A stretch of DNA of 53,108 nt from positions 1-53,108 of IMG/VR virus record IMGVR_UViG_3300037076_000071, one strand, 5' to 3'. Shown piece after piece: positions 1 through 53,108 of the stretch. This stretch comes from a virus (lineage: Duplodnaviria; Caudoviricetes). The notes below the pieces were generated by a model. That model did no database searches. It worked only from the letters and a program-made list of their open reading frames with translations, and was not told where the DNA came from. Each line of letters begins with the position of its first letter. The stretch's first letter is position 1. Position numbers and translations under genes: made by a program.

Positions 1-411
1 TGTTCCAACAATCAAATCATCTAATGACTTCTCGAATGTTGTTGTATGCACCCAACCATCAATCTCCATCACAACTGTCGTGCTTGCTTTGTCGTATTGA
101 ATCGACAAGTGCGCCCCTGCCGACCGTCGATTCTCTTCCTCATTGAACGCCCATTCACCAAAATACCACTTCAACGCCTGTATGTTCTGCAATGATGGAC
201 TATTGACTACCGCAACCCAGGCGTCAGCTAATTCATCCCATTGCGTCTTATGCTTGTCTAACTCAGTTTTGATCTTTGCTATTGCGGCCATCATAGCGGC
301 TGAGATCCCGTGAATCATCTTCAAATCAGCGTTTTCTGATTCCCGCAACTCTTCACAGAACGGACAATCAGCCACGCCTTTGTCTAAGTGTACGCCATAG
401 CCATGCTTCAT
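1..411 (-). CDS. hypothetical protein (runs off window start)
   Basis: Open frame from ATG 411 (MKHGYGVHLDKGVADCPFCEELRE...) to position 1; ATGA overlap with stop of 408..596. Confidence 0.7.
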   Translation of the reverse strand, partial: MKHGYGVHLDKGVADCPFCEELRESENADLKMIHGISAAMMAAIAKIKTELDKHKTQWDELADAWVAVVNSPSLQNIQALKWYFGEWAFNEEENRRSAGAHLSIQYDKASTTVVMEIDGWVHTTTFEKSLDDLIVGT

Positions 412-596
412 TGCCTTTTCAGACATGGCATCTGTGACAGCATCAACTCCGTCGTCATTGCTCCCACCACCGACATTAGGCTCAAGCAAAAGAGGCCGCT
501 TTGAGCTACCAGCATCATAAGCTGGTCGCTGCATGATGGACTCTGCAATGGACCGGCTTCCGGCGAATAAAGACACGTCAACTTTGGCATTCTCAT
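408..596 (-). CDS. small hypothetical protein
   Basis: ORF coupled by overlaps to both neighbours. Confidence 0.5.
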   Translation of the reverse strand: MRMPKLTCLYSPEAGPLQSPSCSDQLMMLVAQSGLFCLSLMSVVGAMTTELMLSQMPCLKRQ

Positions 597-889
597 CTAA
601 CTCCATATCTTCCCCCGAATGGATTCGCTTCGCTCTCTTTCCATCTCTGGTATGCGTCCCGAATCATCTTCTTTTCTAACTCTTGCCGATGGACCGATTC
701 ACGCCAATGCCGCTTTGTGCATTTCATGTCTGTGCAGTATGGACCATGCCAGCCAAGCCAAGAAACTAGCCGTATGAGCCACACCAGACCGTACAATGCC
801 CCTGCTAGGCCAAAGACGATATAACACCCATACGCAAACCACATTGGAACTACGAGGTCGAAGTGCATTTTTAGTACCACATGTCCCAA
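593..889 (-). CDS. hypothetical membrane protein
   Basis: Hydrophobic N-terminal segment then charged tail; start uncertain. Confidence 0.6.
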   Translation of the reverse strand: MGHVVLKMHFDLVVPMWFAYGCYIVFGLAGALYGLVWLIRLVSWLGWHGPYCTDMKCTKRHWRESVHRQELEKKMIRDAYQRWKESEANPFGGRYGVR

Positions 890-932
890 ATCATCGCTTT
901 CGCTTCCGGCCAGCCGTTCGCCCGAATCTGCG

Positions 933-1244
933 TCAGAATTTCACAGATTTCATGTGGCTCGAACTCGAACGGTTCAGGTCTGCCGTGCGGTTCTCCTTCG
1001 TCAAGAGTGGGACGGGCCAATCGCATCCACCTTCCATCTCACGCCGAAAGAAGATTTCAACTTCTTTGGACACGCCTTTGTGCATGATCGTCCATTTGAA
1101 GCCCGGATCTTCCCAAAGCGCATCCTCAAGCTCTGCGTCGTTCAAATACTCCAACACATGCCAACCAAGTTTTTGAAACACTTCTCTCGCTTCGTGGTTG
1201 TCATGCACTCGCTGTCCTATGAATAGCTGCGCTTGCCAGGGCAT
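933..1244 (-). CDS. hypothetical protein
   Basis: ATG 1244 (MPWQAQLF) preceded by GAGAGG SD and TTGCAT-17-TATCCT promoter; the extension to 1622 runs through the repeat region and is not credible. Confidence 0.7.
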   Translation of the reverse strand: MPWQAQLFIGQRVHDNHEAREVFQKLGWHVLEYLNDAELEDALWEDPGFKWTIMHKGVSKEVEIFFRREMEGGCDWPVPLLTKENRTADLNRSSSSHMKSVKF

Positions 1245-1319
1245 CAGTGACCTCTCGTACACCAGGATAGCAACTTTGTGCCGCCCATGCAAACGATGCG
1301 CTCCAAGGGCCTGCAAATC

Positions 1320-2290
1320 AACTTTATGGGCATTCTGAATTTCAACTTTGTGGGATGAGCTTTGTGCTTGGCTTTGTGCAATTGATACATCTATTGACAT
1401 CTGAAGCATGTGATGTACACGAAGTTGACATTTGTGAAAAACGTGTAAAAACGCTGTGCTGTGTGTACGTGAAGGGAAGAACGTCTGGATCTGAAGCCGC
1501 AACGCACGAGGGACACCACAAAGCCGCCGCCCTACAAAGCTCTTTGCACCACAAAGCCCAATGAATACGGCCCATCCAAGGCCCATCCCCATGAATTCAA
1601 AGCACTTTGCACTATAAAGCAAAGCTCTTTACAGCACAAAGCAGAGCCATGCAGCGCCCATGCAGAGGCAATTTAAGAGTTTCGGATATTAAACTCCGAA
1701 ATTATTCTAGCTGTGTGTGGACGCTCGGCTGTGTGCTGTGTTGCTCTGCGAAGCTCGGCTGTGTGAATCGGCGTAGCGAAGCGAACGCCAAGGCAAGCGA
1801 AAGGCGCAGGCCCGGACAGCGACGAACGCAAACGCCGATGAGTTGTCGATTGCATCTGAAAGCCGTTCGTTTGCAACAAAAATTGCAACACACAGCCGAA
1901 GGCCCGACGCAAAGCTGTGTGGATTCAACGAGATGCAGAGCGCTTTCGGACTTGGAAATCAACTCCGAATCGCACCGAAGCGCATGGATATCGCTGTGTG
2001 TCGCCGCCTGATCTGATCCGATTCGCCGCATGATCTGCGTTGAATGCGTATGCGATTCGCCGCATGAATGCACAGAGCAAAGCGCTTTGTGATGCAGAGT
2101 GCTTGGCGGCATTTCGGAGTTTAATATCCGAATATCCGAAAACACAGTGTTTTTCGACTTTGGGTTCCCATGCCCAAGGGTTATACTAACCGGCCCCTCA
2201 TGTATTTCGGGAGGGAAATATTTCTCCCAAGGTACCATCCGCCACAAAGCCGTCAAAAAAATTTTCCAAAAAATTTTCCTGAAAAGGTAC
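1320..2290. repeat. repeat-rich intergenic region at strand switch (candidate replication origin)
   Basis: About 10 copies of (C/T)ACAAAGC in both orientations, GCTGTGTG copies, 22-bp inverted repeat 1681-1702/2111-2132, tandem AAAAAATTTTCC 2256-2279. Confidence 0.6.
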
Positions 2291-2493
2291 CGGGCGGCTG
2301 GAGTCCCTTTGTGATAATAGGGACATTTCCTCTCGCTCGATCTCTTCCTGCATCCGGCGAATCTCTTCCATGTCAACTTTGGGGAGTCCCGGTCCTTGAG
2401 GTTTCTCAATCTGTCGTAGAAGCTCCAAGTGTTCCCAGGTGACTACGTACCGGCAGAGGAAGCCACCATCTAAATACCACCGAGAATAATACC

Positions 2494-3042
2494 ATGCCAC
2501 CAAAAGCGTACCCACCAATGACATACGAAGCAATTGAAAAGCTGTTCGATGCCAAAATATCAGGTATCCAAAAGAGCCTTGAAGACCTGGATAAGCGATT
2601 TGCCGCTGCCATCATTAGTACCGAAAAGACTGCTGTACTACTGGCGGATACAACCAGGACAACTGCACAGATGTTAGCCGATGCACAACAAAAAGCTACC
2701 GACATCGCAGCCATATCTCTGGACAAGCGCCTGAACACGATGAATGAGTTCCGCCAGACGATATCGGACCAAGCTGCCAGCTATTATACTCGGCAGGAGC
2801 ATGATACGTGGGTTAAGGGTATTGAGGTAGATCTGAAGACGATGCGAGAAAACTTCTATTCAAAGGAACAACATGACAGTTACGCTAAAGGGGTAGAGAA
2901 TGACCTTCGGATGCTACGAGAATCAAGAGCCGAAGTGGGTGGTATGGCAAAGGCATCTCAGGTGTACTTCAGCATGATAATGGCAAGTGTAGGTGCTATC
3001 TGTGGTATTGTCTCACTCGTACTGCATTATGTAGTGAAGTAG
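2494..3042 (+). CDS. coiled-coil protein with C-terminal transmembrane helix
   Basis: Helical charged body with internal repeat (YTRQEHDTWVKGIE / YSKEQHDSYAKGVE) and hydrophobic C-terminus; TAAATA late-type promoter at 2471. Confidence 0.75.
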   Translation: MPPKAYPPMTYEAIEKLFDAKISGIQKSLEDLDKRFAAAIISTEKTAVLLADTTRTTAQMLADAQQKATDIAAISLDKRLNTMNEFRQTISDQAASYYTRQEHDTWVKGIEVDLKTMRENFYSKEQHDSYAKGVENDLRMLRESRAEVGGMAKASQVYFSMIMASVGAICGIVSLVLHYVVK

Positions 3043-3090
3043 GAAGTAAGTAGTAAGTCAAAGTGTTGTGAAATCAAAGGAGAAATCAAA

Positions 3091-3162
3091 ATGTTAGGAC
3101 TAGGATTGTTAGGAACCGTCATTGTAATTTTAGTAATTGTCTGGCTTGCCCGTAGGGTGTGA
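3091..3162 (+). CDS. 23-aa membrane peptide, DUF3309-like
   Basis: AAGGAGA SD then MLGLGLLGTVIVILVIVWLARRV; too short for the ORF track. Confidence 0.65.
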   Translation: MLGLGLLGTVIVILVIVWLARRV

Positions 3163-3170
3163 TTGTAAAA

Positions 3171-3569
3171 ATGCTCACCTTCGACCAATTCATACTCCAG
3201 GAAGCGACAACCGGCCCGAAGTCCTTCAAACGGGCTAAGATCAACTCTGTGATACCCAGACAGAAGAAGGTAGGTGGGATGAAGTCGATGGGTGGGATGA
3301 AACCAAAGTTCAAGAAGCCGCCGAAGGCCCCGAAGGGTGGCGGTTTCCTGAATGCCTTAGCGCCGCCGACGAAGATGAAGAACCCCTTGATGCCAACGGC
3401 GGGCAAGAAGAACAAGAACCCGTTCCTGGCGAAACCAAAGAAACCATTGGTGAAGAAGAAGAACGCAATGATGCCGAAGGGGAAGATGCCGGGTGTGTCC
3501 GGGATCAAGAGACCGAAGCCATTGGGAACGATGTTAGGGCAGTGGGCTAAGAAGAAGTTGGGAATTTAG
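3171..3569 (+). CDS. very basic K/P/M-rich protein, putative internal head protein
   Basis: N-terminus MLTFDQFILQE resembles the T4 internal-protein capsid targeting sequence (MKTYQEFIAE); remainder Lys/Pro low complexity. Confidence 0.65.
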   Translation: MLTFDQFILQEATTGPKSFKRAKINSVIPRQKKVGGMKSMGGMKPKFKKPPKAPKGGGFLNALAPPTKMKNPLMPTAGKKNKNPFLAKPKKPLVKKKNAMMPKGKMPGVSGIKRPKPLGTMLGQWAKKKLGI

Positions 3570-3771
3570 TAGGATCGAGCCAGCATTTCTGACAGTAATA
3601 CCCAGGCTTGCCATTGGGATAGAGTTCAGCCAGCTTTGGGTCGAGGTTCAATTGGAAGCCCTGTCGAATCGGGCCGGTGTAGAGGCAATCCTCGCCGTCG
3701 CAATACCCATAGCCGTCCGCAGTGATCCAAGGTTCCATACCCCACAATAACACAAAAGGCGTAATTTCCAC
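3547..3771 (-). CDS. hypothetical protein with two Cys pairs
   Basis: CDGEDC and CQKC motifs. Confidence 0.55.
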   Translation of the reverse strand: MEITPFVLLWGMEPWITADGYGYCDGEDCLYTGPIRQGFQLNLDPKLAELYPNGKPGYYCQKCWLDPTKFPTSS

Positions 3772-3899
3772 AATCAGCTTTGTCCCTTCTACGGGTTTCC
3801 CCTCCGGTTCAAATCTGACCCCGCCGTCGTCTTACTGCACTGAAGCGGTGGTGAAAACTACGCCCTTCAAAACTCAAATAATAAAAAATTGAAAGTTAA

Positions 3900-4470
3900 T
3901 AGGTGTGTTGTTTTTAGCGCATGTCTCTACCTCACTTGGCGTTCGACTTGGCACCTGGATGAAGGTACCAAGCCTAATGATAGCACATGCTGATACTCTG
4001 TAAGCCACTTGCCGCATCTGTGTAGCTCTCGTTGCCACACGTCCGAAGGCTGGTCTCATTTCGCAACATGTCATCCGCTATAAAGGCCGTTTCGATCAGT
4101 GCTTGGTTCATTCAAGAACCTTTCCTGGCCCACTTTCGGCGGAACCGCAGGACAGAGCACACTGAAAAGCTGGTTAATTCTTTCCAACCCTACCTGCTCT
4201 ATGTCAGGCTATATCCGGGGATTAGGTTTCAGCTTGGGGCACACCAGCGGCGGGTTTTAACCCTCCTATGCCTCGCACCACACGCTCTTTGCTCGAATCG
4301 CCGTCCTCGTATGGGAAGATGGGCTAATGACGAGCGGTTATATCCTCACAGCCGGTTGAAAAATCATGGATTCACTTCCTTTCTCTTTGGGATGGCGGGC
4401 CGCTCTATTGCTTCGGATCAGTGTCGTAGGCTTTTAATGTCCACCAACTCTGTCCTGCCCGCCATCCCCA
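3900..4470 (-). ncRNA. candidate large structured non-coding RNA (~570 nt)
   Basis: No credible ORF; many helices: 4389-4400/4457-4468 (12 bp perfect), 3945-3956/3963-3974, 3919-3924/3985-3990, 4021-4026/4034-4039, 4105-4109/4116-4120, long-range 4147-4157/4448-4458; strand inferred from flanking genes and G-U pairs. Confidence 0.6.
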
Positions 4471-4520
4471 TCATGGGTATACGGATTTGAGTGTGTCGCT
4501 TCGCATTTCATTCGCCACGC

Positions 4521-4874
4521 TCACTGAGATTGGTTCTGTGTGGTTTTTAGTGCCGCCTTAACTACGGTCAGTAATTCGCCCCGCTCCTCTTGGGGCACTG
4601 GAAACCCTTCTACTTCACGCTGGAAACTCGTGAAGGAATCTCCAACCTTGATCTCTTCGAGGTTGGTATTGTCGGGATCGCTGAAGTGGTAGTCCTCGAA
4701 CGGCGTCGGGCAAGAGCATCCAGAATCAGTGGCGTAGAAGATTCTGCCTGTTGGCTCATGCTTCACCACCAGCAGCGTGTTGTATTCGTAGGAGAGATCG
4801 GCTTCGTCAAGCTCTCCTAGCTTTACCAAGCCAACTTCGTTGGGCTTGTTGTTGGTGTCGTAATATGGATTCAT
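4521..4874 (-). CDS. phage hypothetical protein
   Basis: AAGGA SD; motif YEYN...ATDSGCSCPTPFE resembles small phage proteins. Confidence 0.8.
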   Translation of the reverse strand: MNPYYDTNNKPNEVGLVKLGELDEADLSYEYNTLLVVKHEPTGRIFYATDSGCSCPTPFEDYHFSDPDNTNLEEIKVGDSFTSFQREVEGFPVPQEERGELLTVVKAALKTTQNQSQ

Positions 4875-5015
4875 TTCGTCCTTCTTGGCTCTCCAGCCAC
4901 ACTAAAATCCGAAGTCAGATGAGAAGTTCACTACCTCGTCAACCACACTCAAATCCGGATAGCCCCCATCATTTTGCGTCCGTGCGCTTTGTTTCTGTCT
5001 CTCGCTTACAAACCC

Positions 5016-5057
5016 AGAATACCACGGCATATCGGATCTGTCAATAGGTACATCAAT
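5016..5057 (-). promoter_or_regulatory. sigma70-type promoter with upstream operator palindrome
   Basis: TTGACA-17-TATTCT reading leftward with operator ATAGGTACATCAAT at 5044-5057. Confidence 0.7.
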
Positions 5058-5436
5058 TTTTCTTTGAAGAATTTTGGTGGCGTCGTATTGTCCTGTGGTT
5101 TCAACATGTTTCCAGTATATGCCCGTTCCGCTATACGTCAATTTAGGATGCCGATTCCTGGCGATTCTAGCCCCGTGGCTGTGTTGTGGGCCATGCCCAG
5201 TCCCTACAGAGCCGCTGGCCTTTCCCGGCCCTTCAAAGGCTTCCGATCTCTAAATAGCAGTAGGTGTGCTCCGTCTCTTCACACTCAAAAGCGGCTTGTC
5301 GCTACGACGGGCACGAGAAAAATGCTAGAGCGCATTTTGTTCTAGCTATTGCCACCATTGGCACTGCAAGCCGCTAAAACCTCTTTAGAATCAGCAAGAC
5401 TTGTCAACACCATGGCTGTGTGGTAATCTACTGGCG

Positions 5437-5895
5437 ATGTCTATTCATTCAAGCTACCTCAGGTCGTTGTTCGACCTAAAAAGATTCATGGGTCACATTC
5501 GCACGGCCAAGAAGAAACTGAAAGAAGTAGAATTTGATGCCTTTGCGGTTTCCGGGAACAGTGGAACGCTGATGGGCGGTGCCATGTCTGCGGCGATGAA
5601 GAAAAAGATGATCCTGGTGCGAAAGCCGTCCGACAATTCGCATTCCAGCTACACCGTCGAGGGAGACGAAAGCATTTTGCGCTTTGTGTTCTTGGACGAT
5701 CAAATAGCAACGGGAGCAACTAGGACACGAGTGGTGACTACGGTAAAGGCATGGTTGCCCAAAGTCGAGTTCGTGGGAACGTATCTTTACAACAAATCGG
5801 GGTGCTTTGGTTACGACCCCGATTATGTGAAGCCAAAGAAGAAACGGCCAGCGGTAAAAAAGCTGGTGAAATCCCGTGCTAAAATAAAGGCATGA
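5437..5895 (+). CDS. type I phosphoribosyltransferase-fold protein
   Basis: PRPP-binding loop FVFLDDQIATGAT and ILVRK; TTGTCA-17-TAATCT promoter 7 nt before ATG 5437. Confidence 0.8.
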   Translation: MSIHSSYLRSLFDLKRFMGHIRTAKKKLKEVEFDAFAVSGNSGTLMGGAMSAAMKKKMILVRKPSDNSHSSYTVEGDESILRFVFLDDQIATGATRTRVVTTVKAWLPKVEFVGTYLYNKSGCFGYDPDYVKPKKKRPAVKKLVKSRAKIKA

Positions 5896-6200
5896 TCTTT
5901 GCATTCATTGTGGTGACGCTGGCGACATTTGCGTGTGCCACTACCATAGCGACGACACCATTGCTTGAAGCCTTTCGACGCCGGATGTACGACCGGAGTC
6001 TGATGTGGGGCAAGCTCGTGTCCTGTCCTTACTGCCTGTCGCACTGGATTGGTGGGCTGTTTGTGGCGATTAGTCCTGATCTGAGACACATACTCCCGCA
6101 CACCAATGCTTTTATGGCGTGGGTGTTGATAAGTTTCTCTGTAGTAGGGCTGTGTGCGGTGCTTGATGTGATGTTGGACTTGAGGTCTAGGTTCAAGTGA
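5892..6200 (+). CDS. DUF1360-like membrane protein
   Basis: GKLVSCPYCLSHW motif among transmembrane segments. Confidence 0.7.
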   Translation: MIFAFIVVTLATFACATTIATTPLLEAFRRRMYDRSLMWGKLVSCPYCLSHWIGGLFVAISPDLRHILPHTNAFMAWVLISFSVVGLCAVLDVMLDLRSRFK

Positions 6201-6427
6201 GATCTCATTGGCACAATCCCGAAGGCGCTGAAAACGATTTGTGCTTTGTCTACAGTCATGACATCAACGTAGAGCATCCACGAGACGGAGAAGTGTTCAC
6301 AGCGGAGACACGAGGTCACGGACCAGTGACCTTTGTGAACGTGCCGAAATCTCTCCTAGACGGGATCTTTGTAAATATTAAGACACATGACTATCGACCT
6401 GGAACGACTAAGGCAATTGGTTATTGA
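6197..6427 (+). CDS. hypothetical protein
   Basis: GTGA-coupled ORF in operon. Confidence 0.6.
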   Translation: MRSHWHNPEGAENDLCFVYSHDINVEHPRDGEVFTAETRGHGPVTFVNVPKSLLDGIFVNIKTHDYRPGTTKAIGY

Positions 6428-6602
6428 CTTACAGCAAAAATTAGATCCGCATTTTCCCAATAACAACAATCCACTCCGACGCAGCATAGCCGATCTTTTG
6501 AAGCATCGGGGGCGGCGTATTGTGTTGGTCCCGCCTGAAATTGCAGACGCCATTCGAGCGCATTTGCAAGCACAAAAGCAATCTGCTACACTGGACGCAT
6601 GA
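6387..6602 (+). CDS. hypothetical protein
   Basis: ORF coupled to the downstream gene. Confidence 0.6.
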   Translation: MTIDLERLRQLVIDLQQKLDPHFPNNNNPLRRSIADLLKHRGRRIVLVPPEIADAIRAHLQAQKQSATLDA

Positions 6603-7819
6603 GTCATTTCACTGTTCTTGTAGTTGGTGAAGATGTAGAAGGGCAACTCGCCCCTTTTCACGAATTTGAATGTACTGGCGCAGATGACCAGTACATAGTC
6701 GAAGTAGACAAGACGGAAGAAGCCAGAGAGAGCTACGAAAAGGACACCGAGACACGTGTCAAGTCTCCGTCTGGCAAGCTCCAAAGCAAATTCACCAAGA
6801 AGGGCGAATACAAAAAGCGTTTCTTGCGTGAGCCGACCCCGGAAGAGACCAAAGAAATTGGTCCGATTGCTGGTTCTGGTGGCAGTCGAAAGCTGCGTTG
6901 GACCTCGCACGACTGGAAAGACGGCAAGGGCTATCGGACCATGATCGTGGTGATGCCAGAGGGATGGTCTGAGTGTGAAGTGCCGTCTTCCGAAATTCTC
7001 CCGTTTGCGGAATGGATTGAAGGCTACTACGGCCACAAGATCGTGCCTTATGGAAAGAAGCCCGATCTTGCCGGAAAACACAAGTACGGCTACACGTTGG
7101 TAACTAAGGTGGGTGAAGTTATCAAGACGGTATCCCGGACGAACCCAGAAGCGCAATGGGACTGGTACCAGATTGGTGGCCGGTGGAACGGTTTCTTCAA
7201 AATGAAGCCGGAAGCTGCGAATGCTGGCGTACAGGGCACACCGTCGTGGGGCAGTGAGCCGACTGAACCTGGACATGCCGATCAAGCTCGAAAGGGTGAA
7301 ATTGACATCGAAGGAATGCGCTCTGTGGCTGGTGACAAGGCCGGTGCGAAGCACGACCTGTTCCACGACATTCTCGCCAAGAATCCGGGCTATGTCAGTT
7401 TTGATGCGATCCTGGATGCGGCATTGGCGGAAGCCGGATTGCCCAAAGAAGAACCTGACGATGAGTCGGAACTTACTGCGGACTTGCGGGAAAAGGTTGT
7501 CGATGCTGCACGTAAGGAATACCGGGCACAGCCAACGGAGAAAGCTCTGATGGCCGTCGAAGACTTCCGCTGTATGTGGGAAGGGTACGGCGACTTGCTC
7601 ACACAGACACGGGAGCAATATGTCCAGGCTGCACGTGACCGGGCCTTTACGACCTTTGCGGTGCTCGAAAACGGCAACTGGCATGAAAAGGGCAAGATGG
7701 GTTGGTTTGCCTGTGTGTCGAACGAAAAGGAACAGAGCGAATGGAACGGTCAGTTCAACGCTCTGATCGACTCGCTGTCTGACGACGCTCTACTGACTGT
7801 CGTTGACTGCCATATCTAA
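6599..7819 (+). CDS. phage protein of unknown function (406 aa)
   Basis: MSHFTVLV start, NPEAQWDWYQIGGRW, WHEKGKMGWFAC and terminal VVDCHI motifs recalled from a widespread phage family. Confidence 0.85.
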   Translation: MSHFTVLVVGEDVEGQLAPFHEFECTGADDQYIVEVDKTEEARESYEKDTETRVKSPSGKLQSKFTKKGEYKKRFLREPTPEETKEIGPIAGSGGSRKLRWTSHDWKDGKGYRTMIVVMPEGWSECEVPSSEILPFAEWIEGYYGHKIVPYGKKPDLAGKHKYGYTLVTKVGEVIKTVSRTNPEAQWDWYQIGGRWNGFFKMKPEAANAGVQGTPSWGSEPTEPGHADQARKGEIDIEGMRSVAGDKAGAKHDLFHDILAKNPGYVSFDAILDAALAEAGLPKEEPDDESELTADLREKVVDAARKEYRAQPTEKALMAVEDFRCMWEGYGDLLTQTREQYVQAARDRAFTTFAVLENGNWHEKGKMGWFACVSNEKEQSEWNGQFNALIDSLSDDALLTVVDCHI

Positions 7820-7831
7820 ACGGGATTACAT

Positions 7832-8173
7832 ATGAAACGAACGGTTGAAGTAGAAGTTGACTACTGCGATGTCTGCGGTAAAGAAAACGGCTGGCGCACT
7901 TGTATCGAATGCAATAAGTGTTATTGCAGCAATTGTGCAGACCGAGATACAATCGGCTACTGGAGCGGAACTTATGGTGGGCACCAGAGCTATGTCTGCC
8001 GGGACTGCAATGCTGCTTTGATAAAGGGCGGCAAGAATGAATACTTCAACGCATTGTTAGTCATCGAACGGCTGCGGAACGAATACGCTGGCTTCTATGC
8101 GGACTATGAGCCGAGAAAGAAAGTTGCGGAAGCGCTGGTACAACGACTCGAAGAAGCACGGAAAAAGGAATGA
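7832..8173 (+). CDS. zinc-binding hypothetical protein
   Basis: Four CxxC pairs. Confidence 0.75.
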   Translation: MKRTVEVEVDYCDVCGKENGWRTCIECNKCYCSNCADRDTIGYWSGTYGGHQSYVCRDCNAALIKGGKNEYFNALLVIERLRNEYAGFYADYEPRKKVAEALVQRLEEARKKE

Positions 8174-8251
8174 TCTCTATAATTGCAGGAATCGTCGCCG
8201 GGTTGTTGTTCTGCTGGCTTATGGAGCAGTTCCATGAGCACATAAACAAAA

Positions 8252-8458
8252 GTGGGAAATGACATGCACATAAGTTTGACGTTGAACGAAGCCGACTTGA
8301 CGGCGGCTGTTTCAGACTGGCTTGACCACAGAGGGTACGTCACAAAGGCTGTGAATTACAGTGTGACTAAGGGTGATCGTCCGGGAGAAGGTCAGACTGT
8401 TACGGCGACGGTCTCTGCGGATCGACAGAAGCCCGATTCTATTACGCACCATCCATAA
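8252..8458 (+). CDS. hypothetical protein
   Basis: ORF in operon; start 8252 or 8264. Confidence 0.65.
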   Translation: MGNDMHISLTLNEADLTAAVSDWLDHRGYVTKAVNYSVTKGDRPGEGQTVTATVSADRQKPDSITHHP

Positions 8459-8461
8459 CTT

Positions 8462-8740
8462 ATGAAAAAGAAGAGCGGCGACGACGACGATTTCCAGGAC
8501 ATGCTATATTTTATCGGCAAGTACCAGCGGTCTCTGGACAAGCAGATCGAACTAGCTAATTCTAATTCGTGGAAGGCATTGAAACGGGAGACGGCACGGG
8601 GCGATTCCGTCTACCGGCGCATTGCTGCGTTGCAAGAGGCGTTTATGTTGAAGAAATTCGGCATGAAGCCGGGTGACATGTTGGTGTCCGTGCCGGAAGA
8701 AATCGTAAAGAAGGTCGGAGATTGGGTGCCTGTAAATTGA
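8462..8740 (+). CDS. hypothetical protein
   Basis: ORF in operon. Confidence 0.7.
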   Translation: MKKKSGDDDDFQDMLYFIGKYQRSLDKQIELANSNSWKALKRETARGDSVYRRIAALQEAFMLKKFGMKPGDMLVSVPEEIVKKVGDWVPVN

Positions 8741-8770
8741 CGTTTTCGACTTCGGTGGTAGAATGAGTTT

Positions 8771-8887
8771 ATGACAATACTTCCTTTTACGCCTGATAAT
8801 GCGGCGGCTGTGTGGGTAATATTTCTTTGCTTTGTGGTGACGGTGTTGATCGCTGGATTGAAACACCAGAATAGCAAAAATGAATAG
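8771..8887 (+). CDS. 38-aa membrane peptide
   Basis: TTGACG(8737)-16-TAGAAT(8759) then ATG 6 nt later; single hydrophobic helix. Confidence 0.55.
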   Translation: MTILPFTPDNAAAVWVIFLCFVVTVLIAGLKHQNSKNE

Positions 8888-8923
8888 TGGCGGGCTGTTC
8901 AAGCCGGTGAGTGGGCCAGCTAC

Positions 8924-9628
8924 GTGTTGGCTGATGTTGTTCAGCACAGTGCTTGGCTTTGTGATAGGAGTGCTTTGTGGATCATACAAACCGTAGGTCA
9001 TTTTTATCGAGTCTGGCGGCTATCGGGCTATACCCCCATAGGCGTTCGGGCCTTCGGCCCGACTACCAAAACCAGTGAAATTCCGAAGCCGCTGGAAAAG
9101 CCGCAACCCAAAAAAATCGGAAAACTCCCTGAGAAGTTCGTCAGCAATGCCAAGTTTTATGAATGTATTGTTGGCGACTGTTTTCTGAACGTGAACGGGC
9201 ATGTGTACCGGAAAGAAATTTGGGAGTCGATGTTCCGTGGAATGCCTTACCACGGGCCTTACGTGGCCTACAGCGACACTTACGACCCGTACCTGCGCCT
9301 AGACCATGTTGTCGGCCATATCGTGTCCTACAGCTTCCTGGACGGCGGCAAAGTGAAGGTCAAGATGGAAGTGATGGAGACGCCACAAGCCAAGATCTTC
9401 CGGGAACTGGTATCTCAGGTTCCGCAATTCGTCACGCCGGTAGGAGAATGCTCTTCCCTGCCCTTCCATCAGACTGGGCGAGATGGTGTCATTCCAGACG
9501 ACTACAAGCTGAAGTTTTTCAACGTGACGAATGACAGTGCGTTTCTTTGTGCGACACCGTTACGTCCGGTCGAAGAAAGAGTCTTATATGCCGAAGCCGA
9601 CCAAAACAGAACAACTCCTATACGGTAA
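8924..9628 (+). CDS. divergent T4 gp21 prohead protease-like protein
   Basis: NVNGHVYRKE, LDHVVGHI, VMETPQAKI and DYKLKFFNV echo the gp21 motifs NRNGRxYP, SH.I, ILDTPxGKI and DFxLxxxD; start uncertain. Confidence 0.55.
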   Translation: MLADVVQHSAWLCDRSALWIIQTVGHFYRVWRLSGYTPIGVRAFGPTTKTSEIPKPLEKPQPKKIGKLPEKFVSNAKFYECIVGDCFLNVNGHVYRKEIWESMFRGMPYHGPYVAYSDTYDPYLRLDHVVGHIVSYSFLDGGKVKVKMEVMETPQAKIFRELVSQVPQFVTPVGECSSLPFHQTGRDGVIPDDYKLKFFNVTNDSAFLCATPLRPVEERVLYAEADQNRTTPIR

Positions 9629-9941
9629 GACCGGCGCATCCGATCCGCTTGATCCATTCCGGCTGGAGCGTGACTTGATTGGATCGGATAAGTGGTCGCA
9701 GTATTACGACAAGATGCACCAGACCGTTCGTGAAGTCGTAGACAACTTTCGCAATCCTGACTTCGATCCGTTCTCGTATGGTTGCAGCGTAGGCGTCGGT
9801 TTCAACGAAGAAGTTGGTTTGTTTGTGCTTGGGACCGGACAAGGGCCTTTCGTCATGTGGACGGAAGATGACGGGTATGTGGACCTTCTTGCGGCGTCAG
9901 AAGAAAGTGAAGCCGATGATTGGGATGAGGATGAAGCATGA
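9588..9941 (+). CDS. acidic hypothetical protein
   Basis: ATG 9588 (MPKPTKTEQ); acidic tail. Confidence 0.7.
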   Translation: MPKPTKTEQLLYGKTGASDPLDPFRLERDLIGSDKWSQYYDKMHQTVREVVDNFRNPDFDPFSYGCSVGVGFNEEVGLFVLGTGQGPFVMWTEDDGYVDLLAASEESEADDWDEDEA

Positions 9942-10063
9942 GTAGACACAGACGTGGTTGTAATTGCTGTGATTGTAGTGAGTGTCATGGCGACAGTATT
10001 GGATGTGAAACGGTCCTTCTGATTCTTTTTGTGTTGTGGTGTCTTGGACTTATCAAATGCTAG
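9938..10063 (+). CDS. 41-aa Cys-rich membrane peptide
   Basis: ATGA-coupled; MSRHRRGCNCCDCSECHGDSIGC followed by a hydrophobic helix. Confidence 0.55.
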   Translation: MSRHRRGCNCCDCSECHGDSIGCETVLLILFVLWCLGLIKC

Positions 10064-10344
10064 ACATTTTTCAACAAGCTGAAGACATTCTTCATATGGA
10101 CCGGACTCCAGCTTTGGAAGTCCAGGTCGAAGAAGACACAAGCGATTGGATTCAAAACCCGGTACCAGCCGACCACTTACCAGGAAGATGGCAATACGCT
10201 TTTCATCCACCGGCAGGACCGAAAGAGTTCATCGTCTGCAAGTGCGGGTGCCTTTCCATTCGGTTGTTGAAAACCTACCACGACAAGTATCCGTACTGGT
10301 GCTTCCACTGTGGGCCGCAAGAAACAGTTCACATTAGAGACTAA
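10057..10344 (+). CDS. zinc-ribbon hypothetical protein
   Basis: CKCG...CFHC. Confidence 0.65.
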   Translation: MLDIFQQAEDILHMDRTPALEVQVEEDTSDWIQNPVPADHLPGRWQYAFHPPAGPKEFIVCKCGCLSIRLLKTYHDKYPYWCFHCGPQETVHIRD

Positions 10345-10720
10345 GGCTATGCACGGCGCATGGAGGGATGAACCAATGAATCTCGTTATCAATATCGTTT
10401 TCAAGGCTGAAACGGCAACCTCCGTAATGGAACACTTGCAAAATCGGTTTCCGAAAGAAGAGTTCTTTGCGACTGAGTTCATGCCGGGAATGGTTTACCT
10501 CGTCCATAAGACAGAGACGGCCAATCAGGAAATCATCAACGAGACTTACCGGATTGCCGACATGATTTACGAACGAAACGATAAGGAGAAAAATGCAGAT
10601 TCGTGTCTGCTTCGTGGCGTTGTAAGTCGTTCTCCGAAGCAATTACAACTTTGGGAACATCAAGTAGAACCAAATGAGAATCAAGCAGAAATATCAGAAT
10701 GCACTCACCCACTATCTTGA
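10310..10720 (+). CDS. hypothetical protein
   Basis: ORF in operon; start uncertain. Confidence 0.55.
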   Translation: MGRKKQFTLETKAMHGAWRDEPMNLVINIVFKAETATSVMEHLQNRFPKEEFFATEFMPGMVYLVHKTETANQEIINETYRIADMIYERNDKEKNADSCLLRGVVSRSPKQLQLWEHQVEPNENQAEISECTHPLS

Positions 10721-11171
10721 ATGGATTACCAACGATTTCCTCCGTCCCAAGTTTGGCTACGATGCAAACGGACTGTCGGCTGCTGAGTGCATGTTACGAT
10801 GGGAGACTTACGGCGAAGCCCTGCCTACTCACTCCAGCGAACCTGAATTGCTTGCAAAGTACGTCCAGGGAAAAACCTCTCGTGATTTCCATATCAAGAA
10901 TTGGAAAGAAGACGTTCGCAATCAGTGGCTCCATCCCGAAGAACTGCTCTACACACTCGGTTTCAATGAGGTTGAATTTCTCAGCGTCTTCGGGCGAGAG
11001 CCTAACCCTCTTATCTTACTAGAATTTGAGATGTTGCCGGAACTGAGCCGACTTATTGAAAAGAAGACAGATTCCCTTAGTGAATTTTTACGGGCCTGTA
11101 TAACGAGGATCAAAGAAAATGGCTGCAAAAAAGACAAAGACGAGGGAACAGAAGTTGGAGGAAGCACTTAA
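10674..11171 (+). CDS. hypothetical protein
   Basis: 165-aa ORF in operon. Confidence 0.7.
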   Translation: MRIKQKYQNALTHYLEWITNDFLRPKFGYDANGLSAAECMLRWETYGEALPTHSSEPELLAKYVQGKTSRDFHIKNWKEDVRNQWLHPEELLYTLGFNEVEFLSVFGREPNPLILLEFEMLPELSRLIEKKTDSLSEFLRACITRIKENGCKKDKDEGTEVGGST

Positions 11172-11301
11172 GGCAGCGCACGAAGCAATCAGTGTGCTGT
11201 ATGGTGCTGTCAACTGTCTGCCGGTTTGTGTAGAAGAATTTGTTGGTGATGCTGGCGCAAAGAAATTGCAACGAGCAGAGAGGTTATACGAGGATTTATG
11301 A
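11119..11301 (+). CDS. hypothetical protein
   Basis: ORF in operon. Confidence 0.6.
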   Translation: MAAKKTKTREQKLEEALKAAHEAISVLYGAVNCLPVCVEEFVGDAGAKKLQRAERLYEDL

Positions 11302-11441
11302 ATTTTGAAAGCGAAAACGAAGCCGGGTGGGAAGATCGAGTCTATGACTTGATTACTGAAGTGTTGGGAGAAGGTGCCGACACATTTGACATTAACAGCA
11401 TCGTAGCGGATGCGATCACAGATTACGAAGGTAGGAAATAG
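11298..11441 (+). CDS. 47-aa acidic protein
   Basis: ATGA-coupled, GAGGA SD; MNFESENEAGWEDRVYDLI. Confidence 0.6.
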   Translation: MNFESENEAGWEDRVYDLITEVLGEGADTFDINSIVADAITDYEGRK

Positions 11442-11443
11442 CT

Positions 11444-11725
11444 ATGTGTGGTCATTCAGTTGAAGTGTGTACTTGCGGCGCTGTAATTTCGCAGTGTCGT
11501 TGTATGGACCGAAACAAGTCTGTCAAAATCGTCAAAGATGGTTGTCCAGCGTGTAAGATCAGCGCCGTGGTTGCACAGTCTGTTGTAGATGACGTGGTGG
11601 CTCTTATTATGGCGTTGAGAGGCTGTGTCGAAGAGATGGAACGCCTCGATCTTCACGAATCGGTAGCATTGGCAGCAGCGCAAGAGTTGTTGCACAAATA
11701 TGAAAAGAAAGCCTTCGTCAACTAA
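11444..11725 (+). CDS. Cys-rich hypothetical protein
   Basis: H..C.CG..ISQCRC...CPAC. Confidence 0.7.
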   Translation: MCGHSVEVCTCGAVISQCRCMDRNKSVKIVKDGCPACKISAVVAQSVVDDVVALIMALRGCVEEMERLDLHESVALAAAQELLHKYEKKAFVN

Positions 11726-11726
11726 A

Positions 11727-11990
11727 ATGAGGCGACCGTCACGAGATGAATTGTTGGAGATTTGCGGGAAGCAAGCGCCGATCAAGACGGTAGCAGTGCC
11801 CATTGTCGAATTGGCATTGGGCATTTTGCATATGGACGATCTCTGCCCGGACGTAGGGATGGGAATGTGGGAGTCCTCTGCCTTAGATGAAGTGTTGGCG
11901 AAGTATGGTCTCACTAAAGACGACGTGCCCTATGACGAATTGCTTGATGAAATACGTGTGTCAAGGGGCGGGGAGTGCGGGAGACGATGA
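11727..11990 (+). CDS. hypothetical protein with RDELLExCGK N-terminal motif
   Basis: MRRPSRDELLEICGKQAP. Confidence 0.65.
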   Translation: MRRPSRDELLEICGKQAPIKTVAVPIVELALGILHMDDLCPDVGMGMWESSALDEVLAKYGLTKDDVPYDELLDEIRVSRGGECGRR

Positions 11991-12263
11991 TCTGTGTAAT
12001 ATGCCAAGGCGAAGGCAAATATCGGTACTCTTATAATTCCAACGCACCGGAGCCTAAGATGGTTGAATGTTTCAACTGCAAAGGTACCGGCATTGTCAAT
12101 GAGAAGCCGCCGTATGAAGAGTTCCGTAATGAAATGCTTGTACTGGACACTAGCAGCAGCGCATGACCATATTGAAGCAAATGGTGGCGATCCGGCGATG
12201 CTGTCCAAAATTGAAGACGCTCTTACTGCAATACGAGTGCCGCCGCCGAAGGTGTTCAAATGA
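11987..12263 (+). pseudogene. DnaJ-type zinc-finger protein, apparently frameshifted near 12138
   Basis: CxxCxGxG x2 in the first frame; protein-like continuation YWTLAAAHDHIE in the +1 frame up to the ATGA junction with the next gene. Confidence 0.45.
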
Positions 12264-12604
12264 AATTTTCTCCATCTGATGTCGATCTGTCAACCGGCTT
12301 GATGAGTACGTTTGGCAAAGCAGAACTGGAAACGTCTGCCGAGCATTTGATTCGTTACTTACAGTCTATCGACGCCGAAAACTGGTCGTTTACGTTCGCC
12401 GGTCTTTACGAATACTACGTGAAGAACAAACTCAACACGAACGAAATGCTGTTTGGTCTGCTTGGCACTTGGTTTGACGACGGGCCGATGCGGGTGCAGG
12501 ACGACATGTTTTACATCGTGAATTGGGGGAACGGTCTCCAGGTGACACAAGAATTTTTGAAGCGTGTCTCCAAATATGTGAAGGAAGATGGAAACGTGGT
12601 TTGA
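12260..12604 (+). CDS. hypothetical protein
   Basis: ORF in operon. Confidence 0.7.
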   Translation: MKFSPSDVDLSTGLMSTFGKAELETSAEHLIRYLQSIDAENWSFTFAGLYEYYVKNKLNTNEMLFGLLGTWFDDGPMRVQDDMFYIVNWGNGLQVTQEFLKRVSKYVKEDGNVV

Positions 12605-12830
12605 CCATGTAGTTTCGTGGGATTTCAGATTTGCTGGCAACAGCGCCACGGCAATCTTTTACGGAACGTTCAACGGCAGCAACACAATTGAATGGGACGG
12701 CGAAGCTGCGCTTGAGGCGATGAGTTGTTGGCATGAATATCTGAAGACCAAACATGTCGATATGACGTGCCGGGTCGCTGTTCCACCGGCCATAATTGAC
12801 AAAATTCGGAACCGTGAGATACTAGGGTAG
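12588..12830 (+). CDS. hypothetical protein
   Basis: ORF with AAGGA SD. Confidence 0.65.
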   Translation: METWFDHVVSWDFRFAGNSATAIFYGTFNGSNTIEWDGEAALEAMSCWHEYLKTKHVDMTCRVAVPPAIIDKIRNREILG

Positions 12831-12832
12831 AA

Positions 12833-13033
12833 ATGGCAGGGCATCGCAGCATCATTCTTTCGTTGTCGGACAAGAAGGTTCCGTCGCTCATCACACACGT
12901 GGAAGACCGTTGGGATGTTGCTCGTGATTTTCATCATGCGATGCGAGAAGTCCGTGAAAAAGAAGGTGATACGATCCTTTACTGTGCTCTCATAAACCTG
13001 GAGGATGGTGACACAGATTGCGGCTGTAAATAA
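12833..13033 (+). CDS. hypothetical protein
   Basis: ORF in operon. Confidence 0.65.
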   Translation: MAGHRSIILSLSDKKVPSLITHVEDRWDVARDFHHAMREVREKEGDTILYCALINLEDGDTDCGCK

Positions 13034-13038
13034 TCAAT

Positions 13039-13392
13039 ATGCGTAAAGCCATTTCCATTGAGTCCTTAGTTGCAGCAATAACAAACCAGAGAAGCTATAT
13101 GCTTGCTTTGTCGAATACTGACCTCAATGAGAAACAACTAAGTGTTCTGCTTGCAATTTACAATGAGAATGAAACGTTGGTGAATCTCCTTGGCATCCAG
13201 GTGCCAACTCTAGCCAGCATCGTACAGCGTCACAATGAAGTTGTTTTTCTTGAGAGGCTGTATCGGAGTTCCCCGAATGAAGAAAGTGAAGGCGTCGTCG
13301 GAATCGAGTCAGGCACCAACGAAACAACGAAACAGGAAATCAGCGGAGTCGCCAGAGTGGACAATTCTCAAGTCGGGAGCCATGAAGCATAA
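13039..13392 (+). CDS. hypothetical protein
   Basis: TAAATA 6 nt before ATG. Confidence 0.65.
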   Translation: MRKAISIESLVAAITNQRSYMLALSNTDLNEKQLSVLLAIYNENETLVNLLGIQVPTLASIVQRHNEVVFLERLYRSSPNEESEGVVGIESGTNETTKQEISGVARVDNSQVGSHEA

Positions 13393-13519
13393 AGATGGAG
13401 TATGGTACGCATCTCCGTATGCACCCGGTTGGTTCTTTTACAATAACACATTCCACGACAACATAGGCCCGTATAAGTCATTTGAAGACGGCCTGAAGGA
13501 AGTGCAGAAAAAATTATGA
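13382..13519 (+). CDS. 45-aa aromatic-rich protein
   Basis: GGGAG SD; GWFFYNNTFHDNIGPYKS. Confidence 0.6.
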   Translation: MKHKDGVWYASPYAPGWFFYNNTFHDNIGPYKSFEDGLKEVQKKL

Positions 13520-13728
13520 CAGCTAAGAACATTAAGAAGATGAGTGAAGCTGGTACGGTCGATACACTCAATGAAATTTGCGAAGGATTGAAGGATTTCG
13601 GAGAGAATTGTCCTGAATCCGCCAAAGCATTGCTAATCGAATTGGTCGAGAAGGTATTGAACCCGTTATCATGTGATGACTTCTTTGGCACAGAAGGTTG
13701 GGAACATTACTTCGGAATGGAAGACTAG
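13516..13728 (+). CDS. hypothetical protein
   Basis: ATGA-coupled; C-terminal DDFFGTEGWEHYFG. Confidence 0.7.
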   Translation: MTAKNIKKMSEAGTVDTLNEICEGLKDFGENCPESAKALLIELVEKVLNPLSCDDFFGTEGWEHYFGMED

Positions 13729-13729
13729 C

Positions 13730-13912
13730 ATGACGTGGATTGAATCGGCTGGCGATCAGTATTATGTCGAAGATGATGGTAGAGTAAGAGCCACTATTAT
13801 GTGGGTTGGTGGAAAGTTTGAAGAAGTCCGCATCAACGATCAAAAAGTAGCTCTATACTACGACGCCACCGACAACGCAAAACAGTTTGTAGAAAAAAGG
13901 CTGTGTATATGA
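13730..13912 (+). CDS. hypothetical protein
   Basis: ORF in operon. Confidence 0.6.
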   Translation: MTWIESAGDQYYVEDDGRVRATIMWVGGKFEEVRINDQKVALYYDATDNAKQFVEKRLCI

Positions 13913-14235
13913 CTCTTTTCGACTCACTTAAGTGGTGGATCTGTTGGCCTTGGACCAAGGATGCGTTCAAACCTGAAAAGTTTGATGTGGGGATCAGTGT
14001 TGCCGAAGCTATATTGCTTGGTGGCGATCTCATTACCATCACTCGCCGGGGAAAAGCATTAGGTGGCGGTTGGACAATGGATTCTGAAGGGCGGCTGGCC
14101 AGTACGATGGACAACCGCTGGATTTTGGCCGACAACAAGACCTATTACAACCGTGACTACATTTTCTCTTACGAAGTGAAGACAGAATCATATTGGGTTT
14201 ATGCCGACAACAAACCAGTACAAGTGGAGGAATGA
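13909..14235 (+). CDS. hypothetical protein
   Basis: ATGA-coupled ORF. Confidence 0.65.
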   Translation: MTLFDSLKWWICWPWTKDAFKPEKFDVGISVAEAILLGGDLITITRRGKALGGGWTMDSEGRLASTMDNRWILADNKTYYNRDYIFSYEVKTESYWVYADNKPVQVEE

Positions 14236-14427
14236 ATGAACGTCGAAGCAATCACAGAAGATTTGAAGGCTTTGTGCGAAAAGCACAAGATTATGATCTA
14301 CGCAGATGAAGAAAATCCGTGTACGATCATTGAAGGGCTGCTAACTATGGAAGAAGCTGAAGGCGGATGTCCACCGGAACAAGTACGCTTTGAATTCGTC
14401 ACCAGCGAACAGTTATCAGAGTATTAA
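14236..14427 (+). CDS. hypothetical protein
   Basis: GGAGGA SD. Confidence 0.65.
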   Translation: MNVEAITEDLKALCEKHKIMIYADEENPCTIIEGLLTMEEAEGGCPPEQVRFEFVTSEQLSEY

Positions 14428-14454
14428 GCCGTCTAACTCACGGCGGGAAGGAAA

Positions 14455-14826
14455 ATGCGGTTAGTAAACGATCATATAGTTGAAGGCGACCACGCTCCGC
14501 AGTTAAAAATTGAAGTTTTGGACGAGCCGGGTCAAGGTGGAGCGAATCACGAATATGTGATTGCGTTCGAGGGTGAAAATGGGAGAGGCGTAACCAACCG
14601 TATCTCATTTCAAAACGGGCCGATCCAGGAATATGGCGTCAATGGTGTCACGCAAGAGACGCTTTTGGCCATCGTGATTGACCGGCTGCGGTGTTTCCAG
14701 GCGGGACCGTTCGCATGTGCGGCAAATGCGATGGCTTTGCACCACACTGAGGCTGCTTTGGAGCTTCTACAACAGCGCACGAAGGACAGAATCGCTCGTG
14801 GCGTCGAAGGACATACAAAGTTGTGA
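14455..14826 (+). CDS. tad1: Tad1-family Thoeris anti-defence (cyclic signal sponge) protein
   Basis: Matches Tad1 motifs in order: GQGGANHEY, ISFQNG, NGV..ETLLAIVIDRLRCFQAGPF, NAMALHHTEAAL, RTKDRIARGVEG. Confidence 0.85.
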   Translation: MRLVNDHIVEGDHAPQLKIEVLDEPGQGGANHEYVIAFEGENGRGVTNRISFQNGPIQEYGVNGVTQETLLAIVIDRLRCFQAGPFACAANAMALHHTEAALELLQQRTKDRIARGVEGHTKL

Positions 14827-15026
14827 AAAAGCGGTTCAATTTGACGAAGGATGAAGCCCGGTTAGTGAGGACCGGGCTTAAAATCCTCAGAGATAGTCTC
14901 TACGTCGGGCCGGATTACGATTATTACCGGACAGAAGGCGACCAAAAGTACAGACGTGAATTACAACGATGCAAAAGAGAGTTGTTAGTGGTCAAAGACT
15001 TACTAACTGCACTCAAAGGAATGTAA
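14823..15026 (+). CDS. hypothetical protein
   Basis: GTGA-coupled ORF. Confidence 0.6.
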   Translation: MKKRFNLTKDEARLVRTGLKILRDSLYVGPDYDYYRTEGDQKYRRELQRCKRELLVVKDLLTALKGM

Positions 15027-15030
15027 AAAC

Positions 15031-15234
15031 GTGTTTCAATGGCTTTATAACCTCATTGATGACTGTCCATTTCATCAAAAAAAGCAAGAAAGGTGCGATC
15101 ATGTGTCGGCCACCATCGTAAAATGGGTTGAACATGGCACTCCGATGGTCGAAGTTACGTGTTTTGAATGTGGTTTCCATGATCGTGGTCCTGTTTACGC
15201 CGATCCTGACACCTGGGTGGAGACTTTGCTGTGA
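15031..15234 (+). CDS. hypothetical zinc-binding protein
   Basis: CDH...CFECG. Confidence 0.6.
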   Translation: MFQWLYNLIDDCPFHQKKQERCDHVSATIVKWVEHGTPMVEVTCFECGFHDRGPVYADPDTWVETLL

Positions 15235-15635
15235 GTGTAAGTCGTGAAGAGCTTCTAAAGCAGTGCGAACGTGAATTAGACGTGCGTGTTGTCGATACGA
15301 AGTGCCACCGATGCGGTGGAACCGGCAAAATTCATGTCTCTGTTGGCGACGGCTACATGGGTTATGGTTTGGATCGGGTTCGAGCAGACGACGAAATTCG
15401 TGATTGCCCAGAGTGTACGGACATTCCATCCGATTGCCACTTGCCGCCGACTCTTGACCAGACTTACGATCCATATTTCAACTACAAAACTGACACGGAT
15501 GCTGCCATGCGAGATTTGAAAGCGTTCCACGGTGGTTCATCAAATCAGTGTTCTCGTTGTGGCGGGTCGTTAAGCATAGAAGAGTATCACGACTGCGACC
15601 GAGAGATGGAATGGCAGGAACGGTATGGAATATGA
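15231..15635 (+). CDS. zinc-finger hypothetical protein
   Basis: SREELLKQC N-terminus; CHRCGGTG, CPEC, CSRC. Confidence 0.7.
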   Translation: MSVSREELLKQCERELDVRVVDTKCHRCGGTGKIHVSVGDGYMGYGLDRVRADDEIRDCPECTDIPSDCHLPPTLDQTYDPYFNYKTDTDAAMRDLKAFHGGSSNQCSRCGGSLSIEEYHDCDREMEWQERYGI

Positions 15636-15786
15636 CCGACGACCAGCTAAGAAATTTCGGCTATGTCTGCGAAAAGTGCAACGCCACCGTGCCAGAAAAC
15701 GCACGCAGCCGGATTCCATCTGTGAAGACTGTTTTGCGAAGATGGGCGAGCAAGAGCAATCCAAATACATGTCGGATGGCAAGTAA
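15632..15786 (+). pseudogene. small zinc-finger gene, apparently frameshifted near 15698
   Basis: CEKC in the first frame; second pair ICEDC...MSDGK* in the -1 frame. Confidence 0.45.
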
Positions 15787-15813
15787 GTCATTGTTGTGGT
15801 ATAAATAGCCACA

Positions 15814-16293
15814 ATGGGATTCATCTACGAAATAACTTGTGTTCCGACAGGCAAACGCTATGTGGGGCAAACTTGCAAAAAGAAAGTCGAGTACCGATGG
15901 ACTGACCATGTGTATTACGCCGTCAAACGCAATGGGAAAACCAAACTAGCGAATGCAATCCGAAAGTATGGAGCACAAGCATTCCAATGTAAGATTTTGG
16001 AATGCTGCGATGACTTAGATCAACGAGAAATTTATTGGATAAAAACGCTTGGCACGATCAATGAATTAAATATCTCCGCTGGCGGAAATGCTTCTACAAG
16101 GGGAATGAAGCGGTCGCCGGAAGTCATGAAAAATTGTTTGTTGGCTGCTCATAAGGCCAACAAAGGTCGAGTACAGACAGAGGAAGAAAAGAACAGACGC
16201 TCAAAGTCAATGCAAGGAAAACCAAAAAGTTTAGAGCATCGGCAGAATTTGAGTAAAGCGAGAATAAGATGGCTGAAATCAACAGGGCAATAA
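15814..16293 (+). CDS. GIY-YIG homing endonuclease with NUMOD3
   Basis: FIYEIT...RYVGQT, RW..H, AIRKYG, REIYWI, NISAGG; TATAAATA upstream. Confidence 0.85.
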   Translation: MGFIYEITCVPTGKRYVGQTCKKKVEYRWTDHVYYAVKRNGKTKLANAIRKYGAQAFQCKILECCDDLDQREIYWIKTLGTINELNISAGGNASTRGMKRSPEVMKNCLLAAHKANKGRVQTEEEKNRRSKSMQGKPKSLEHRQNLSKARIRWLKSTGQ

Positions 16294-16646
16294 AACAGTG
16301 TATCGTCATGCGAAACGACTTGAACATGCGCAAAGGTAAGATGTGTGCTCAGGCTGCGCACGCTTCGATTCAATGCACACTTGAATCTGTGCTTTATGAT
16401 GTCGGGCCGTCAAAAGTCATGATCCAATGGTTGACAGAAGGCATGACAAAGATCTGTGTCCGGGTCGATTCAGAATTGGAATTGATGGAAATCAATAAAA
16501 AAGCATATGATGCTGGTCTGAATGTGCATCTTATTAAAGACGCCGGTCTCACAGAGTTTAAGGAACCAACGTTTACTTGCCTAGCTATTGGTCCTGATTG
16601 GGCCGACAAGATTGACAAGATTACAGGAGAGTTGAAACTTTTATGA
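16269..16646 (+). CDS. pth2: peptidyl-tRNA hydrolase type 2
   Basis: KQCIVMRNDLNMRKGKMCAQAAHAS, DAGLTEF, TCLAIGPD, IDKITGELKLL. Confidence 0.95.
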   Translation: MAEINRAIKQCIVMRNDLNMRKGKMCAQAAHASIQCTLESVLYDVGPSKVMIQWLTEGMTKICVRVDSELELMEINKKAYDAGLNVHLIKDAGLTEFKEPTFTCLAIGPDWADKIDKITGELKLL

Positions 16647-16822
16647 CTAATGTAACAGGATTTCTTTTAATGACCGTGGCAGCGCTTTGTCTAGTGTTCG
16701 CTGTCGGGTCCGTCGCAATCACACCGGCTGCAACGGCGGTTGTGGCTGGCATGTATTTCGGAATTCTACTAAACAAGTCGGGAAAGAAGGAGGAAGATGA
16801 AGAAACCGAAAAAGACTCCTAA
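16643..16822 (+). CDS. 59-aa membrane protein
   Basis: ATGA-coupled; two hydrophobic segments and an acidic tail. Confidence 0.6.
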   Translation: MTNVTGFLLMTVAALCLVFAVGSVAITPAATAVVAGMYFGILLNKSGKKEEDEETEKDS

Positions 16823-17321
16823 GTATCCAGACGGACAGTTTCAGTTTGAAGATGAATACTGTTCACAAGTTCCGTGTGCTCAATGTGTAAACCCGATGTT
16901 GAAAGGTCTCCACACTTGTAAAAAGAAGAAAGGGAAAAAATCAATGGGTGCTAACAGCAAAAAGAAGCAGACAAAGCAAACCAAGTTGCGTGACCAAGAA
17001 GACAAGGCCCGCAATGCAAAAAGCAAACAAGAAGACTACTTCGCCAAGTTAGCCGATGAAGCTGGCGACAACGACGAAAATGATGAAAACGATGGAATTG
17101 CCGAAGTAATGACCGCAGTCGAAAAGGAACTGCGTCGGGCTGTGGATCTTCATGGCGGAATGCGATCCTGTCACGAGGGTTACGCAGTCATTCTCGAAGA
17201 GGTTGATGAACTGTGGGAGCACATAAGATTGAAGTCCAACCTACGAAAGAAAAGTGAAATGCGGCTGGAAGCAATCCAGATCGCAGCAATGGCGGCACGG
17301 TTCGTTGTGGATCTTTGTTAG
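16797..17321 (+). CDS. protein with C-terminal MazG-like (all-alpha NTP pyrophosphatase) domain
   Basis: SCHEGYAVILEEVDELWE...EAIQIAAMAARF; basic N-terminus may be a separate module. Confidence 0.65.
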   Translation: MKKPKKTPKYPDGQFQFEDEYCSQVPCAQCVNPMLKGLHTCKKKKGKKSMGANSKKKQTKQTKLRDQEDKARNAKSKQEDYFAKLADEAGDNDENDENDGIAEVMTAVEKELRRAVDLHGGMRSCHEGYAVILEEVDELWEHIRLKSNLRKKSEMRLEAIQIAAMAARFVVDLC

Positions 17322-17525
17322 ATGAAATACAATATCGAAATCAACATCCGCACAATTCCGGTCGGCGCACGTACCGAAATGAATGAAATGGCTGTCCTTT
17401 ATGTTGAGGCTGAAAATTATAGCAGCGCTTTGGAACGCACTTTCACGGCACTAAAATCATGCAACTCTTTCAAAGAGTTCATGGATAAGATCGGCATGGA
17501 CACGGTGAAGTACGGCACTTCGTGA
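17322..17525 (+). CDS. hypothetical protein
   Basis: ORF in operon. Confidence 0.6.
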   Translation: MKYNIEINIRTIPVGARTEMNEMAVLYVEAENYSSALERTFTALKSCNSFKEFMDKIGMDTVKYGTS

Positions 17526-17537
17526 TAGGATATTGAC

Positions 17538-18452
17538 ATGGCGTGCATCGAAAAAATTTACAGCGTATCGGCAGTGATCGGCAATGGGGCGTGCAATGGC
17601 AACTGCCCCTTCTGCGCCGGGACGTATCTTAGGCCGCAAGCTCTTGACGTTTCCCCTTTGTATTGGAAGAACTACGCATCGGCAATCAAGCTGTGCGCCC
17701 GGTACGGTGGCTGGTCGCTGTCGCTGACTAGTTCCGGCGAACCGACTTGCGATCCACGGGCCATTACCAAGGCATTGGATGTTTATTCTGAATGTGCGGC
17801 ACAGGGCGCTTACATGCCGAATGTCAACCTATTCACGAATGGCATCCTGCTAGGCGACCGAGATTATTGCAACAAGTGGTTGCCTGAATGGAAGCGTCTT
17901 GGACTGACGAACATTGCAATTTCCGTTCACTCCGTGGATCGTTGGCGGCAAGGTGCGGCTTACGGAATCAACAAACCGTTTCCAGAACACATGTCGTTCA
18001 TTCCGCAAGAGGCATTCGGCTACCCAAAATTTGAAGACATCTTCGCCAATATCCGAATGCACGGAATCGGCGTCCGCACGACGTTGCTATTGCGCCGGGG
18101 AGAGGTTGACTCCTGGTATACGTATAAAGCCTCTGTGAAGCGTCTGATAGCGATGGGGTCCGACAACATCACTTCCTGGCCTGTGGGCCTTCCTGATGGC
18201 TCCAGAAGCGAATACACGCCATCTCGTTGGGGTCTGGCAACTATCCGGCTGTGGTTGAGAACCCAGGCGAAGCTCTGCCACGGTCACGTCTGGGGCGGCG
18301 GCGTCTACGACTACAACGGTGCAATCCTTCGCATGACCGATTACGTCACCAAGCATGATCCCGATCTGGACTTTGTACGCCAACTTGTTGTTTTCCAAGA
18401 CGGCACGGTTGCGTACTCGTGGATCAAAGACGGCGCTCTCTGCATGAAATAG
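17538..18452 (+). CDS. radical SAM protein
   Basis: CNGNCPFC (CxxxCxxC), SGEP, FTNG, ISVHS. Confidence 0.9.
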   Translation: MACIEKIYSVSAVIGNGACNGNCPFCAGTYLRPQALDVSPLYWKNYASAIKLCARYGGWSLSLTSSGEPTCDPRAITKALDVYSECAAQGAYMPNVNLFTNGILLGDRDYCNKWLPEWKRLGLTNIAISVHSVDRWRQGAAYGINKPFPEHMSFIPQEAFGYPKFEDIFANIRMHGIGVRTTLLLRRGEVDSWYTYKASVKRLIAMGSDNITSWPVGLPDGSRSEYTPSRWGLATIRLWLRTQAKLCHGHVWGGGVYDYNGAILRMTDYVTKHDPDLDFVRQLVVFQDGTVAYSWIKDGALCMK

Positions 18453-18465
18453 CCTAAATACAGGC

Positions 18466-18678
18466 GTGACAGTGCGACTCAAATATGGTTTGAATATGGC
18501 CGGTCAATTCGTTCCAAAAGGGACGGAGCTTGAAGTATTGGACGCCACCGACGAACGGGTACAAAAAGTCTGGCCTGGGATTCAAGCCAAAGTTGGATCG
18601 AAAGCGGTGGCCGTCCAATTTTCACATTTAACATTTCCCACGTTTGTTCATGTCAACGAAGTGGATTTTGTTAGTTGA
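18466..18678 (+). CDS. hypothetical protein
   Basis: TAAATA 5 nt before GTG. Confidence 0.65.
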   Translation: MTVRLKYGLNMAGQFVPKGTELEVLDATDERVQKVWPGIQAKVGSKAVAVQFSHLTFPTFVHVNEVDFVS

Positions 18679-18901
18679 GTACGTCTCTCTTGCCGGGAAC
18701 TGGTGGAATGGCTGGCGGGACGGACGGAGGTTTAATCGGTTCTTCTTTCTTTTCTACTGCGGATGCTGCATTGCTCATTTCTTGAGTAAGGTCTTTTTCA
18801 GCGTCTAACCAATCCTGTTCGTGGTGGCCGTGTTGACTTCCACGTTCAATCCACAATTGGTGAGCACGCTGAGTAATCTGCTCATTTGTTGGGGTTTTCA
18901 T
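18671..18901 (-). CDS. DUF2934 domain protein
   Basis: EQITQRAHQLWIERG..HG.HEQDWLDAE; TAAATA promoter upstream. Confidence 0.85.
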   Translation of the reverse strand: MKTPTNEQITQRAHQLWIERGSQHGHHEQDWLDAEKDLTQEMSNAASAVEKKEEPIKPPSVPPAIPPVPGKRDVLN

Positions 18902-18919
18902 AGTGCGGGTATTTAGCAC

Positions 18920-19363
18920 TTATTGGTAATTTTCGTCTTGAATGATTCCGAATTTGCTGAAATACCGGAGCGGACGCCATTTATGATCGTTGACGTAGAA
19001 GCCCCACTTGTGATAGGGTCTGCCGCACAATAGCAAAGTCCAGGCACCTTCCTTTGGAATGTCCAGGTAGTGCCGTTTGGTTGCCGTCGAGCGCCACACA
19101 GAGCCAGCAGAAACCTCAAACGTCCCATCTGGTGTGATATTCTTGTAGCGACCTTTGAGGATGATGGAGACGAAATTGGTGGCATGATCGTGGAAAAAGC
19201 GCCGGTCATCGGATTTGATCCAATGATGGAGTCTGATGGTGTAACCGAAGAGAACGAGAGTCCAACGGTAAAGATACGGGCACTCAGGTCTGCCAAGTGC
19301 TTCCTTCCAACGAAACTGGAAGAGCTTTCCGAATTTGCTATGATTGCTGGACCCGGTTGACAT
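18920..19363 (-). CDS. cupin-like protein
   Basis: IRLHHWIKSDD..FHDH..NFVSIILKGRY...RH...WTL...WGFY. Confidence 0.75.
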   Translation of the reverse strand: MSTGSSNHSKFGKLFQFRWKEALGRPECPYLYRWTLVLFGYTIRLHHWIKSDDRRFFHDHATNFVSIILKGRYKNITPDGTFEVSAGSVWRSTATKRHYLDIPKEGAWTLLLCGRPYHKWGFYVNDHKWRPLRYFSKFGIIQDENYQ

Positions 19364-19587
19364 TAGAAAATTGTCGCTTGAATCACCAGACTAGTACCAG
19401 CTTTGGTGATAGTTTTCTTCAGGACGACAGCCTCTCCCCATTTACCGCAGCGGCGACCACCAAGAGTTACGGTATCGCCTTCAGCAATGTTAGTGAGACG
19501 TTTGTCGTTGGGTGTGGGAAGCCAGTAAGTAGTTTGTCCGTTATTGCTGGCTTTGATGTTTTCGACTTTGGCGTTCTTACTCGCCAC
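19363..19587 (-). CDS. hypothetical protein
   Basis: ORF coupled to the downstream gene. Confidence 0.6.
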   Translation of the reverse strand: MASKNAKVENIKASNNGQTTYWLPTPNDKRLTNIAEGDTVTLGGRRCGKWGEAVVLKKTITKAGTSLVIQATIF

Positions 19588-19616
19588 TGCATGGTTACAG
19601 TACTTCCTTTAAGTTT

Positions 19617-19745
19617 TGGTCAGCGGGGAGGGAATCGAACGCCCCGACCTCATCCGTGTTGGTCGTCGTCAAACTGCACTCTGACCGGATGTGCTCTGTC
19701 ACGATGAGACTTTCATCCCACCGACTGCCACTGAGCTACCCGCCG
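19617..19745 (-). ncRNA. tRNA-like RNA with insertions in D-loop and anticodon loop
   Basis: Acceptor CGGCGGG/CCCGCTG-A-CCA, TA-GCTC...GAGC D-stem, CATCC/GGATG anticodon stem, AGGTC variable loop, GTTCGATTC T-loop; own promoter TTGACA-17-TAGAAT. Confidence 0.75.
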
Positions 19746-19818
19746 ATTACAAATTCATTCTATCACACTACTTGGTTGCTGTCAAATCGTTGGTGGTCGG
19801 ATCGCCGTTCGTGCCCAT

Positions 19819-20007
19819 GAATTATGGCAGGAGCGGGATGCCCGGAAGGATCGCCAGAAGTCGATTGGTTCGCAGCCGAAGAGGAACTGCTAAACGATTG
19901 CTTCATCAATGGATTCATGTGTCAGGGATTCGAGATCCTGTGAGTTCTGCAAGGTCTGCAATTTCTGCGAACGGATCTGTTGGAAAAGCAAGTACTGGTG
20001 TTGCCAT
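19819..20007 (-). pseudogene. possible disrupted small gene
   Basis: TTGACG-17-TACAAT promoter 6 nt before ATG 20007 (MATPVLAFPTDPFAEIADLAEL); protein-like text continues in shifted frames (DLESLTHESIDEAI; AVPLRLRTNRLLAILP). Confidence 0.35.
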
Positions 20008-20123
20008 GATTTTATTGTAGCAAAGGATTTGGAGTGCGTCAACTCGCCATATTCTCATGGTTTCTGGAGAGGCGGTGCTATACTATTTACAAAGTCCAGA
20101 TTTCCGGTCGGCAAGTGCTTGAA

Positions 20124-20465
20124 TTATTTGATCTCTCCGACGCTTGTCAGAAAGTCATTCGCTTCCTGCATGAACTTGTCGGCTTGGTCCAGGATCTTGC
20201 GAAGCACCCGTTCTGAGTCGAGTTTCAAAAATTCATCGAACGTCTTGGCGGTGCCGATGATGAACAGTTGCTCGTTGAGGTCGCTGATCCCAGTTTGTAA
20301 TGCCGCCGTCACCATACTGATCGGATAGTCAGTCAAATGGTTGCCGGTGAACTTCCGCAAGGCTTCGACCTGTCGCCGTGCCTTACTGCGAAGGTAGTAG
20401 AGTCTCCAGGCATAGATGCCCTTGATGCAGACAGTGTACGAGAGTTGTTCAAACCAGAGTTTCAT
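20124..20465 (-). CDS. hypothetical protein
   Basis: AGGAG SD before MKLWFEQ. Confidence 0.7.
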   Translation of the reverse strand: MKLWFEQLSYTVCIKGIYAWRLYYLRSKARRQVEALRKFTGNHLTDYPISMVTAALQTGISDLNEQLFIIGTAKTFDEFLKLDSERVLRKILDQADKFMQEANDFLTSVGEIK

Positions 20466-20472
20466 ATGGCTC

Positions 20473-20853
20473 CTAATAACGATTGCGAAGTGGACCATAA
20501 AGCATGTACGCAACCATTGAACTGGCGGTGCGTTGCGCTTCCACTTCGTCTACCTCTTGTGCGATGCAGCGGGCGTTCCATTCGCACGGAAGAGCCTTCC
20601 CACCGTATGATGCCAGCCGGATGATTTGGTAAGCGCTGGTGGTCAGTGGAAGGCCGAAATAGGCATCCTGGCCGTCGAACTGCTGTCCGTTGTGAACCAC
20701 CTGGAACGACTTGATGGTTCGCAGCAAACTTTCTACGGCTTCCTCTGGAATTCTCCCGGCAGAATGGCAACCGTGGTCGTCACGAAGACGTGCTCGAAAA
20801 CAGCCGACGTGTCCAGCCGGATCGAAGTAGACTTCAATTACTGGTGCGTGCAT
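20473..20853 (-). CDS. hypothetical protein
   Basis: AAGGAGA SD before MHAPVIEV. Confidence 0.7.
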   Translation of the reverse strand: MHAPVIEVYFDPAGHVGCFRARLRDDHGCHSAGRIPEEAVESLLRTIKSFQVVHNGQQFDGQDAYFGLPLTTSAYQIIRLASYGGKALPCEWNARCIAQEVDEVEAQRTASSMVAYMLYGPLRNRY

Positions 20854-21073
20854 TGCGGTTCTCCTTGTTGCGCTCTCGTTGAATCGTGACGGCGGTACCT
20901 TGAGTCCACACTTCCCCACCGATGGGATCGAGCCAATGCACAATCCGCACACAGCCGTTCTTCTTGCGCTCGACACAACGCCAGCCGTACTTGGCAAGCA
21001 TAATTTGATTTTTTGTGCCGTGGAATGTCTCACCAGCGAACTTACCGGCGACGATGTTGATTTTGTTGTCCAT
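20834..21073 (-). CDS. hypothetical protein
   Basis: MDNKINI start; overlaps the next gene. Confidence 0.6.
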   Translation of the reverse strand: MDNKINIVAGKFAGETFHGTKNQIMLAKYGWRCVERKKNGCVRIVHWLDPIGGEVWTQGTAVTIQRERNKENRNARTSN

Positions 21074-21077
21074 GATG

Positions 21078-21383
21078 TTATCCCAAGATGTATTCGAGCG
21101 TACTGAACCATCCAGCACCGGCAAAGGCTTGCTTCATCGTCTCGTCGGACAGTAAGGATTTGATGCTCATTTCGACAGACATGACACCTTTGTGCCGGAT
21201 GCCGCCAAGGATGTGCATCGAAGGTTTCCCGAAGGATTCGACCGGGAAGGGAATGGATTCTCGCAATCGCTGCGCCAGACCTTCGGCAAATTCCAACTCC
21301 GTGGAATAGCAATCGCTGTTGACAGAGACGGTGGTCGTTCCGTTGCGGAAGTTTCCTGTGTAGCGAAATTCGTAGTTTAGCAT
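21078..21383 (-). CDS. hypothetical protein
   Basis: TTGACA-18-TAGAAT promoter 8 nt before ATG, operator at 21421-21434. Confidence 0.7.
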   Translation of the reverse strand: MLNYEFRYTGNFRNGTTTVSVNSDCYSTELEFAEGLAQRLRESIPFPVESFGKPSMHILGGIRHKGVMSVEMSIKSLLSDETMKQAFAGAGWFSTLEYILG

Positions 21384-21433
21384 ACAAATCCATTCTACCA
21401 GAGCCGACCACCGTTTGTCAATAGATGTATCAA

Positions 21434-22024
21434 CTATTTCAGCAGCTTTGAGCTTTGCAACAGGTTGAACACTTCGCCGCTCGAATAGATCACGAAGATG
21501 GTATTCGAGATGGAGCTTTCCGGGTAGTCGGCAAAGTAGTTGGTGACGCCCTGGAGCAATTCACCGACTGCCGTCTGTGCGTCCTTTTCGACCACACCAA
21601 GCATCACGGCACAGCGGATGGCCGGAAGGCTCACCGACGTGTAGCCAGCCTCACCAGCGGCCTGTAATGCGGCGTAAACGACATCTCTCAGCGGACCCGA
21701 AGGCTCGTCCACCACGAAGATGACATCCTCGAATTTGGCAGTGTGCGGCTTTTGCTTTTTCGCCACGATCACATCGCCTTGTCTGAGACCGCCACGGCGA
21801 CCGGCGAACGCATGGATCTGGTTGTGGAATTGATTGTCGCTGGTGTACTTCGGTGCTCCGCAAGCCACGTCAAGCAGGTTGTCGATGGCTCCCCACCATG
21901 CGCCGCCAGGATTGACGGACGTAATCATGGCCTGTGCCGGAACGGTTGCGATGTCGCCTTTGACTAGGGTGAAGGTGTTGGCCTTTCCCATGGACGTTGT
22001 GAATTTCTTCTGTATGGATTCCAT
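21434..22024 (-). CDS. macrodomain (ADP-ribose binding/processing) protein
   Basis: LVKGDIATVPAQAMITSVNPGGAWWGAID, VIFVVD, SVSLPAIRC; AAGGA SD before MESIQ. Confidence 0.8.
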   Translation of the reverse strand: MESIQKKFTTSMGKANTFTLVKGDIATVPAQAMITSVNPGGAWWGAIDNLLDVACGAPKYTSDNQFHNQIHAFAGRRGGLRQGDVIVAKKQKPHTAKFEDVIFVVDEPSGPLRDVVYAALQAAGEAGYTSVSLPAIRCAVMLGVVEKDAQTAVGELLQGVTNYFADYPESSISNTIFVIYSSGEVFNLLQSSKLLK

Positions 22025-22025
22025 G

Positions 22026-22253
22026 TTAGATTCCTTTTCCGAAAATTTTGGCCGCTTCCAGGGCATCTTCTCGTTGATGCTGGTCAACCACGGCATTGTA
22101 GCGGTCCACATCTAAGTTGAACCGCCGTAAGATTTCCGCCTTTACTTCTTCCGGCATGAGGTCTTCCACAAGGTTACGTACAATCACCTGATCGTCCAGG
22201 TTGTACAACACTTGGTGGAAAGTTTCTTTGTGTCGTCTTGGTAATGAGTTCAT
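22026..22253 (-). CDS. hypothetical protein
   Basis: ATGA-coupled ORF. Confidence 0.65.
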   Translation of the reverse strand: MNSLPRRHKETFHQVLYNLDDQVIVRNLVEDLMPEEVKAEILRRFNLDVDRYNAVVDQHQREDALEAAKIFGKGI

Positions 22254-22984
22254 ATTTCGTCGCTCGTTTCTACCCACTTAGCTCCGCTGAAATCCATGAA
22301 GCCTTCGCAGCGGCGTTGCAATTCTTCAAAGCTCAGAACACCGTCGCTGCCGTATTCGGACAAGAAATCTTCTTCGTGTCGGGTATCATCGTCTACGTCA
22401 ATGCGGAGATGAGCATGACGATAGCGAATGTAGACGTAACGGCCATCATCCGTGCGTGCGCTCCACTGCGAAGGACAAGCGCCGCACGTCTCAATGATCT
22501 TTGTGATGACGTACACTGGCGGGGCCGGTGCTTCACGCCAGCCACAAAAGCCTTCGGCGTCGTTGTGGCATGATTCACAGGCGTGCGATTGGCGCTTGGT
22601 GTCTGTGGTGACTGTGCAATCATCTTTGCCGTATTTGCAGCCGTGGATGACGCAGCAGTGCTCTGTGTGAACGTCACGATTTTCTTCTAGCTCTGGTGTG
22701 AACATCGGCACAGGCAACGCCATGTGCTTGATGAATTCCAGATCGTGCCGGGAGAGTATCATTTCTTGCGGCTTCGGCTTGGCCTTGTTTTTGTATACAA
22801 TTGCGTTACCATCGGGCATCTCGACGGATTCTATGATGGATTCCGAATCGTTGGACTTAAACAAGTCGGTTTTGTAAATCATTGCGCTGCCATCGGCCAT
22901 CAGGCGCATGTAGCAGAACGGACTGACTTCGATGAACTTTTCGCCGTCCTGCATTAGATTTTGAACGTGTTCTTTGAGGGTCAT
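22250..22984 (-). CDS. mosaic hypothetical protein with Cys/His clusters
   Basis: HTEHCCVIHGCKYG..C, CESC, TCGACPSQW...YIRYRH. Confidence 0.75.
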   Translation of the reverse strand: MTLKEHVQNLMQDGEKFIEVSPFCYMRLMADGSAMIYKTDLFKSNDSESIIESVEMPDGNAIVYKNKAKPKPQEMILSRHDLEFIKHMALPVPMFTPELEENRDVHTEHCCVIHGCKYGKDDCTVTTDTKRQSHACESCHNDAEGFCGWREAPAPPVYVITKIIETCGACPSQWSARTDDGRYVYIRYRHAHLRIDVDDDTRHEEDFLSEYGSDGVLSFEELQRRCEGFMDFSGAKWVETSDEI

Positions 22985-23361
22985 AATTCGATTGTATCCC
23001 CCGGAAAATGCACCTTAACATTTGGACCCCACTGTGCAACACCGGGTAGATCCAACAGCTTGCAATAGCGTCTGCGGAAGTCGCCTTCGTTGGCCGGGAT
23101 GAGATAGATGCGTTCACTTATCACCGGAGCGACGATGAGACGGGCCGGTTCCGGGTGTTTGGATGGCGGGCAGTCTACGTCATAGATCTGAGCACAGCCA
23201 GCGGAGTTGATGTAGTACCAGTTGGCATATCGGCCACCAAGTTGGTACCACGGATGATTCAGGCAGTCTGCCGGGACGCCATAGCCGATGACTTCAAACT
23301 CGAAGAACTTGTCGGTGTAGTCCGGGATCAACGGATGCGAGAGCTTTGCTTTGATGGTCAT
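22981..23361 (-). CDS. hypothetical protein
   Basis: ORF in operon. Confidence 0.7.
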   Translation of the reverse strand: MTIKAKLSHPLIPDYTDKFFEFEVIGYGVPADCLNHPWYQLGGRYANWYYINSAGCAQIYDVDCPPSKHPEPARLIVAPVISERIYLIPANEGDFRRRYCKLLDLPGVAQWGPNVKVHFPGDTIEL

Positions 23362-23373
23362 TTGTTCGCCTTT

Positions 23374-23547
23374 TCAACTTTTTCGTCCATCACGGAAGCA
23401 GCAGAGCGCCTGGACTCTGGCGGTTTCTGCACTCATCCCCAGGTTTATCAACGAGGTACAGATGGTATCGACCTCTTCCTTTTGGAAGTCGGTCATTTCG
23501 TAGATCGACTGCCAGATGAGGTAATCTTCGTGTGCAAGTGTCTTCAT
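23374..23547 (-). CDS. small hypothetical protein
   Basis: TTGACA-18-TAATCT promoter just upstream. Confidence 0.55.
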   Translation of the reverse strand: MKTLAHEDYLIWQSIYEMTDFQKEEVDTICTSLINLGMSAETARVQALCCFRDGRKS

Positions 23548-23641
23548 CAATTTCAAGATTACCACATAGATACATCAATTGTCAAGAGGGCTAAATAATT
23601 TCCGATTTGACGGTTCCGCATACTCATGATATGATGGAACC

Positions 23642-23820
23642 AAAGAGAGCTAGATCCGTGGTTGGCCGTTTCGTGATTTGGCAACTCGTGGAGGCTGAAA
23701 GCGGCCTCGGTTCAAAGTAGAAACGTCCACGCTGTTCATCGGGCTGCAACTAGGATGTATCCGTTGCCGGGTGACAGTGATTACAAACAGGCTGACGGTC
23801 ATTCTGTGAATACACTTAGG
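23642..23820 (+). ncRNA. candidate ~180-nt structured RNA
   Basis: Promoter TTGACG(23607)-17-TATGAT(23630), no credible ORF; closing stem 23661-23678/23779-23796 with inner helices. Confidence 0.5.
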
Positions 23821-23904
23821 AAAAATGATTGTTTGAATGCCGTTGATTTGTTTTTCATATTTGAAAAATGAGTCAACACTAAATTGGTTAGTTTAAGAGA
23901 AAAT

Positions 23905-23951
23905 GGGCGGCAATCCTCATCGCTACCGGGGTTGCCGCCCTAATGTTTTTG
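23905..23951 (+). terminator. intrinsic terminator-like hairpin
   Basis: GGGCGGCAATCCTC...GGGGTTGCCGCCC followed by TAATGTTTTTG. Confidence 0.6.
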
Positions 23952-23967
23952 TGCCCTAAATACAGGC

Positions 23968-24471
23968 ATGAATATCATCTCAAAACCAGCATCTTCTGCA
24001 AATTACGGTGGCACTCGACATCCAATCCAGCTTGTTGTAATTCACGTTGAAGCCGGAACTGAAAACGCAACTATCTCATGGTTTGCAAATCCCAACGCTC
24101 ATGTGTCGGCCCACTATTCTGTCTCAAAGGCAGGGCAAGTTTACGCTCACGTGCCCGAAGACAAAGTAGCATGGCACGCTGGTATTCCTGCACCGTGTGT
24201 CTGGAACGATCAGAGTAAGAATCCGCAGCACGGAGTGAATCCAAATTGCTACAGCATTGGAATTGAAAACGAGGGCTATGACGATGGTAAGCCGTGGCCG
24301 GATGCACAGATACAAAGTCTAGGTGCATTAGTAGCGGACGTTTGCAAACGCTATAAGATCCCGATTGACCGCAACCACATTGTCGGTCATCATGAGATCT
24401 ACGCCGGTCATACTTGCCCCGGCGTAGCATGTCCGTTCGATAAGATCCTTGCCGTTGCGCTGGCTTCTTAG
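23968..24471 (+). CDS. N-acetylmuramoyl-L-alanine amidase (Amidase_2), probable endolysin
   Basis: VVIH, VSAHY, AWHAG, N..SIGIE, IVGH.E, TCPG; TAAATA late promoter. Confidence 0.9.
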   Translation: MNIISKPASSANYGGTRHPIQLVVIHVEAGTENATISWFANPNAHVSAHYSVSKAGQVYAHVPEDKVAWHAGIPAPCVWNDQSKNPQHGVNPNCYSIGIENEGYDDGKPWPDAQIQSLGALVADVCKRYKIPIDRNHIVGHHEIYAGHTCPGVACPFDKILAVALAS

Positions 24472-24806
24472 ACTTCTTCGTCTGACGGTTTGCTGATGAT
24501 GGTGTCCAGGTTGAATCCGACACACGGGTGGAAATTTTCCTGGCGCTCTGTGCCGTTGCCAACGAGTTTCAGATCGAAGGCGCAGTCGAACTGTCTCATG
24601 TTTTGATAGTTCGCACGCAAGAATTTTTCGGCGGCTTCTTGCTCCATCATGAACGTGAAGACAATGACGTTCTGTTCTGTTTCGCTTTGACGTGGCAACA
24701 GGTTCACACCTATTGAACGTGGTAGTCCGTCGCAGATCAAGTCATAAAGGTACTCTGCATCTCGACGTGTGCCATAAAAGGCGAGAGTGATCTTGTAACT
24801 GTTCAT
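24468..24806 (-). CDS. hypothetical protein
   Basis: ATGA-coupled ORF. Confidence 0.65.
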   Translation of the reverse strand: MNSYKITLAFYGTRRDAEYLYDLICDGLPRSIGVNLLPRQSETEQNVIVFTFMMEQEAAEKFLRANYQNMRQFDCAFDLKLVGNGTERQENFHPCVGFNLDTIISKPSDEEV

Positions 24807-25018
24807 TTTGGTAAGATTTCCCAAGTGCAGACTGCCATGACTTCCTTTTCGTTGTAGTAAAGCGTTTTGCCGTAGGACAATGGCAAGTCCACAAGTCCGT
24901 ATACAATGCTACCGGAACGAATACAAATTTCCATAATTCGTCCAGTTTTTCCCCGCATCATGTCGCCCACAGTAGGGCACACTAAGTCGTCAATGTCGTA
25001 AAGCGGTTGCTGCTTCAT
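24803..25018 (-). CDS. hypothetical protein
   Basis: ATGA-coupled ORF. Confidence 0.65.
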   Translation of the reverse strand: MKQQPLYDIDDLVCPTVGDMMRGKTGRIMEICIRSGSIVYGLVDLPLSYGKTLYYNEKEVMAVCTWEILPK

Positions 25019-25488
25019 TCGTCTTCACCTTCAAATGCGACCATTTCGCCGTACAGATGGTCCATGACGTATCGGCGGGGTCGCTTGGGCTGTGTGGTCT
25101 CTCGGATGCCCTTGCCGCCGTGCGTGACCTCCAGGACGAATACAGGGTAGCCTGACGCCGCATTGGTGTATCGGGTCACTCGTGCGCCCGTGACATCATG
25201 CTTGAAGTTGATTGCCAGCGCAACGTCTTTGGCGAACTGCATGAAGGATTCATCAGTAGCTCCACCGAAGTATGCGTCACCGTTGTAGTGTGTTTGGATC
25301 TTCTGTGCGGCGTCCCACCAAGTTGTGATGATGCGGTCGCTCCACACAGCGGTGGCATGGCCAGGGTCCACTTCGGCGGGGAAGTTGACAGCCTTCATTT
25401 GCATCCCGTTGAGGTTGTACTTCTCTTTGCCGTACAGCCGATCAAAGCTGAACGGGTCTACGGTTTCTGTCTGGAACATACTTGCCAT
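25015..25488 (-). CDS. hypothetical protein
   Basis: MASMFQTETVD start directly after the upstream stop. Confidence 0.7.
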   Translation of the reverse strand: MASMFQTETVDPFSFDRLYGKEKYNLNGMQMKAVNFPAEVDPGHATAVWSDRIITTWWDAAQKIQTHYNGDAYFGGATDESFMQFAKDVALAINFKHDVTGARVTRYTNAASGYPVFVLEVTHGGKGIRETTQPKRPRRYVMDHLYGEMVAFEGEDE

Positions 25489-25489
25489 C

Positions 25490-26281
25490 TTACTTGCCGT
25501 TCTTTGCCTTTGCGGTTGGAGCCTTTGGAGCCTGCACCATTGCCTTGCCGGTAACACAACTCCAGTTCTCACGATTCAGTGTATAACCCCAATAGGTGAC
25601 ACTCTGTCCGTTGAAAGTGAAGCTCAACGGAACTGCTCTTGTGTACACTACTGCCGCCGTATCACTGCCTACCCAATTGACGGGTGTAATGATCGGCATT
25701 GAAGTGCCTGGAGCGTTGGCGCTGGTGTAATCTCCAGGAGAAGTTTGAAGCAATCCGTTTCGATAGACCAGCACCGGGCCGACTGGCGTGCGTGTCAGCT
25801 TATACGGAAAACATTGGATGATGATGCTACCGTCTTGTGCTGTAAGAGCGAGGAACATCCCTTGCGGGTCTGCCGCCATCGTACCAGAAAATGTCAATGG
25901 AATTGTAGTGTCAACCGGAGCCGCCGAAACCGTGAACGTAATCAATCCTACCGGCCCTGGCGCAATCGACTTGAGATTCACCACTCCAGATGCTATACAT
26001 TTGTAAGTTGTGACGCCAGATGTTACCGAGTTAGAACACTGGATCGTCTTGTTGGCTTCGATTAGAGCCTGTCCTTCCGTAATGACGAAGGCAGCATTAT
26101 CTGCGGTTGGAAATGAAAGCGACCACTGTAATCCGGCTGGTGCGGTAACTCCTGTTGGTGTCGTTAGAGACATGACTATCGAAATGGCTTTGCCCGATCC
26201 GGTTCCGGGAGACAAGCTAAGAGACGAATTTTGGGCGCACAGTAACGGCACGCAGATGAGAGCAAGGATGAGAGATTTCAT
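25490..26281 (-). CDS. secreted cohesin-like domain protein
   Basis: Signal peptide MKSLILALICVPLLCA; APAGLQWSL...ANKTIQC...CIASG.N...I..G.V beta-sandwich pattern; second domain VYRNGLLQ..GDYT. Confidence 0.7.
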   Translation of the reverse strand: MKSLILALICVPLLCAQNSSLSLSPGTGSGKAISIVMSLTTPTGVTAPAGLQWSLSFPTADNAAFVITEGQALIEANKTIQCSNSVTSGVTTYKCIASGVVNLKSIAPGPVGLITFTVSAAPVDTTIPLTFSGTMAADPQGMFLALTAQDGSIIIQCFPYKLTRTPVGPVLVYRNGLLQTSPGDYTSANAPGTSMPIITPVNWVGSDTAAVVYTRAVPLSFTFNGQSVTYWGYTLNRENWSCVTGKAMVQAPKAPTAKAKNGK

Positions 26282-26289
26282 AGCCGTAT

Positions 26290-26508
26290 TTACAACAAGT
26301 CTTCATAAGGATTCTTGATGGCTTCACCGTTCAGTCGAGTGATAGATTGCACGAGACTCTTGTCTTCAAACAGCATCACGTTGAAGTCCGGTACTCTGGC
26401 CGCTAGAAGAGCTTCGAGCACGAGACTGAATGATCTTGCGCCTTGACCTAAGACCGGCTTTCCGATGTTCTTGCCGTTGACGAAAATGGACAGATTCGTT
26501 TTCACCAC
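26290..26508 (-). CDS. hypothetical protein
   Basis: GAGGT SD; overlaps the upstream gene. Confidence 0.6.
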   Translation of the reverse strand: MVKTNLSIFVNGKNIGKPVLGQGARSFSLVLEALLAARVPDFNVMLFEDKSLVQSITRLNGEAIKNPYEDLL

Positions 26509-26753
26509 TCTACCTCATCTATGTTGATCTCAAACACTTTGACCTGTTCTTTCGTCAGGTCGTCTCGCACGCCGTTGGTGCATTCGGTGGCGACTTGGAT
26601 CATAGCGGCTTTGTCGCAACTCATGAAACGAAGGAACCACGGAAACACAGCGGTACCATCGTTGGGCAACCGCTTCTGAAATTCCGGTGAGAAAGCGACT
26701 CCGTAGAACGTCACCGGAATTTCAGCGTTGAAACTTTCGCAGCGTATCTTCAT
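26502..26753 (-). CDS. hypothetical protein
   Basis: TGG-TAAGCT extended -10 six nt before ATG. Confidence 0.65.
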   Translation of the reverse strand: MKIRCESFNAEIPVTFYGVAFSPEFQKRLPNDGTAVFPWFLRFMSCDKAAMIQVATECTNGVRDDLTKEQVKVFEINIDEVEW

Positions 26754-26762
26754 ACTACCAGC

Positions 26763-27491
26763 TTACCATGAAGTGGCCATTGTGCGGGGCCGGGTGGCGA
26801 AGACTGGCGTATGCTTGCAGTGCTTGCGATACTTGAAGCACGGGCAAGAGCATGTCCAGGCCAGCGTCTCACGGTTCTGTTTCACTTCGTAGGTGACGCC
26901 AGCTTCGGAGTGCGAATGGACGATGTGCTCGTTGATGAATGCGTCCGTGACCGGCGCAATTTTGGTGCGTCCAGGAATGGCGACTTGCTCGTAGGAATAC
27001 GTTCAGTCGTCTTTGGTGCCAGCGACTTTGTGCGAATGAACCTTGAAGCACTTCACGTTCGGGCGCTTCGTGCCGGGGTCGATCTTGCCGCAATCAACTA
27101 CGTAGCGGTATTCGATGTCGCCGGGGTCGGACGAAACGATGCCAACGGAGAGGAAGTTCAGGCGATTCTTGCGGGGAACCTGAACGTACTTCCGTTTCTC
27201 GTCGGGATTCTTGAAGTTGTAGGCGTGCTTGTGGAACGTGCCATCCGGCGATTGGAACATGCCATCGGAGGCGAAAATTTCGGCAAGGAACACAACGTAC
27301 TTGGCGGCGAGGTAGGAGGGATCGGACAAGCGGCTGTCGGTCAAAGCCTTGCACTTGGTGATGAACTTGAAGAGATCCACACCAGCGCCTTTGGGGTAGC
27401 CGTCCGTATGACGGTATACGATGGCAGCGGTGTAGACTTTCCCGGTGATTGGGTCGGTTTCGATAAAGTGTGTTGTTGATCTCGTGCTCAT
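26763..27491 (-). pseudogene. phage protein with C-terminal SWIM zinc finger, interrupted by in-frame TGA at 27003-27005
   Basis: MSTRS...YRHTDGYP N-domain; after KDD-TGA the same frame continues 79 codons with WTCSCPCFKYRKHCKH. Confidence 0.7.
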
Positions 27492-27534
27492 GTATAAAGA
27501 ATAGCACTTCAAGATCAAAAAGTCAATAGATGTA

Positions 27535-27837
27535 TCAACTTTTATTTTGTTTAGAATCAACACTTCCGAAGGATTTTGTCTTGATCCAGATCAGCCATTT
27601 TTGAACGTCGGGATGCTCCAACAATTTTTCGATGGTGTTGTATTCTCGCTCCAGTTCTTTTTCGGTAAACAGGGCGTGTAGTTGAGCGTGGCACGGGCGG
27701 CAGATCGGTACCGTATGGTTTCGATCCGTGCCAATTTCACGTTTGACTTTTTTGTTATGGCGCATCCGGGGAACTAGATGGTGACGTGTGGTCTCCACAT
27801 TTTCCCGTTCGCACAATTCGCACGTGCCGGTTTTCAT
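27535..27837 (-). CDS. small HNH endonuclease-like protein
   Basis: CELCER...TRHHLVPR...ICRPCHAQLH. Confidence 0.8.
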   Translation of the reverse strand: MKTGTCELCERENVETTRHHLVPRMRHNKKVKREIGTDRNHTVPICRPCHAQLHALFTEKELEREYNTIEKLLEHPDVQKWLIWIKTKSFGSVDSKQNKS

Positions 27838-28271
27838 CCTAGAAAATATCCTAGCAGATTTTGAATCTTGTGGTCAATTGTGTCGTTTTCAAACGGATTG
27901 TCTGGTTGCGGTTTGAAATTTGGTCTGGGTTTTGCCAAGTACGTGTCATCCAGCGACGGAGGATAGCAGCAATGATCGCACCAGTAACCAGTCTTTGTTG
28001 ACTTAGCGGGAGTGGTAAGAGGACTCTTGCATCGCTTGCAATGAAGCACTAAGCCAGTCTGTGTGGTAGGAGAAACATTTGATGCGACAGGTGGCTTACG
28101 AGTCTCGTATGCGTGCGGCCCGGTATGACCAATATCGAGCACACAGAAACGGCTACCTTCAAGGCTGATCTCTCCGCAGACCTCACGGGCAGAGGCTTCT
28201 TCTTCTGCCCACGTATCTACTTCTGGCGCATCCCTACCGCACATTTCCAATAATTCTTCACGGTTTATCAT
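27834..28271 (-). CDS. zinc-binding hypothetical protein
   Basis: MINREELLEMCGRDAP; C..C...H.GPH, CKRC, CDHC. Confidence 0.7.
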   Translation of the reverse strand: MINREELLEMCGRDAPEVDTWAEEEASAREVCGEISLEGSRFCVLDIGHTGPHAYETRKPPVASNVSPTTQTGLVLHCKRCKSPLTTPAKSTKTGYWCDHCCYPPSLDDTYLAKPRPNFKPQPDNPFENDTIDHKIQNLLGYFLG

Positions 28272-28576
28272 TGTGCAAATCGTCCACTGCCGTAGATCCA
28301 ATCCCAATCGTCTTTGGTCCACTTACTTGTGTCGATTCGCTTGACGCCATGAATCCAACCATTCGTCATGTCTATGTCTCCACGCTTGTAGAGTAGATCT
28401 AAAACACGTTCTACTTCATCTTCGTTTTCGCCGGTCGGAAGAGCGTGCATCAATTTGAAAAACGTCACGGCATTCGGCGGCATTCCAATAGCGGCAACAA
28501 CTCGCCTGACAAGAGATTCGTCGGGCGGTTCTTTACCGGCAGCTTCAAGCAACTTCTCTCGTAATTCTTCTGACAT
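28268..28576 (-). CDS. hypothetical protein
   Basis: ORF in operon. Confidence 0.7.
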   Translation of the reverse strand: MSEELREKLLEAAGKEPPDESLVRRVVAAIGMPPNAVTFFKLMHALPTGENEDEVERVLDLLYKRGDIDMTNGWIHGVKRIDTSKWTKDDWDWIYGSGRFAQ

Positions 28577-28580
28577 AGGT

Positions 28581-29102
28581 TTACATCACATATTTCGGCG
28601 GTGTGGTATTCGATTCGAGAATGTTTTTGTAATAGATTGCTTTGCCGTCGTTGGTCAGTCTGTTGTAGCCTGGAACCTTCGGTGTTGATGTGAAAATATT
28701 GTCGGGCGCAAGGTAGTCTAAGTGTCCTTTGCGCCGCAGATTTTCAGCATTGACTAGAACTAGGATGTTATTAGCGGCATCTGAGATTGGTTCGATGCTG
28801 TCGAATTCGTAACCAATTTTCTGAGCAATCTTGCACGCCAGTTCATAGACCATGCTACGTGCAATATCATCGGTTTCATTTCCGATGATAAGGTACGCCA
28901 TCGTCCTGAATACTTCGTCAGGGAGCAGTTGAAGTGACGATTCCAGAATGCGACCGGAGTCTGGGCTATTCAGGCGGGCAAGAAACCCACCAAGCTCTTC
29001 CATTACAGCTTTAGCGGCCATCTCACGCAATTGTTGCGGTGGCTGCATCATCGGTAACAGAACACCTAGCAGGTTACTTGCCTTATTTGCCTTCTTCGCC
29101 AT
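28581..29102 (-). CDS. hypothetical protein
   Basis: 173-aa ORF in operon. Confidence 0.75.
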   Translation of the reverse strand: MAKKANKASNLLGVLLPMMQPPQQLREMAAKAVMEELGGFLARLNSPDSGRILESSLQLLPDEVFRTMAYLIIGNETDDIARSMVYELACKIAQKIGYEFDSIEPISDAANNILVLVNAENLRRKGHLDYLAPDNIFTSTPKVPGYNRLTNDGKAIYYKNILESNTTPPKYVM

Positions 29103-29105
29103 TAC

Positions 29106-29774
29106 TTACTCACCCATCTTATATAGCTCAAAATCCTCGGTTTCCATTTCCATTTCTTCGCTGCATCCGGGGCACAGCGGGAATCCGAGCTTCAGACTTT
29201 TGCGAGATGCGGTCACAGTGTATTCACCGGCCTTCGCCACTTCGATGAGGCGACATTTCTTGTTACCGTCCCGAAAATTGGAGCAATGCAGCTTGAAGGA
29301 TTTCTTCGCAGCGGCCTTGTCCTTCTTCGTCAGTTCCGGGATCTTCAATGGTGAGTGCGGGTATTCGCCCAATTCGATGGCCATCTTTTCGCAGAAGGCC
29401 AACAAGTCGTCACCGGGCATTGCGTGGATCGCCTTACCTTCCAGGCCGATCAGTTTCATGCCGTCTTTGAATTTTGGACCGTGCTTTGCATCGTCGGGCA
29501 GGCACGCATGAAGAAGTTCGTGGGCAAGCACGCCAAGGGTTTCGACTGTGCTTTTGATGATTGGGGAAGCGAAGATCTGTCGGCTTCCATCGGCGCAGCA
29601 CACAGAACTGAAGCATTGTCCAAGGGTCTTCTTCGGGCTTTTATTTGGGAAGCCACAGGAGACACGGACGATGGGGAAAAACAGTTTGTTGCGTTCGTAC
29701 AGCGGCCTAAATTTTTCTACGGCGGCTGTCAAATATTCTTCTCTTGTCATAATGGTTGCGGGTGTAGGAGTCAC
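29106..29774 (-). CDS. SprT-like zinc metalloprotease
   Basis: VRVSCGFP, LGQC, LAHELLHA, HGPKF, C-terminal PLCPGC. Confidence 0.8.
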   Translation of the reverse strand: MTPTPATIMTREEYLTAAVEKFRPLYERNKLFFPIVRVSCGFPNKSPKKTLGQCFSSVCCADGSRQIFASPIIKSTVETLGVLAHELLHACLPDDAKHGPKFKDGMKLIGLEGKAIHAMPGDDLLAFCEKMAIELGEYPHSPLKIPELTKKDKAAAKKSFKLHCSNFRDGNKKCRLIEVAKAGEYTVTASRKSLKLGFPLCPGCSEEMEMETEDFELYKMGE

Positions 29775-29829
29775 GAGAACATCATCGCACGAGTGTACAC
29801 TTCTGTCAAGTGTGCTACACTGAAGTTGT

Positions 29830-30366
29830 ATGGCGATTGAAATTCAGGCACCAGAAAGTTTCTCCAAATACCTCACCTCCAATTATATCACTATCTTTGC
29901 AGGTGGTTCTATCGAAATGAACAGAGCAGCGCCATGGCAACGCCGGTTAGTCTCGGCCTTCAAGGATCATGCCGACGTAGTTATCATAAACCCACGTCGT
30001 AACTCGTGGCATAGTTCTTGGAAACAAGTTGCCAGAAACAAACAGTTCACCAAGCAAGTTGAATGGGAACTTACTGGACTAGAGGAATGTGATACGTCTA
30101 TCATGTACTTCGATCCGGCGACCAAATCCCCAATTTCACTTCTGGAGTTTGGTTTGTTTGGGCCGTCGCACGAAGGAGTTGTCGTTCCCAAAATGCACGT
30201 CGTTTGCCCTGCCCCATTCTGGCGCAAAGGCAATGTTGATATCGTCTGCAAGCGATATGGCATTCCACAATACAAGACTCTCACCGCAGCGGCCAAGGCC
30301 ATCAAAGCACGGCTTGAAGATTTTCGTCGCTGGACCGTACCAGTCGGACGAGGCATTCTTAGATGA
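29830..30366 (+). CDS. nucleoside 2-deoxyribosyltransferase-like protein
   Basis: IFAGGSIE, WQ, INPRR..W, QVEWE, SPISLLEFG, FWRKGNVDIVC. Confidence 0.85.
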   Translation: MAIEIQAPESFSKYLTSNYITIFAGGSIEMNRAAPWQRRLVSAFKDHADVVIINPRRNSWHSSWKQVARNKQFTKQVEWELTGLEECDTSIMYFDPATKSPISLLEFGLFGPSHEGVVVPKMHVVCPAPFWRKGNVDIVCKRYGIPQYKTLTAAAKAIKARLEDFRRWTVPVGRGILR

Positions 30367-30450
30367 GACGTGCGATCATCGTAGGCGTCTGCGTGATGCC
30401 GCACCCGTTGTTCGTGCTTGCATTTGCTCTGTATGTCTTCAGCAAGAGCT

Positions 30451-30708
30451 TTATTGCGGTGGCTCGTTGGGGAGTAAGTGTGCTTTCTGTGGAGTTGGAT
30501 TCGACCGTGTGTCCGAAGACGTTAAAAGATCGGCTAGACCCTTAACCATCACATACGAATAAGCGTACTTACTCTCTGTAATTTCCGACAGCACTTCACG
30601 AATTGCCATCGCCCACATAGCGGCATTGTCGCCACGAATAAACACACCCGGCCAGTCATTTTCAAACTCCATGACGCCGGTCTCTGCCCTTGGTTGTTCT
30701 GGTAACAT
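30451..30708 (-). CDS. hypothetical protein
   Basis: AGGAGG SD; RAETG.M.F.NDWPGVFIRGDNA. Confidence 0.7.
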   Translation of the reverse strand: MLPEQPRAETGVMEFENDWPGVFIRGDNAAMWAMAIREVLSEITESKYAYSYVMVKGLADLLTSSDTRSNPTPQKAHLLPNEPPQ

Positions 30709-30722
30709 ACTAAATACCTCCT

Positions 30723-30989
30723 ATGGATATATTTGGTTACGGTTACGAAGAGTCGCTAGACTACAGCCACCTTCCGGGATTTGATAAACTAACGGAAGAA
30801 CACCAAAAACTTGTTCATGCCGAATATGAGCGTGGATACAACGCTGCAAAACATTTAGGCATCAAGGTTGCGATGGGCAAAGGTTTCCAAACGGCAAAAC
30901 TTTCCATAGAGCAATTGGAACAGGAAAAGGCAGTGAAGCGCCAGCCGACACCGCCTTCCATTTTTGAGGGCCTAGCGAACTGTCAGTAG
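30723..30989 (+). CDS. hypothetical protein
   Basis: TAAATA 6 nt before ATG. Confidence 0.65.
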   Translation: MDIFGYGYEESLDYSHLPGFDKLTEEHQKLVHAEYERGYNAAKHLGIKVAMGKGFQTAKLSIEQLEQEKAVKRQPTPPSIFEGLANCQ

Positions 30990-30991
30990 GC

Positions 30992-31447
30992 TCAGTACAT
31001 GCAGCCGTGGTATTCGTCCTCTAGCTCATCACCGTGCTTCTTGATGGCTCTGGTGGCATCTATGACGCTATCGTAGTCGTCATATCCATCAGCCGGTCGT
31101 GCAGCGATGGCCCGGTCATTTTCCCACGAGCCACTTGAAAGACGTAGCGGCCATTCGCCATCTTCTTCTTCATCGGGGTCATTGATCGGATTGCCGTATT
31201 TCTTTTGGTAATCGTCATGGTCCGCTTTCATCTTAACGGCCTGGGATGGCGGCACGAGTTGATCCGGCCACGAATACTCATCGCATCCTTTGCCGTCCTC
31301 CGGTCTGCCAGGATCGTCGGAGCAAATCCAATCGAAGGTTTCTTGGTCAACGACTTTGTAATACGTGTCGCCGCCGCCATCGGTAAGGATGACTAAGTAC
31401 ATTTTCTTGCCTTCTGCTTTTTTCTTTTTCATCGTCTTGTGTTCCAT
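30992..31447 (-). CDS. acidic hypothetical protein
   Basis: 151-aa ORF. Confidence 0.7.
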   Translation of the reverse strand: MEHKTMKKKKAEGKKMYLVILTDGGGDTYYKVVDQETFDWICSDDPGRPEDGKGCDEYSWPDQLVPPSQAVKMKADHDDYQKKYGNPINDPDEEEDGEWPLRLSSGSWENDRAIAARPADGYDDYDSVIDATRAIKKHGDELEDEYHGCMY

Positions 31448-31731
31448 TTCTCTGTAACTTCGGCAATGACTTTATCAGGCTCCGTAGTGTACACCCAAAT
31501 GATCTGGACAGCATTGACACCACGGACTTGCATCTTGAGACCGCCACTTACAGGAGTGAATTTGAGATGGGGTTGAGAGGGGCGAACTGGATTAATAATG
31601 CCAAGAGCAATTTTGGAAACGTACCGACAGGCTTTGGCCGCTTCAATGGCGACTACCGCATCCGGGATGACGGTGCTGTGCTTGCCATTGAATTTGCCGC
31701 CTGCCAACAGGCCCTTGACATGGTTGCCCAT
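31429..31731 (-). CDS. DUF2103-like protein
   Basis: KFNGKHSTVI, VSKIALG.I, GLKMQVRG.NAVQ.IWVYT; TATAAATA upstream. Confidence 0.7.
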   Translation of the reverse strand: MGNHVKGLLAGGKFNGKHSTVIPDAVVAIEAAKACRYVSKIALGIINPVRPSQPHLKFTPVSGGLKMQVRGVNAVQIIWVYTTEPDKVIAEVTEKWNTRR

Positions 31732-31804
31732 GTTTCTATTTATAGCAAATATCCGACTCGAAATCAAGTAGTCGTATAAATAGGCCCAGAGGTTGATTTC
31801 GAGT

Positions 31805-32434
31805 ATGACACGCAGCGAAGCCGGTCGATTAGGAGCATTGAAGACGATTCAAATTAGAAAGGAACAAGCAATTGTACGATACCGGAGCAACCCAAAATTT
31901 TGCTTGTTTTGCGGTACAATCATCACAGTCAAGGATGAGCACGCCAACCATGCGTTTTCCAAAATCAAGTACAAAAAATTTTGCAATCAATCGTGCGCCG
32001 CCAAGTACAACAACAAAAAATTTGTGAAAAGGAAAAGAGAATTGCAAGTGTGCCTTCGGTGCGCTGCGTCTCTGAATTGGTGGGCCAAGAAATTTTGTAG
32101 CCGTGATTGTTTCATAAAATATCGGCAAGAGACAAACGACATTTTTCAAAGGAAGACTGAAATTAGTTCATTGACATTGCGGCGGGCAATGTTGCGTCAT
32201 AATGTTGTGTATCAGTGTGCTATGTGTGGGATTGGTCCTGAATGGAATAAGCAAGCTCTAGTGCTACAGGCCGACCACAAAGATGGCAATAGTTCCAATA
32301 ACATGCTTGATAATTTAAGATTTCTCTGCCCAAATTGTCATAGCCAGACGCCCACTTATGGGATAAAGAACAAAGGAAGCGGACGACTTAGTAGAAGGAC
32401 TGGAGCGGGAAGAAGGAATCTAACCTCCGCATAA
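31805..32434 (+). CDS. HNH homing endonuclease with N-terminal zinc fingers
   Basis: KKFCNQSC and KKFCSRDC; CAMCG...LQADHKDGNSSNNMLDNLRFLCPNCHSQTPTY. Confidence 0.9.
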   Translation: MTRSEAGRLGALKTIQIRKEQAIVRYRSNPKFCLFCGTIITVKDEHANHAFSKIKYKKFCNQSCAAKYNNKKFVKRKRELQVCLRCAASLNWWAKKFCSRDCFIKYRQETNDIFQRKTEISSLTLRRAMLRHNVVYQCAMCGIGPEWNKQALVLQADHKDGNSSNNMLDNLRFLCPNCHSQTPTYGIKNKGSGRLSRRTGAGRRNLTSA

Positions 32435-32475
32435 AGATTTTGCAGATCTTGACCTTAACACTTGGCTATTCCCGC
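32401..32475 (-). tRNA. tRNA-Cys(GCA)
   Basis: GCGGGAA/TTCCCGC-T-CCA; AAGAT-CT-GCA-AA-ATCTT; atypical T-loop TTAGATT. Confidence 0.85.
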
Positions 32476-32484
32476 TTAGAAATT

Positions 32485-32566
32485 TGGAGCACGGTGAGGG
32501 ATTTGAACCCCCGACATATGTCAGCTTTGCAGGCTGATGCCTTGAACCAGACTTGGCGAACCGTGC
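32485..32566 (-). tRNA. tRNA-Cys(GCA)
   Basis: GCACGGT/ACCGTGC-T-CCA; TCAGC-CT-GCA-AA-GCTGA; GGTTCAAATCC. Confidence 0.9.
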
Positions 32567-32607
32567 TTGTGTTCAAATATCTATACTACCACGGTTTCGA
32601 TCAGGCG

Positions 32608-32775
32608 TCAAGCCTCGTAAACCGCTTTGTTTGTGACGCCTTCCATCCGCAAGAAAAGTTGAGTGGTTGGCGACAAGTCGTCCCATTCCAGGGCAGTGCG
32701 GATGCCAAAAAGAAATCTGCCGTGGGTCTCGCAAAACTTGAGGCGTTCTTCGGTTGTGGTGGTTTTCCAATTCAT
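32608..32775 (-). CDS. small hypothetical protein
   Basis: TGG-TAGCAT 7 nt before ATG (MNWKTTT). Confidence 0.6.
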   Translation of the reverse strand: MNWKTTTTEERLKFCETHGRFLFGIRTALEWDDLSPTTQLFLRMEGVTNKAVYEA

Positions 32776-32780
32776 GTGTT

Positions 32781-33212
32781 TTATGCTACCATCCTTACGG
32801 CGACGGCGCAAGGAATTTCTTCCAGCCGTCGCTCAAATTCACGAAATTCTTCCCGCATGTGCAAGAAGGCATTGGTCTCGCCGTATTGTGTTGCCTTCGG
32901 ATAAGCAACGCTCTTTGCCGAAATCTTGAGCCGGGTGCAAGCCATGTTGATGGCATTCTTGAGGGTCGTCCAGGAAGCCGGTGCGACAAGCTCACCTTCC
33001 CGTAAGGACTTCGTTTTGATGGTTTCCAGCGCCTTGCGTGCTTTGAGATACCATGCAACCTGCTCACGGGACATGCCCTTGAAGTTGGCCCCGCCGCAAG
33101 TCCAGCACGGCAGATCGAAAGTTTTGGCAACGCCATTCTGCCAAATTGCATTCGGAATGTCGATGTGAACCGTTCCAGTTCCTTTGCATTCTTTGCACTT
33201 AAGCGTCTTCAT
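32781..33212 (-). CDS. DnaJ-type zinc-finger hypothetical protein
   Basis: CKECKGTG...CWTCGG; TTGACA-18-TACATT promoter 6 nt before ATG. Confidence 0.7.
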   Translation of the reverse strand: MKTLKCKECKGTGTVHIDIPNAIWQNGVAKTFDLPCWTCGGANFKGMSREQVAWYLKARKALETIKTKSLREGELVAPASWTTLKNAINMACTRLKISAKSVAYPKATQYGETNAFLHMREEFREFERRLEEIPCAVAVRMVA

Positions 33213-33318
33213 GTTTCTAATGTACCAGATTCCGAAATCGAATGTCAAGAGGTTTCTACAAAGATTTGGAAGTTTATGCAAAATCGCTATACGTCGATAA
33301 ACTTGCTATACTTGAGCT

Positions 33319-33591
33319 ATGGCATATGAACCGGGAACAGCCGAAGGCGACACACCAACAACCCGCCGCTGGCGCACGTTGTTTCATATCATCTACGTCA
33401 ACGACAGAGATGGTGTATGGGCCAGAATCCCGGCCTGGAGCGGCGATGTTGCGGTTCGCATTTCATGGATGCAGATTGCACCGGAATTGCATCAGTCCAT
33501 GCGAGAAGGATTAGATGAACGCTTTCATGGTTTGGCGTGCATCGGCTGTGATGACTATCGAGATCTGAACATCTACATCAACGAAGCCTAG
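33319..33591 (+). CDS. hypothetical protein
   Basis: TGC-TATACT six nt before ATG. Confidence 0.65.
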   Translation: MAYEPGTAEGDTPTTRRWRTLFHIIYVNDRDGVWARIPAWSGDVAVRISWMQIAPELHQSMREGLDERFHGLACIGCDDYRDLNIYINEA

Positions 33592-34451
33592 TGCTCGTAA
33601 TAGTGAACCAATTTCAACCCACAGCCAAAAGTGGTATTCCTTGGATTAACATAGATGAATATTTGATCCGGGCCACTCGACATAAATGCGGTTTTTGACT
33701 CTTGAAAAAATTGCAAATAGTTGATGCCGTCGTTTGATTGATACACCGTGTAATTGGTACTGTCCACAGACAAGCGGTAGAACATAGGTATTAATGCCCA
33801 CGGATTTCCGTATGTGCCGCCGCTGTCACTACTAAAAGTTGTTTCGTTGGTGTAATAGGATCTTTGAAGGTACACAAGTCCGGTACCTAGTCCATTGCTT
33901 TGCGGCCCAAACAGATACAATTTACCAGAAGTGCTTTCACGAAACCCCACACCACAACTCGGATAGTTGGCAAAAAACATGAACGGAAAGAAGCCAAAAT
34001 CCACAGAATATGGTACAGATGGAGCCGTTCGCACATACAACTTCTGTGAATCAGCGGCATCGGGCGCACAAGATAGGTACATGCTGCTGTTCGTTGTGCT
34101 AATCGTTGCACTGCCTTGATTAACCCACGACCAACCCGAAGAAGGTGGTGGGGTAAACAACACTCTACCGGATTGTTGTGCCAAGATGTTTGCCAAGCCG
34201 CCAGCCGTCATAACGATATTGATCGGCCCGCCAGCGCTATGAGAATTTGCGGTTGTGCCTTCGATGCCTCTAACAACAGTCCAGGATGTAGTCAGTCCAC
34301 CGGACGTAACTGACAAAAGTTCACTCTCAATCAAAATTCTAAAGCCGCCATCAACAGTCACAGCCGATGATACTATCAGTGTTGTGTTGGTATTATTGAC
34401 TGCTGTGGCCAACGTCAGATTGAAGTTGTTGTTAATGTAATTTTCAGTCAT
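33588..34451 (-). CDS. virion fibre/receptor-binding-like structural protein
   Basis: FRILIESE...WTVVRGIEGTTA..H N-terminal module typical of tail/fibre proteins; beta-rich C-domain; late TAAATA promoter. Confidence 0.7.
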   Translation of the reverse strand: MTENYINNNFNLTLATAVNNTNTTLIVSSAVTVDGGFRILIESELLSVTSGGLTTSWTVVRGIEGTTANSHSAGGPINIVMTAGGLANILAQQSGRVLFTPPPSSGWSWVNQGSATISTTNSSMYLSCAPDAADSQKLYVRTAPSVPYSVDFGFFPFMFFANYPSCGVGFRESTSGKLYLFGPQSNGLGTGLVYLQRSYYTNETTFSSDSGGTYGNPWALIPMFYRLSVDSTNYTVYQSNDGINYLQFFQESKTAFMSSGPDQIFIYVNPRNTTFGCGLKLVHYYEH

Positions 34452-34459
34452 TACTGTAT

Positions 34460-35119
34460 TTACACCTTAGAGCGGCGACCTTTGTTCCAGGGAGATTTTC
34501 CCTTTTTGGCAGCAGACATCTTTTGCCGGGTCTCGTCGGATGGATGCTGTAAATGACGAATGACTTTTTGACGAGCTTCTGGATCGGCCCACATTTCTTT
34601 CGATGCTTGTCCAATTTTTTTTCTTGTCTCTTCGGTCATCTGCTGGTGAGTTGTAGACATCTTTTGTTTTGATTCTTCGGAGTGAGTTTTGCCTTTCATT
34701 GCGTGTACACCACCAGTCGCATAGTATGATTTGAGAGATTCACTGAGATGCTGACGGACTTCAAGAGTCATTCCAGCTTTGGTTGCTTCGGCATGAGCAC
34801 GCTTTTGTTTTTCTGACCAAATACTGCCGGTAGCCAATACATTGTATCCACCTTCAGTGATAAGAGTTTTGTTTTCCAAAATCATCGTGGCTTCATAAGC
34901 AATTGCATCATCACTCGTGCCTTCTAATTTTGAGATGACTTCAAATACAAAGGGTTCTTTTCCATATTTACGGATGGCAGCATGAAGTACAGAGCCTTCG
35001 CCAGCCTTTGCTTGACTTACATGTTCTATCCAGCGATTACGAGGATGGAGCTTTCCGGTGTAGCCAATGTACGACTTACCATTTACTGTATTGGTAATTT
35101 TGTAAAAATGAAATGTCAT
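34460..35119 (-). CDS. GIY-YIG homing endonuclease with NUMOD3 repeats
   Basis: FYKITNTVNGKSYIG, RW.EH, AIRKYG, GYN; HSEESKQKMS and SDETRQKMSAAKKGKSPWNKG. Confidence 0.9.
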   Translation of the reverse strand: MTFHFYKITNTVNGKSYIGYTGKLHPRNRWIEHVSQAKAGEGSVLHAAIRKYGKEPFVFEVISKLEGTSDDAIAYEATMILENKTLITEGGYNVLATGSIWSEKQKRAHAEATKAGMTLEVRQHLSESLKSYYATGGVHAMKGKTHSEESKQKMSTTHQQMTEETRKKIGQASKEMWADPEARQKVIRHLQHPSDETRQKMSAAKKGKSPWNKGRRSKV

Positions 35120-35161
35120 ACATCCATTTATACAAGGTCGCCTAACTACAAGAAAATAAAT

Positions 35162-36208
35162 CTAATAGCCTTCGAGTATCCGTTTTTTAGTCATCAGTTC
35201 TAGCTCAATGAACTGCAAAGCGATGTCCGTGCATACGCTTGGTGAGCCTTGAATGTCTTGATGACCTCTGAATGCAGACCAGTGGCCCGACGCTGTGTAA
35301 TTGACTTGCATGTTAGTCAAGGCGCACGTGCTGATTTTGTTCAGGAACAGATTCTCCTTTCCGTTTGCATAATACTGAATGTCAAATTCAGCCGGATAGA
35401 TCCAGAAACGGCCAGCCCAACCGTTCAAGAGTTCAGGAGCGGAATAAAACTTGAATGCTCGAATAATGTTATCAACGTTCAATGCTTCGGCTTCGCTCTC
35501 CGGTGTGAATCTGAAGTTGAAATTGAACTGCCGGAATGTGATGCCATTGAAGATGACTTCTTGGTGGTTGTTGATAATCATTCGCTTACCAAGGCTTGCG
35601 GCATCTTTCAAATTCAAGCCGTTCCATTGATTCGCCCAATCACCAAGGTGTTTTGCTCCTGACGCACCAGCCGATTTGAAAATGTCGGCCCATGACTCTT
35701 GCCCTTTCAGTTTGTTTGCAAGGTCAGCCGCCATACCGAGTTCTGTTGGTGTCCAGTCAGCCGCATAGTTGGTAGTAATTTCTGGTGGCATATACAGGAC
35801 GATGGTTGTGGCAACTCTCTGAATAGGTCTGGTCTGGTTTGTTGGAACAGATTGTGAGGCATCACCGCCAGAAGCAGTGGTAGACGCTCCGGTCGGATCG
35901 GCAGTAGTTCCATTCAAGTTAGTTCCGTTGTTGTTATTGTTTCCACTTGCTCCATTCAGGCTGATATCTCTGGCAGCATTTGCATTGATGGTAGCCTGAT
36001 CTGTCGGCGCTGCACCATTCACATTTGCCGTGTAAAACTGTGTGTTAGACGATTCATTGATGTGAAAGACCATGTAATGATCTTTGCCGGAAGATGCTAC
36101 TCCTAAGTCCAATGGGTATATAAAATTGGAGTAAGCATACTGGTTTACGTCCAGATCGCCTAGTGGCGTGTTCGGTGCCTGATTGAGTGGTGACTGAGAG
36201 GTTGCCAT
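35162..36208 (-). CDS. gp48: baseplate tail tube cap (T4 gp48-like)
   Basis: YPLDL, IVLYMP, IINN..E.IF.G..FR.F.F.F.F.P.SE.EA..V..II..FK, YP..F.I, C.LTNM.VNY; ATG 36208 after TAAATA. Confidence 0.85.
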   Translation of the reverse strand: MATSQSPLNQAPNTPLGDLDVNQYAYSNFIYPLDLGVASSGKDHYMVFHINESSNTQFYTANVNGAAPTDQATINANAARDISLNGASGNNNNNGTNLNGTTADPTGASTTASGGDASQSVPTNQTRPIQRVATTIVLYMPPEITTNYAADWTPTELGMAADLANKLKGQESWADIFKSAGASGAKHLGDWANQWNGLNLKDAASLGKRMIINNHQEVIFNGITFRQFNFNFRFTPESEAEALNVDNIIRAFKFYSAPELLNGWAGRFWIYPAEFDIQYYANGKENLFLNKISTCALTNMQVNYTASGHWSAFRGHQDIQGSPSVCTDIALQFIELELMTKKRILEGY

Positions 36209-36238
36209 TGCGTTTGTATTTAGTGCGTAAATAAGTAT

Positions 36239-36754
36239 GTGGAACAACCAAAGTATCGCATACAACCCGTGAAGTGGAGAAAGAAGGCTGGTGGCGGCAA
36301 ACAACCATACCAAGGACACTTCTATCCTGGATATCCTGAAAAATATGAAGGAAAGATTGACACCATCATGTTTCGGTCTGGATTGGAGCTTCGTTTGTTC
36401 AAATATTTGGATGAAGCTCCTGGTATCATTCGATGGAGTTCTGAGGAAACAGTGATTAAATATCGGTCGCCGGTTGACGGAAAGATCCACCGATATTTTG
36501 TTGATGCCAAAATCACAACCAAAAAAGATGAAATTGAGACTACATATCTCATCGAAGTGAAACCGGCATCTCAATGCAAGCCGCCGTCGCCACCCAAAAA
36601 ACCGAATAAAAAATCTCAGGCAAGATTTCTTCGAGAATCGAGAACATACAAAGTCAATTTGGCAAAATGGAATCAGGCAGAACTGGTGTGCGAGCAAAAA
36701 GGATGGACATTTTTGAAATTGACCGAAAAAGATTTGTCATTTGGAAGAGTATGA
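36239..36754 (+). CDS. gp4: head completion nuclease (T4 gp4-like)
   Basis: YQG.F.P.YPEKY.G, FRS.LE, WSSEE, Y.SPVDGK.HRYFVD, LIEVKP, N.AKW, LTEKDL. Confidence 0.9.
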   Translation: MEQPKYRIQPVKWRKKAGGGKQPYQGHFYPGYPEKYEGKIDTIMFRSGLELRLFKYLDEAPGIIRWSSEETVIKYRSPVDGKIHRYFVDAKITTKKDEIETTYLIEVKPASQCKPPSPPKKPNKKSQARFLRESRTYKVNLAKWNQAELVCEQKGWTFLKLTEKDLSFGRV

Positions 36755-37053
36755 GACTGAAAGGGTGGAAGATGTCAGAGGAACAGAAACAAAAGATTCG
36801 TGCGACCATGATAGGTCGTACTTATTCGGAAGAGCGTCGGGCAGCGATGCGAAAACCACGCAAACCTCTTAGTGAAGCGCATAAACAGAAAATTAGCGAA
36901 TCAATGGAAAAATATCTGAACAGCCTAACAGAAGATGAATTCACAGAAAGAATGATGCGTACATGGACAGCAAATTTAGAATCGAACGCCGACTACGCTC
37001 CACTCGATCCTAAAATTATGGACAAAATGAACGTATTCCTTGGTCTCAAATAA
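36751..37053 (+). CDS. NUMOD3 DNA-binding protein (endonuclease remnant)
   Basis: MSEEQKQKI, SEERRAAM, LSEAHKQKISES; no nuclease domain. Confidence 0.7.
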   Translation: MRLKGWKMSEEQKQKIRATMIGRTYSEERRAAMRKPRKPLSEAHKQKISESMEKYLNSLTEDEFTERMMRTWTANLESNADYAPLDPKIMDKMNVFLGLK

Positions 37054-38354
37054 TGCCAATACGAAACCTTGACGAGTCAGAGATCCGCAGAATTTCAGAG
37101 AAGTACATTCACAGTGTACGGCATGACCCGGAGACTATCCCAAACATTCAGGAAGTCATCACGGAAGCGATCAAGAATGTTGCACCAAACCGGGAGTTTG
37201 ATCCCGCCGACATCGCCAGTGTTGTGTCTAAGTTGAAAGGCAAACACATCATCAACGACAAAGTAATCAACGAAGCGGCCAAGGAAGTGGTTGACCATAG
37301 CGCAATGGAAGACATGAAGTTCATGATCGGGCGCAATGCCAAGGCGCTTGGAAAGACTAAACTCACTCCCAAAGAAGTTGACGCAATCATCAAGCAGGGT
37401 AAGCTAGACCCATATACAGCCTCGTTGCCACAGATCAAAAAAGCGGTCAATGATTTCTTCTCGTTTGGTAGACCATTAGAATTCATCACACCGACTGAAT
37501 TACAAGATATGGTCCGGTCGCAGATGAGCAAAGCCGGTCCTGTAGATGAACGTGATGTGAATGCTGTTGTGGCGAAGTATGTAGAGAAGGCCGATCAAGA
37601 GAAACCTGTCGATCCAGCCGAAGTACAGCGCCTCATTCAGAGTCACATGGCACTTCGGACGCCACCAACAAAGCCGTCAGAACAAGAAAAACAGAAAGGC
37701 GACAAGCAGACAAACGTCAAACAGGGAACGTTTATTCCGCCGAAAGATCCAAAAAATTTGACCTTCTTTGAGAAGATTAGAATCAAATTTCAACGGTATG
37801 GAATTAAGTCTCTCACCAAGGAATCTCGCAACTGGCTCACCGATGAAGTTGCCAGCCTGAAGCGTGTAAATCGCCAGAGTTTTATCACACAAGGTCAGAC
37901 AGCAGCGGAAGCCTTCATCGGCAAGATGTTCATGTTTTTTTACGACGCCAAGACGAAGAAGAGACTGCCGTATTGGGATAAGTTCCCACTCATCTTTGTG
38001 ATTGAGTTATATGACGACGGGTGGCTTGGTCTCAACCTTCACTACTTAGATCAGAAGGTACGCTTGCGCCTGTTTGACAAGTTACTCAAATTTGCGAATG
38101 ATAAATCATTAGACAAGATTACGAAGCTAAGATTGTCGTATGCGTTGCTGAAAAATGTAGCGCAATTTCCCGAAGTAAGACCTTGTATCAAAAGGTACTT
38201 AGCTGAATATACAAAGAGTCAACTCTTGACAGTTCAGCCGATTGATTGGGAAATTGCGTTGTTCTTGCCAGTCGAACAGTTCCAGAAAGAGAAGAAGGAA
38301 ACTGTATGGGCAGCAAGTAGAAAGAAGATTCGGAGTCTGAGGAAGGTAAAATAA
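37053..38354 (+). CDS. gp2: DNA end protector (T4 gp2-like) with N-terminal extension
   Basis: C-terminal GKMFMFFYDAKTK..LPYWDKFPL, GLNLHYL, PCIKRYL, W..A.FLP. Confidence 0.9.
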   Translation: MPIRNLDESEIRRISEKYIHSVRHDPETIPNIQEVITEAIKNVAPNREFDPADIASVVSKLKGKHIINDKVINEAAKEVVDHSAMEDMKFMIGRNAKALGKTKLTPKEVDAIIKQGKLDPYTASLPQIKKAVNDFFSFGRPLEFITPTELQDMVRSQMSKAGPVDERDVNAVVAKYVEKADQEKPVDPAEVQRLIQSHMALRTPPTKPSEQEKQKGDKQTNVKQGTFIPPKDPKNLTFFEKIRIKFQRYGIKSLTKESRNWLTDEVASLKRVNRQSFITQGQTAAEAFIGKMFMFFYDAKTKKRLPYWDKFPLIFVIELYDDGWLGLNLHYLDQKVRLRLFDKLLKFANDKSLDKITKLRLSYALLKNVAQFPEVRPCIKRYLAEYTKSQLLTVQPIDWEIALFLPVEQFQKEKKETVWAASRKKIRSLRKVK

Positions 38355-39278
38355 ATGCCAGGATTATCAGATCTAGCCGAGATGGTCGCTGAAGATTTCT
38401 TTGCGGCCATCACAGGAGCAATCGAGCACCAGCGTGTACAAAACCAACCGCATGATTCTTGGCCTTCCAATACCGATGCGGCCACAACTGCAAGTAATTC
38501 TGCATCGAAGGACATCGAACACGCTAAAGTAAAAGTCAAAAATTCTGGCGCAAGCATGATGAATGACTTTGTGTCTGAATTGACGTTCACTGCTGGCGTT
38601 GCAGTACAGAATCGCTATCAAGTATCCATCCCTACGATGTTGTTGGGACAGAATTCAAAAGTGATTTACAACTTGATCCAGTCAAATCCGGCCACTGCTG
38701 GATTGTCTATGGATTGGATGGGAACTTACTATTCCGGCGACATGGGACAGGCCGCAGTCGAGCTTACAGCCTATTGTGACAAGGCCCAATTGCCTGGATA
38801 TCAGTTTCAGACAGAGACCGTTCGTCATTACGGCCCGTCGTTCAAGATTCCACACATGCCAGAGTACCAAGACATCACAATGTCATTCATGTGCAGTTCT
38901 GGATTTTGGGAACGCTATTTCTTCGACGCTTGGATGTACATGGTGATGGACCCGGTAACGAACAACTTCAATTACAAAGACGAATATTCGTGTGATGTCA
39001 TCATTGCTTCGATCATTCCGGGCGGCGCACCAATTTTGGATTGGGACAATATGAACTACTGGACGAAGCTCGTAGATTGCTTCCCAATTTCAATTCAGGA
39101 ACAAGAAGTGGGCTACGACATGAACAACAGCATTCAAAAAGTCGTGGTCACTTTTTCGTATAAGTATGCCATTCCATTCACCGGCAAGGGTTCTACAACT
39201 GCTTCGCCGTTACGTGGAAGTAAGGCTACATTCCAACAGGGCATTAGTCTAAATCCAACGGCCAAGCCACCGTCTTAA
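38355..39278 (+). CDS. tail tube initiator (T4 gp54-like)
   Basis: NRYQVSI, C..AQLPG, YGP..KIP, ITMSF, ER.FFDAW, F.YKDEY, L..CFPISI, V.FSYK; position between gp2 and gp26. Confidence 0.75.
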   Translation: MPGLSDLAEMVAEDFFAAITGAIEHQRVQNQPHDSWPSNTDAATTASNSASKDIEHAKVKVKNSGASMMNDFVSELTFTAGVAVQNRYQVSIPTMLLGQNSKVIYNLIQSNPATAGLSMDWMGTYYSGDMGQAAVELTAYCDKAQLPGYQFQTETVRHYGPSFKIPHMPEYQDITMSFMCSSGFWERYFFDAWMYMVMDPVTNNFNYKDEYSCDVIIASIIPGGAPILDWDNMNYWTKLVDCFPISIQEQEVGYDMNNSIQKVVVTFSYKYAIPFTGKGSTTASPLRGSKATFQQGISLNPTAKPPS

Positions 39279-39307
39279 TTTGGAAAGCGTGACTACATAC
39301 AGTTACT

Positions 39308-40129
39308 ATGCCATTACCTAATCTGGAAAAGATGGTGCCTCATTTTGAGATCACCGTCCCATCGACCGGGAAAGAAGTCACATTTAGACCTTTCCTTGTC
39401 AAAGAGGAAAAAATCCTTCTCATCGCTTTGGAGAGCGGCGAAGAGAAGGCCATGCTAGATGCAATCGTGCAAGTGATTACATCCTGCGCCGTCTCGCCGT
39501 TGAAAATCGACTCTCTTGCAAATTTCGACCTGGAATACCTTTTCCTACAACTTCGGGCACGCTCCGTCAATAACGTTGTCGAGCTTACTTACCGTTGTCA
39601 TAATCTTGTTATAGTCGCCCCTGACGAAGTTGAAAAACATAGTTGGGAATCTCGTGAACAAAAGGCTCAAGCCATTGAAAAGGTCAAGGCCGGTGAACCA
39701 GTATACGGATCATGCGACTACATGGTCAAAGTGAAACTCAATCTGGATGACGTGAAAGTTCAATTCAACGATCAGCACAAGCGGCAGATCTTTTTGACAC
39801 CGACTTTAGGCGTCAACATGCGCTATCCGAATTTCAAAATGGCGAAGGCTTTGCTTGGTAGACCTACGCAGCCGGATAGTGTGACCGATAGCATTCAAAG
39901 CATCGCTATGTGTGTGGAATCGGTGTTCGATGAAGAGTCGGTATATAACAACTTCACTCCGAAGGAAATTGTAGAGTGGGTCGAGAAATTGACACAGCCA
40001 CAGTTCGCCAGCTTGCAAGTCTTTTTTGAGACTATTCCGACGCTGGCACATGACTTTGAATTCCATTGCCCGGTATGTGATTACAAAGAGAACATTCACA
40101 TAGAAGGGCTACAAAGTTTTTTCGGCTAA
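39308..40129 (+). CDS. gp26: baseplate hub assembly protein (T4 gp26-like)
   Basis: P...VPSTGK.V.FRPFLVKEEKILLIA.E, FDLEYLFLQLRARS, MRYP, FFET.P, EGLQSFF. Confidence 0.9.
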   Translation: MPLPNLEKMVPHFEITVPSTGKEVTFRPFLVKEEKILLIALESGEEKAMLDAIVQVITSCAVSPLKIDSLANFDLEYLFLQLRARSVNNVVELTYRCHNLVIVAPDEVEKHSWESREQKAQAIEKVKAGEPVYGSCDYMVKVKLNLDDVKVQFNDQHKRQIFLTPTLGVNMRYPNFKMAKALLGRPTQPDSVTDSIQSIAMCVESVFDEESVYNNFTPKEIVEWVEKLTQPQFASLQVFFETIPTLAHDFEFHCPVCDYKENIHIEGLQSFFG

Positions 40130-40155
40130 GTCTCAGTCATAGTTCTCTTCCCAAT

Positions 40156-40317
40156 ATGTTTCTGGTGAACTTCAGTCTTACTTTTCACCACAAATATACC
40201 TTGACTGAGATTGAGAGTATGATTCCTTGGGAGAGGGACGCATACCTCAAAATGATTTCCGAATACATCGAAGCCGAAAATGAGCGCATAGCCGCCGAAA
40301 ACGCCAAACGTAAGTAG
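40156..40317 (+). CDS. baseplate hub assembly catalyst (T4 gp51-like)
   Basis: NF.L..HHKY.LTEIE.MIPWER..Y; frame also open back to the slippery site at 40117. Confidence 0.8.
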   Translation: MFLVNFSLTFHHKYTLTEIESMIPWERDAYLKMISEYIEAENERIAAENAKRK

Positions 40318-40361
40318 TGCAATTACATGACTAAATACCTTTCTACGGAGGGTGCGTAAGT

Positions 40362-40733
40362 ATGACTGCACAACAATTTAGCGATATCATGGCGTGGATG
40401 AAAGCCAACGAACTTATGTTGGGTCTTTTGGCATCGGCTATCGTCATCACCATGCCCGAAAAATTGCCGGGGCTACGAGAGTTTCCAGAATGGATGTGGG
40501 AATGGATTCGTGATGCAATGAAGACCTTTATGAACTTCAGACACTCAGGCGCACCTATCACAGATGCTCAACACAGTACTGCACAGGCTCTTGAAGTGCC
40601 AGGAACCGTGCAGATTAAAGTGGAACAGCCGATTACAAATCCACCGGAGAAATCTACACCAGAAAAACCAACAGAGAAACTTGAAGTAGACAAGAAGCCA
40701 ACAGACCCACAACCGCAACTCCTTAACGAGTAA
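40362..40733 (+). CDS. membrane protein with Pro/Lys-rich tail
   Basis: GGAGG SD, TAAATA upstream; hydrophobic N-terminus. Confidence 0.7.
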   Translation: MTAQQFSDIMAWMKANELMLGLLASAIVITMPEKLPGLREFPEWMWEWIRDAMKTFMNFRHSGAPITDAQHSTAQALEVPGTVQIKVEQPITNPPEKSTPEKPTEKLEVDKKPTDPQPQLLNE

Positions 40734-40739
40734 ACTTAG

Positions 40740-43700
40740 ATGCCTCTTGACCCGAAGAAGACAAAGAACGGAGTAAATCTCAACGAGATCGACGTAAGCA
40801 AACTCGCCTTGGTTGACAAGGAAGGTTTGATTGACGATCTTGGCAAGCGTCTGAAGACAGAGATCAAAGGTGCCTTTACTGAAGCTATCAAATCTGTAAA
40901 GCCAGAGATTAAAGGTATTGTCGATGACGCTGTAAAGTCTCAAAATTCTTCTTCGGGTGGATCACAAGCACCCTCTTCATCAACGAAGCAGCAAACAACT
41001 TCTAGCGGTGGTGGAGGAAATAGTGGCGGTGGTGGAACCCCGCCGCCCAACCCACCAAAACCGCCTAAGCCACCCAAGACACCGAAGCAACCCAAAGCTC
41101 CAAAGGTTCCAAAGCCACAAATGAATCCTGGTGGCGGCAACGTGTATTCTGACATAGGAAAGGAGATTGCCGAAAATCTTGACGAACTAACGGAAAGTTA
41201 CCAGACTCTCAATCTCAAAGAATTAGAACTAGCACAAAAGAGACTGTCCGACGTACAAGAGTCCATTCGATTTTCGACTTTTGGAAAAGAACAAGCTCTA
41301 CTTTCTGCTGCGACGGCAGATCTTGAAAAAGAACTAGCGAATGAAGCAAAGAAGCGTGGCACGACCCTCGGAAAGATTGGCAATTTCCTAGACCGGGAAA
41401 ATATCAACGCAGCCAGCATCATTACAGGCATCTTCAGCGATTCTCCGATGGTCGGTTTGATGACCAAGGCCGTGATGGAGTCAATTCGCCACAAGCGTGC
41501 TGCCGCCCAAAAGCAAAAATCCGATCAGTTGAAAATTGGAGACATCAAACAGCATCTTCCCCGCCCTGATGACTTCCACCAACAGAACCAGCAACAGACG
41601 GCACCACAGGCCCCACAGCAGCCTCAGACGCAGCAACAGGCTCCACAGCAGCCACCACAACAAGCAACGCAGCCAGCGCAGCCCCAAGCACAAAGTCCAA
41701 CTCCTGTTTCTCCACAAGAACAGCAACCAAATCCGAAAGGACCGGCGCAAGTCCACAACATTGGCGACTACGCAGATCGGCGTCCACCCGAGCGTGTCAA
41801 CGATGAGGAAGATGACGAAGAAGGAAAGAATGCAGAAATGGTTGCTCTTCGTCTCCACAAGCAAAGCAAGCGACGTGCCCGTGGAAACTATCAACGTGAG
41901 AAGTATGACCAAGGTTACGAGCAAGGAAAGAAAGCTGAACTAGAGAAACTACACGCCGAATTAGAGGAAGCAAAAAAGAAAGCAGAAGAGATTAAGAAGA
42001 ATCCACCAGAGCCAAAACCAGGAGAAGACATTTTTGGCACTCCAGACGACAACGCTGAGTCTGACGTTAGATTACTTGAGCACAAAGTTGCATCCATTCA
42101 AAAACTTCTTGACGACATAGAAAAGCAGAAGGCCGATGAAGCCGACGAAAATAAGCGTGCCCTTGAATACGCAAGTAAGGGCGAACGCAAGCAGAACAAT
42201 CTTGTCGAAATGAAGCCGAAGGCTCCAGAACGAGTTCAACAAGAACCCATTGTAATGGGCAAGGCGGCATTAGAGCATAACGCCGATCCAGAGACACAAC
42301 TCCATCCAGAAAGAGAAGAGTTGGGCGATAACAAAATTGTCAGCATTCTCAGTGGAATGAAAACGACTGAAGAGAAGGAAAGCAAGACTCTGGACGTTTT
42401 CAGTTTCAAGAACAAGAACAATCGCATCAATCCATTTCTCGAACTGCGTAAGCTAAGTCAACAGCAATTGACCGAGCTTGAAAAAATCAGTAGTATCATG
42501 GCGCTTCAGCTTGAACAGGCTAAGTTGGCAAATGATGCTGCCCAACGTGAGACCAAAGAAAAAGGTCTTGGTGGCGAAGGTGGCGGCGGTGGAATTGTCG
42601 AAGGCGCTGCAAAAAAGAAGACCAAGGAAAGCGGTGGTTTGGGAATCATGGATGCAATCTTCGGCGGTGTCGAAGGTCTGCATGGCGTTCAGTTACTCAC
42701 ACAAGGCATCAAAGGCATCAAAAACTTCGGAAAGAATCTTTTCAAGGGTAAGGGTGCGAAAGGTGCCGAGAAGGTAGCCGAAGGTGTCGGTGAAGGTGCA
42801 AAAGTTGCTGAAGGTGTCGGTGAAGGCGCAAAGGTTGCTGAAGGTGCTGGTAAAGGTGCAGAAGCCCTCAAAACTGTAGAAGGTGTAGGTAAGGGAGCCG
42901 AAGCGGTCAAAGAAGTCGGGTTCATGAGCAAGTTGTTGGGTAAGGTTCCTGGTGGTGAAAAGGCCCTTGAATTAGGTTCTAAAATTCCAGGAATGTCAAA
43001 GCTTGGTGGCGCTGCAAAAGGATTGGGCAAAGTTGCTCCCTGGTTGCAATTAGTATTATCCGGTTTGGACTTCCACCAAGGATACAAGCAAGCAGCGAGT
43101 TTTATTGGTAAAAAAGAAAGCGATGTTGATACTGGTGATAAAATTGGTTCCGGTGGAGCCAATGTTGTAGGCAATATCGTTGGTAGCCCTATTGATATGA
43201 TAGGGGCGCTCTTCGGCCAGGATTTGAATACCACTGGTTATATCAGAAAGAAACTGAATAATGCAGGACAAGCAATCAAAAATGTCGGAGAAGATGGTCC
43301 GGTTCAAGCAACACAGACGGAATCAGCTAAGAAGCTCCAAGACCGTATTAAAAAGTTGAAGGAACAAAATCCGGGTATGACCGATGCTGTTGCTAGAAGC
43401 AAAGCTATCGAGCAATTGCTTGCAGAAAAGGCACAGAGTTCATCACCAACGTCACCAACACCAGCGGCACCACAGCCCGCACCATCTACGTCGCCAACAC
43501 CAGCGGCACCACAGCCCGCACCATCTACGTCGCCAACACCAGCACCAACAACCCCGGCACCATCTACATCACCAGTCGGTGGATCGGTGAACACCACCAG
43601 TGCGGGCGTTCTTCAGTCAACCACATCTCCGTTTTCGACTAGTTTAACTAAGTCATCTACAGCAATGAATAAAGGTGCTCGTCTGGCTCCTAGTAGCGTC

Positions 43701-44528
43701 AAAGGTACAGCTAGTCAAACAACTGGAGAAGTGGCTGCTGCTGCGATGGAAGCGGAGAAGGAAACTGGATTTCCTGCAAAAGTAATCATGGCCCAATTTG
43801 CATTGGAAAGCAATCGTGGGAAAAGTGTCACTGGCGATTACAATTTTTTTGGAGTGACAGGAAGCGGAACTGCTGGAAGTAAGATGGTAAAGACCAGAGA
43901 AGAAATAACTCCTGAATATGCTGCGAAACATTTTCCTGATGCAGTTTTAGATTCAAATCAGTCGGGTGTTGCTCCCGGTAAAAAGCGATACATTGTGCAT
44001 CGTCCGTTTGCCGCATACAAGTCAGTGAAAGATTCTGTGGATCAACACATCAAACTTCTTTCACAAAGTAAACGATACAAACCCGCATTCGAGAAGTACA
44101 AAAAGACTAAGGACGCCGATCAGTTGATGCGTGATATTGCCGCTGCTGGTTACGCTACAGGGAATAATTACGGAGACCATTTGGTAAAGGTTTCTCAAAG
44201 CAGCGACTTGGTTTCTGCTTTATCTGGTGGGACGACACCAACACCAGCAAATGGTCAGACGCAACCACCTAAGACTGAATTGGCAAGTGCAGCGCCAGTA
44301 CAACAGCCACCGACTCCACCAGAAGCAGGAAAGCGGCTGACTCAAGCATCCATGCAGAACACGGATCTTGTAAGAACTGCATCAGCCGCACCACCGCCAG
44401 CAAATAGCCAGAATGTGTTTGCTCCATCTAACGTCACACAGAACACCAGTATTCTTCCAGGTGTGAAAGCGCAGAATACAGAAAGCACGTATCAGCGCAC
44501 GATGGACCAAATGTATGTGGCGACTTGA
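40740..44528 (+). CDS. tape-measure-like virion protein with GH73 (FlgJ-like) glucosaminidase domain
   Basis: 1262 aa, helical and low-complexity, after gp26/gp51; C-terminal VIMAQFALESNRG...YNFFGV...FAAYKS...RY...AAGYAT. Confidence 0.8.
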   Translation: MPLDPKKTKNGVNLNEIDVSKLALVDKEGLIDDLGKRLKTEIKGAFTEAIKSVKPEIKGIVDDAVKSQNSSSGGSQAPSSSTKQQTTSSGGGGNSGGGGTPPPNPPKPPKPPKTPKQPKAPKVPKPQMNPGGGNVYSDIGKEIAENLDELTESYQTLNLKELELAQKRLSDVQESIRFSTFGKEQALLSAATADLEKELANEAKKRGTTLGKIGNFLDRENINAASIITGIFSDSPMVGLMTKAVMESIRHKRAAAQKQKSDQLKIGDIKQHLPRPDDFHQQNQQQTAPQAPQQPQTQQQAPQQPPQQATQPAQPQAQSPTPVSPQEQQPNPKGPAQVHNIGDYADRRPPERVNDEEDDEEGKNAEMVALRLHKQSKRRARGNYQREKYDQGYEQGKKAELEKLHAELEEAKKKAEEIKKNPPEPKPGEDIFGTPDDNAESDVRLLEHKVASIQKLLDDIEKQKADEADENKRALEYASKGERKQNNLVEMKPKAPERVQQEPIVMGKAALEHNADPETQLHPEREELGDNKIVSILSGMKTTEEKESKTLDVFSFKNKNNRINPFLELRKLSQQQLTELEKISSIMALQLEQAKLANDAAQRETKEKGLGGEGGGGGIVEGAAKKKTKESGGLGIMDAIFGGVEGLHGVQLLTQGIKGIKNFGKNLFKGKGAKGAEKVAEGVGEGAKVAEGVGEGAKVAEGAGKGAEALKTVEGVGKGAEAVKEVGFMSKLLGKVPGGEKALELGSKIPGMSKLGGAAKGLGKVAPWLQLVLSGLDFHQGYKQAASFIGKKESDVDTGDKIGSGGANVVGNIVGSPIDMIGALFGQDLNTTGYIRKKLNNAGQAIKNVGEDGPVQATQTESAKKLQDRIKKLKEQNPGMTDAVARSKAIEQLLAEKAQSSSPTSPTPAAPQPAPSTSPTPAAPQPAPSTSPTPAPTTPAPSTSPVGGSVNTTSAGVLQSTTSPFSTSLTKSSTAMNKGARLAPSSVKGTASQTTGEVAAAAMEAEKETGFPAKVIMAQFALESNRGKSVTGDYNFFGVTGSGTAGSKMVKTREEITPEYAAKHFPDAVLDSNQSGVAPGKKRYIVHRPFAAYKSVKDSVDQHIKLLSQSKRYKPAFEKYKKTKDADQLMRDIAAAGYATGNNYGDHLVKVSQSSDLVSALSGGTTPTPANGQTQPPKTELASAAPVQQPPTPPEAGKRLTQASMQNTDLVRTASAAPPPANSQNVFAPSNVTQNTSILPGVKAQNTESTYQRTMDQMYVAT
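42770..42860 (+). repeat. 30-bp coding tandem repeat (KVAEGVGEGA)
   Basis: About 3 near-identical copies, degenerate copies follow. Confidence 0.8.
43452..43575 (+). repeat. 39-bp coding tandem repeat (SPTPAAPQPAPST)
   Basis: Two near-perfect copies plus a degenerate third. Confidence 0.8.
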
Positions 44529-44549
44529 TCCTATGTATAAATTACTTAC

Positions 44550-45062
44550 ATGGAGTCCATATCTAAACAAAAAGCTACAGATAAGTACCGACTTTCTGAA
44601 AAAGGCAAAGAAACAAGAAAACGATACCGCCAATCACAAGCTGGAAAACAATCGTCTAAGAAAACTTATACTTCTCCGCAAGGAAAATTGTGGGTAAAAA
44701 AGGCTGGCGACCAGTATCGTCAGACTAATCATGGTCGTGCAGTTATTCTCTTATGTGATGCGAGAAAGAGAGCACGACAGCAAAACTTGCCATTTGCATT
44801 AACTGTCGAATGGATAGAAGAAAAATTGAAATTTGGCGTGTGTGAACAAACGGGTGACGCATTCAATTTAACTCTATTCAAAAATTCGCATCGAAATATG
44901 TTTGCCCCTAGTTTGGATCAAATTATTCCGGCTGGAGGATACACGCCGGAAAATACTCAAATTGTGTGTTGGTGGTGGAATTCATTCAAACACAACAGAA
45001 CAGATGAAGAGGCATGGCAACATTTCCAAATTCTCCACAATCGTCAATCGTTGTCGTCATAA
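44550..45062 (+). CDS. putative HNH-like homing endonuclease
   Basis: Basic repeats then AR.RA...LPF.LT, C..TG, PSLDQI.P.GGYT.EN..IVC...N..K. Confidence 0.75.
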   Translation: MESISKQKATDKYRLSEKGKETRKRYRQSQAGKQSSKKTYTSPQGKLWVKKAGDQYRQTNHGRAVILLCDARKRARQQNLPFALTVEWIEEKLKFGVCEQTGDAFNLTLFKNSHRNMFAPSLDQIIPAGGYTPENTQIVCWWWNSFKHNRTDEEAWQHFQILHNRQSLSS

Positions 45063-45301
45063 GCCCATTCAAGATGATGGGTCTTTTGGTATTCTTTTTC
45101 GACTATGTGTTTGATGCTGGCAAGTGTGGAAGTTGGTTGCCGAATGAGCAGCCGCTCCGGGCCGACAAAACCGTGGAACACAGGAATGTCACCAAATTCA
45201 ATTTGCTCGATCAATCCACATTGGGATTCCCATTTGGGATTCTCGCCTGGGTCTTCGCATCGTGTCCATTGGACATAAACATCTGGATCGCCAATTTTCA
45301 T
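45044..45301 (-). CDS. hypothetical protein
   Basis: TTGACA promoter immediately upstream. Confidence 0.65.
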   Translation of the reverse strand: MKIGDPDVYVQWTRCEDPGENPKWESQCGLIEQIEFGDIPVFHGFVGPERLLIRQPTSTLASIKHIVEKEYQKTHHLEWAYDDND

Positions 45302-45354
45302 GCCCTCATCATCCCATAGATCTAGGAATTGTCAAGAGTGCCTGTTCTTTGCGC

Positions 45355-45636
45355 TTAGGAAGCCTTTGGAGCCGTTTTGGAGGGTTGTTCGGTACCAGTG
45401 TACCCAGGACGCTTTGCGGCCTTTAGAGGCTTCTCTGGCATCGGTGCCGGGAAGTTGATTCCCCAATACGCATCTGGCTGGTTTTCTACCGGCGAGTAGG
45501 TGTATCGGGCAGGGGCACGTCTTCGCATCGTGGCGATTGCTGCTTTGGCTGCGTCTTCGGTTTCATACGCATGGACAATTCGCACGTTGTTGTTCGCATC
45601 AATTACACGAACTTGATAAACAATCACTTCACTCAT
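45355..45636 (-). CDS. hypothetical protein
   Basis: TAAATA 5 nt before ATG (MSEVIVYQ). Confidence 0.7.
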   Translation of the reverse strand: MSEVIVYQVRVIDANNNVRIVHAYETEDAAKAAIATMRRRAPARYTYSPVENQPDAYWGINFPAPMPEKPLKAAKRPGYTGTEQPSKTAPKAS

Positions 45637-45651
45637 GCTGTTATTTACACA

Positions 45652-45687
45652 CAAAAAAGACGGACACCATACAGGCTGTCCGTCTCT
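45652..45687 (-). terminator. intrinsic terminator after gp32
   Basis: GAGACGGACA...TGTCCGTCTT followed by a T run. Confidence 0.75.
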
Positions 45688-45711
45688 TTTTCTTCGGCTG
45701 TTATTGATTAC

Positions 45712-46695
45712 TTAGCTTTGGTCCGCTGCGTTAGCTGCCAATCTTGCGAGTAAATCATCTTGGTCATCGTCAGCAGGAACGGTTGCTGTGTTACGGGGAG
45801 CCGCAGTGCGAGTTGACTTCGGTGCTGCTGCACGTTGGTTCTTCGGCTTTGCGACTGGCATGTCATCATCAGTGTCAAACGGCGGCTTGCTGCTGTCGTC
45901 GTCGCCTGTTGCTGTTGGAGCGGTTTCTTCACCGCCCGTTGCACCACCAGTTACCTGATCGAAGCGCTTTTTGAGATCTTCAAAAGACTTGAAATGCTTC
46001 GGGTCCAGGATTTCCGTGAGAGAGAACAACTGGCTTTCAACTTCCGCAATGCGATCTTCGTCACCAATTGCTGTCGGTGCGTCGAAGCTGGACTTGTCAT
46101 AGTTCGGGAAGTTATCGACCTTGACAATACGCAACTTGAAGTTTGCGCCTTCTGCCATGTCATACGGGTCAACCGATGCCATATCAGCAAATTCCGGTGG
46201 AGGATCAATCAGGTCTTTGATTTTTTCAAAGATCTTCTTGCCGTACTTATAGAGGAAAACCTTGCCATTGTTTTCCGGGTGCTTCGGGTCATTGACAACT
46301 AAGACGTTGGAAATGTAGTTCAGCTTGCGCTTGCGGCTAGAAGCCAACTTTTTCTTTCCTTCGTTGCCAGTGTTCCAAAGTTCCGTGTTAGCTTTGCAAG
46401 CGGGGCAGTCATTTTCAATTGTCGTCGGGCAATTGTCGATGAACCACTTTCCGTTCGGGCCTTGAAAACCATGACTCCAGAGTTGAACAAATGGGAAACC
46501 TTCCTCTGCCTTTGCAGGGAGGAAGCGAATAACTGCGGAACCAGTGCCAGCCTTATCTACTTCTGGCTTCCAGTAGCGTTCGTCATCTTGTCGTTGAGAG
46601 CCTTTAGGAGAAGACATCTCCTGGCATTTTGAACGGAGTGCGGTCAAGTACTGTGTACGAGACGCATTATTACGTGTGATTGTAGTGTTCGACAT
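45712..46695 (-). CDS. gp32: single-stranded DNA-binding protein (T4 gp32)
   Basis: DERYWKP..DK.G.GSAVIRFLP, HGFQ, C...CP.C, KRKL.YISN, GKVFLYKYGKKIFEKI, GANFKL, NYDKS.F, acidic tail. Confidence 0.97.
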   Translation of the reverse strand: MSNTTITRNNASRTQYLTALRSKCQEMSSPKGSQRQDDERYWKPEVDKAGTGSAVIRFLPAKAEEGFPFVQLWSHGFQGPNGKWFIDNCPTTIENDCPACKANTELWNTGNEGKKKLASSRKRKLNYISNVLVVNDPKHPENNGKVFLYKYGKKIFEKIKDLIDPPPEFADMASVDPYDMAEGANFKLRIVKVDNFPNYDKSSFDAPTAIGDEDRIAEVESQLFSLTEILDPKHFKSFEDLKKRFDQVTGGATGGEETAPTATGDDDSSKPPFDTDDDMPVAKPKNQRAAAPKSTRTAAPRNTATVPADDDQDDLLARLAANAADQS

Positions 46696-46806
46696 ATACG
46701 TTGTATTTTTCCTGTGTTGACTTTACGGTTTATCCACCTTTCTGTGCGACTCACTGCGTCACACCTTCATAATCTCAATCAACTGTATTTAGACTACCAT
46801 GACTTT

Positions 46807-47013
46807 CTATTCTGTCAAGTTTTGGGTCTCGGCGTGTGCCATCCAAGCGATAGGATGAGAGTTCACAGTACCGTTGTTTTCCTTGATGTCGGCCCAATTC
46901 TTGTCAGGACGGAGTTTGATGAAAATGCCGGTAGTGCCATAGTACGTTCCGGCGACCAACATCACTGGATCGCCCTTGTGAAACTTTCCTGTCACTACTG
47001 TTTTCTTCTTCAT
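46807..47013 (-). CDS. KOW-motif small protein
   Basis: FHKGDPVMLVAGTYYGTTG; TAAATA 5 nt before ATG. Confidence 0.7.
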   Translation of the reverse strand: MKKKTVVTGKFHKGDPVMLVAGTYYGTTGIFIKLRPDKNWADIKENNGTVNSHPIAWMAHAETQNLTE

Positions 47014-47017
47014 GTCG

Positions 47018-47230
47018 CTATTTAGAGCCAAGAGTATTGAAAAGATCGTCCAATGCCTTTTTCTTGGCGGTCATGCGAGTGTGTTTCGGCGTCGTGTGGC
47101 CGCAGTTTTCGCAACGCCATACTGACTTCCCAGACTCGTCGGTATCGACTGTATGTGTAGTCTTTACACCACAGTTCGGCCCGTTACAAAGCCGCTTGGA
47201 TTCGGTGACGTAATTTAGAAAACTTTTCAC
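47018..47230 (-). CDS. zinc-ribbon protein with capsid-targeting-like N-terminus
   Basis: MKSFLNYVTE; CNGPNC...WRCENCG. Confidence 0.65.
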   Translation of the reverse strand: MKSFLNYVTESKRLCNGPNCGVKTTHTVDTDESGKSVWRCENCGHTTPKHTRMTAKKKALDDLFNTLGSK

Positions 47231-47482
47231 TTACTTCAGCATCTCCAATTCTTCTAGTTCAGCCAATTCTTCCGCACTCACAAAGTCGGACGGCGGCACT
47301 TCGATCCCGACTTCCTGCAATTTGAATCGAAGGTCTGCATTTTCCTGGTAGAGTTTGCAGAGACATTCTTTGAGGTCAACCATTTCTTCATAGAGTAGGT
47401 CGTTTTCCTCAGATGCACGGCAGTAGTTTCTCAAAACTACATCCATGAAGTAGTCAAGTTGAGTCTCATTTTTTGTTGCCAT
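47231..47482 (-). CDS. coiled-coil hypothetical protein
   Basis: ORF between gp59 and gp32. Confidence 0.65.
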   Translation of the reverse strand: MATKNETQLDYFMDVVLRNYCRASEENDLLYEEMVDLKECLCKLYQENADLRFKLQEVGIEVPPSDFVSAEELAELEELEMLK

Positions 47483-47483
47483 C

Positions 47484-48113
47484 TTAATGCGTCACCCCCA
47501 TCTCATTGAGCGCAAGTTGGATAGCTTTACTCATGCTACCAACGTTGATATTTAGCCGTTCGATGAAGGGTCGATACTTGATGGATTTGTTTCTTACGAG
47601 CATCCAACTTCGGTCATCTCCAAGTTTTTTATCTATCTTGGGAATGAAGTCGAGACATATGTCTAAGACGACGAAAGTTTCAAGGGACATGTCGCCACGC
47701 ATATGTGCTTTGAGTATTTCCGGGTGCTCATGTTCGCTGCATTTGTAAAAGAGATCTGTGAAGCTGGTATTGTCCTCCAACAAGAGCTTGAGTTCGTTGA
47801 TTAAATTGTACTGAAGACTCTCAACCCGGCCACGCCAGCGGATGTATATTTCAGGAGCCTCGCCGCCAAGGACACCAATCCAAGCACGTTTCTTTTGCTC
47901 TAGGAGATTGGCGACGATGAAATTTTCAAGCTCTTCTTTGTCTGGATATTTTCTTGCCAGCCGGTCGTACCTATTACGTTCGTCGGATCGCTTGGCGTCG
48001 TAGGTCTCTGGTTTGACATTGACTGCGCCGTTGTAAGTGAAGTAGTTGTAACCGTTGCTGAAAAAATGGTTATTCAGAGCCATGAACAACTTGTATGCCT
48101 CAAACCCGGTCAT
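47484..48113 (-). CDS. gp59: helicase loader (T4 gp59-like)
   Basis: MTGFEAYKLFMAL.NHF...Y.YF.Y.G, L.RKY, F.VAN, HP.ILK....G..SLET, KY.PF. Confidence 0.9.
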   Translation of the reverse strand: MTGFEAYKLFMALNNHFFSNGYNYFTYNGAVNVKPETYDAKRSDERNRYDRLARKYPDKEELENFIVANLLEQKKRAWIGVLGGEAPEIYIRWRGRVESLQYNLINELKLLLEDNTSFTDLFYKCSEHEHPEILKAHMRGDMSLETFVVLDICLDFIPKIDKKLGDDRSWMLVRNKSIKYRPFIERLNINVGSMSKAIQLALNEMGVTH

Positions 48114-48291
48114 AAGTCATTGTCTCCGCATAGCATACACATGTGCAGAAGAATCCGCCTTCATAAGCAGAATCGCCATTCGGGTAAGTATGAGGACAAC
48201 TTTTTGTGTCGAATCGTGTTGGCTCATTCTCACAAAGTTTCAGTACGTCATCTCGGAAGCGCTCATACGACGGCTGTATTGACGATGGCAT
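48100..48291 (-). CDS. small hypothetical protein
   Basis: Overlaps both neighbours in operon. Confidence 0.5.
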   Translation of the reverse strand: MPSSIQPSYERFRDDVLKLCENEPTRFDTKSCPHTYPNGDSAYEGGFFCTCVCYAETMTYDRV

Positions 48292-49426
48292 TTTTCATTC
48301 TCCGCTTCGCTTTTACCAAGTCTTTTTCACAGTCTTTGAGCAGAGCGTCACAGGCTTCTTTGCGGGTCTTCCAACAGTCTACGCCCATTTGATAAGCTGT
48401 CCTGGGTGCGGCTGATTCTTCTTTGTCGAGAGTTACCATTCCGTAAAGAGGATCGTAGTAATAACCTTCAAATTTGACCACACAATCGTAGTCGACGCAT
48501 TTTACCGCAAGATATCCTTTGCACACTTTTCCTTCCGCAAATCTATGACTTTTTATGGAGTGCTCTCGACAGAAAGCACATAGATTTTTTACTTTTATCG
48601 TTTCTCCATTTTGATTTGTAATTTGCCACCAAAAACTAAGACCCTTTGATGGAGTTGGCTGTCTCATTTTCCTTTTTGCTTCCTCAGTGTGCCGATAAGG
48701 ATGATTGCGTTTTGTTTCTCTTATTTTCTTCTTTGTTTCTTCGGATCGCTGAATACCAAACAGCGGGTTATTCTGTCCACAACCGTGTTTGATTTTCCTT
48801 GAAGATTCACTTAACTTGAGTCTGGTTTCTTGACTACAAACTCGATTGGCCATCTTAGCTCGTGTTTCTGGAGATGCCTTAGTACCTCGTCTCGCATTGG
48901 CAATTTTCTGGCAGGACTCGGTGGAAAGATGTTTACCAAAAAATGGATTGTCTTTTCCGTATCGTTTCGGTTGGCGTTTTGCAGCCTCACTTATCCTGCG
49001 CCTACTTTCGTCAGTGTATCCTCCATGACCTTTTAATGCGATACTCAATTTGGCTTTCTGTTCGTCGGTGAGTGGACCACGTTTTTTGCGAACATCGGGT
49101 ACCCGGCTCGAAGCGCCCATCACTTTTCGGTGCATGTTGTATCCATTCTGACCGATGTTGCTGTGATATTGTTCGATCAATGCCGGTTCAACATATTCCA
49201 ACATTGCTAACTTGTCTTTACCGCAACAGATGACTTCAAATTCAAAATTCTCCCATCCATGCTTTCTGATCGCTTGATGAAAGACATAACCACGCCCGGT
49301 TTCGGCGTCTCGTTTGTGATTACGCCATCTTGTTTTTGGATCAGCAGCGAACCCAATATAAACCTTGCCGTTGTCTTTGTTCGTCGCTTTGTAACAATAG
49401 TAAATCTTGCATGATTCTTGCTTCAT
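48263..49426 (-). CDS. GIY-YIG homing endonuclease with NUMOD3 repeats and unrelated C-terminal domain
   Basis: CYKATNKDNGKVYIG, RW..H, AIRKHG, NGYN; several SEET..K. repeats; extra ~75-aa tail. Confidence 0.9.
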   Translation of the reverse strand: MKQESCKIYYCYKATNKDNGKVYIGFAADPKTRWRNHKRDAETGRGYVFHQAIRKHGWENFEFEVICCGKDKLAMLEYVEPALIEQYHSNIGQNGYNMHRKVMGASSRVPDVRKKRGPLTDEQKAKLSIALKGHGGYTDESRRRISEAAKRQPKRYGKDNPFFGKHLSTESCQKIANARRGTKASPETRAKMANRVCSQETRLKLSESSRKIKHGCGQNNPLFGIQRSEETKKKIRETKRNHPYRHTEEAKRKMRQPTPSKGLSFWWQITNQNGETIKVKNLCAFCREHSIKSHRFAEGKVCKGYLAVKCVDYDCVVKFEGYYYDPLYGMVTLDKEESAAPRTAYQMGVDCWKTRKEACDALLKDCEKDLVKAKRRMKNAIVNTAVV

Positions 49427-49502
49427 GCAAACTATTTATGCAAGCGTCGGTTTTGAATAGTATATACAAATAAGTCCTTTTTTTTGTTGGAGTTACTAGG
49501 AA

Positions 49503-49802
49503 TCAGAATGGAAGCCGTGCCTTCTTGGGGAGCATGTGTTTGTTCTCCCATTCCAATGCCATTTTTTGTTTGATTTCAGGACTGACGTAAGAGGCTGCTA
49601 GGTCGGGTTCAATGTGTCGGCGTTCGGCTATCACCAGGACGGCTTCCACATATCCAAGTCTTGATGTCTTGCGCCCACCAGCGTTCTCTTCACGCTCATC
49701 TGCTTTCTTGTTGCTTTCTGCAATGAGGGCTTCAACGTCGGCACAAAACCGAGTGCAGTTCTCAATGTGAAGTTGATCTTGCGGTAGTTGTCTGACTGCC
49801 AT
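49503..49802 (-). CDS. gp33: late promoter transcription co-activator (T4 gp33-like)
   Basis: F..DVE, Y.EAVL......IEP......S..IKQK...E.....L.K.ARLP; position upstream of gp59. Confidence 0.8.
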   Translation of the reverse strand: MAVRQLPQDQLHIENCTRFCADVEALIAESNKKADEREENAGGRKTSRLGYVEAVLVIAERRHIEPDLAASYVSPEIKQKMALEWENKHMLPKKARLPF

Positions 49803-49871
49803 GTATGATCGCTCCACCTGTATTTAGGAGCGCAATACCATTTAACCACGGATGTCAGATCTGTCAAGAGG

Positions 49872-50108
49872 TCAGATGTTGTTGCAATTTTCTGGTAGGA
49901 TGGCCCGAAGGTTGATTGAAGTGCCGGTTTCGGAGAGGAATGTCACCAGCCGGTTGCCGTAATCGTCTACGTGGACGTACTTGTGGGCGGCGAGACCAGG
50001 GTGAAAATAAATTTCGCCTTTGTACAGAACACGCCCATCTTTCACTTTTCGTTTGGGATACCGGGACAAGAAAAACCCGGCCTGTTTATCTTTTTCTTCG
50101 CTGGTCAC
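49872..50108 (-). CDS. hypothetical protein
   Basis: GTGA-coupled ORF. Confidence 0.6.
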   Translation of the reverse strand: MTSEEKDKQAGFFLSRYPKRKVKDGRVLYKGEIYFHPGLAAHKYVHVDDYGNRLVTFLSETGTSINLRAILPENCNNI

Positions 50109-50311
50109 AAAACCTCAACGGTGATGCGAACTTTCTTACCCCGGAGAGATTCCAGAGTTTCGTGCTTGCGAGTGGTTTCGTTCCAGCTTTGAAGCCGCAC
50201 AAAAAACGATCCATCAGTGCTGGATTCGGTTTCCGAGTCCACGTCAGCGATGAGTGCGGCCCCGCCGTCTTCCTTGCTCATGCTCCATACTTGGCCGGTG
50301 ATGACGATCAT
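50105..50311 (-). CDS. hypothetical protein
   Basis: ATGA-coupled ORF. Confidence 0.65.
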   Translation of the reverse strand: MIVITGQVWSMSKEDGGAALIADVDSETESSTDGSFFVRLQSWNETTRKHETLESLRGKKVRITVEVL

Positions 50312-50502
50312 TCAAGCTCCCGTAATGCCGATTGAATTTTGCTGTTGGATGCCGATGCACCGCACGTGCAATTTCCTTCGCCATCGTCGGCAGGGCACGT
50401 CATCTTGTGCCCGGTCAGGCCGCTTTCCAGCTTGACCTTCGCACGGATAATCTTCTCGAACAATTCTTTTTCCAGCGGTGTCAGTGTCATTAGCTTCCCC
50501 AA
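50308..50502 (-). CDS. hypothetical protein
   Basis: H...C......CTCG; start may be 50490. Confidence 0.6.
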   Translation of the reverse strand: MGKLMTLTPLEKELFEKIIRAKVKLESGLTGHKMTCPADDGEGNCTCGASASNSKIQSALRELE

Positions 50503-50515
50503 ACTACGTTGTCGA

Positions 50516-50716
50516 TCATGCGACTAGACGCTCCAATCTGTTGAGAATCCAGGTGTCGGGATCGCCCGTGCGTGCCTTCTGGACGCCGTAGGGCATTTCC
50601 GTCTGGTAAAAATCGTACAAGGCGTCACGGGTCAGGACCGGCATGTCGTAAAAGTCGATCTCGCCTTCCAACCACTTTGCAACGCCTTCGAGCTTCAATA
50701 AATCTTGTTCTTTCAT
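50516..50716 (-). CDS. hypothetical protein
   Basis: TTGACT-18-TATTAT promoter 6 nt before ATG; EMPYGVQKARTGDP..WI. Confidence 0.75.
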   Translation of the reverse strand: MKEQDLLKLEGVAKWLEGEIDFYDMPVLTRDALYDFYQTEMPYGVQKARTGDPDTWILNRLERLVA

Positions 50717-50755
50717 GGTTCTATAATAGCACATTCGGCCCCGAAAAGTCAAGGG

Positions 50756-51037
50756 CTAAATGTACGGCAAACAGCCGATGTCCAGGTTGTGCTTTGTGGC
50801 GAGTGCCTTGACTTCCTTCGCCCATCCTACCGCAGCTTCGTTACGGGCGTCGTAGCGGCTGTCGGCGTACAATAGCTGTGCTACGAGTAGGGCGTTCCAG
50901 AACGATTGCTGGAGGGTCCGGTGATCGCTGCGAACGGTATCCACGATGGTCAGCGCAACGTCTTTTCGGCCCTGAGAACTGATGTTGTTCAGTTCGTTTA
51001 GAATGACCTGTACGGCGTCTTTCACTTTTTGGTTCAT
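50756..51037 (-). CDS. hypothetical protein
   Basis: AGGAGA SD; HRTLQQSF...D.RNEA. Confidence 0.75.
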   Translation of the reverse strand: MNQKVKDAVQVILNELNNISSQGRKDVALTIVDTVRSDHRTLQQSFWNALLVAQLLYADSRYDARNEAAVGWAKEVKALATKHNLDIGCLPYI

Positions 51038-51046
51038 GATGGTCTC

Positions 51047-51295
51047 CTAGCTGTAGCTGTTGCCGGGATGCAGCCGGATCTGTTCGCTCATCGGTTTTCC
51101 CGGAGGAATAACATAAGCATACCATACGCAGTAGCCGATGGAGTGATAAAATTCGTCGGCCTTGCGAATGCGCTCTTTGGCGTCTTCCAACGAAACGCAC
51201 GACTCCACGCTGGAATCACGACTCGTCAGTGTGCGGCGATGGCAACCGCTGTGAAGTTCCCACTTGTCACTTGTGTTGACGTATTCGTTGCTCAT
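51047..51295 (-). CDS. hypothetical protein
   Basis: MSNEYVNT start with AGGA SD and ATGA overlap. Confidence 0.65.
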   Translation of the reverse strand: MSNEYVNTSDKWELHSGCHRRTLTSRDSSVESCVSLEDAKERIRKADEFYHSIGYCVWYAYVIPPGKPMSEQIRLHPGNSYS

Positions 51296-51604
51296 TTTCC
51301 TATTAGTCTCCGTAGGCGAGTAAGTTCTGCAACATCGGCTGTATAGATCGCTTCGCCGCCGTTGCCATATCGTTCTGGCGTGTGGATGGAACCGTACCGG
51401 GCGACGTAGCCTTCCAGATTGCGCCCATGATTCATGATCCACTCTTCCTGCGCCTGGATCAAATCGTAGATGGTGGTCTTCCGGCGTGTGCTCTTCAGCG
51501 ATTTCGATCTTGATGGCCGGTTCGCCAACACGAGAAAACAGAGTTTCGACTTGAGCCGGTGAAAGTTCGGTATCGACTTTGACGGTGATAGTCATGTTTG
51601 CCAT
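51292..51604 (-). pseudogene. hypothetical gene, apparently frameshifted near 51481
   Basis: MANMTITVKV...EEHTP continues as KTTIYDLIQAQEEWI...LIGK* in the +1 frame. Confidence 0.5.
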
Positions 51605-51974
51605 TTACTTCTTCTCCACAGTAGCCGTTGTCGGCCATGAAATTGGTATAAGAACTGGTGCCGTGAATAACCACGGGTGTGTGATCTGACACTTATGATC
51701 CGGCGCATCGTGCGTGCTGAATTGAGCACCGCACTTACATTTCCAGCCGGTTGGCAACTCTTCGTAGAGTGTGCGGAGATAGCGCTCTGTGCATCGCTCG
51801 TAATAAGCCGCCGCCATGCCGCTCTTGTATAGCCTGTCGCTGGTTTCCGACTTGATGGCAAACCGATTGGTAAAATGGCTGTTGTCGGGGAGCTTTCCAG
51901 GTCGGGCGTTGCTTCCTTCGCTGCCCTGTCCTTCAACTCGAATTACCAATTGCTGACTGTCGCTGCGGTGTCAT
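51605..51974 (-). pseudogene. hypothetical gene, apparently frameshifted near 51950
   Basis: Promoter plus AAGGAGA SD lead to ATG 51974, whose frame stops after 13 codons; the +1 frame LVIRVEG...EKK* is long. Confidence 0.5.
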
Positions 51975-52058
51975 TCGTTTCTCCTTAACAACCCAAGAAT
52001 ACCATACCCAGGCTCCGAATGTCAATAGATGTATCAATTTTTTCTGCTAAATAACAAA

Positions 52059-52277
52059 ATGACGCACAAACACCATCACGAGCACGAATGCTATGGCGGC
52101 ATTATTGATTTTATTGAGGATTTTGTTGAATGTTTGATTATGGCAGAAGAAGTGCTGGCGCATTATTTCTGCCCGTACTGCCGTAAGGAATCCGTTCATC
52201 GGCTGTTCCGAGAGAACCCGGATGGCGCATACGATGAAGTCGGCCTTCAGTGCCACAACTGCAAAAAGATCTTCTAA
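52059..52277 (+). CDS. His-rich zinc-ribbon protein
   Basis: TAAATA 5 nt before ATG; CPYC...CHNC. Confidence 0.65.
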   Translation: MTHKHHHEHECYGGIIDFIEDFVECLIMAEEVLAHYFCPYCRKESVHRLFRENPDGAYDEVGLQCHNCKKIF

Positions 52278-52382
52278 CCGTTTATGGACGTTCCTGCCAG
52301 CCAACACGGGTTTCCTACCGTCAGCGCCCGAAGTGTGTCTGCGATGCGTTGTAGGGCTTCCTAGCGCCGGGAAAGGGTATTC

Positions 52383-52456
52383 TGGAGCCGAATGTGGGGA
52401 TCGAACCCACATTTCCACCTTACCAAAGTGGCGTCCTACCATTGAACGAAATCGGC
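52383..52456 (-). tRNA. tRNA-Thr(GGT)
   Basis: GCCGA.T/..TCGGC-T-CCA; CCACT-TT-GGT-AA-GGTGG; GGTTCGATCC. Confidence 0.9.
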
Positions 52457-52457
52457 C

Positions 52458-52532
52458 TGGAGCCGGATCGGAGAATCGAACTCCGGTCTGTGGTTTACGA
52501 GGCCACCGCTCTACCAACTGAGCTAATCCGGC
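52458..52532 (-). tRNA. tRNA-Thr(CGT)
   Basis: GCCGGAT/ATCCGGC-T-CCA; TAGCTCAGTTGGTAGAGC; CT-CGT-AA loop; AGTTCGATTC. Confidence 0.9.
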
Positions 52533-52744
52533 AAATTGATAGCTGCAATTTTCTTTGCTTTTGGTCCTAAACGTGCCAGGAGCAATTCTCTGTCTGGTGA
52601 CTTCGGATACTTCAACAGAAAATGCAAAATTGCGGCTTCTTTAATTGAAAGGGTAGTCAAGGGTTTTGGACGGCTTACGCCGTCTTGGTAGTGCTCGTGC
52701 GGGATGTGAGGAAGGTCAACATTAGTACTTTAAGCATGTGTCTG

Positions 52745-53064
52745 GCTTTAATCGGTTCTAGGATTTTCACGCTCTCACCTAGACTTTTACGCCACCGGGC
52801 CGTTATTTAACAGAGTGTACCTACTCCGTCCGTCGCTGTTTAGGCAGCGAGAGGAAGTGCAAACGTTTCCGTAGCAGTTATTGTTCTTCCTGGGTTTCGG
52901 GTAGAAGACCCGGTAAGCCCCACTTCGCCAACTTTTCATCCTGTCGAGACCATTGCGCCCCCGAAACTTTATCAGTGCCTAAAAGACTGAAGAATTTGGT
53001 GGAGGCGAGGGGAGTCGAACCCCTGTCCAAAATGCGTTAAGCTCGTTTCGACATCATGCTTACA
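52745..53064 (-). ncRNA. ssrA: circularly permuted (two-piece) tmRNA
   Basis: Acceptor piece ~53064-52997 ends GGTTCGACTCCCCTCGCCTCCACCA; 34-nt spacer; coding piece starts GGGGGCGCAATGGTCTCGACAGG at 52962; G3-U70 pair; tag ATETFALPLAA* at 52875-52840; 3-prime end of coding piece approximate. Confidence 0.9.
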
Positions 53065-53068
53065 GTTC

Positions 53069-53099
53069 TATTTATAGCACGATACCGCCGATCTGTCAA
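53069..53099 (-). promoter_or_regulatory. dual sigma70 / T4-late promoter of the tmRNA-tRNA operon
   Basis: TTGACA-17-TATAAATA. Confidence 0.75.
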
Positions 53100-53108
53100 G
53101 AGGGATCG

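Follow-up and report, generated by a model that had tools for sequence, protein, structure and literature searches.

A candidate early noncoding RNA gene in an ORF-free region of an uncultured T4-like phage from peat

Setting of the region

The window analysed here, a stretch of 53,108 bases from an IMG/VR virus record rated 38% complete by CheckV, has its largest ORF-poor gap between a DUF7574 gene (4874-4521) and an ORF of 74 amino acids (3771-3547). What does this gap contain, and is it the large structured RNA that was originally predicted from the letters alone? The phage itself is a T4-like myovirus. PHROG matches in the window are to the gp32 single-strand binding protein, a gp2-like DNA end protector, the baseplate tail-tube cap, the tail tube and a GIY-YIG homing endonuclease, and the nearest named relatives of its gp32 are those of cyanophages (approximately 41-48% identity). 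Parts of the interval 3400-5000 were found in 20 public runs from 16 studies; the six runs with at least half of the sampled words of this interval are all labelled peat metagenome, and the record itself may derive from one of these six. Short contigs of two runs, X7 and X8, have only 4011-4065 in common with the locus. The carriers would form a small peat lineage of T4-like myoviruses, and the locus is real, conserved and noncoding. The gap and its two neighbours are as follows:

~4472-3772, minus strand: ORF-free region, with a single-copy body of ~700 nt
4466-4972, minus strand: DUF7574 cassette, the ORF 4874-4521 with flanking repeats; absent from one strain
3547-3771, minus strand: Cys-rich ORF of 74 aa, an optional cassette; a contig of a variant strain (X8) joins 3495 to 3769

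The window has a second ORF-poor unit at 1400-2490, and the possibility that the region is a copy of it was rejected (score 28 against a null of 27). A further ORF, 6356-7684, gave no matches when used as bait and is probably not a gene.

A homologous unit in a distant relative

With gp32 as bait, four IMG/VR records were found whose gp32 is >60% identical to that of the window phage, two of them with long contigs: G001 (gp32 73% identical, 118 kb, 61% complete) and G002 (gp32 63% identical, 405 kb, rated complete). In G002, an ORF-free stretch is collinear with ~450 nt (4350-3901) of the ~570 nt for which an RNA had been proposed. The shared parts are:

~4350-4165, minus strand: conserved core, aligned with G002 L070 ~5937-6105; 56% of 203 columns identical
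4219-4248, minus strand: near-invariant 30-mer, 27/30 bases identical to G002; single-copy in the window
~4046-3901, minus strand: 3' domain, weakly homologous to G002 L070 6142-6295

Aligned between 4347-4169 and L070 5940-6101, the core reaches a local score of 60, compared with 26.5 +/- 3.3 for the null (maximum 39 in 200 shuffles) and with 37 or less for control stretches. The 3' domain scores 41 against a null of 22.4 +/- 3.4 (maximum 36), a value that none of 200 shuffles attains; it contains a 7-bp hairpin (4040-4020), a 12-bp hairpin (3974-3945) with the conserved loop UUCAUCC, and a conserved tail, AUGCGCUAA. The flanking genes differ between the two phages: G002 has no DUF7574 gene, and the 74-aa ORFs downstream are unrelated. 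As judged from these alignments, the region and the G002 unit are homologous. A start island common to both, TGAGCGTGGC, is at the level expected by chance for a 10-mer, and an internal duplication of the core received no support (score 19 against a null of 20.6).

G002 is the only relative in which a counterpart was detected. G001 is closer by gp32; no copy was found in the available 61% of its genome, and short matches to it were judged to be chance. Searches by sequence were equally restricted in outcome: blastn against 50,697 phage records gave no match, an exact 22-mer had no match in IMG/VR viral contigs, and a pattern scan of genome contigs returned nothing. An 18-nt pattern hit four stretches in IMG/VR, of which only G002 is real and three are coding or repeat look-alikes. 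A gapped pattern hit 21 stretches in the same collection, again with only G002 real (17 represent one unrelated conserved sequence and three are single unrelated stretches). Protein scans of IMG/VR and of metagenome contigs by way of the neighbouring genes yielded no further homologue, the DUF7574 matches in metagenome contigs amounting to two distant genes. When run on the window genome, G001 and G002, a covariance model recovers its training sequences (n=2) only, and none of 26 loci falls below E 0.5. For the 3' domain, the G002 counterpart was missed by CM and HMM models built from one sequence, whether structure was included or not.

Coding potential, introns and Rfam families

The statement that the region holds no credible ORF was upheld. 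No frame is longer than 66 aa on the minus strand or, from a TTG start, 152 aa on the plus strand. Natural differences in the X8 strain variant break both this 152-aa ORF and a 45-aa ORF on the minus strand: between 3955 and 4446 the variant has deletions of 6, 1, 1, 17 and 3 nt together with three single-base insertions. Its two flanking coding pieces carry substitutions only (one difference in 232 nt and eight in 257 nt). The alignment gaps relative to G002 are not multiples of 3, and the ORFs that overlap the homology are unrelated between the two phages, except for 17 residues encoded by the 30-mer itself. The region is noncoding.

A covariance-model scan with Rfam 15 gave no match at gathering score; the known families without a match include GOLLD, ROOL, OLE, HEARO, raiA, RNase P, group I and II introns, 6S, tmRNA and the riboswitches. 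When E values up to 10 are admitted, the interval 3500-4900 draws just two families, snoR126 (E 5.5) and TLS-PK6 (E 9), both at chance level, and five loci from G001 and G002, including L061 with the G002 unit, have no match at E up to 0.1.

The possibility of a group I or group II intron is rejected. The upstream DUF7574 gene (Pfam match, E 3.2e-14) encodes 117 aa, and the stop-to-stop frames of six homologues span 91-157 codons; the gene is thus full length, which leaves neither a split gene nor an intron, and no downstream frame resembles DUF7574. A decayed DUF7574 paralogue is likewise rejected, as no frame of the gap resembles this family.

Fold energy and strand

As a whole, the region folds unremarkably: the z score is -1.43 for the minus strand, with 3/20 shuffles folding as well, and -0.23 for the plus strand. 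Local z scores on the minus strand are -4.6 at 4380-4480, where the 12-bp 5' hairpin lies, -3.2 at 3851-4000, where the hairpin at 3974 lies, and -3.7 at 3751-3900. The middle of the region (4000-4350) has a z score near 0, and the conserved core is at ~0 in both phages. Averaged over 3751-4500, the local z score is approximately -1.3 on the minus strand compared with 0.0 on the plus strand. A further stem lies at the 3' end of the region:

3868-3851 / 3772-3755, minus strand: 18-bp stem with 4 G-U pairs; two hairpins and the GTG start of the 74-aa ORF lie inside it

In a sliding-window scan this stem has a z score of -4.85 on the minus strand versus -1.27 on the plus strand. Its G-U pairs, like those of the hairpin at 3974, are compatible with the minus strand only.

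Comparative evidence for structure

From the alignment of the two cores, RNAalifold predicts 28 pairs, 8 of which are compensatory; 4/500 partner shuffles score as high. Two compensatory changes fall in a 6-bp helix (4272-4267 / 4243-4238), the 3' strand of which lies within the 30-mer, and four in a 7-pair hairpin (4324-4300). With simple column shuffling, the consensus energy of the core has a z score of -5.2. We also used a conservative null in which columns are shuffled within conservation classes and then refolded. Under this null the z score is -2.8 (5/500 as low), and the 8 compensatory pairs compare with a mean of 5.7, with 99/500 shuffles at least as high, in an alignment of two sequences. 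The consensus energy of the antisense strand is as good (z -3.3).

For the 3' domain, the MAFFT/RNAalifold consensus is poor (-3.55 kcal/mol) because the stems differ in length. When folded separately, both phages have the same layout, an outer stem plus one long and one small hairpin. The UUCAUCC loop of the long hairpin is retained on stems that differ between the phages; the stability of this hairpin in G002 does not exceed that of shuffles. Taken together, the evidence for a conserved structure is suggestive but weak, and with only one distant homologue no consensus structure can be drawn. The ornate fold of GOLLD/ROOL class that had been proposed is not borne out: the z scores of the whole region (-1.4) and of the core (~0 in both phages) are low in magnitude, and the two-sequence covariation does not exceed the conservative null.

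The 5' hairpin and the proposed switch

The original prediction also included a two-state switch, in which segments in and at the edge of a 5' hairpin loop would pair with a stretch about 300 nt downstream. The elements concerned are:

4389-4468, minus strand: 5' hairpin of 12 perfect G+C-rich pairs with a 56-nt loop; z -4.6, pair probability 0.99
4147-4165, minus strand: 3' partner of the long-range pairing, an exact complement to 4458-4448 plus 4424-4418, just downstream of the core

All the stems described lie at the coordinates given, and they are rarer than chance would produce. The 12-bp stem (4468-4457 / 4400-4389, minus strand) is perfect and closes a loop of 56 nt; 4458-4448 (GCAGGACAGAG) is the exact complement of 4157-4147, and 4424-4418 (ACACTGA) that of 4165-4159. 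The hairpin 3974-3963 / 3956-3945 does have 12 bp, two of which are G-U, so that its pairing is not perfect. The local partner said to compete for the downstream stretch, 4103-4096, offers only 6 complementary bases; a stronger competitor exists at 4200-4178, and the energy of its duplex with the target is -20.4 kcal/mol versus -20.1 for the 11-mer.

Of 1000 dinucleotide shuffles of 3890-4520, 29 contain an inverted repeat of at least 11 nt, 3 contain one of at least 12 nt within 120 nt, and 1 contains a bipartite 11+7 pairing. Across the window there are 11 perfect inverted repeats of at least 11 nt within 450 nt; 30 shuffles average 4.0 and never exceed 8. An isolated 11-mer inverted repeat is not rare at the scale of the window; the 11+7 pairing is statistically unusual and without comparative support. 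In G002 there is no counterpart of either the 12-bp hairpin or the 11+7-nt pairing. The downstream partner, 4147-4165, is unchanged in the X8 variant contig that covers 3955-4189; the X8 variant contigs shown do not span 4448-4468.

Since the loop and the downstream stretch cannot pair in a way that nests with the 12-bp stem, their pairing would form either a pseudoknot or an alternative fold. When enforced as a nested alternative, it yields -198.1 compared with -204.5, a cost of 6.4 kcal/mol, and has an ensemble probability of ~0; the pseudoknot form lies outside the scoring of the folding tools used. Given this cost, and a 12-bp hairpin and 11+7 arms that are outside the conserved part or absent in G002, the two-state switch was not sustained. 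The hairpin, whose 5' foot is the junction of the DUF7574 cassette, is a lineage-specific 5' stem-loop at a recombination junction. The 11+7-nt complement is lineage-specific as well, and would be either a pseudoknot-type contact or a DNA-level repeat.

Cassettes and strain variation

Two sets of repeats bound the DUF7574 cassette: perfect inverted repeats of 14 nt (4957-4944 / 4495-4482) and direct repeats of 9 nt (4972-4964 / 4474-4466). The direct repeat at the upstream junction of the region has GGGG as its last letters, where a G-rich/C-rich stem has its foot. One X8 contig matches the window up to 4472 and then continues with the promoter leader, ~4973-5002 (by eye, ~24/30 letters). Because it joins the leader to 4472, the X8 strain is without the DUF7574 cassette, its promoter leader being followed directly by the 12-bp hairpin. 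The two X8 junctions (4472 and 3495/3769) are on separate contigs with a depth of only ~3-6 each. Both cassettes are polymorphic between strains. At the other DUF7574 loci, an inverted repeat of at least 10 nt is present in 0/6. Three loci with DUF7574 (L003, L004 and L005) have no gap after the gene; a fourth, L002, was excluded, its sequence ending 129 nt past the gene.

Two stretches of the region itself also vary:

4337-4370, minus strand: strain-replaced patch, with 13 substitutions and 2 indels in the X8 variant contig
4251-4267, minus strand: optional hairpin tip GGGU-UAAA-ACCC; the X8 variant lacks 17 nt and G002 lacks 14 nt

The 17-nt deletion in X8 and the 14-nt gap in G002 remove the same hairpin tip, and the underlying helix can still form. 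Among the 110 MFE pairs covered in the X8 variant, 93 are unchanged and one is kept by a one-sided change, whereas 4 no longer pair and 12 are deleted; none shows a compensatory change. The fraction of changes that hit paired positions (34/54) is in keeping with the fraction of positions that are paired (356/604). Between strains, the region changes faster than the DUF7574 gene.

Predicted signals of transcription

Upstream of the DUF7574 gene is a predicted promoter:

5016-5056, minus strand: putative clade-typical early promoter, with an upstream motif plus TTGACA, a 17-nt spacer and TGgTATTCT; consensus scan 10/12 with TG

Transcription from it is predicted to start near 5009. Its 18-nt motif, with TTGACA as the last six letters, occurs 6 times in the window (0.01 expected), 16 times in G002 and 3 times in G001; the reversed control pattern has 0 matches. 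Most copies are followed after 17-18 nt by an extended -10, TGnTAWTCT (4/6 in the window, and the G002 copy shown). We read this motif as the putative early sigma-70-type promoter of the clade.

In G002, the corresponding promoter (L070 5837-5878) lies 52 nt upstream of the homology. A terminator-like hairpin (L070 6334-6380; 15 bp plus a T-run) is found ~40 nt past the end of the homology, and it ends ~20 nt ahead of the 74-aa ORF of that phage. By its predicted signals, the G002 copy is a stand-alone ORF-free unit of ~0.5 kb. In the window, no terminator was called at the 3' end of the region. The RNA library X20 contains a single identical contig of 181 nt (3982-4162) and nothing else on 3400-5000; this contig may stem from RNA or from carried-over DNA and is a sign of neither transcription nor silence, and assembled contigs carry no strand, end or expression-level information.

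Interpretation

We favour the reading, at a probability of about 0.5, that the region is an undescribed noncoding RNA gene of ~0.45-0.7 kb with presumed early transcription. It is a probable phage noncoding RNA gene because it is shared with G002 and, in that phage, stands alone between a predicted promoter and a terminator-like hairpin. Of the large structured phage noncoding RNA first proposed, the noncoding status, the lack of an Rfam match and the probable RNA gene stand, and the ornate structure (whole-region z -1.4) does not. The ancestral layout may have consisted of the clade-typical sigma-70-like promoter, a short leader, the RNA and its end, an arrangement of the type displayed by G002 and by one strain variant of the window phage. 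In the window genome two ORF cassettes would have been added, DUF7574 into the leader and the 74-aa ORF at the 3' end, so that the RNA would now lie within an operon. The RNA might act in trans through the conserved segments of its core and 3' domain, by binding a protein or another RNA.

The strand-specific 18-bp stem over the GTG start of the 74-aa ORF (z -3.7 to -4.9) would also suit a different role, that of a long cis-acting leader or intergenic control region which governs termination, processing or translation of the small ORFs downstream. Small ORFs on the same strand do follow both units, and the terminator-like hairpin of G002 ends ~20 nt before one of them. These ORFs are, however, unrelated to each other, and one X8 contig has no ORF at this position, so the element is not tied to one regulated gene; matches to riboswitch or leader families are absent as well (Rfam 15). 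We consider such a control region unlikely. Less likely again is an element that works as DNA, i.e. a PeSL-like recombination module of the hyperplastic region or a replication origin, with a sequence conserved for DNA binding. Its attraction lies in the strain-polymorphic junctions at both ends of the region (4472 and 3769), the upstream one being the 9-nt direct repeat with GGGG at its end beside the G-rich/C-rich stem; PeSLs are described as sigma-70-like promoters combined with stem-loops of the GGGG...CCCC type, located where indels join (PMC2839356; PMC4122927). The window is also enriched in perfect inverted repeats of at least 14 nt within 1500 nt (4 observed; 40 shuffles average 0.23 and never give more than 1), and the consensus fold energy is equal on both strands. 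Against this, the G-U stems and local z scores favour one strand, no iteron-like repeats occur within 3772-4520, and the 450-nt body and the 30-mer are single-copy, whereas PeSLs are ~100 bp long and repeated through the genome.

The fuller original version, an ornate RNA of ~570 nt in the GOLLD/ROOL/OLE size class that contains a two-state switch or an sRNA-target pair, is now improbable. All of its complementarities are exact, the 11+7 pairing arises in 1/1000 shuffles of the region, and its size and the lack of an Rfam match are consistent with it. But the 12-bp hairpin and the 11+7 partners are without a G002 counterpart, the nested alternative is 6.4 kcal/mol costlier with a pair probability of ~0, the local partner of the target is equally strong, approximately 4 perfect 11-mers within 450 nt are expected per window, and 3/20 shuffles fold as well as the whole region (z -1.43). 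Very improbable, finally, is a functionless, decaying remnant of former ORFan genes in which the stems are chance or leftover terminators. The faster change relative to the DUF7574 gene, the indels and the replaced patch (4337-4370) would fit decay, as would the weak thermodynamic signal in mid-region and the three DUF7574 loci (L003, L004, L005) without a gap after the gene. Neutral DNA would not be expected, however, to remain alignable over ~450 nt, with a 27/30 block, at a gp32 identity of 63%; the G002 unit retains its own promoter and terminator-like hairpin; and no frame resembles the neighbouring gene or is common to the region and G002.

The noncoding RNA gene favoured above could be extended to a more speculative proposal, which we think has a small chance of being correct: a new family of large (~0.5 kb) early structured phage RNAs that are closed by long-range helices, including the contact between the 5' loop and the sequence 300 nt downstream. 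Long-range stems of this kind would also loop out cassettes that insert into the RNA gene, with the 14-bp stem insulating the fold from the DUF7574 insertion.

Comparison with known systems

Few noncoding RNAs are known in T4-like phages. The ~0.5-kb ORF-free unit keeps an early promoter and is alignable at ~63% core-protein identity, and it is therefore a concrete candidate for a new phage RNA. Such an RNA may have roles in early infection, for instance in host takeover, or as a decoy or a regulator. Its practical value is limited for now, with n=2 homologues. A literature search found no description of the element, which does not establish its absence from print.

The stable RNAs C and D of T4 and the cyanophage antisense RNA CfrI are ~120-230 nt long and are located within a tRNA cluster or antisense to a gene. 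The region would resemble them as a noncoding transcript of a T4-like phage; the Rfam scan gave no sign of a sequence relation. GOLLD and ROOL are associated with tRNA genes; the region, in contrast, is not beside such genes, the nearest being 28 kb away. It further differs from GOLLD, ROOL and OLE in having no Rfam 15 match at E up to 10, a weak overall fold and one distant homologue. What it has in common with these RNAs is a length of hundreds of nucleotides, noncoding status, carriage by a phage and an unassigned function (PMC12286853).

PeSL cassettes of T4-type phages are described as ~100 bp long, repeated through the genome and located directly between ORFs (PMC2839356). Several traits of the present locus are similar to what PMC2839356 and PMC4122927 report: a sigma-70-like early promoter motif that is repeated through the genome (6 matches vs 0.01 expected), a G-rich/C-rich stem-loop at a strain-polymorphic junction, a position at indel junctions between close strains (4472, 3495/3769), and single-ORF cassettes that are gained or lost between close strains. 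In contrast to PeSLs as portrayed there, the region has a single-copy, conserved, ORF-free body of ~450 nt and a stem with a 56-nt loop; there is no repeated stem-loop, the stem arm having one 13-nt look-alike elsewhere, which is about the level of chance. The 14-nt inverted and 9-nt direct repeats of the DUF7574 cassette are also not found in the PeSL description, as far as the available text of PMC2839356 extends. The locus shows strain-level gain and loss of single-gene cassettes at short direct repeats beside a G-rich stem, and in this it extends the modular shuffling of T4-type hyperplastic regions to uncultured phages from peat.

The RNase III stems around 16S and 23S rRNA act over a long range in processing, with an entire gene in the loop. 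Perfect inverted repeats of the present locus likewise bracket whole modules, and these could equally be DNA-level cassette ends; other DUF7574 loci, unlike this one, do not have such repeats (0/6). The repeats in question are the 14-nt pair that flanks the DUF7574 ORF, the 11+7-nt pair that flanks the core and the 18-bp stem where the 74-aa ORF starts, and they could be either processing or insulating stems of an RNA or the ends of cassettes at the level of DNA.

The promoter-like motif and a second ORF-poor unit

The sequence TTGATACATCTATTGACA is a promoter-like motif that occurs throughout the clade. Six copies are present in the window (at positions 1382, 5039, 21416, 23567, 27521 and 52020), and further copies are found in two IMG/VR relatives of the phage, G002 (16 copies) and G001 (three copies). 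The motif is followed after 17-18 nt by TGnTAWTCT in four of the six window copies, as well as in the G002 copy.

A perfect copy of the motif (1382-1399) precedes a second stretch that is poor in ORFs:

Features of the second ORF-poor unit
1382-2490, plus strand: second ORF-poor unit, the most notable part of which is 2137-2316
1535-1642: 23-nt direct repeat, three copies
1681-1702 / 2111-2132: perfect 22-nt inverted repeat, arms 408 nt apart

The unit had no match in Rfam. Its 2137-2316 segment aligns with positions 5682-5471 of L070, the G002 locus that carries a homologue of the candidate noncoding RNA, where it lies on the opposite strand; the alignment score is 104, compared to a null of 27 ± 3 (maximum 37). 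In G002, this counterpart and the RNA homologue are arranged back to back with approximately 260 nt between them; in the window, the segment and the RNA locus are 2 kb apart and face each other. The possibility that the second ORF-poor unit is a paralogue of the RNA locus was considered and rejected.

Contigs sharing the 4011-4065 island

Contigs from two public runs, X7 and X8, have only an island of approximately 40-55 nt (4011-4065) in common with the window, and both of its flanks differ. This island includes a 7-bp hairpin and a 12-mer that is found exactly in G002, within the core of the RNA homologue. These contigs could represent additional relatives of the RNA.

The DUF7574 cassette and doubtful ORFs

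The DUF7574 gene resembles a small cassette (4466-4972) that is mobile or can be deleted. Direct repeats of 9 nt and perfect inverted repeats of 14 nt accompany the gene, which is missing from one X8 contig. Flanking inverted repeats of at least 10 nt were found at none of six other DUF7574 loci.

Two mechanically called minus-strand ORFs, 4902-5141 and 6356-7684, are probably not genes. The early promoter at 5056-5016 falls inside the former, while the latter is overlapped by a plus-strand ORF, and a search for its relatives found none.

Other features

The window has an excess of long inverted repeats, to which the hairpin and the widely spaced repeat listed here belong. The phage also encodes a tmRNA of the permuted (two-piece) type, with the tag peptide ATETFALPLAA, as well as two tRNA-Thr and two tRNA-Cys.

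Other features of the window
26676-26725: perfect hairpin, 15 bp with a 20-nt loop
35622-35635 / 36896-36909: perfect 14-nt inverted repeat, arms 1260 nt apart
52749-53089, 52383-52532 and 32401-32566: collectively, the tmRNA and tRNA-Thr/tRNA-Cys genes
40740-44528: protein of 1262 aa that contains internal tandem repeats and resembles an endolysin in its C-terminal part
48263-49426: GIY-YIG homing endonuclease gene

What the first reader, a model, noticed from the sequence alone, without database searches (positions are those of the whole stretch)
19617..19745. tRNA scaffold carrying structured insertions in both D-loop and anticodon loop
Seen: intact acceptor stem with A73 and encoded CCA, D-stem, anticodon stem, variable loop and T-loop. 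The D-loop contains a ~28-nt hairpin (GTC-GGTGGGAT-GAAA-GTCTCATC-GT-GAC, GNRA-capped). The anticodon loop is 31 nt with its own hairpin (GTCAGA/TTTGAC). It has a dedicated consensus promoter. Insertions that fold and leave all stems intact look selected rather than decayed. Inference: a non-decoding tRNA mimic (anticodon-nuclease decoy, synthetase or EF-Tu ligand) or a doubly intron-containing tRNA needing an unknown splicing route; the loop end ACAC and A73 hint at Val ancestry.
Basis: partly seen in the sequence, partly recalled or inferred. Interest (0 to 1): 0.75.

Follow-up and report, generated by a model that had tools for sequence, protein, structure and literature searches.

The report
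Phage valine-type tRNA look-alike with built-in extra hairpins
This is a real, strongly conserved gene of a large bacteriophage for a tRNA-shaped RNA that keeps the marks of a valine tRNA but carries extra folded pieces that should stop it from reading codons, and it belongs to a widespread, apparently undescribed family of such genes.

Summary
On the minus strand, 19745-19617, lies a 129-nt cloverleaf with a 7-bp acceptor stem, A73, encoded CCA, a 28-nt GAAA-capped hairpin in the D loop and a 31-nt anticodon loop. A near-consensus promoter ends 11 nt upstream. ARAGORN and Rfam miss it. One correction: the T stem has a bulged C.

It is not a decayed copy. The closest relative (L060) is 125/129 identical, while flanks are 57-59% and the neighbouring gene 78% identical. 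All four differences lie at the D-hairpin tip and keep a GNRA-capped hairpin.

It belongs to a family of at least 49 distinct phage sequences, 73-276 nt long. They share C1-G72, U71, A73 and A35-C36. U33 and N34 vary. Insertions of 1 to about 200 nt sit at recurrent sites: the D loop, the 5' half of the anticodon loop and the T stem. Most lie beside a small cupin gene.

One near-complete relative also has three normal tRNA-Val genes. RNA-library contigs carry the element with both insertions.

Best reading (0.45): a selected, non-decoding valine-type tRNA mimic, probably charged by host ValRS. Main rival (0.25): an interrupted tRNA-Val spliced by an unknown nuclease plus an RtcB-type ligase. 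My searches found no description.

The parts
19617..19745 (-). Whole 129-nt valine-type tRNA-like gene (C1 at 19745, terminal A of CCA at 19617)
   Evidence: Sequence; cloverleaf in the MFE fold; 125/129 identical to L060:1864-1990; covered in RNA-library contigs of 4 of 4 runs laid
19757..19785 (-). Sigma-70-type promoter: TTGACA (19785-19780), 17-nt spacer, TG, TAGAAT (19762-19757). It ends 11 nt before C1.
   Evidence: 11 of 12. L060 has TTGACT...TATAAT at the matching place. By my criteria 11 of 48 family members have a promoter ending 4-14 nt before C1.
19739..19745 (-). Acceptor stem, 5' strand CGGCGGG
   Evidence: Pairs 7 of 7 with 19621-19627. Family-wide compensatory changes with C1-G72 invariant, 41 of 41.
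19698..19725 (-). 28-nt hairpin inserted in the D loop after G18 G19 C A; 8-bp stem with a GAAA cap
   Evidence: L060 and the RNA contigs differ only here: G28>A turns G.U into A-U, the closing U.G pair is lost, and GAAA becomes GCAA. Relatives carry a two-hairpin insertion of about 95 nt at the same site, with compensatory changes.
19693..19736 (-). D arm: stem GCTC (19736-19733) / GAGC (19696-19693) enclosing the 36-nt D loop
19651..19691 (-). Anticodon arm: stem CATCC (19691-19687) / GGATG (19655-19651) enclosing a 31-nt loop (19686-19656). The loop can form either the hairpin GTCAGA/TTTGAC or a closing helix GGTC/GACC.
   Evidence: The loop is 31 of 31 identical in L060.
19656..19660 (-). 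AACAC: N34-A35-C36 plus two nt, directly before the 3' strand of the anticodon stem. This is the valine-type anticodon position.
   Evidence: A35 in 46 of 49 and C36 in 43 of 49 distinct family members, in a parse that did not require AC
19628..19645 (-). T arm: GGGG(C)G / TTCGATT / CCCTC, with a bulged C at 19641
   Evidence: 14 of 41 members carry 1-4 extra nt (once 26) in this strand.
19617..19627 (-). Acceptor 3' strand CCCGCTG, discriminator A73 (19620), encoded CCA
   Evidence: A73 in 40 of 41 members; CCA encoded in 17 of 41.
18920..19363 (-). Downstream 147-aa metal-cupin gene, the conserved neighbour of the RNA family
   Evidence: phrog_4786 at E 2.7e-26; no Pfam family; AlphaFold pLDDT 88.5 with generic small cupins as best PDB matches. 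An element lies within 900 nt of the cupin in at least 78 of 120 loci. A locus found by the RNA motif alone (L042) also has a 35%-identical cupin beside it.

Best explanation
The gene makes a stable tRNA-shaped RNA that keeps both insertions. It derives from tRNA-Val but no longer decodes.

Shown:
- The whole 129 nt, including the D-loop hairpin and the 31-nt anticodon loop, is under strong purifying selection.
- It has its own promoter.
- It is one member of a large phage family. The family preserves the acceptor, D, anticodon and T helices by compensatory changes, and keeps C1-G72, U71, A73 and A35-C36.
- The features needed on the ribosome are not preserved: U33, a 7-nt loop and a purine at 37.

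Inferred:
- RNase P and 3' processing release it.
- Host ValRS recognises A35, C36 and A73 and charges it. These are the established valine identity elements.
- The insertions sit at places that project from the tRNA body.
- The charged or uncharged RNA then acts off the ribosome, possibly together with the adjacent cupin.

The downstream role is unknown. It could be a decoy or sponge for a tRNA-binding host factor, a substrate for an aminoacyl-tRNA-dependent enzyme, or a platform for a protein.
For: Selection:
- Element 125/129 identical between window and L060. Upstream and downstream 100 nt are 59% and 57% identical. The cupin gene is 77.9% identical, with third codon positions 75/148.
- All 4 differences lie in the hairpin tip and keep pairing and a GNRA cap.

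Family:
- At least 49 distinct sequences of 73-276 nt share the same ends.
- In 11 short members, 13 of 16 predicted pairs show compensatory changes. In 4 D-loop-insertion members, 22 of 51 pairs do, including both inserted hairpins.
- Anticodon stems pair 5 of 5 in 40 of 49 members, with about 27 different sequences.

Valine marks kept, decoding marks lost (n = 49; A73):
- A35 46/49, C36 43/49, A73 40/41.
- U33 24/49. N34 is A 22, T 15, G 7, C 5. Position 37 is A 37, T 8, G 4.
- Loop lengths in the 41 cleanly parsed members: 7 (two members), 8 (six), 9 (two), 12 (one), and 31-143 (thirty).

Other points:
- It is an extra gene. G005 (317 kb, 99% complete) has 62 tRNA hits, including normal tRNA-Val GAC, CAC and UAC with G1-C72, besides its Val-like element.
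- RNA-library contigs of 4 of 4 runs laid carry the element with both insertions, joined to a second tandem element.
- Precedent: plant-virus TLS(Val) are valylated through A35/C36, do not decode, and tolerate inserted stem-loops (passages of PMC9976931).
Against: - No aminoacylation, end-mapping or functional data exist. Charging by ValRS is inference from identity elements.
- RNA contigs cannot show strand, ends or level. They may hold precursor or DNA: two contigs run about 345 nt upstream of the promoter. A 76-nt spliced product would probably be lost in such libraries.
- In 7 of about 27 insertion classes the last 7 loop nucleotides form a perfectly normal valine anticodon loop (for example CTTACAT, GTCACAT, ATGACAT). 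Precise excision there would give a working tRNA.
- An RtcB ligase gene is present in 6 of 7 phage records with long anticodon-loop insertions, against 1 of 12 others.
- L071 has a normal 7-nt loop, ATTACAT.
- The element lacks its T arm and 3' acceptor strand in five loci (L004-L008), so it is dispensable there.
- Valine identity work says G.U pairs at acceptor positions 3 or 4 impair charging. The effect of G2.U71 and C1-G72 is untested.
Confidence: 0.45

Rival explanations
1. It is an interrupted tRNA-Val gene. The D-loop hairpin and the anticodon-loop insert are intervening sequences. An endonuclease, or the RNA itself, cuts them out. An RtcB-type ligase (phage or host) rejoins the ends to give a decoding or near-normal tRNA. 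This would be a protein-dependent, non-group-I splicing route in bacteria and phages.
For: - Insertions of very different size and sequence occupy the same few sites in homologous genes, as introns do.
- In 7 of about 27 insertion classes the last 7 loop nt form a canonical N32-U33-NAC-A37-N38 loop.
- RtcB genes occur in 6 of 7 records with insertions of 87 nt or more, against 1 of 12 others.
- An RNA ligase and a phosphatase gene lie just upstream of the element in Paraglaciecola Antarctic GD virus 1, and an RNA-ligase homologue lies beside it in L095/L096.
- These phages do host a true group I intron in another tRNA (L039, RF00028, 70.1 bits).
Against: - For the window, no simple excision gives a normal loop. 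The loop starts GG and ends CCAACAC, with C at position 33.
- Insertion-free relatives themselves have 6-, 8-, 9- and 12-nt loops, and U33 is kept in 24 of 49.
- The tRNA-splicing endonuclease family PF01974 is absent from 5 of 5 records searched.
- No Rfam ribozyme or intron family matches any insert.
- The 31-nt loop is sequence-identical in L060 although the neighbourhood has diverged. That is more constraint than a short spacer intron needs.
- RtcB is not in the window fragment (38% complete) nor in G005 (99% complete).
- The RtcB association is confounded by kinship, genome size and completeness.
Confidence: 0.25
2. The tRNA shape is a processing and stability module, or a natural tRNA scaffold. 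It sits at the head (in some phages the tail) of the cupin transcript, is cut by RNase P and 3' nucleases, and protects or regulates the mRNA. Alternatively it carries the inserted hairpins as the functional cargo. Valine marks would be left over from its origin.
For: - The promoter lies directly upstream and no terminator-like site was found between the element and the cupin in 19300-20100.
- An element lies within 900 nt of the cupin in at least 78 of 120 loci: 60 upstream and 18 directly downstream. In some it ends 12-20 nt before the cupin gene.
- The linkage persists down to 35% cupin identity.
- Insert classes are heterogeneous, as cargo would be.
Against: - A leftover anticodon would not stay A35-C36 in 43-46 of 49 members while its neighbours vary.
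- Many members stand in tRNA arrays or follow another tRNA rather than lead an mRNA.
- In L060 the window-type element is followed by a second element, not by the cupin.
- Distant cupin homologues in Pseudomonas phage PaBG leave no unannotated gap beside the gene, and the same scan found no element there. In Rhizobium phage RHph_Y1_11, by contrast, the scan found a 228-nt element at L143 1286-1513, under the start of the annotated methyltransferase gene.
- No complementarity of the inserts to the rest of the window beyond chance.
Confidence: 0.15
3. It is a decaying tRNA-Val pseudogene that picked up insertions by chance.
For: - tRNA finders reject it.
- The T-stem pairing is imperfect.
- The fold energy is unexceptional.
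- A truncated copy exists in L004-L008.
Against: - 96.9% identity across 129 nt against 57-59% in the flanks and 51% at third codon positions of the neighbouring gene.
- The changes preserve structure.
- The promoter is conserved.
- There is family-wide covariation.
- It is present in RNA libraries.
Confidence: 0.03

Closest known systems
Valylatable tRNA-like structures (TLS-Val) at the 3' ends of plant RNA virus genomes, such as TYMV
   Same: Both are virus-encoded and tRNA-shaped. Valine identity nucleotides A35/C36 (and often A73) are conserved. They do not take part in decoding. Large inserted stem-loops are tolerated without loss of valylation (passages of the review PMC9976931 read).
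   Different: TLS-Val are part of an RNA genome, have a pseudoknotted acceptor arm, and keep a 7-nt loop with conserved A35-C-A-C38. Here the RNA is a separate gene of dsDNA phages with its own promoter. It has an ordinary 7-bp acceptor stem, a normal D and T loop, and a hypervariable 5' half of the anticodon loop. Valylation was not tested here.
Multi-intron (bulge-helix-bulge) tRNA genes of Archaea
   Same: Insertions occur in the D loop, anticodon loop and T arm of one tRNA gene. The genes are missed by standard finders.
   Different: - The context is a bacterial phage, with a tmRNA gene and sigma-70 promoters.
- No splicing endonuclease gene in 5 of 5 records.
- I saw no bulge-helix-bulge at the junctions. 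The insert helix stacks on the anticodon stem and leaves a single 4-5-nt bulge, NACNN, on the 3' side.
- Excision would not restore a normal loop in most members.
Group I introns in bacterial and phage tRNA anticodon loops
   Same: The insertion is in the anticodon loop of a tRNA gene. A genuine example sits in a related phage (L039 2736-2959, RF00028, 70.1 bits).
   Different: The window's inserts are 24-28 nt and the family's mostly 40-140 nt, below the size of known self-splicing group I introns (about 200 nt, recalled). There is no RF00028 match even at E up to 10. The inserts lie 5' of the anticodon.
Non-decoding tRNA mimics of bacteria: the tmRNA tRNA-like domain and Y-RNA-like YrlA
   Same: tRNA-shaped RNAs that use tRNA enzymes or partners for a job other than decoding.
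   Different: The window has a separate permuted tmRNA. The element has a valine-type rather than alanine-type acceptor and anticodon, and a full anticodon stem. The only YrlA match (24.1 bits against a cut-off of 69) is explained by two tandem elements placing a T arm next to a D arm.
Phage tRNAs with altered anticodon loops that escape host anticodon nucleases
   Same: Phage-encoded tRNA variants whose anticodon-loop changes are adaptive in conflict with the host.
   Different: Those remain 7-nt-loop decoders. Here the loop is 31 nt, up to 143 nt in cleanly parsed relatives and about 207 nt in the CcrPW element.

Membership tests
Canonical elongator tRNA (Rfam RF00005 / ARAGORN) | Four-helix cloverleaf with 7-bp acceptor stem, conserved D-loop GG and T-loop TTCRA | tested here: met
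   acceptor 7 of 7, D stem 4 of 4, anticodon stem 5 of 5, AGTGG in the D loop, TTCGATT T loop
Canonical elongator tRNA (Rfam RF00005 / ARAGORN) | 7-nt anticodon loop with U33 and purine 37 | tested here: not met
   The loop is 31 nt, with C at the position corresponding to 33 (CC-AAC-AC)
Canonical elongator tRNA (Rfam RF00005 / ARAGORN) | Scores above the family threshold in standard detectors | tested here: not met
   No ARAGORN call. No RF00005 match at the gathering score or at E up to 10.
Canonical elongator tRNA (Rfam RF00005 / ARAGORN) | Regular 5-bp T stem | tested here: not met
   GGGGCG/CCCTC needs a bulged C or a C.C mismatch
tRNA-Val identity (substrate of ValRS) | A35, C36 and discriminator A73 | tested here: met
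   AAC at 19660-19658 and A73 at 19620. Family: A35 46/49, C36 43/49, A73 40/41. Identity rules from passages of PMC9976931.
tRNA-Val identity (substrate of ValRS) | Actual aminoacylation with valine | not testable with these tools
   Needs an in-vitro charging assay
Archaeal-type (BHB) intron-containing tRNA | Bulge-helix-bulge motif at both exon-intron junctions | tested here: inconclusive
   Inspected by eye on the folds. I saw only a one-sided bulge or a local hairpin. No dedicated BHB scorer was run.
Archaeal-type (BHB) intron-containing tRNA | Splicing endonuclease available (EndA family, PF01974) | tested here: not met
   0 of 5 phage records. Host genomes are unknown.
Group I intron in tRNA | Match to the group I catalytic core (RF00028) | tested here: not met
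   No match in 19400-19950 at E up to 10, nor in the family inserts. Positive control: L039, 70.1 bits.
Plant-virus-type TLS-Val | 3'-terminal position in a viral RNA genome with a pseudoknotted acceptor arm | tested here: not met
   A stand-alone gene with its own promoter and an ordinary acceptor helix
tmRNA / YrlA tRNA mimics | Match to the family models | tested here: not met
   The tmRNA matches lie elsewhere, at 52840-53108. There is no YrlA match in the window.
Pseudogene | Evolves at the neutral rate of its surroundings | tested here: not met
   96.9% identity against 57-59% in the flanks and 51% at third codon positions

The most novel reading that the evidence does not exclude
Large dsDNA phages, including culturable Caulobacter, Brevundimonas and Paraglaciecola phages, carry a dedicated and so far unannotated class of ValRS-chargeable but non-decoding tRNA-like RNAs. 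Their D loop, anticodon loop and T stem serve as docking sites for diverse structured RNA modules. They work with a conserved small metal-cupin protein. This would be a DNA-phage counterpart of plant-virus TLS(Val). Alternatively, and equally new, the long-insert members are the first bacterial or phage tRNA introns removed by a cut-and-RtcB-ligate pathway rather than by self-splicing.
Probability: 0.35. Interest if true: 0.85.

Novelty: new variant of a known kind. Interest (0 to 1): 0.7.

Why it matters
tRNA genes are among the most studied phage accessory genes, yet standard finders do not see this family. It is unannotated even in RefSeq records of cultured phages: there are gaps of about 670-700 nt in CcrPW, CcrColossus and Bajun, and in RHph_Y1_11 the element lies under the start of an annotated methyltransferase gene.

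If it is a chargeable non-decoding RNA, phages use aminoacyl-tRNA mimicry outside translation, which is known so far mainly for plant RNA viruses. If it is spliced, it reveals a protein-dependent tRNA splicing route in the bacterial world and a natural substrate for phage RtcB.

Either way, it maps which tRNA positions tolerate large structured insertions under natural selection. That is directly useful for tRNA-scaffold engineering. It is also testable in a harmless model system, Caulobacter and its phages.

Tried and rejected
- Searches for close DNA relatives: blastn of 19500-19900 against 50,697 phage records gave no match. The exact 28-nt D-hairpin pattern had 0 hits in viral contigs.
- Rfam: nothing but two chance matches at the locus, and no ribozyme or intron family in the inserts of 15 and 8 related loci or of CcrPW.
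- The 74-aa ORF between the element and the cupin has no tblastn match in 40 related loci, so it is probably not a conserved gene. orf312 and orf139 upstream look spurious.
- Cupin function: no Pfam family. The fold search gives only generic small metal cupins such as TM1459. It gives no clue to RNA binding.
- RNA ligase as a regular neighbour: found only in L140 and L095/L096, among all loci then held.
- No class Ia synthetase gene in 18 of 19 phage records, so there is no dedicated phage ValRS.
- Antisense-cargo idea: no complementarity to the rest of the window above chance.
- A shared core motif in the inserts: GAAATAC-like in only 6 members. The inserts fall into several unrelated classes.
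- Bacterial genomes: the cupin pattern scan found only 4 loci, all in metagenome-assembled bins.
- RNA contigs: no contig joined across either insertion. Contigs cannot show absence, so this is not counted as evidence. Parts of 19300-19900 outside the element have no cover because the contigs come from an L060-like relative with different flanks.
- Literature: six full-text searches listed no paper describing phage tRNA-like genes with such insertions. I saw listings and abstract starts only, except passages of PMC9976931 and PMC11662646 (not relevant: host tRNA fragments bound by an anti-CRISPR). Supplements were closed and could hold unlisted tRNA tables.
- Earlier notes of this scan: none on this genome or sequence.
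- I did not enumerate in-silico deletions to search for a 'best spliced tRNA'. Junctions were judged on the natural sequences only.

Full report
**What is there**

The window is a 53-kb fragment of a phage genome, estimated at about 38% complete. It carries a baseplate gene, a tail-lysin-like gene, four ordinary tRNAs and a permuted tmRNA.

On the minus strand, 19745 to 19617, lies a 129-nt sequence that folds into a cloverleaf. This is the minimum-free-energy structure without any constraint. Its parts are:
- acceptor stem CGGCGGG/CCCGCTG (7 of 7 pairs, with G2.U71), then A73 and an encoded CCA
- D stem GCTC/GAGC
- anticodon stem CATCC/GGATG
- variable loop AGGTC
- T loop TTCGATT.

The D loop is 36 nt long and holds an 8-bp hairpin capped by GAAA (19725-19698). 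The anticodon loop is 31 nt long (19686-19656) and ends CCAACAC.

The promoter TTGACA-17-TG-TAGAAT (11 of 12) ends 11 nt before C1.

The T stem (GGGGCG against CCCTC) pairs fully only if one C is bulged.

ARAGORN and Rfam do not report the element, even at E up to 10. Its folding energy is not unusual: z = -1.07. The sequence alone would therefore not prove anything. The case rests on relatives.

**The closest relative shows selection on the whole RNA, insertions included**

I used the downstream 147-aa gene (a small metal cupin, phrog_4786) as a handle. This fetched 40 viral and 80 metagenome loci.

L060 has a cupin 89% identical in protein. It carries the same element at 1864-1990.
- The element is 125/129 identical.
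- The 100 nt on either side are 59% and 57% identical.
- The cupin gene is 77.9% identical, with third codon positions at 75/148.
- The 31-nt anticodon loop is identical at all 31 positions.

The four differences all sit at the tip of the D-loop hairpin:
- G28 to A turns a G.U pair into A-U
- the closing U.G pair is lost (two one-base deletions)
- GAAA becomes GCAA.

The result is a hairpin one pair shorter, still with a GNRA cap. A promoter (TTGACT...TATAAT) stands at the matching place.

This pattern excludes a decaying pseudogene.

**A large family with the same ends and very different middles**

I searched all loci for a 5' acceptor plus D-arm motif and a T-arm plus complementary 3' acceptor strand. 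This gave a family of at least 49 distinct sequences, 73 to 276 nt long.

All have C1-G72 (41 of 41 cleanly parsed). Position 71 is U in 38 of 41, pairing with G or A. A73 is present in 40 of 41. CCA is encoded in 17 of 41.

Helices are kept by compensatory change:
- 13 of 16 predicted pairs in 11 short members
- 22 of 51 pairs in four members with a long D-loop insertion
- about 27 different anticodon-stem sequences, pairing 5 of 5 in 40 of 49.

The length differences come from insertions at a few recurrent places.
1. **The D loop after G18-G19.** This covers the window type (26-28 nt) and a two-hairpin domain of about 95-110 nt in L002, L064, L067, L009 and L071. The hairpins of that domain themselves covary.
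2. **The 5' half of the anticodon loop.** Loops measure 7 to 143 nt, and about 207 nt in the CcrPW group.
3. **The 5' strand of the T stem, after base pair 3 or 4.** There are 1-4 extra nt in 13 members and a 26-nt hairpin in L023, making 14 of 41. The window's bulged C belongs here.
4. **Between the D and anticodon arms.** This occurs once, in L012.

The long inserts fall into several unrelated sequence classes. In many members the two ends of the insert pair with each other and stack on the anticodon stem. That leaves N34-A35-C36-N37-N38 as a one-sided bulge. The window can do the same through GGTC/GACC, as an alternative to the local hairpin.

**What is conserved in the anticodon loop**

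I defined the anticodon stem only by complementarity, by adjacency to the D arm and by distance from the T loop. I then read the seven nucleotides before its 3' strand (n = 49).

| Position | Composition |
|---|---|
| 32 | mixed |
| 33 | T 24, G 12, C 7, A 6 |
| 34 | A 22, T 15, G 7, C 5 |
| 35 | A 46 |
| 36 | C 43 |
| 37 | A 37, T 8, G 4 |
| 38 | T 28, A 13, C 7, G 1 |

A35 and C36 are kept, and so is A73. These are the established identity elements for ValRS (passages of PMC9976931).

U33, a purine at 37 and a 7-nt loop are what the ribosome needs, and they are not kept. Members without a long insertion still have loops of 6, 8, 9 or 12 nt. Only L071 (ATTACAT) and L124 (AGAACTT) have 7 nt.

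The exceptions to the AC rule are an AT-rich group (L019, L028, L031; ambiguous stems) and the CcrPW group.

**An extra gene, not the phage's valine decoder**

G005 is the 317-kb, 99%-complete record that holds L002. It has 62 tRNA matches. Among them are normal tRNA-Val(GAC), (CAC) and (UAC) with G1-C72 and 7-nt loops, in addition to its 173-nt Val-like element.

In five loci (L004-L008) the element has lost its T arm and 3' acceptor strand through a deletion. It is therefore dispensable in at least one lineage.

**Linkage to the cupin**

An element lies within 900 nt of the cupin in at least 78 of 120 loci: 60 upstream and 18 directly downstream. Many of the rest have short flanks or variants that my strict pattern misses.

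L042 was found through the RNA motif alone. It turned out to have a 35%-identical cupin 800 nt downstream.

Cultured phages carry the pair too.
- In Caulobacter phages CcrPW and CcrColossus and in Brevundimonas phage Bajun, the scan finds one 274-276-nt element in each unannotated gap of about 670-700 nt. In CcrPW a second tandem element of about 240 nt was read by eye. The gap lies before an RsmD-like methyltransferase and the cupin.
- Paraglaciecola Antarctic GD virus 1 has a 127-nt element (loop ending GACAA) between an RNA ligase and phosphatase pair and the cupin.
- In Rhizobium phage RHph_Y1_11 a 228-nt element lies under the start of the annotated methyltransferase gene.

The cupin model is confident (pLDDT 88.5) but matches only generic small metal cupins. 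The linkage is therefore a lead without a mechanism.

**RNA evidence**

Six metatranscriptome runs hold about an eighth of the sampled words of 19300-19900. I laid four of them.

All four have contigs that cover 19616-19750 in the L060 variant. Both insertions are present. The contigs are joined through an 11-14-nt spacer to the start of a second, tandem element, exactly as in L060 (2005-2212, 208 nt, of the long-anticodon-insert type).

This shows that the unspliced form exists in RNA libraries, and it fits a dimeric precursor. It does not show strand, ends or abundance. DNA carry-over cannot be excluded, and two contigs extend about 345 nt upstream.

One run holds a 151-nt unitig whose ends overlap by 30 nt. 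It joins C70 directly to C1. I cannot tell a circular RNA from a template switch at the exact 5' end.

**Splicing machinery**

No tRNA-splicing endonuclease gene was found in 5 of 5 records.

RtcB ligase genes occur in 7 of 19 records. They are in 6 of the 7 records whose element has an anticodon-loop insertion of at least 87 nt (G001, G003, G008, G010, G013, G017; not G006). They are in 1 of the 12 others (G011).

This is the best argument for splicing of the long inserts. It is confounded by kinship, genome size and completeness. The window type, with its 31-nt loop, falls in the group without RtcB, but the window is only a fragment.

In 7 of about 27 insert classes the last seven loop nucleotides form a textbook valine anticodon loop, so precise excision would work there. 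In the rest, including the window (C33), it would not.

**Verdict**

The element is real, selected and expressed at least to the level of RNA-library contigs. It belongs to a widespread phage family that I did not find described (six literature searches, Rfam 15, annotated phage records).

The most likely reading is a valine-type tRNA mimic that keeps its insertions, is recognised by ValRS and does not decode (0.45). An interrupted tRNA-Val, spliced by an unknown nuclease and an RtcB-type ligase, is the main rival (0.25). It is stronger for the long-insert relatives than for this copy. A cis-acting processing or scaffold module (0.15) and a pseudogene (0.03) follow.

The function beyond ValRS recognition is unknown. 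The steps from charging onward are inference.

Noticed in passing
window 52749-53108 (-): The phage encodes a permuted (two-piece type) tmRNA: RF04321, 97.5 bits. ARAGORN gives the tag peptide ATETFALPLAA. It lies next to two tRNA-Thr genes.
   Followed up: no
window 32485-32566 (-) and 32401-32475 (-): Two tandem tRNA-Cys(GCA) genes. One is 82 nt long, with an enlarged D region and an 8-nt variable loop.
   Followed up: partly
L060 2005-2212: The closest relative has a second Val-like element (208 nt, with a 139-nt anticodon-loop insertion ending CGAACAT) 14 nt after the window-type one. The window has an unconserved 74-aa ORF there instead.
   Followed up: partly
L019 5401-7190 (also L028, L031, L039): Other tRNAs of related phages (Lys-UUU, Trp, His, Thr, Asn, Glu) are 82-94 nt long. 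They carry hairpin-like long variable arms that these isoacceptors normally lack.
   Followed up: partly
L039 2717-2989 and 1757-1893: One tRNA gene carries a true group I intron (RF00028, 70.1 bits, 2736-2959). Another tRNA match spans 134 nt (RF00005, 41.5 bits), so it too holds an insertion.
   Followed up: no
L015 2342-2414; L016 2556-2709; L017 3750-3903: One or two amber-suppressor-type tRNA(CUA) genes sit directly upstream of the Val-like element. This hints at stop-codon recoding in those phages.
   Followed up: no
L139 1318-1990 (CcrPW), L141 815-1490 (CcrColossus), L142 800-1498 (Bajun), L143 1276-1513 (RHph_Y1_11): RefSeq and GenBank records of cultured phages leave the elements unannotated. 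In RHph_Y1_11 the annotated methyltransferase CDS appears to start about 230 nt too early, across the element.
   Followed up: partly
L140 2900-3400: Downstream of the cupin in Paraglaciecola Antarctic GD virus 1 there are at least three more T-arm plus acceptor plus CCA ends without annotated tRNAs. They may be further interrupted tRNA-like genes.
   Followed up: no
run X15, window 19623|19745: A circular-looking 121-nt path in an RNA library joins C70 of the element to C1.
   Followed up: no
window 17538-18452 (+) and 18671-18919 (-): A radical SAM protein gene (PF04055, E 5.4e-08) and a DUF2934 protein gene flank the cupin region. The radical SAM gene has a homologue in L041.
   Followed up: no
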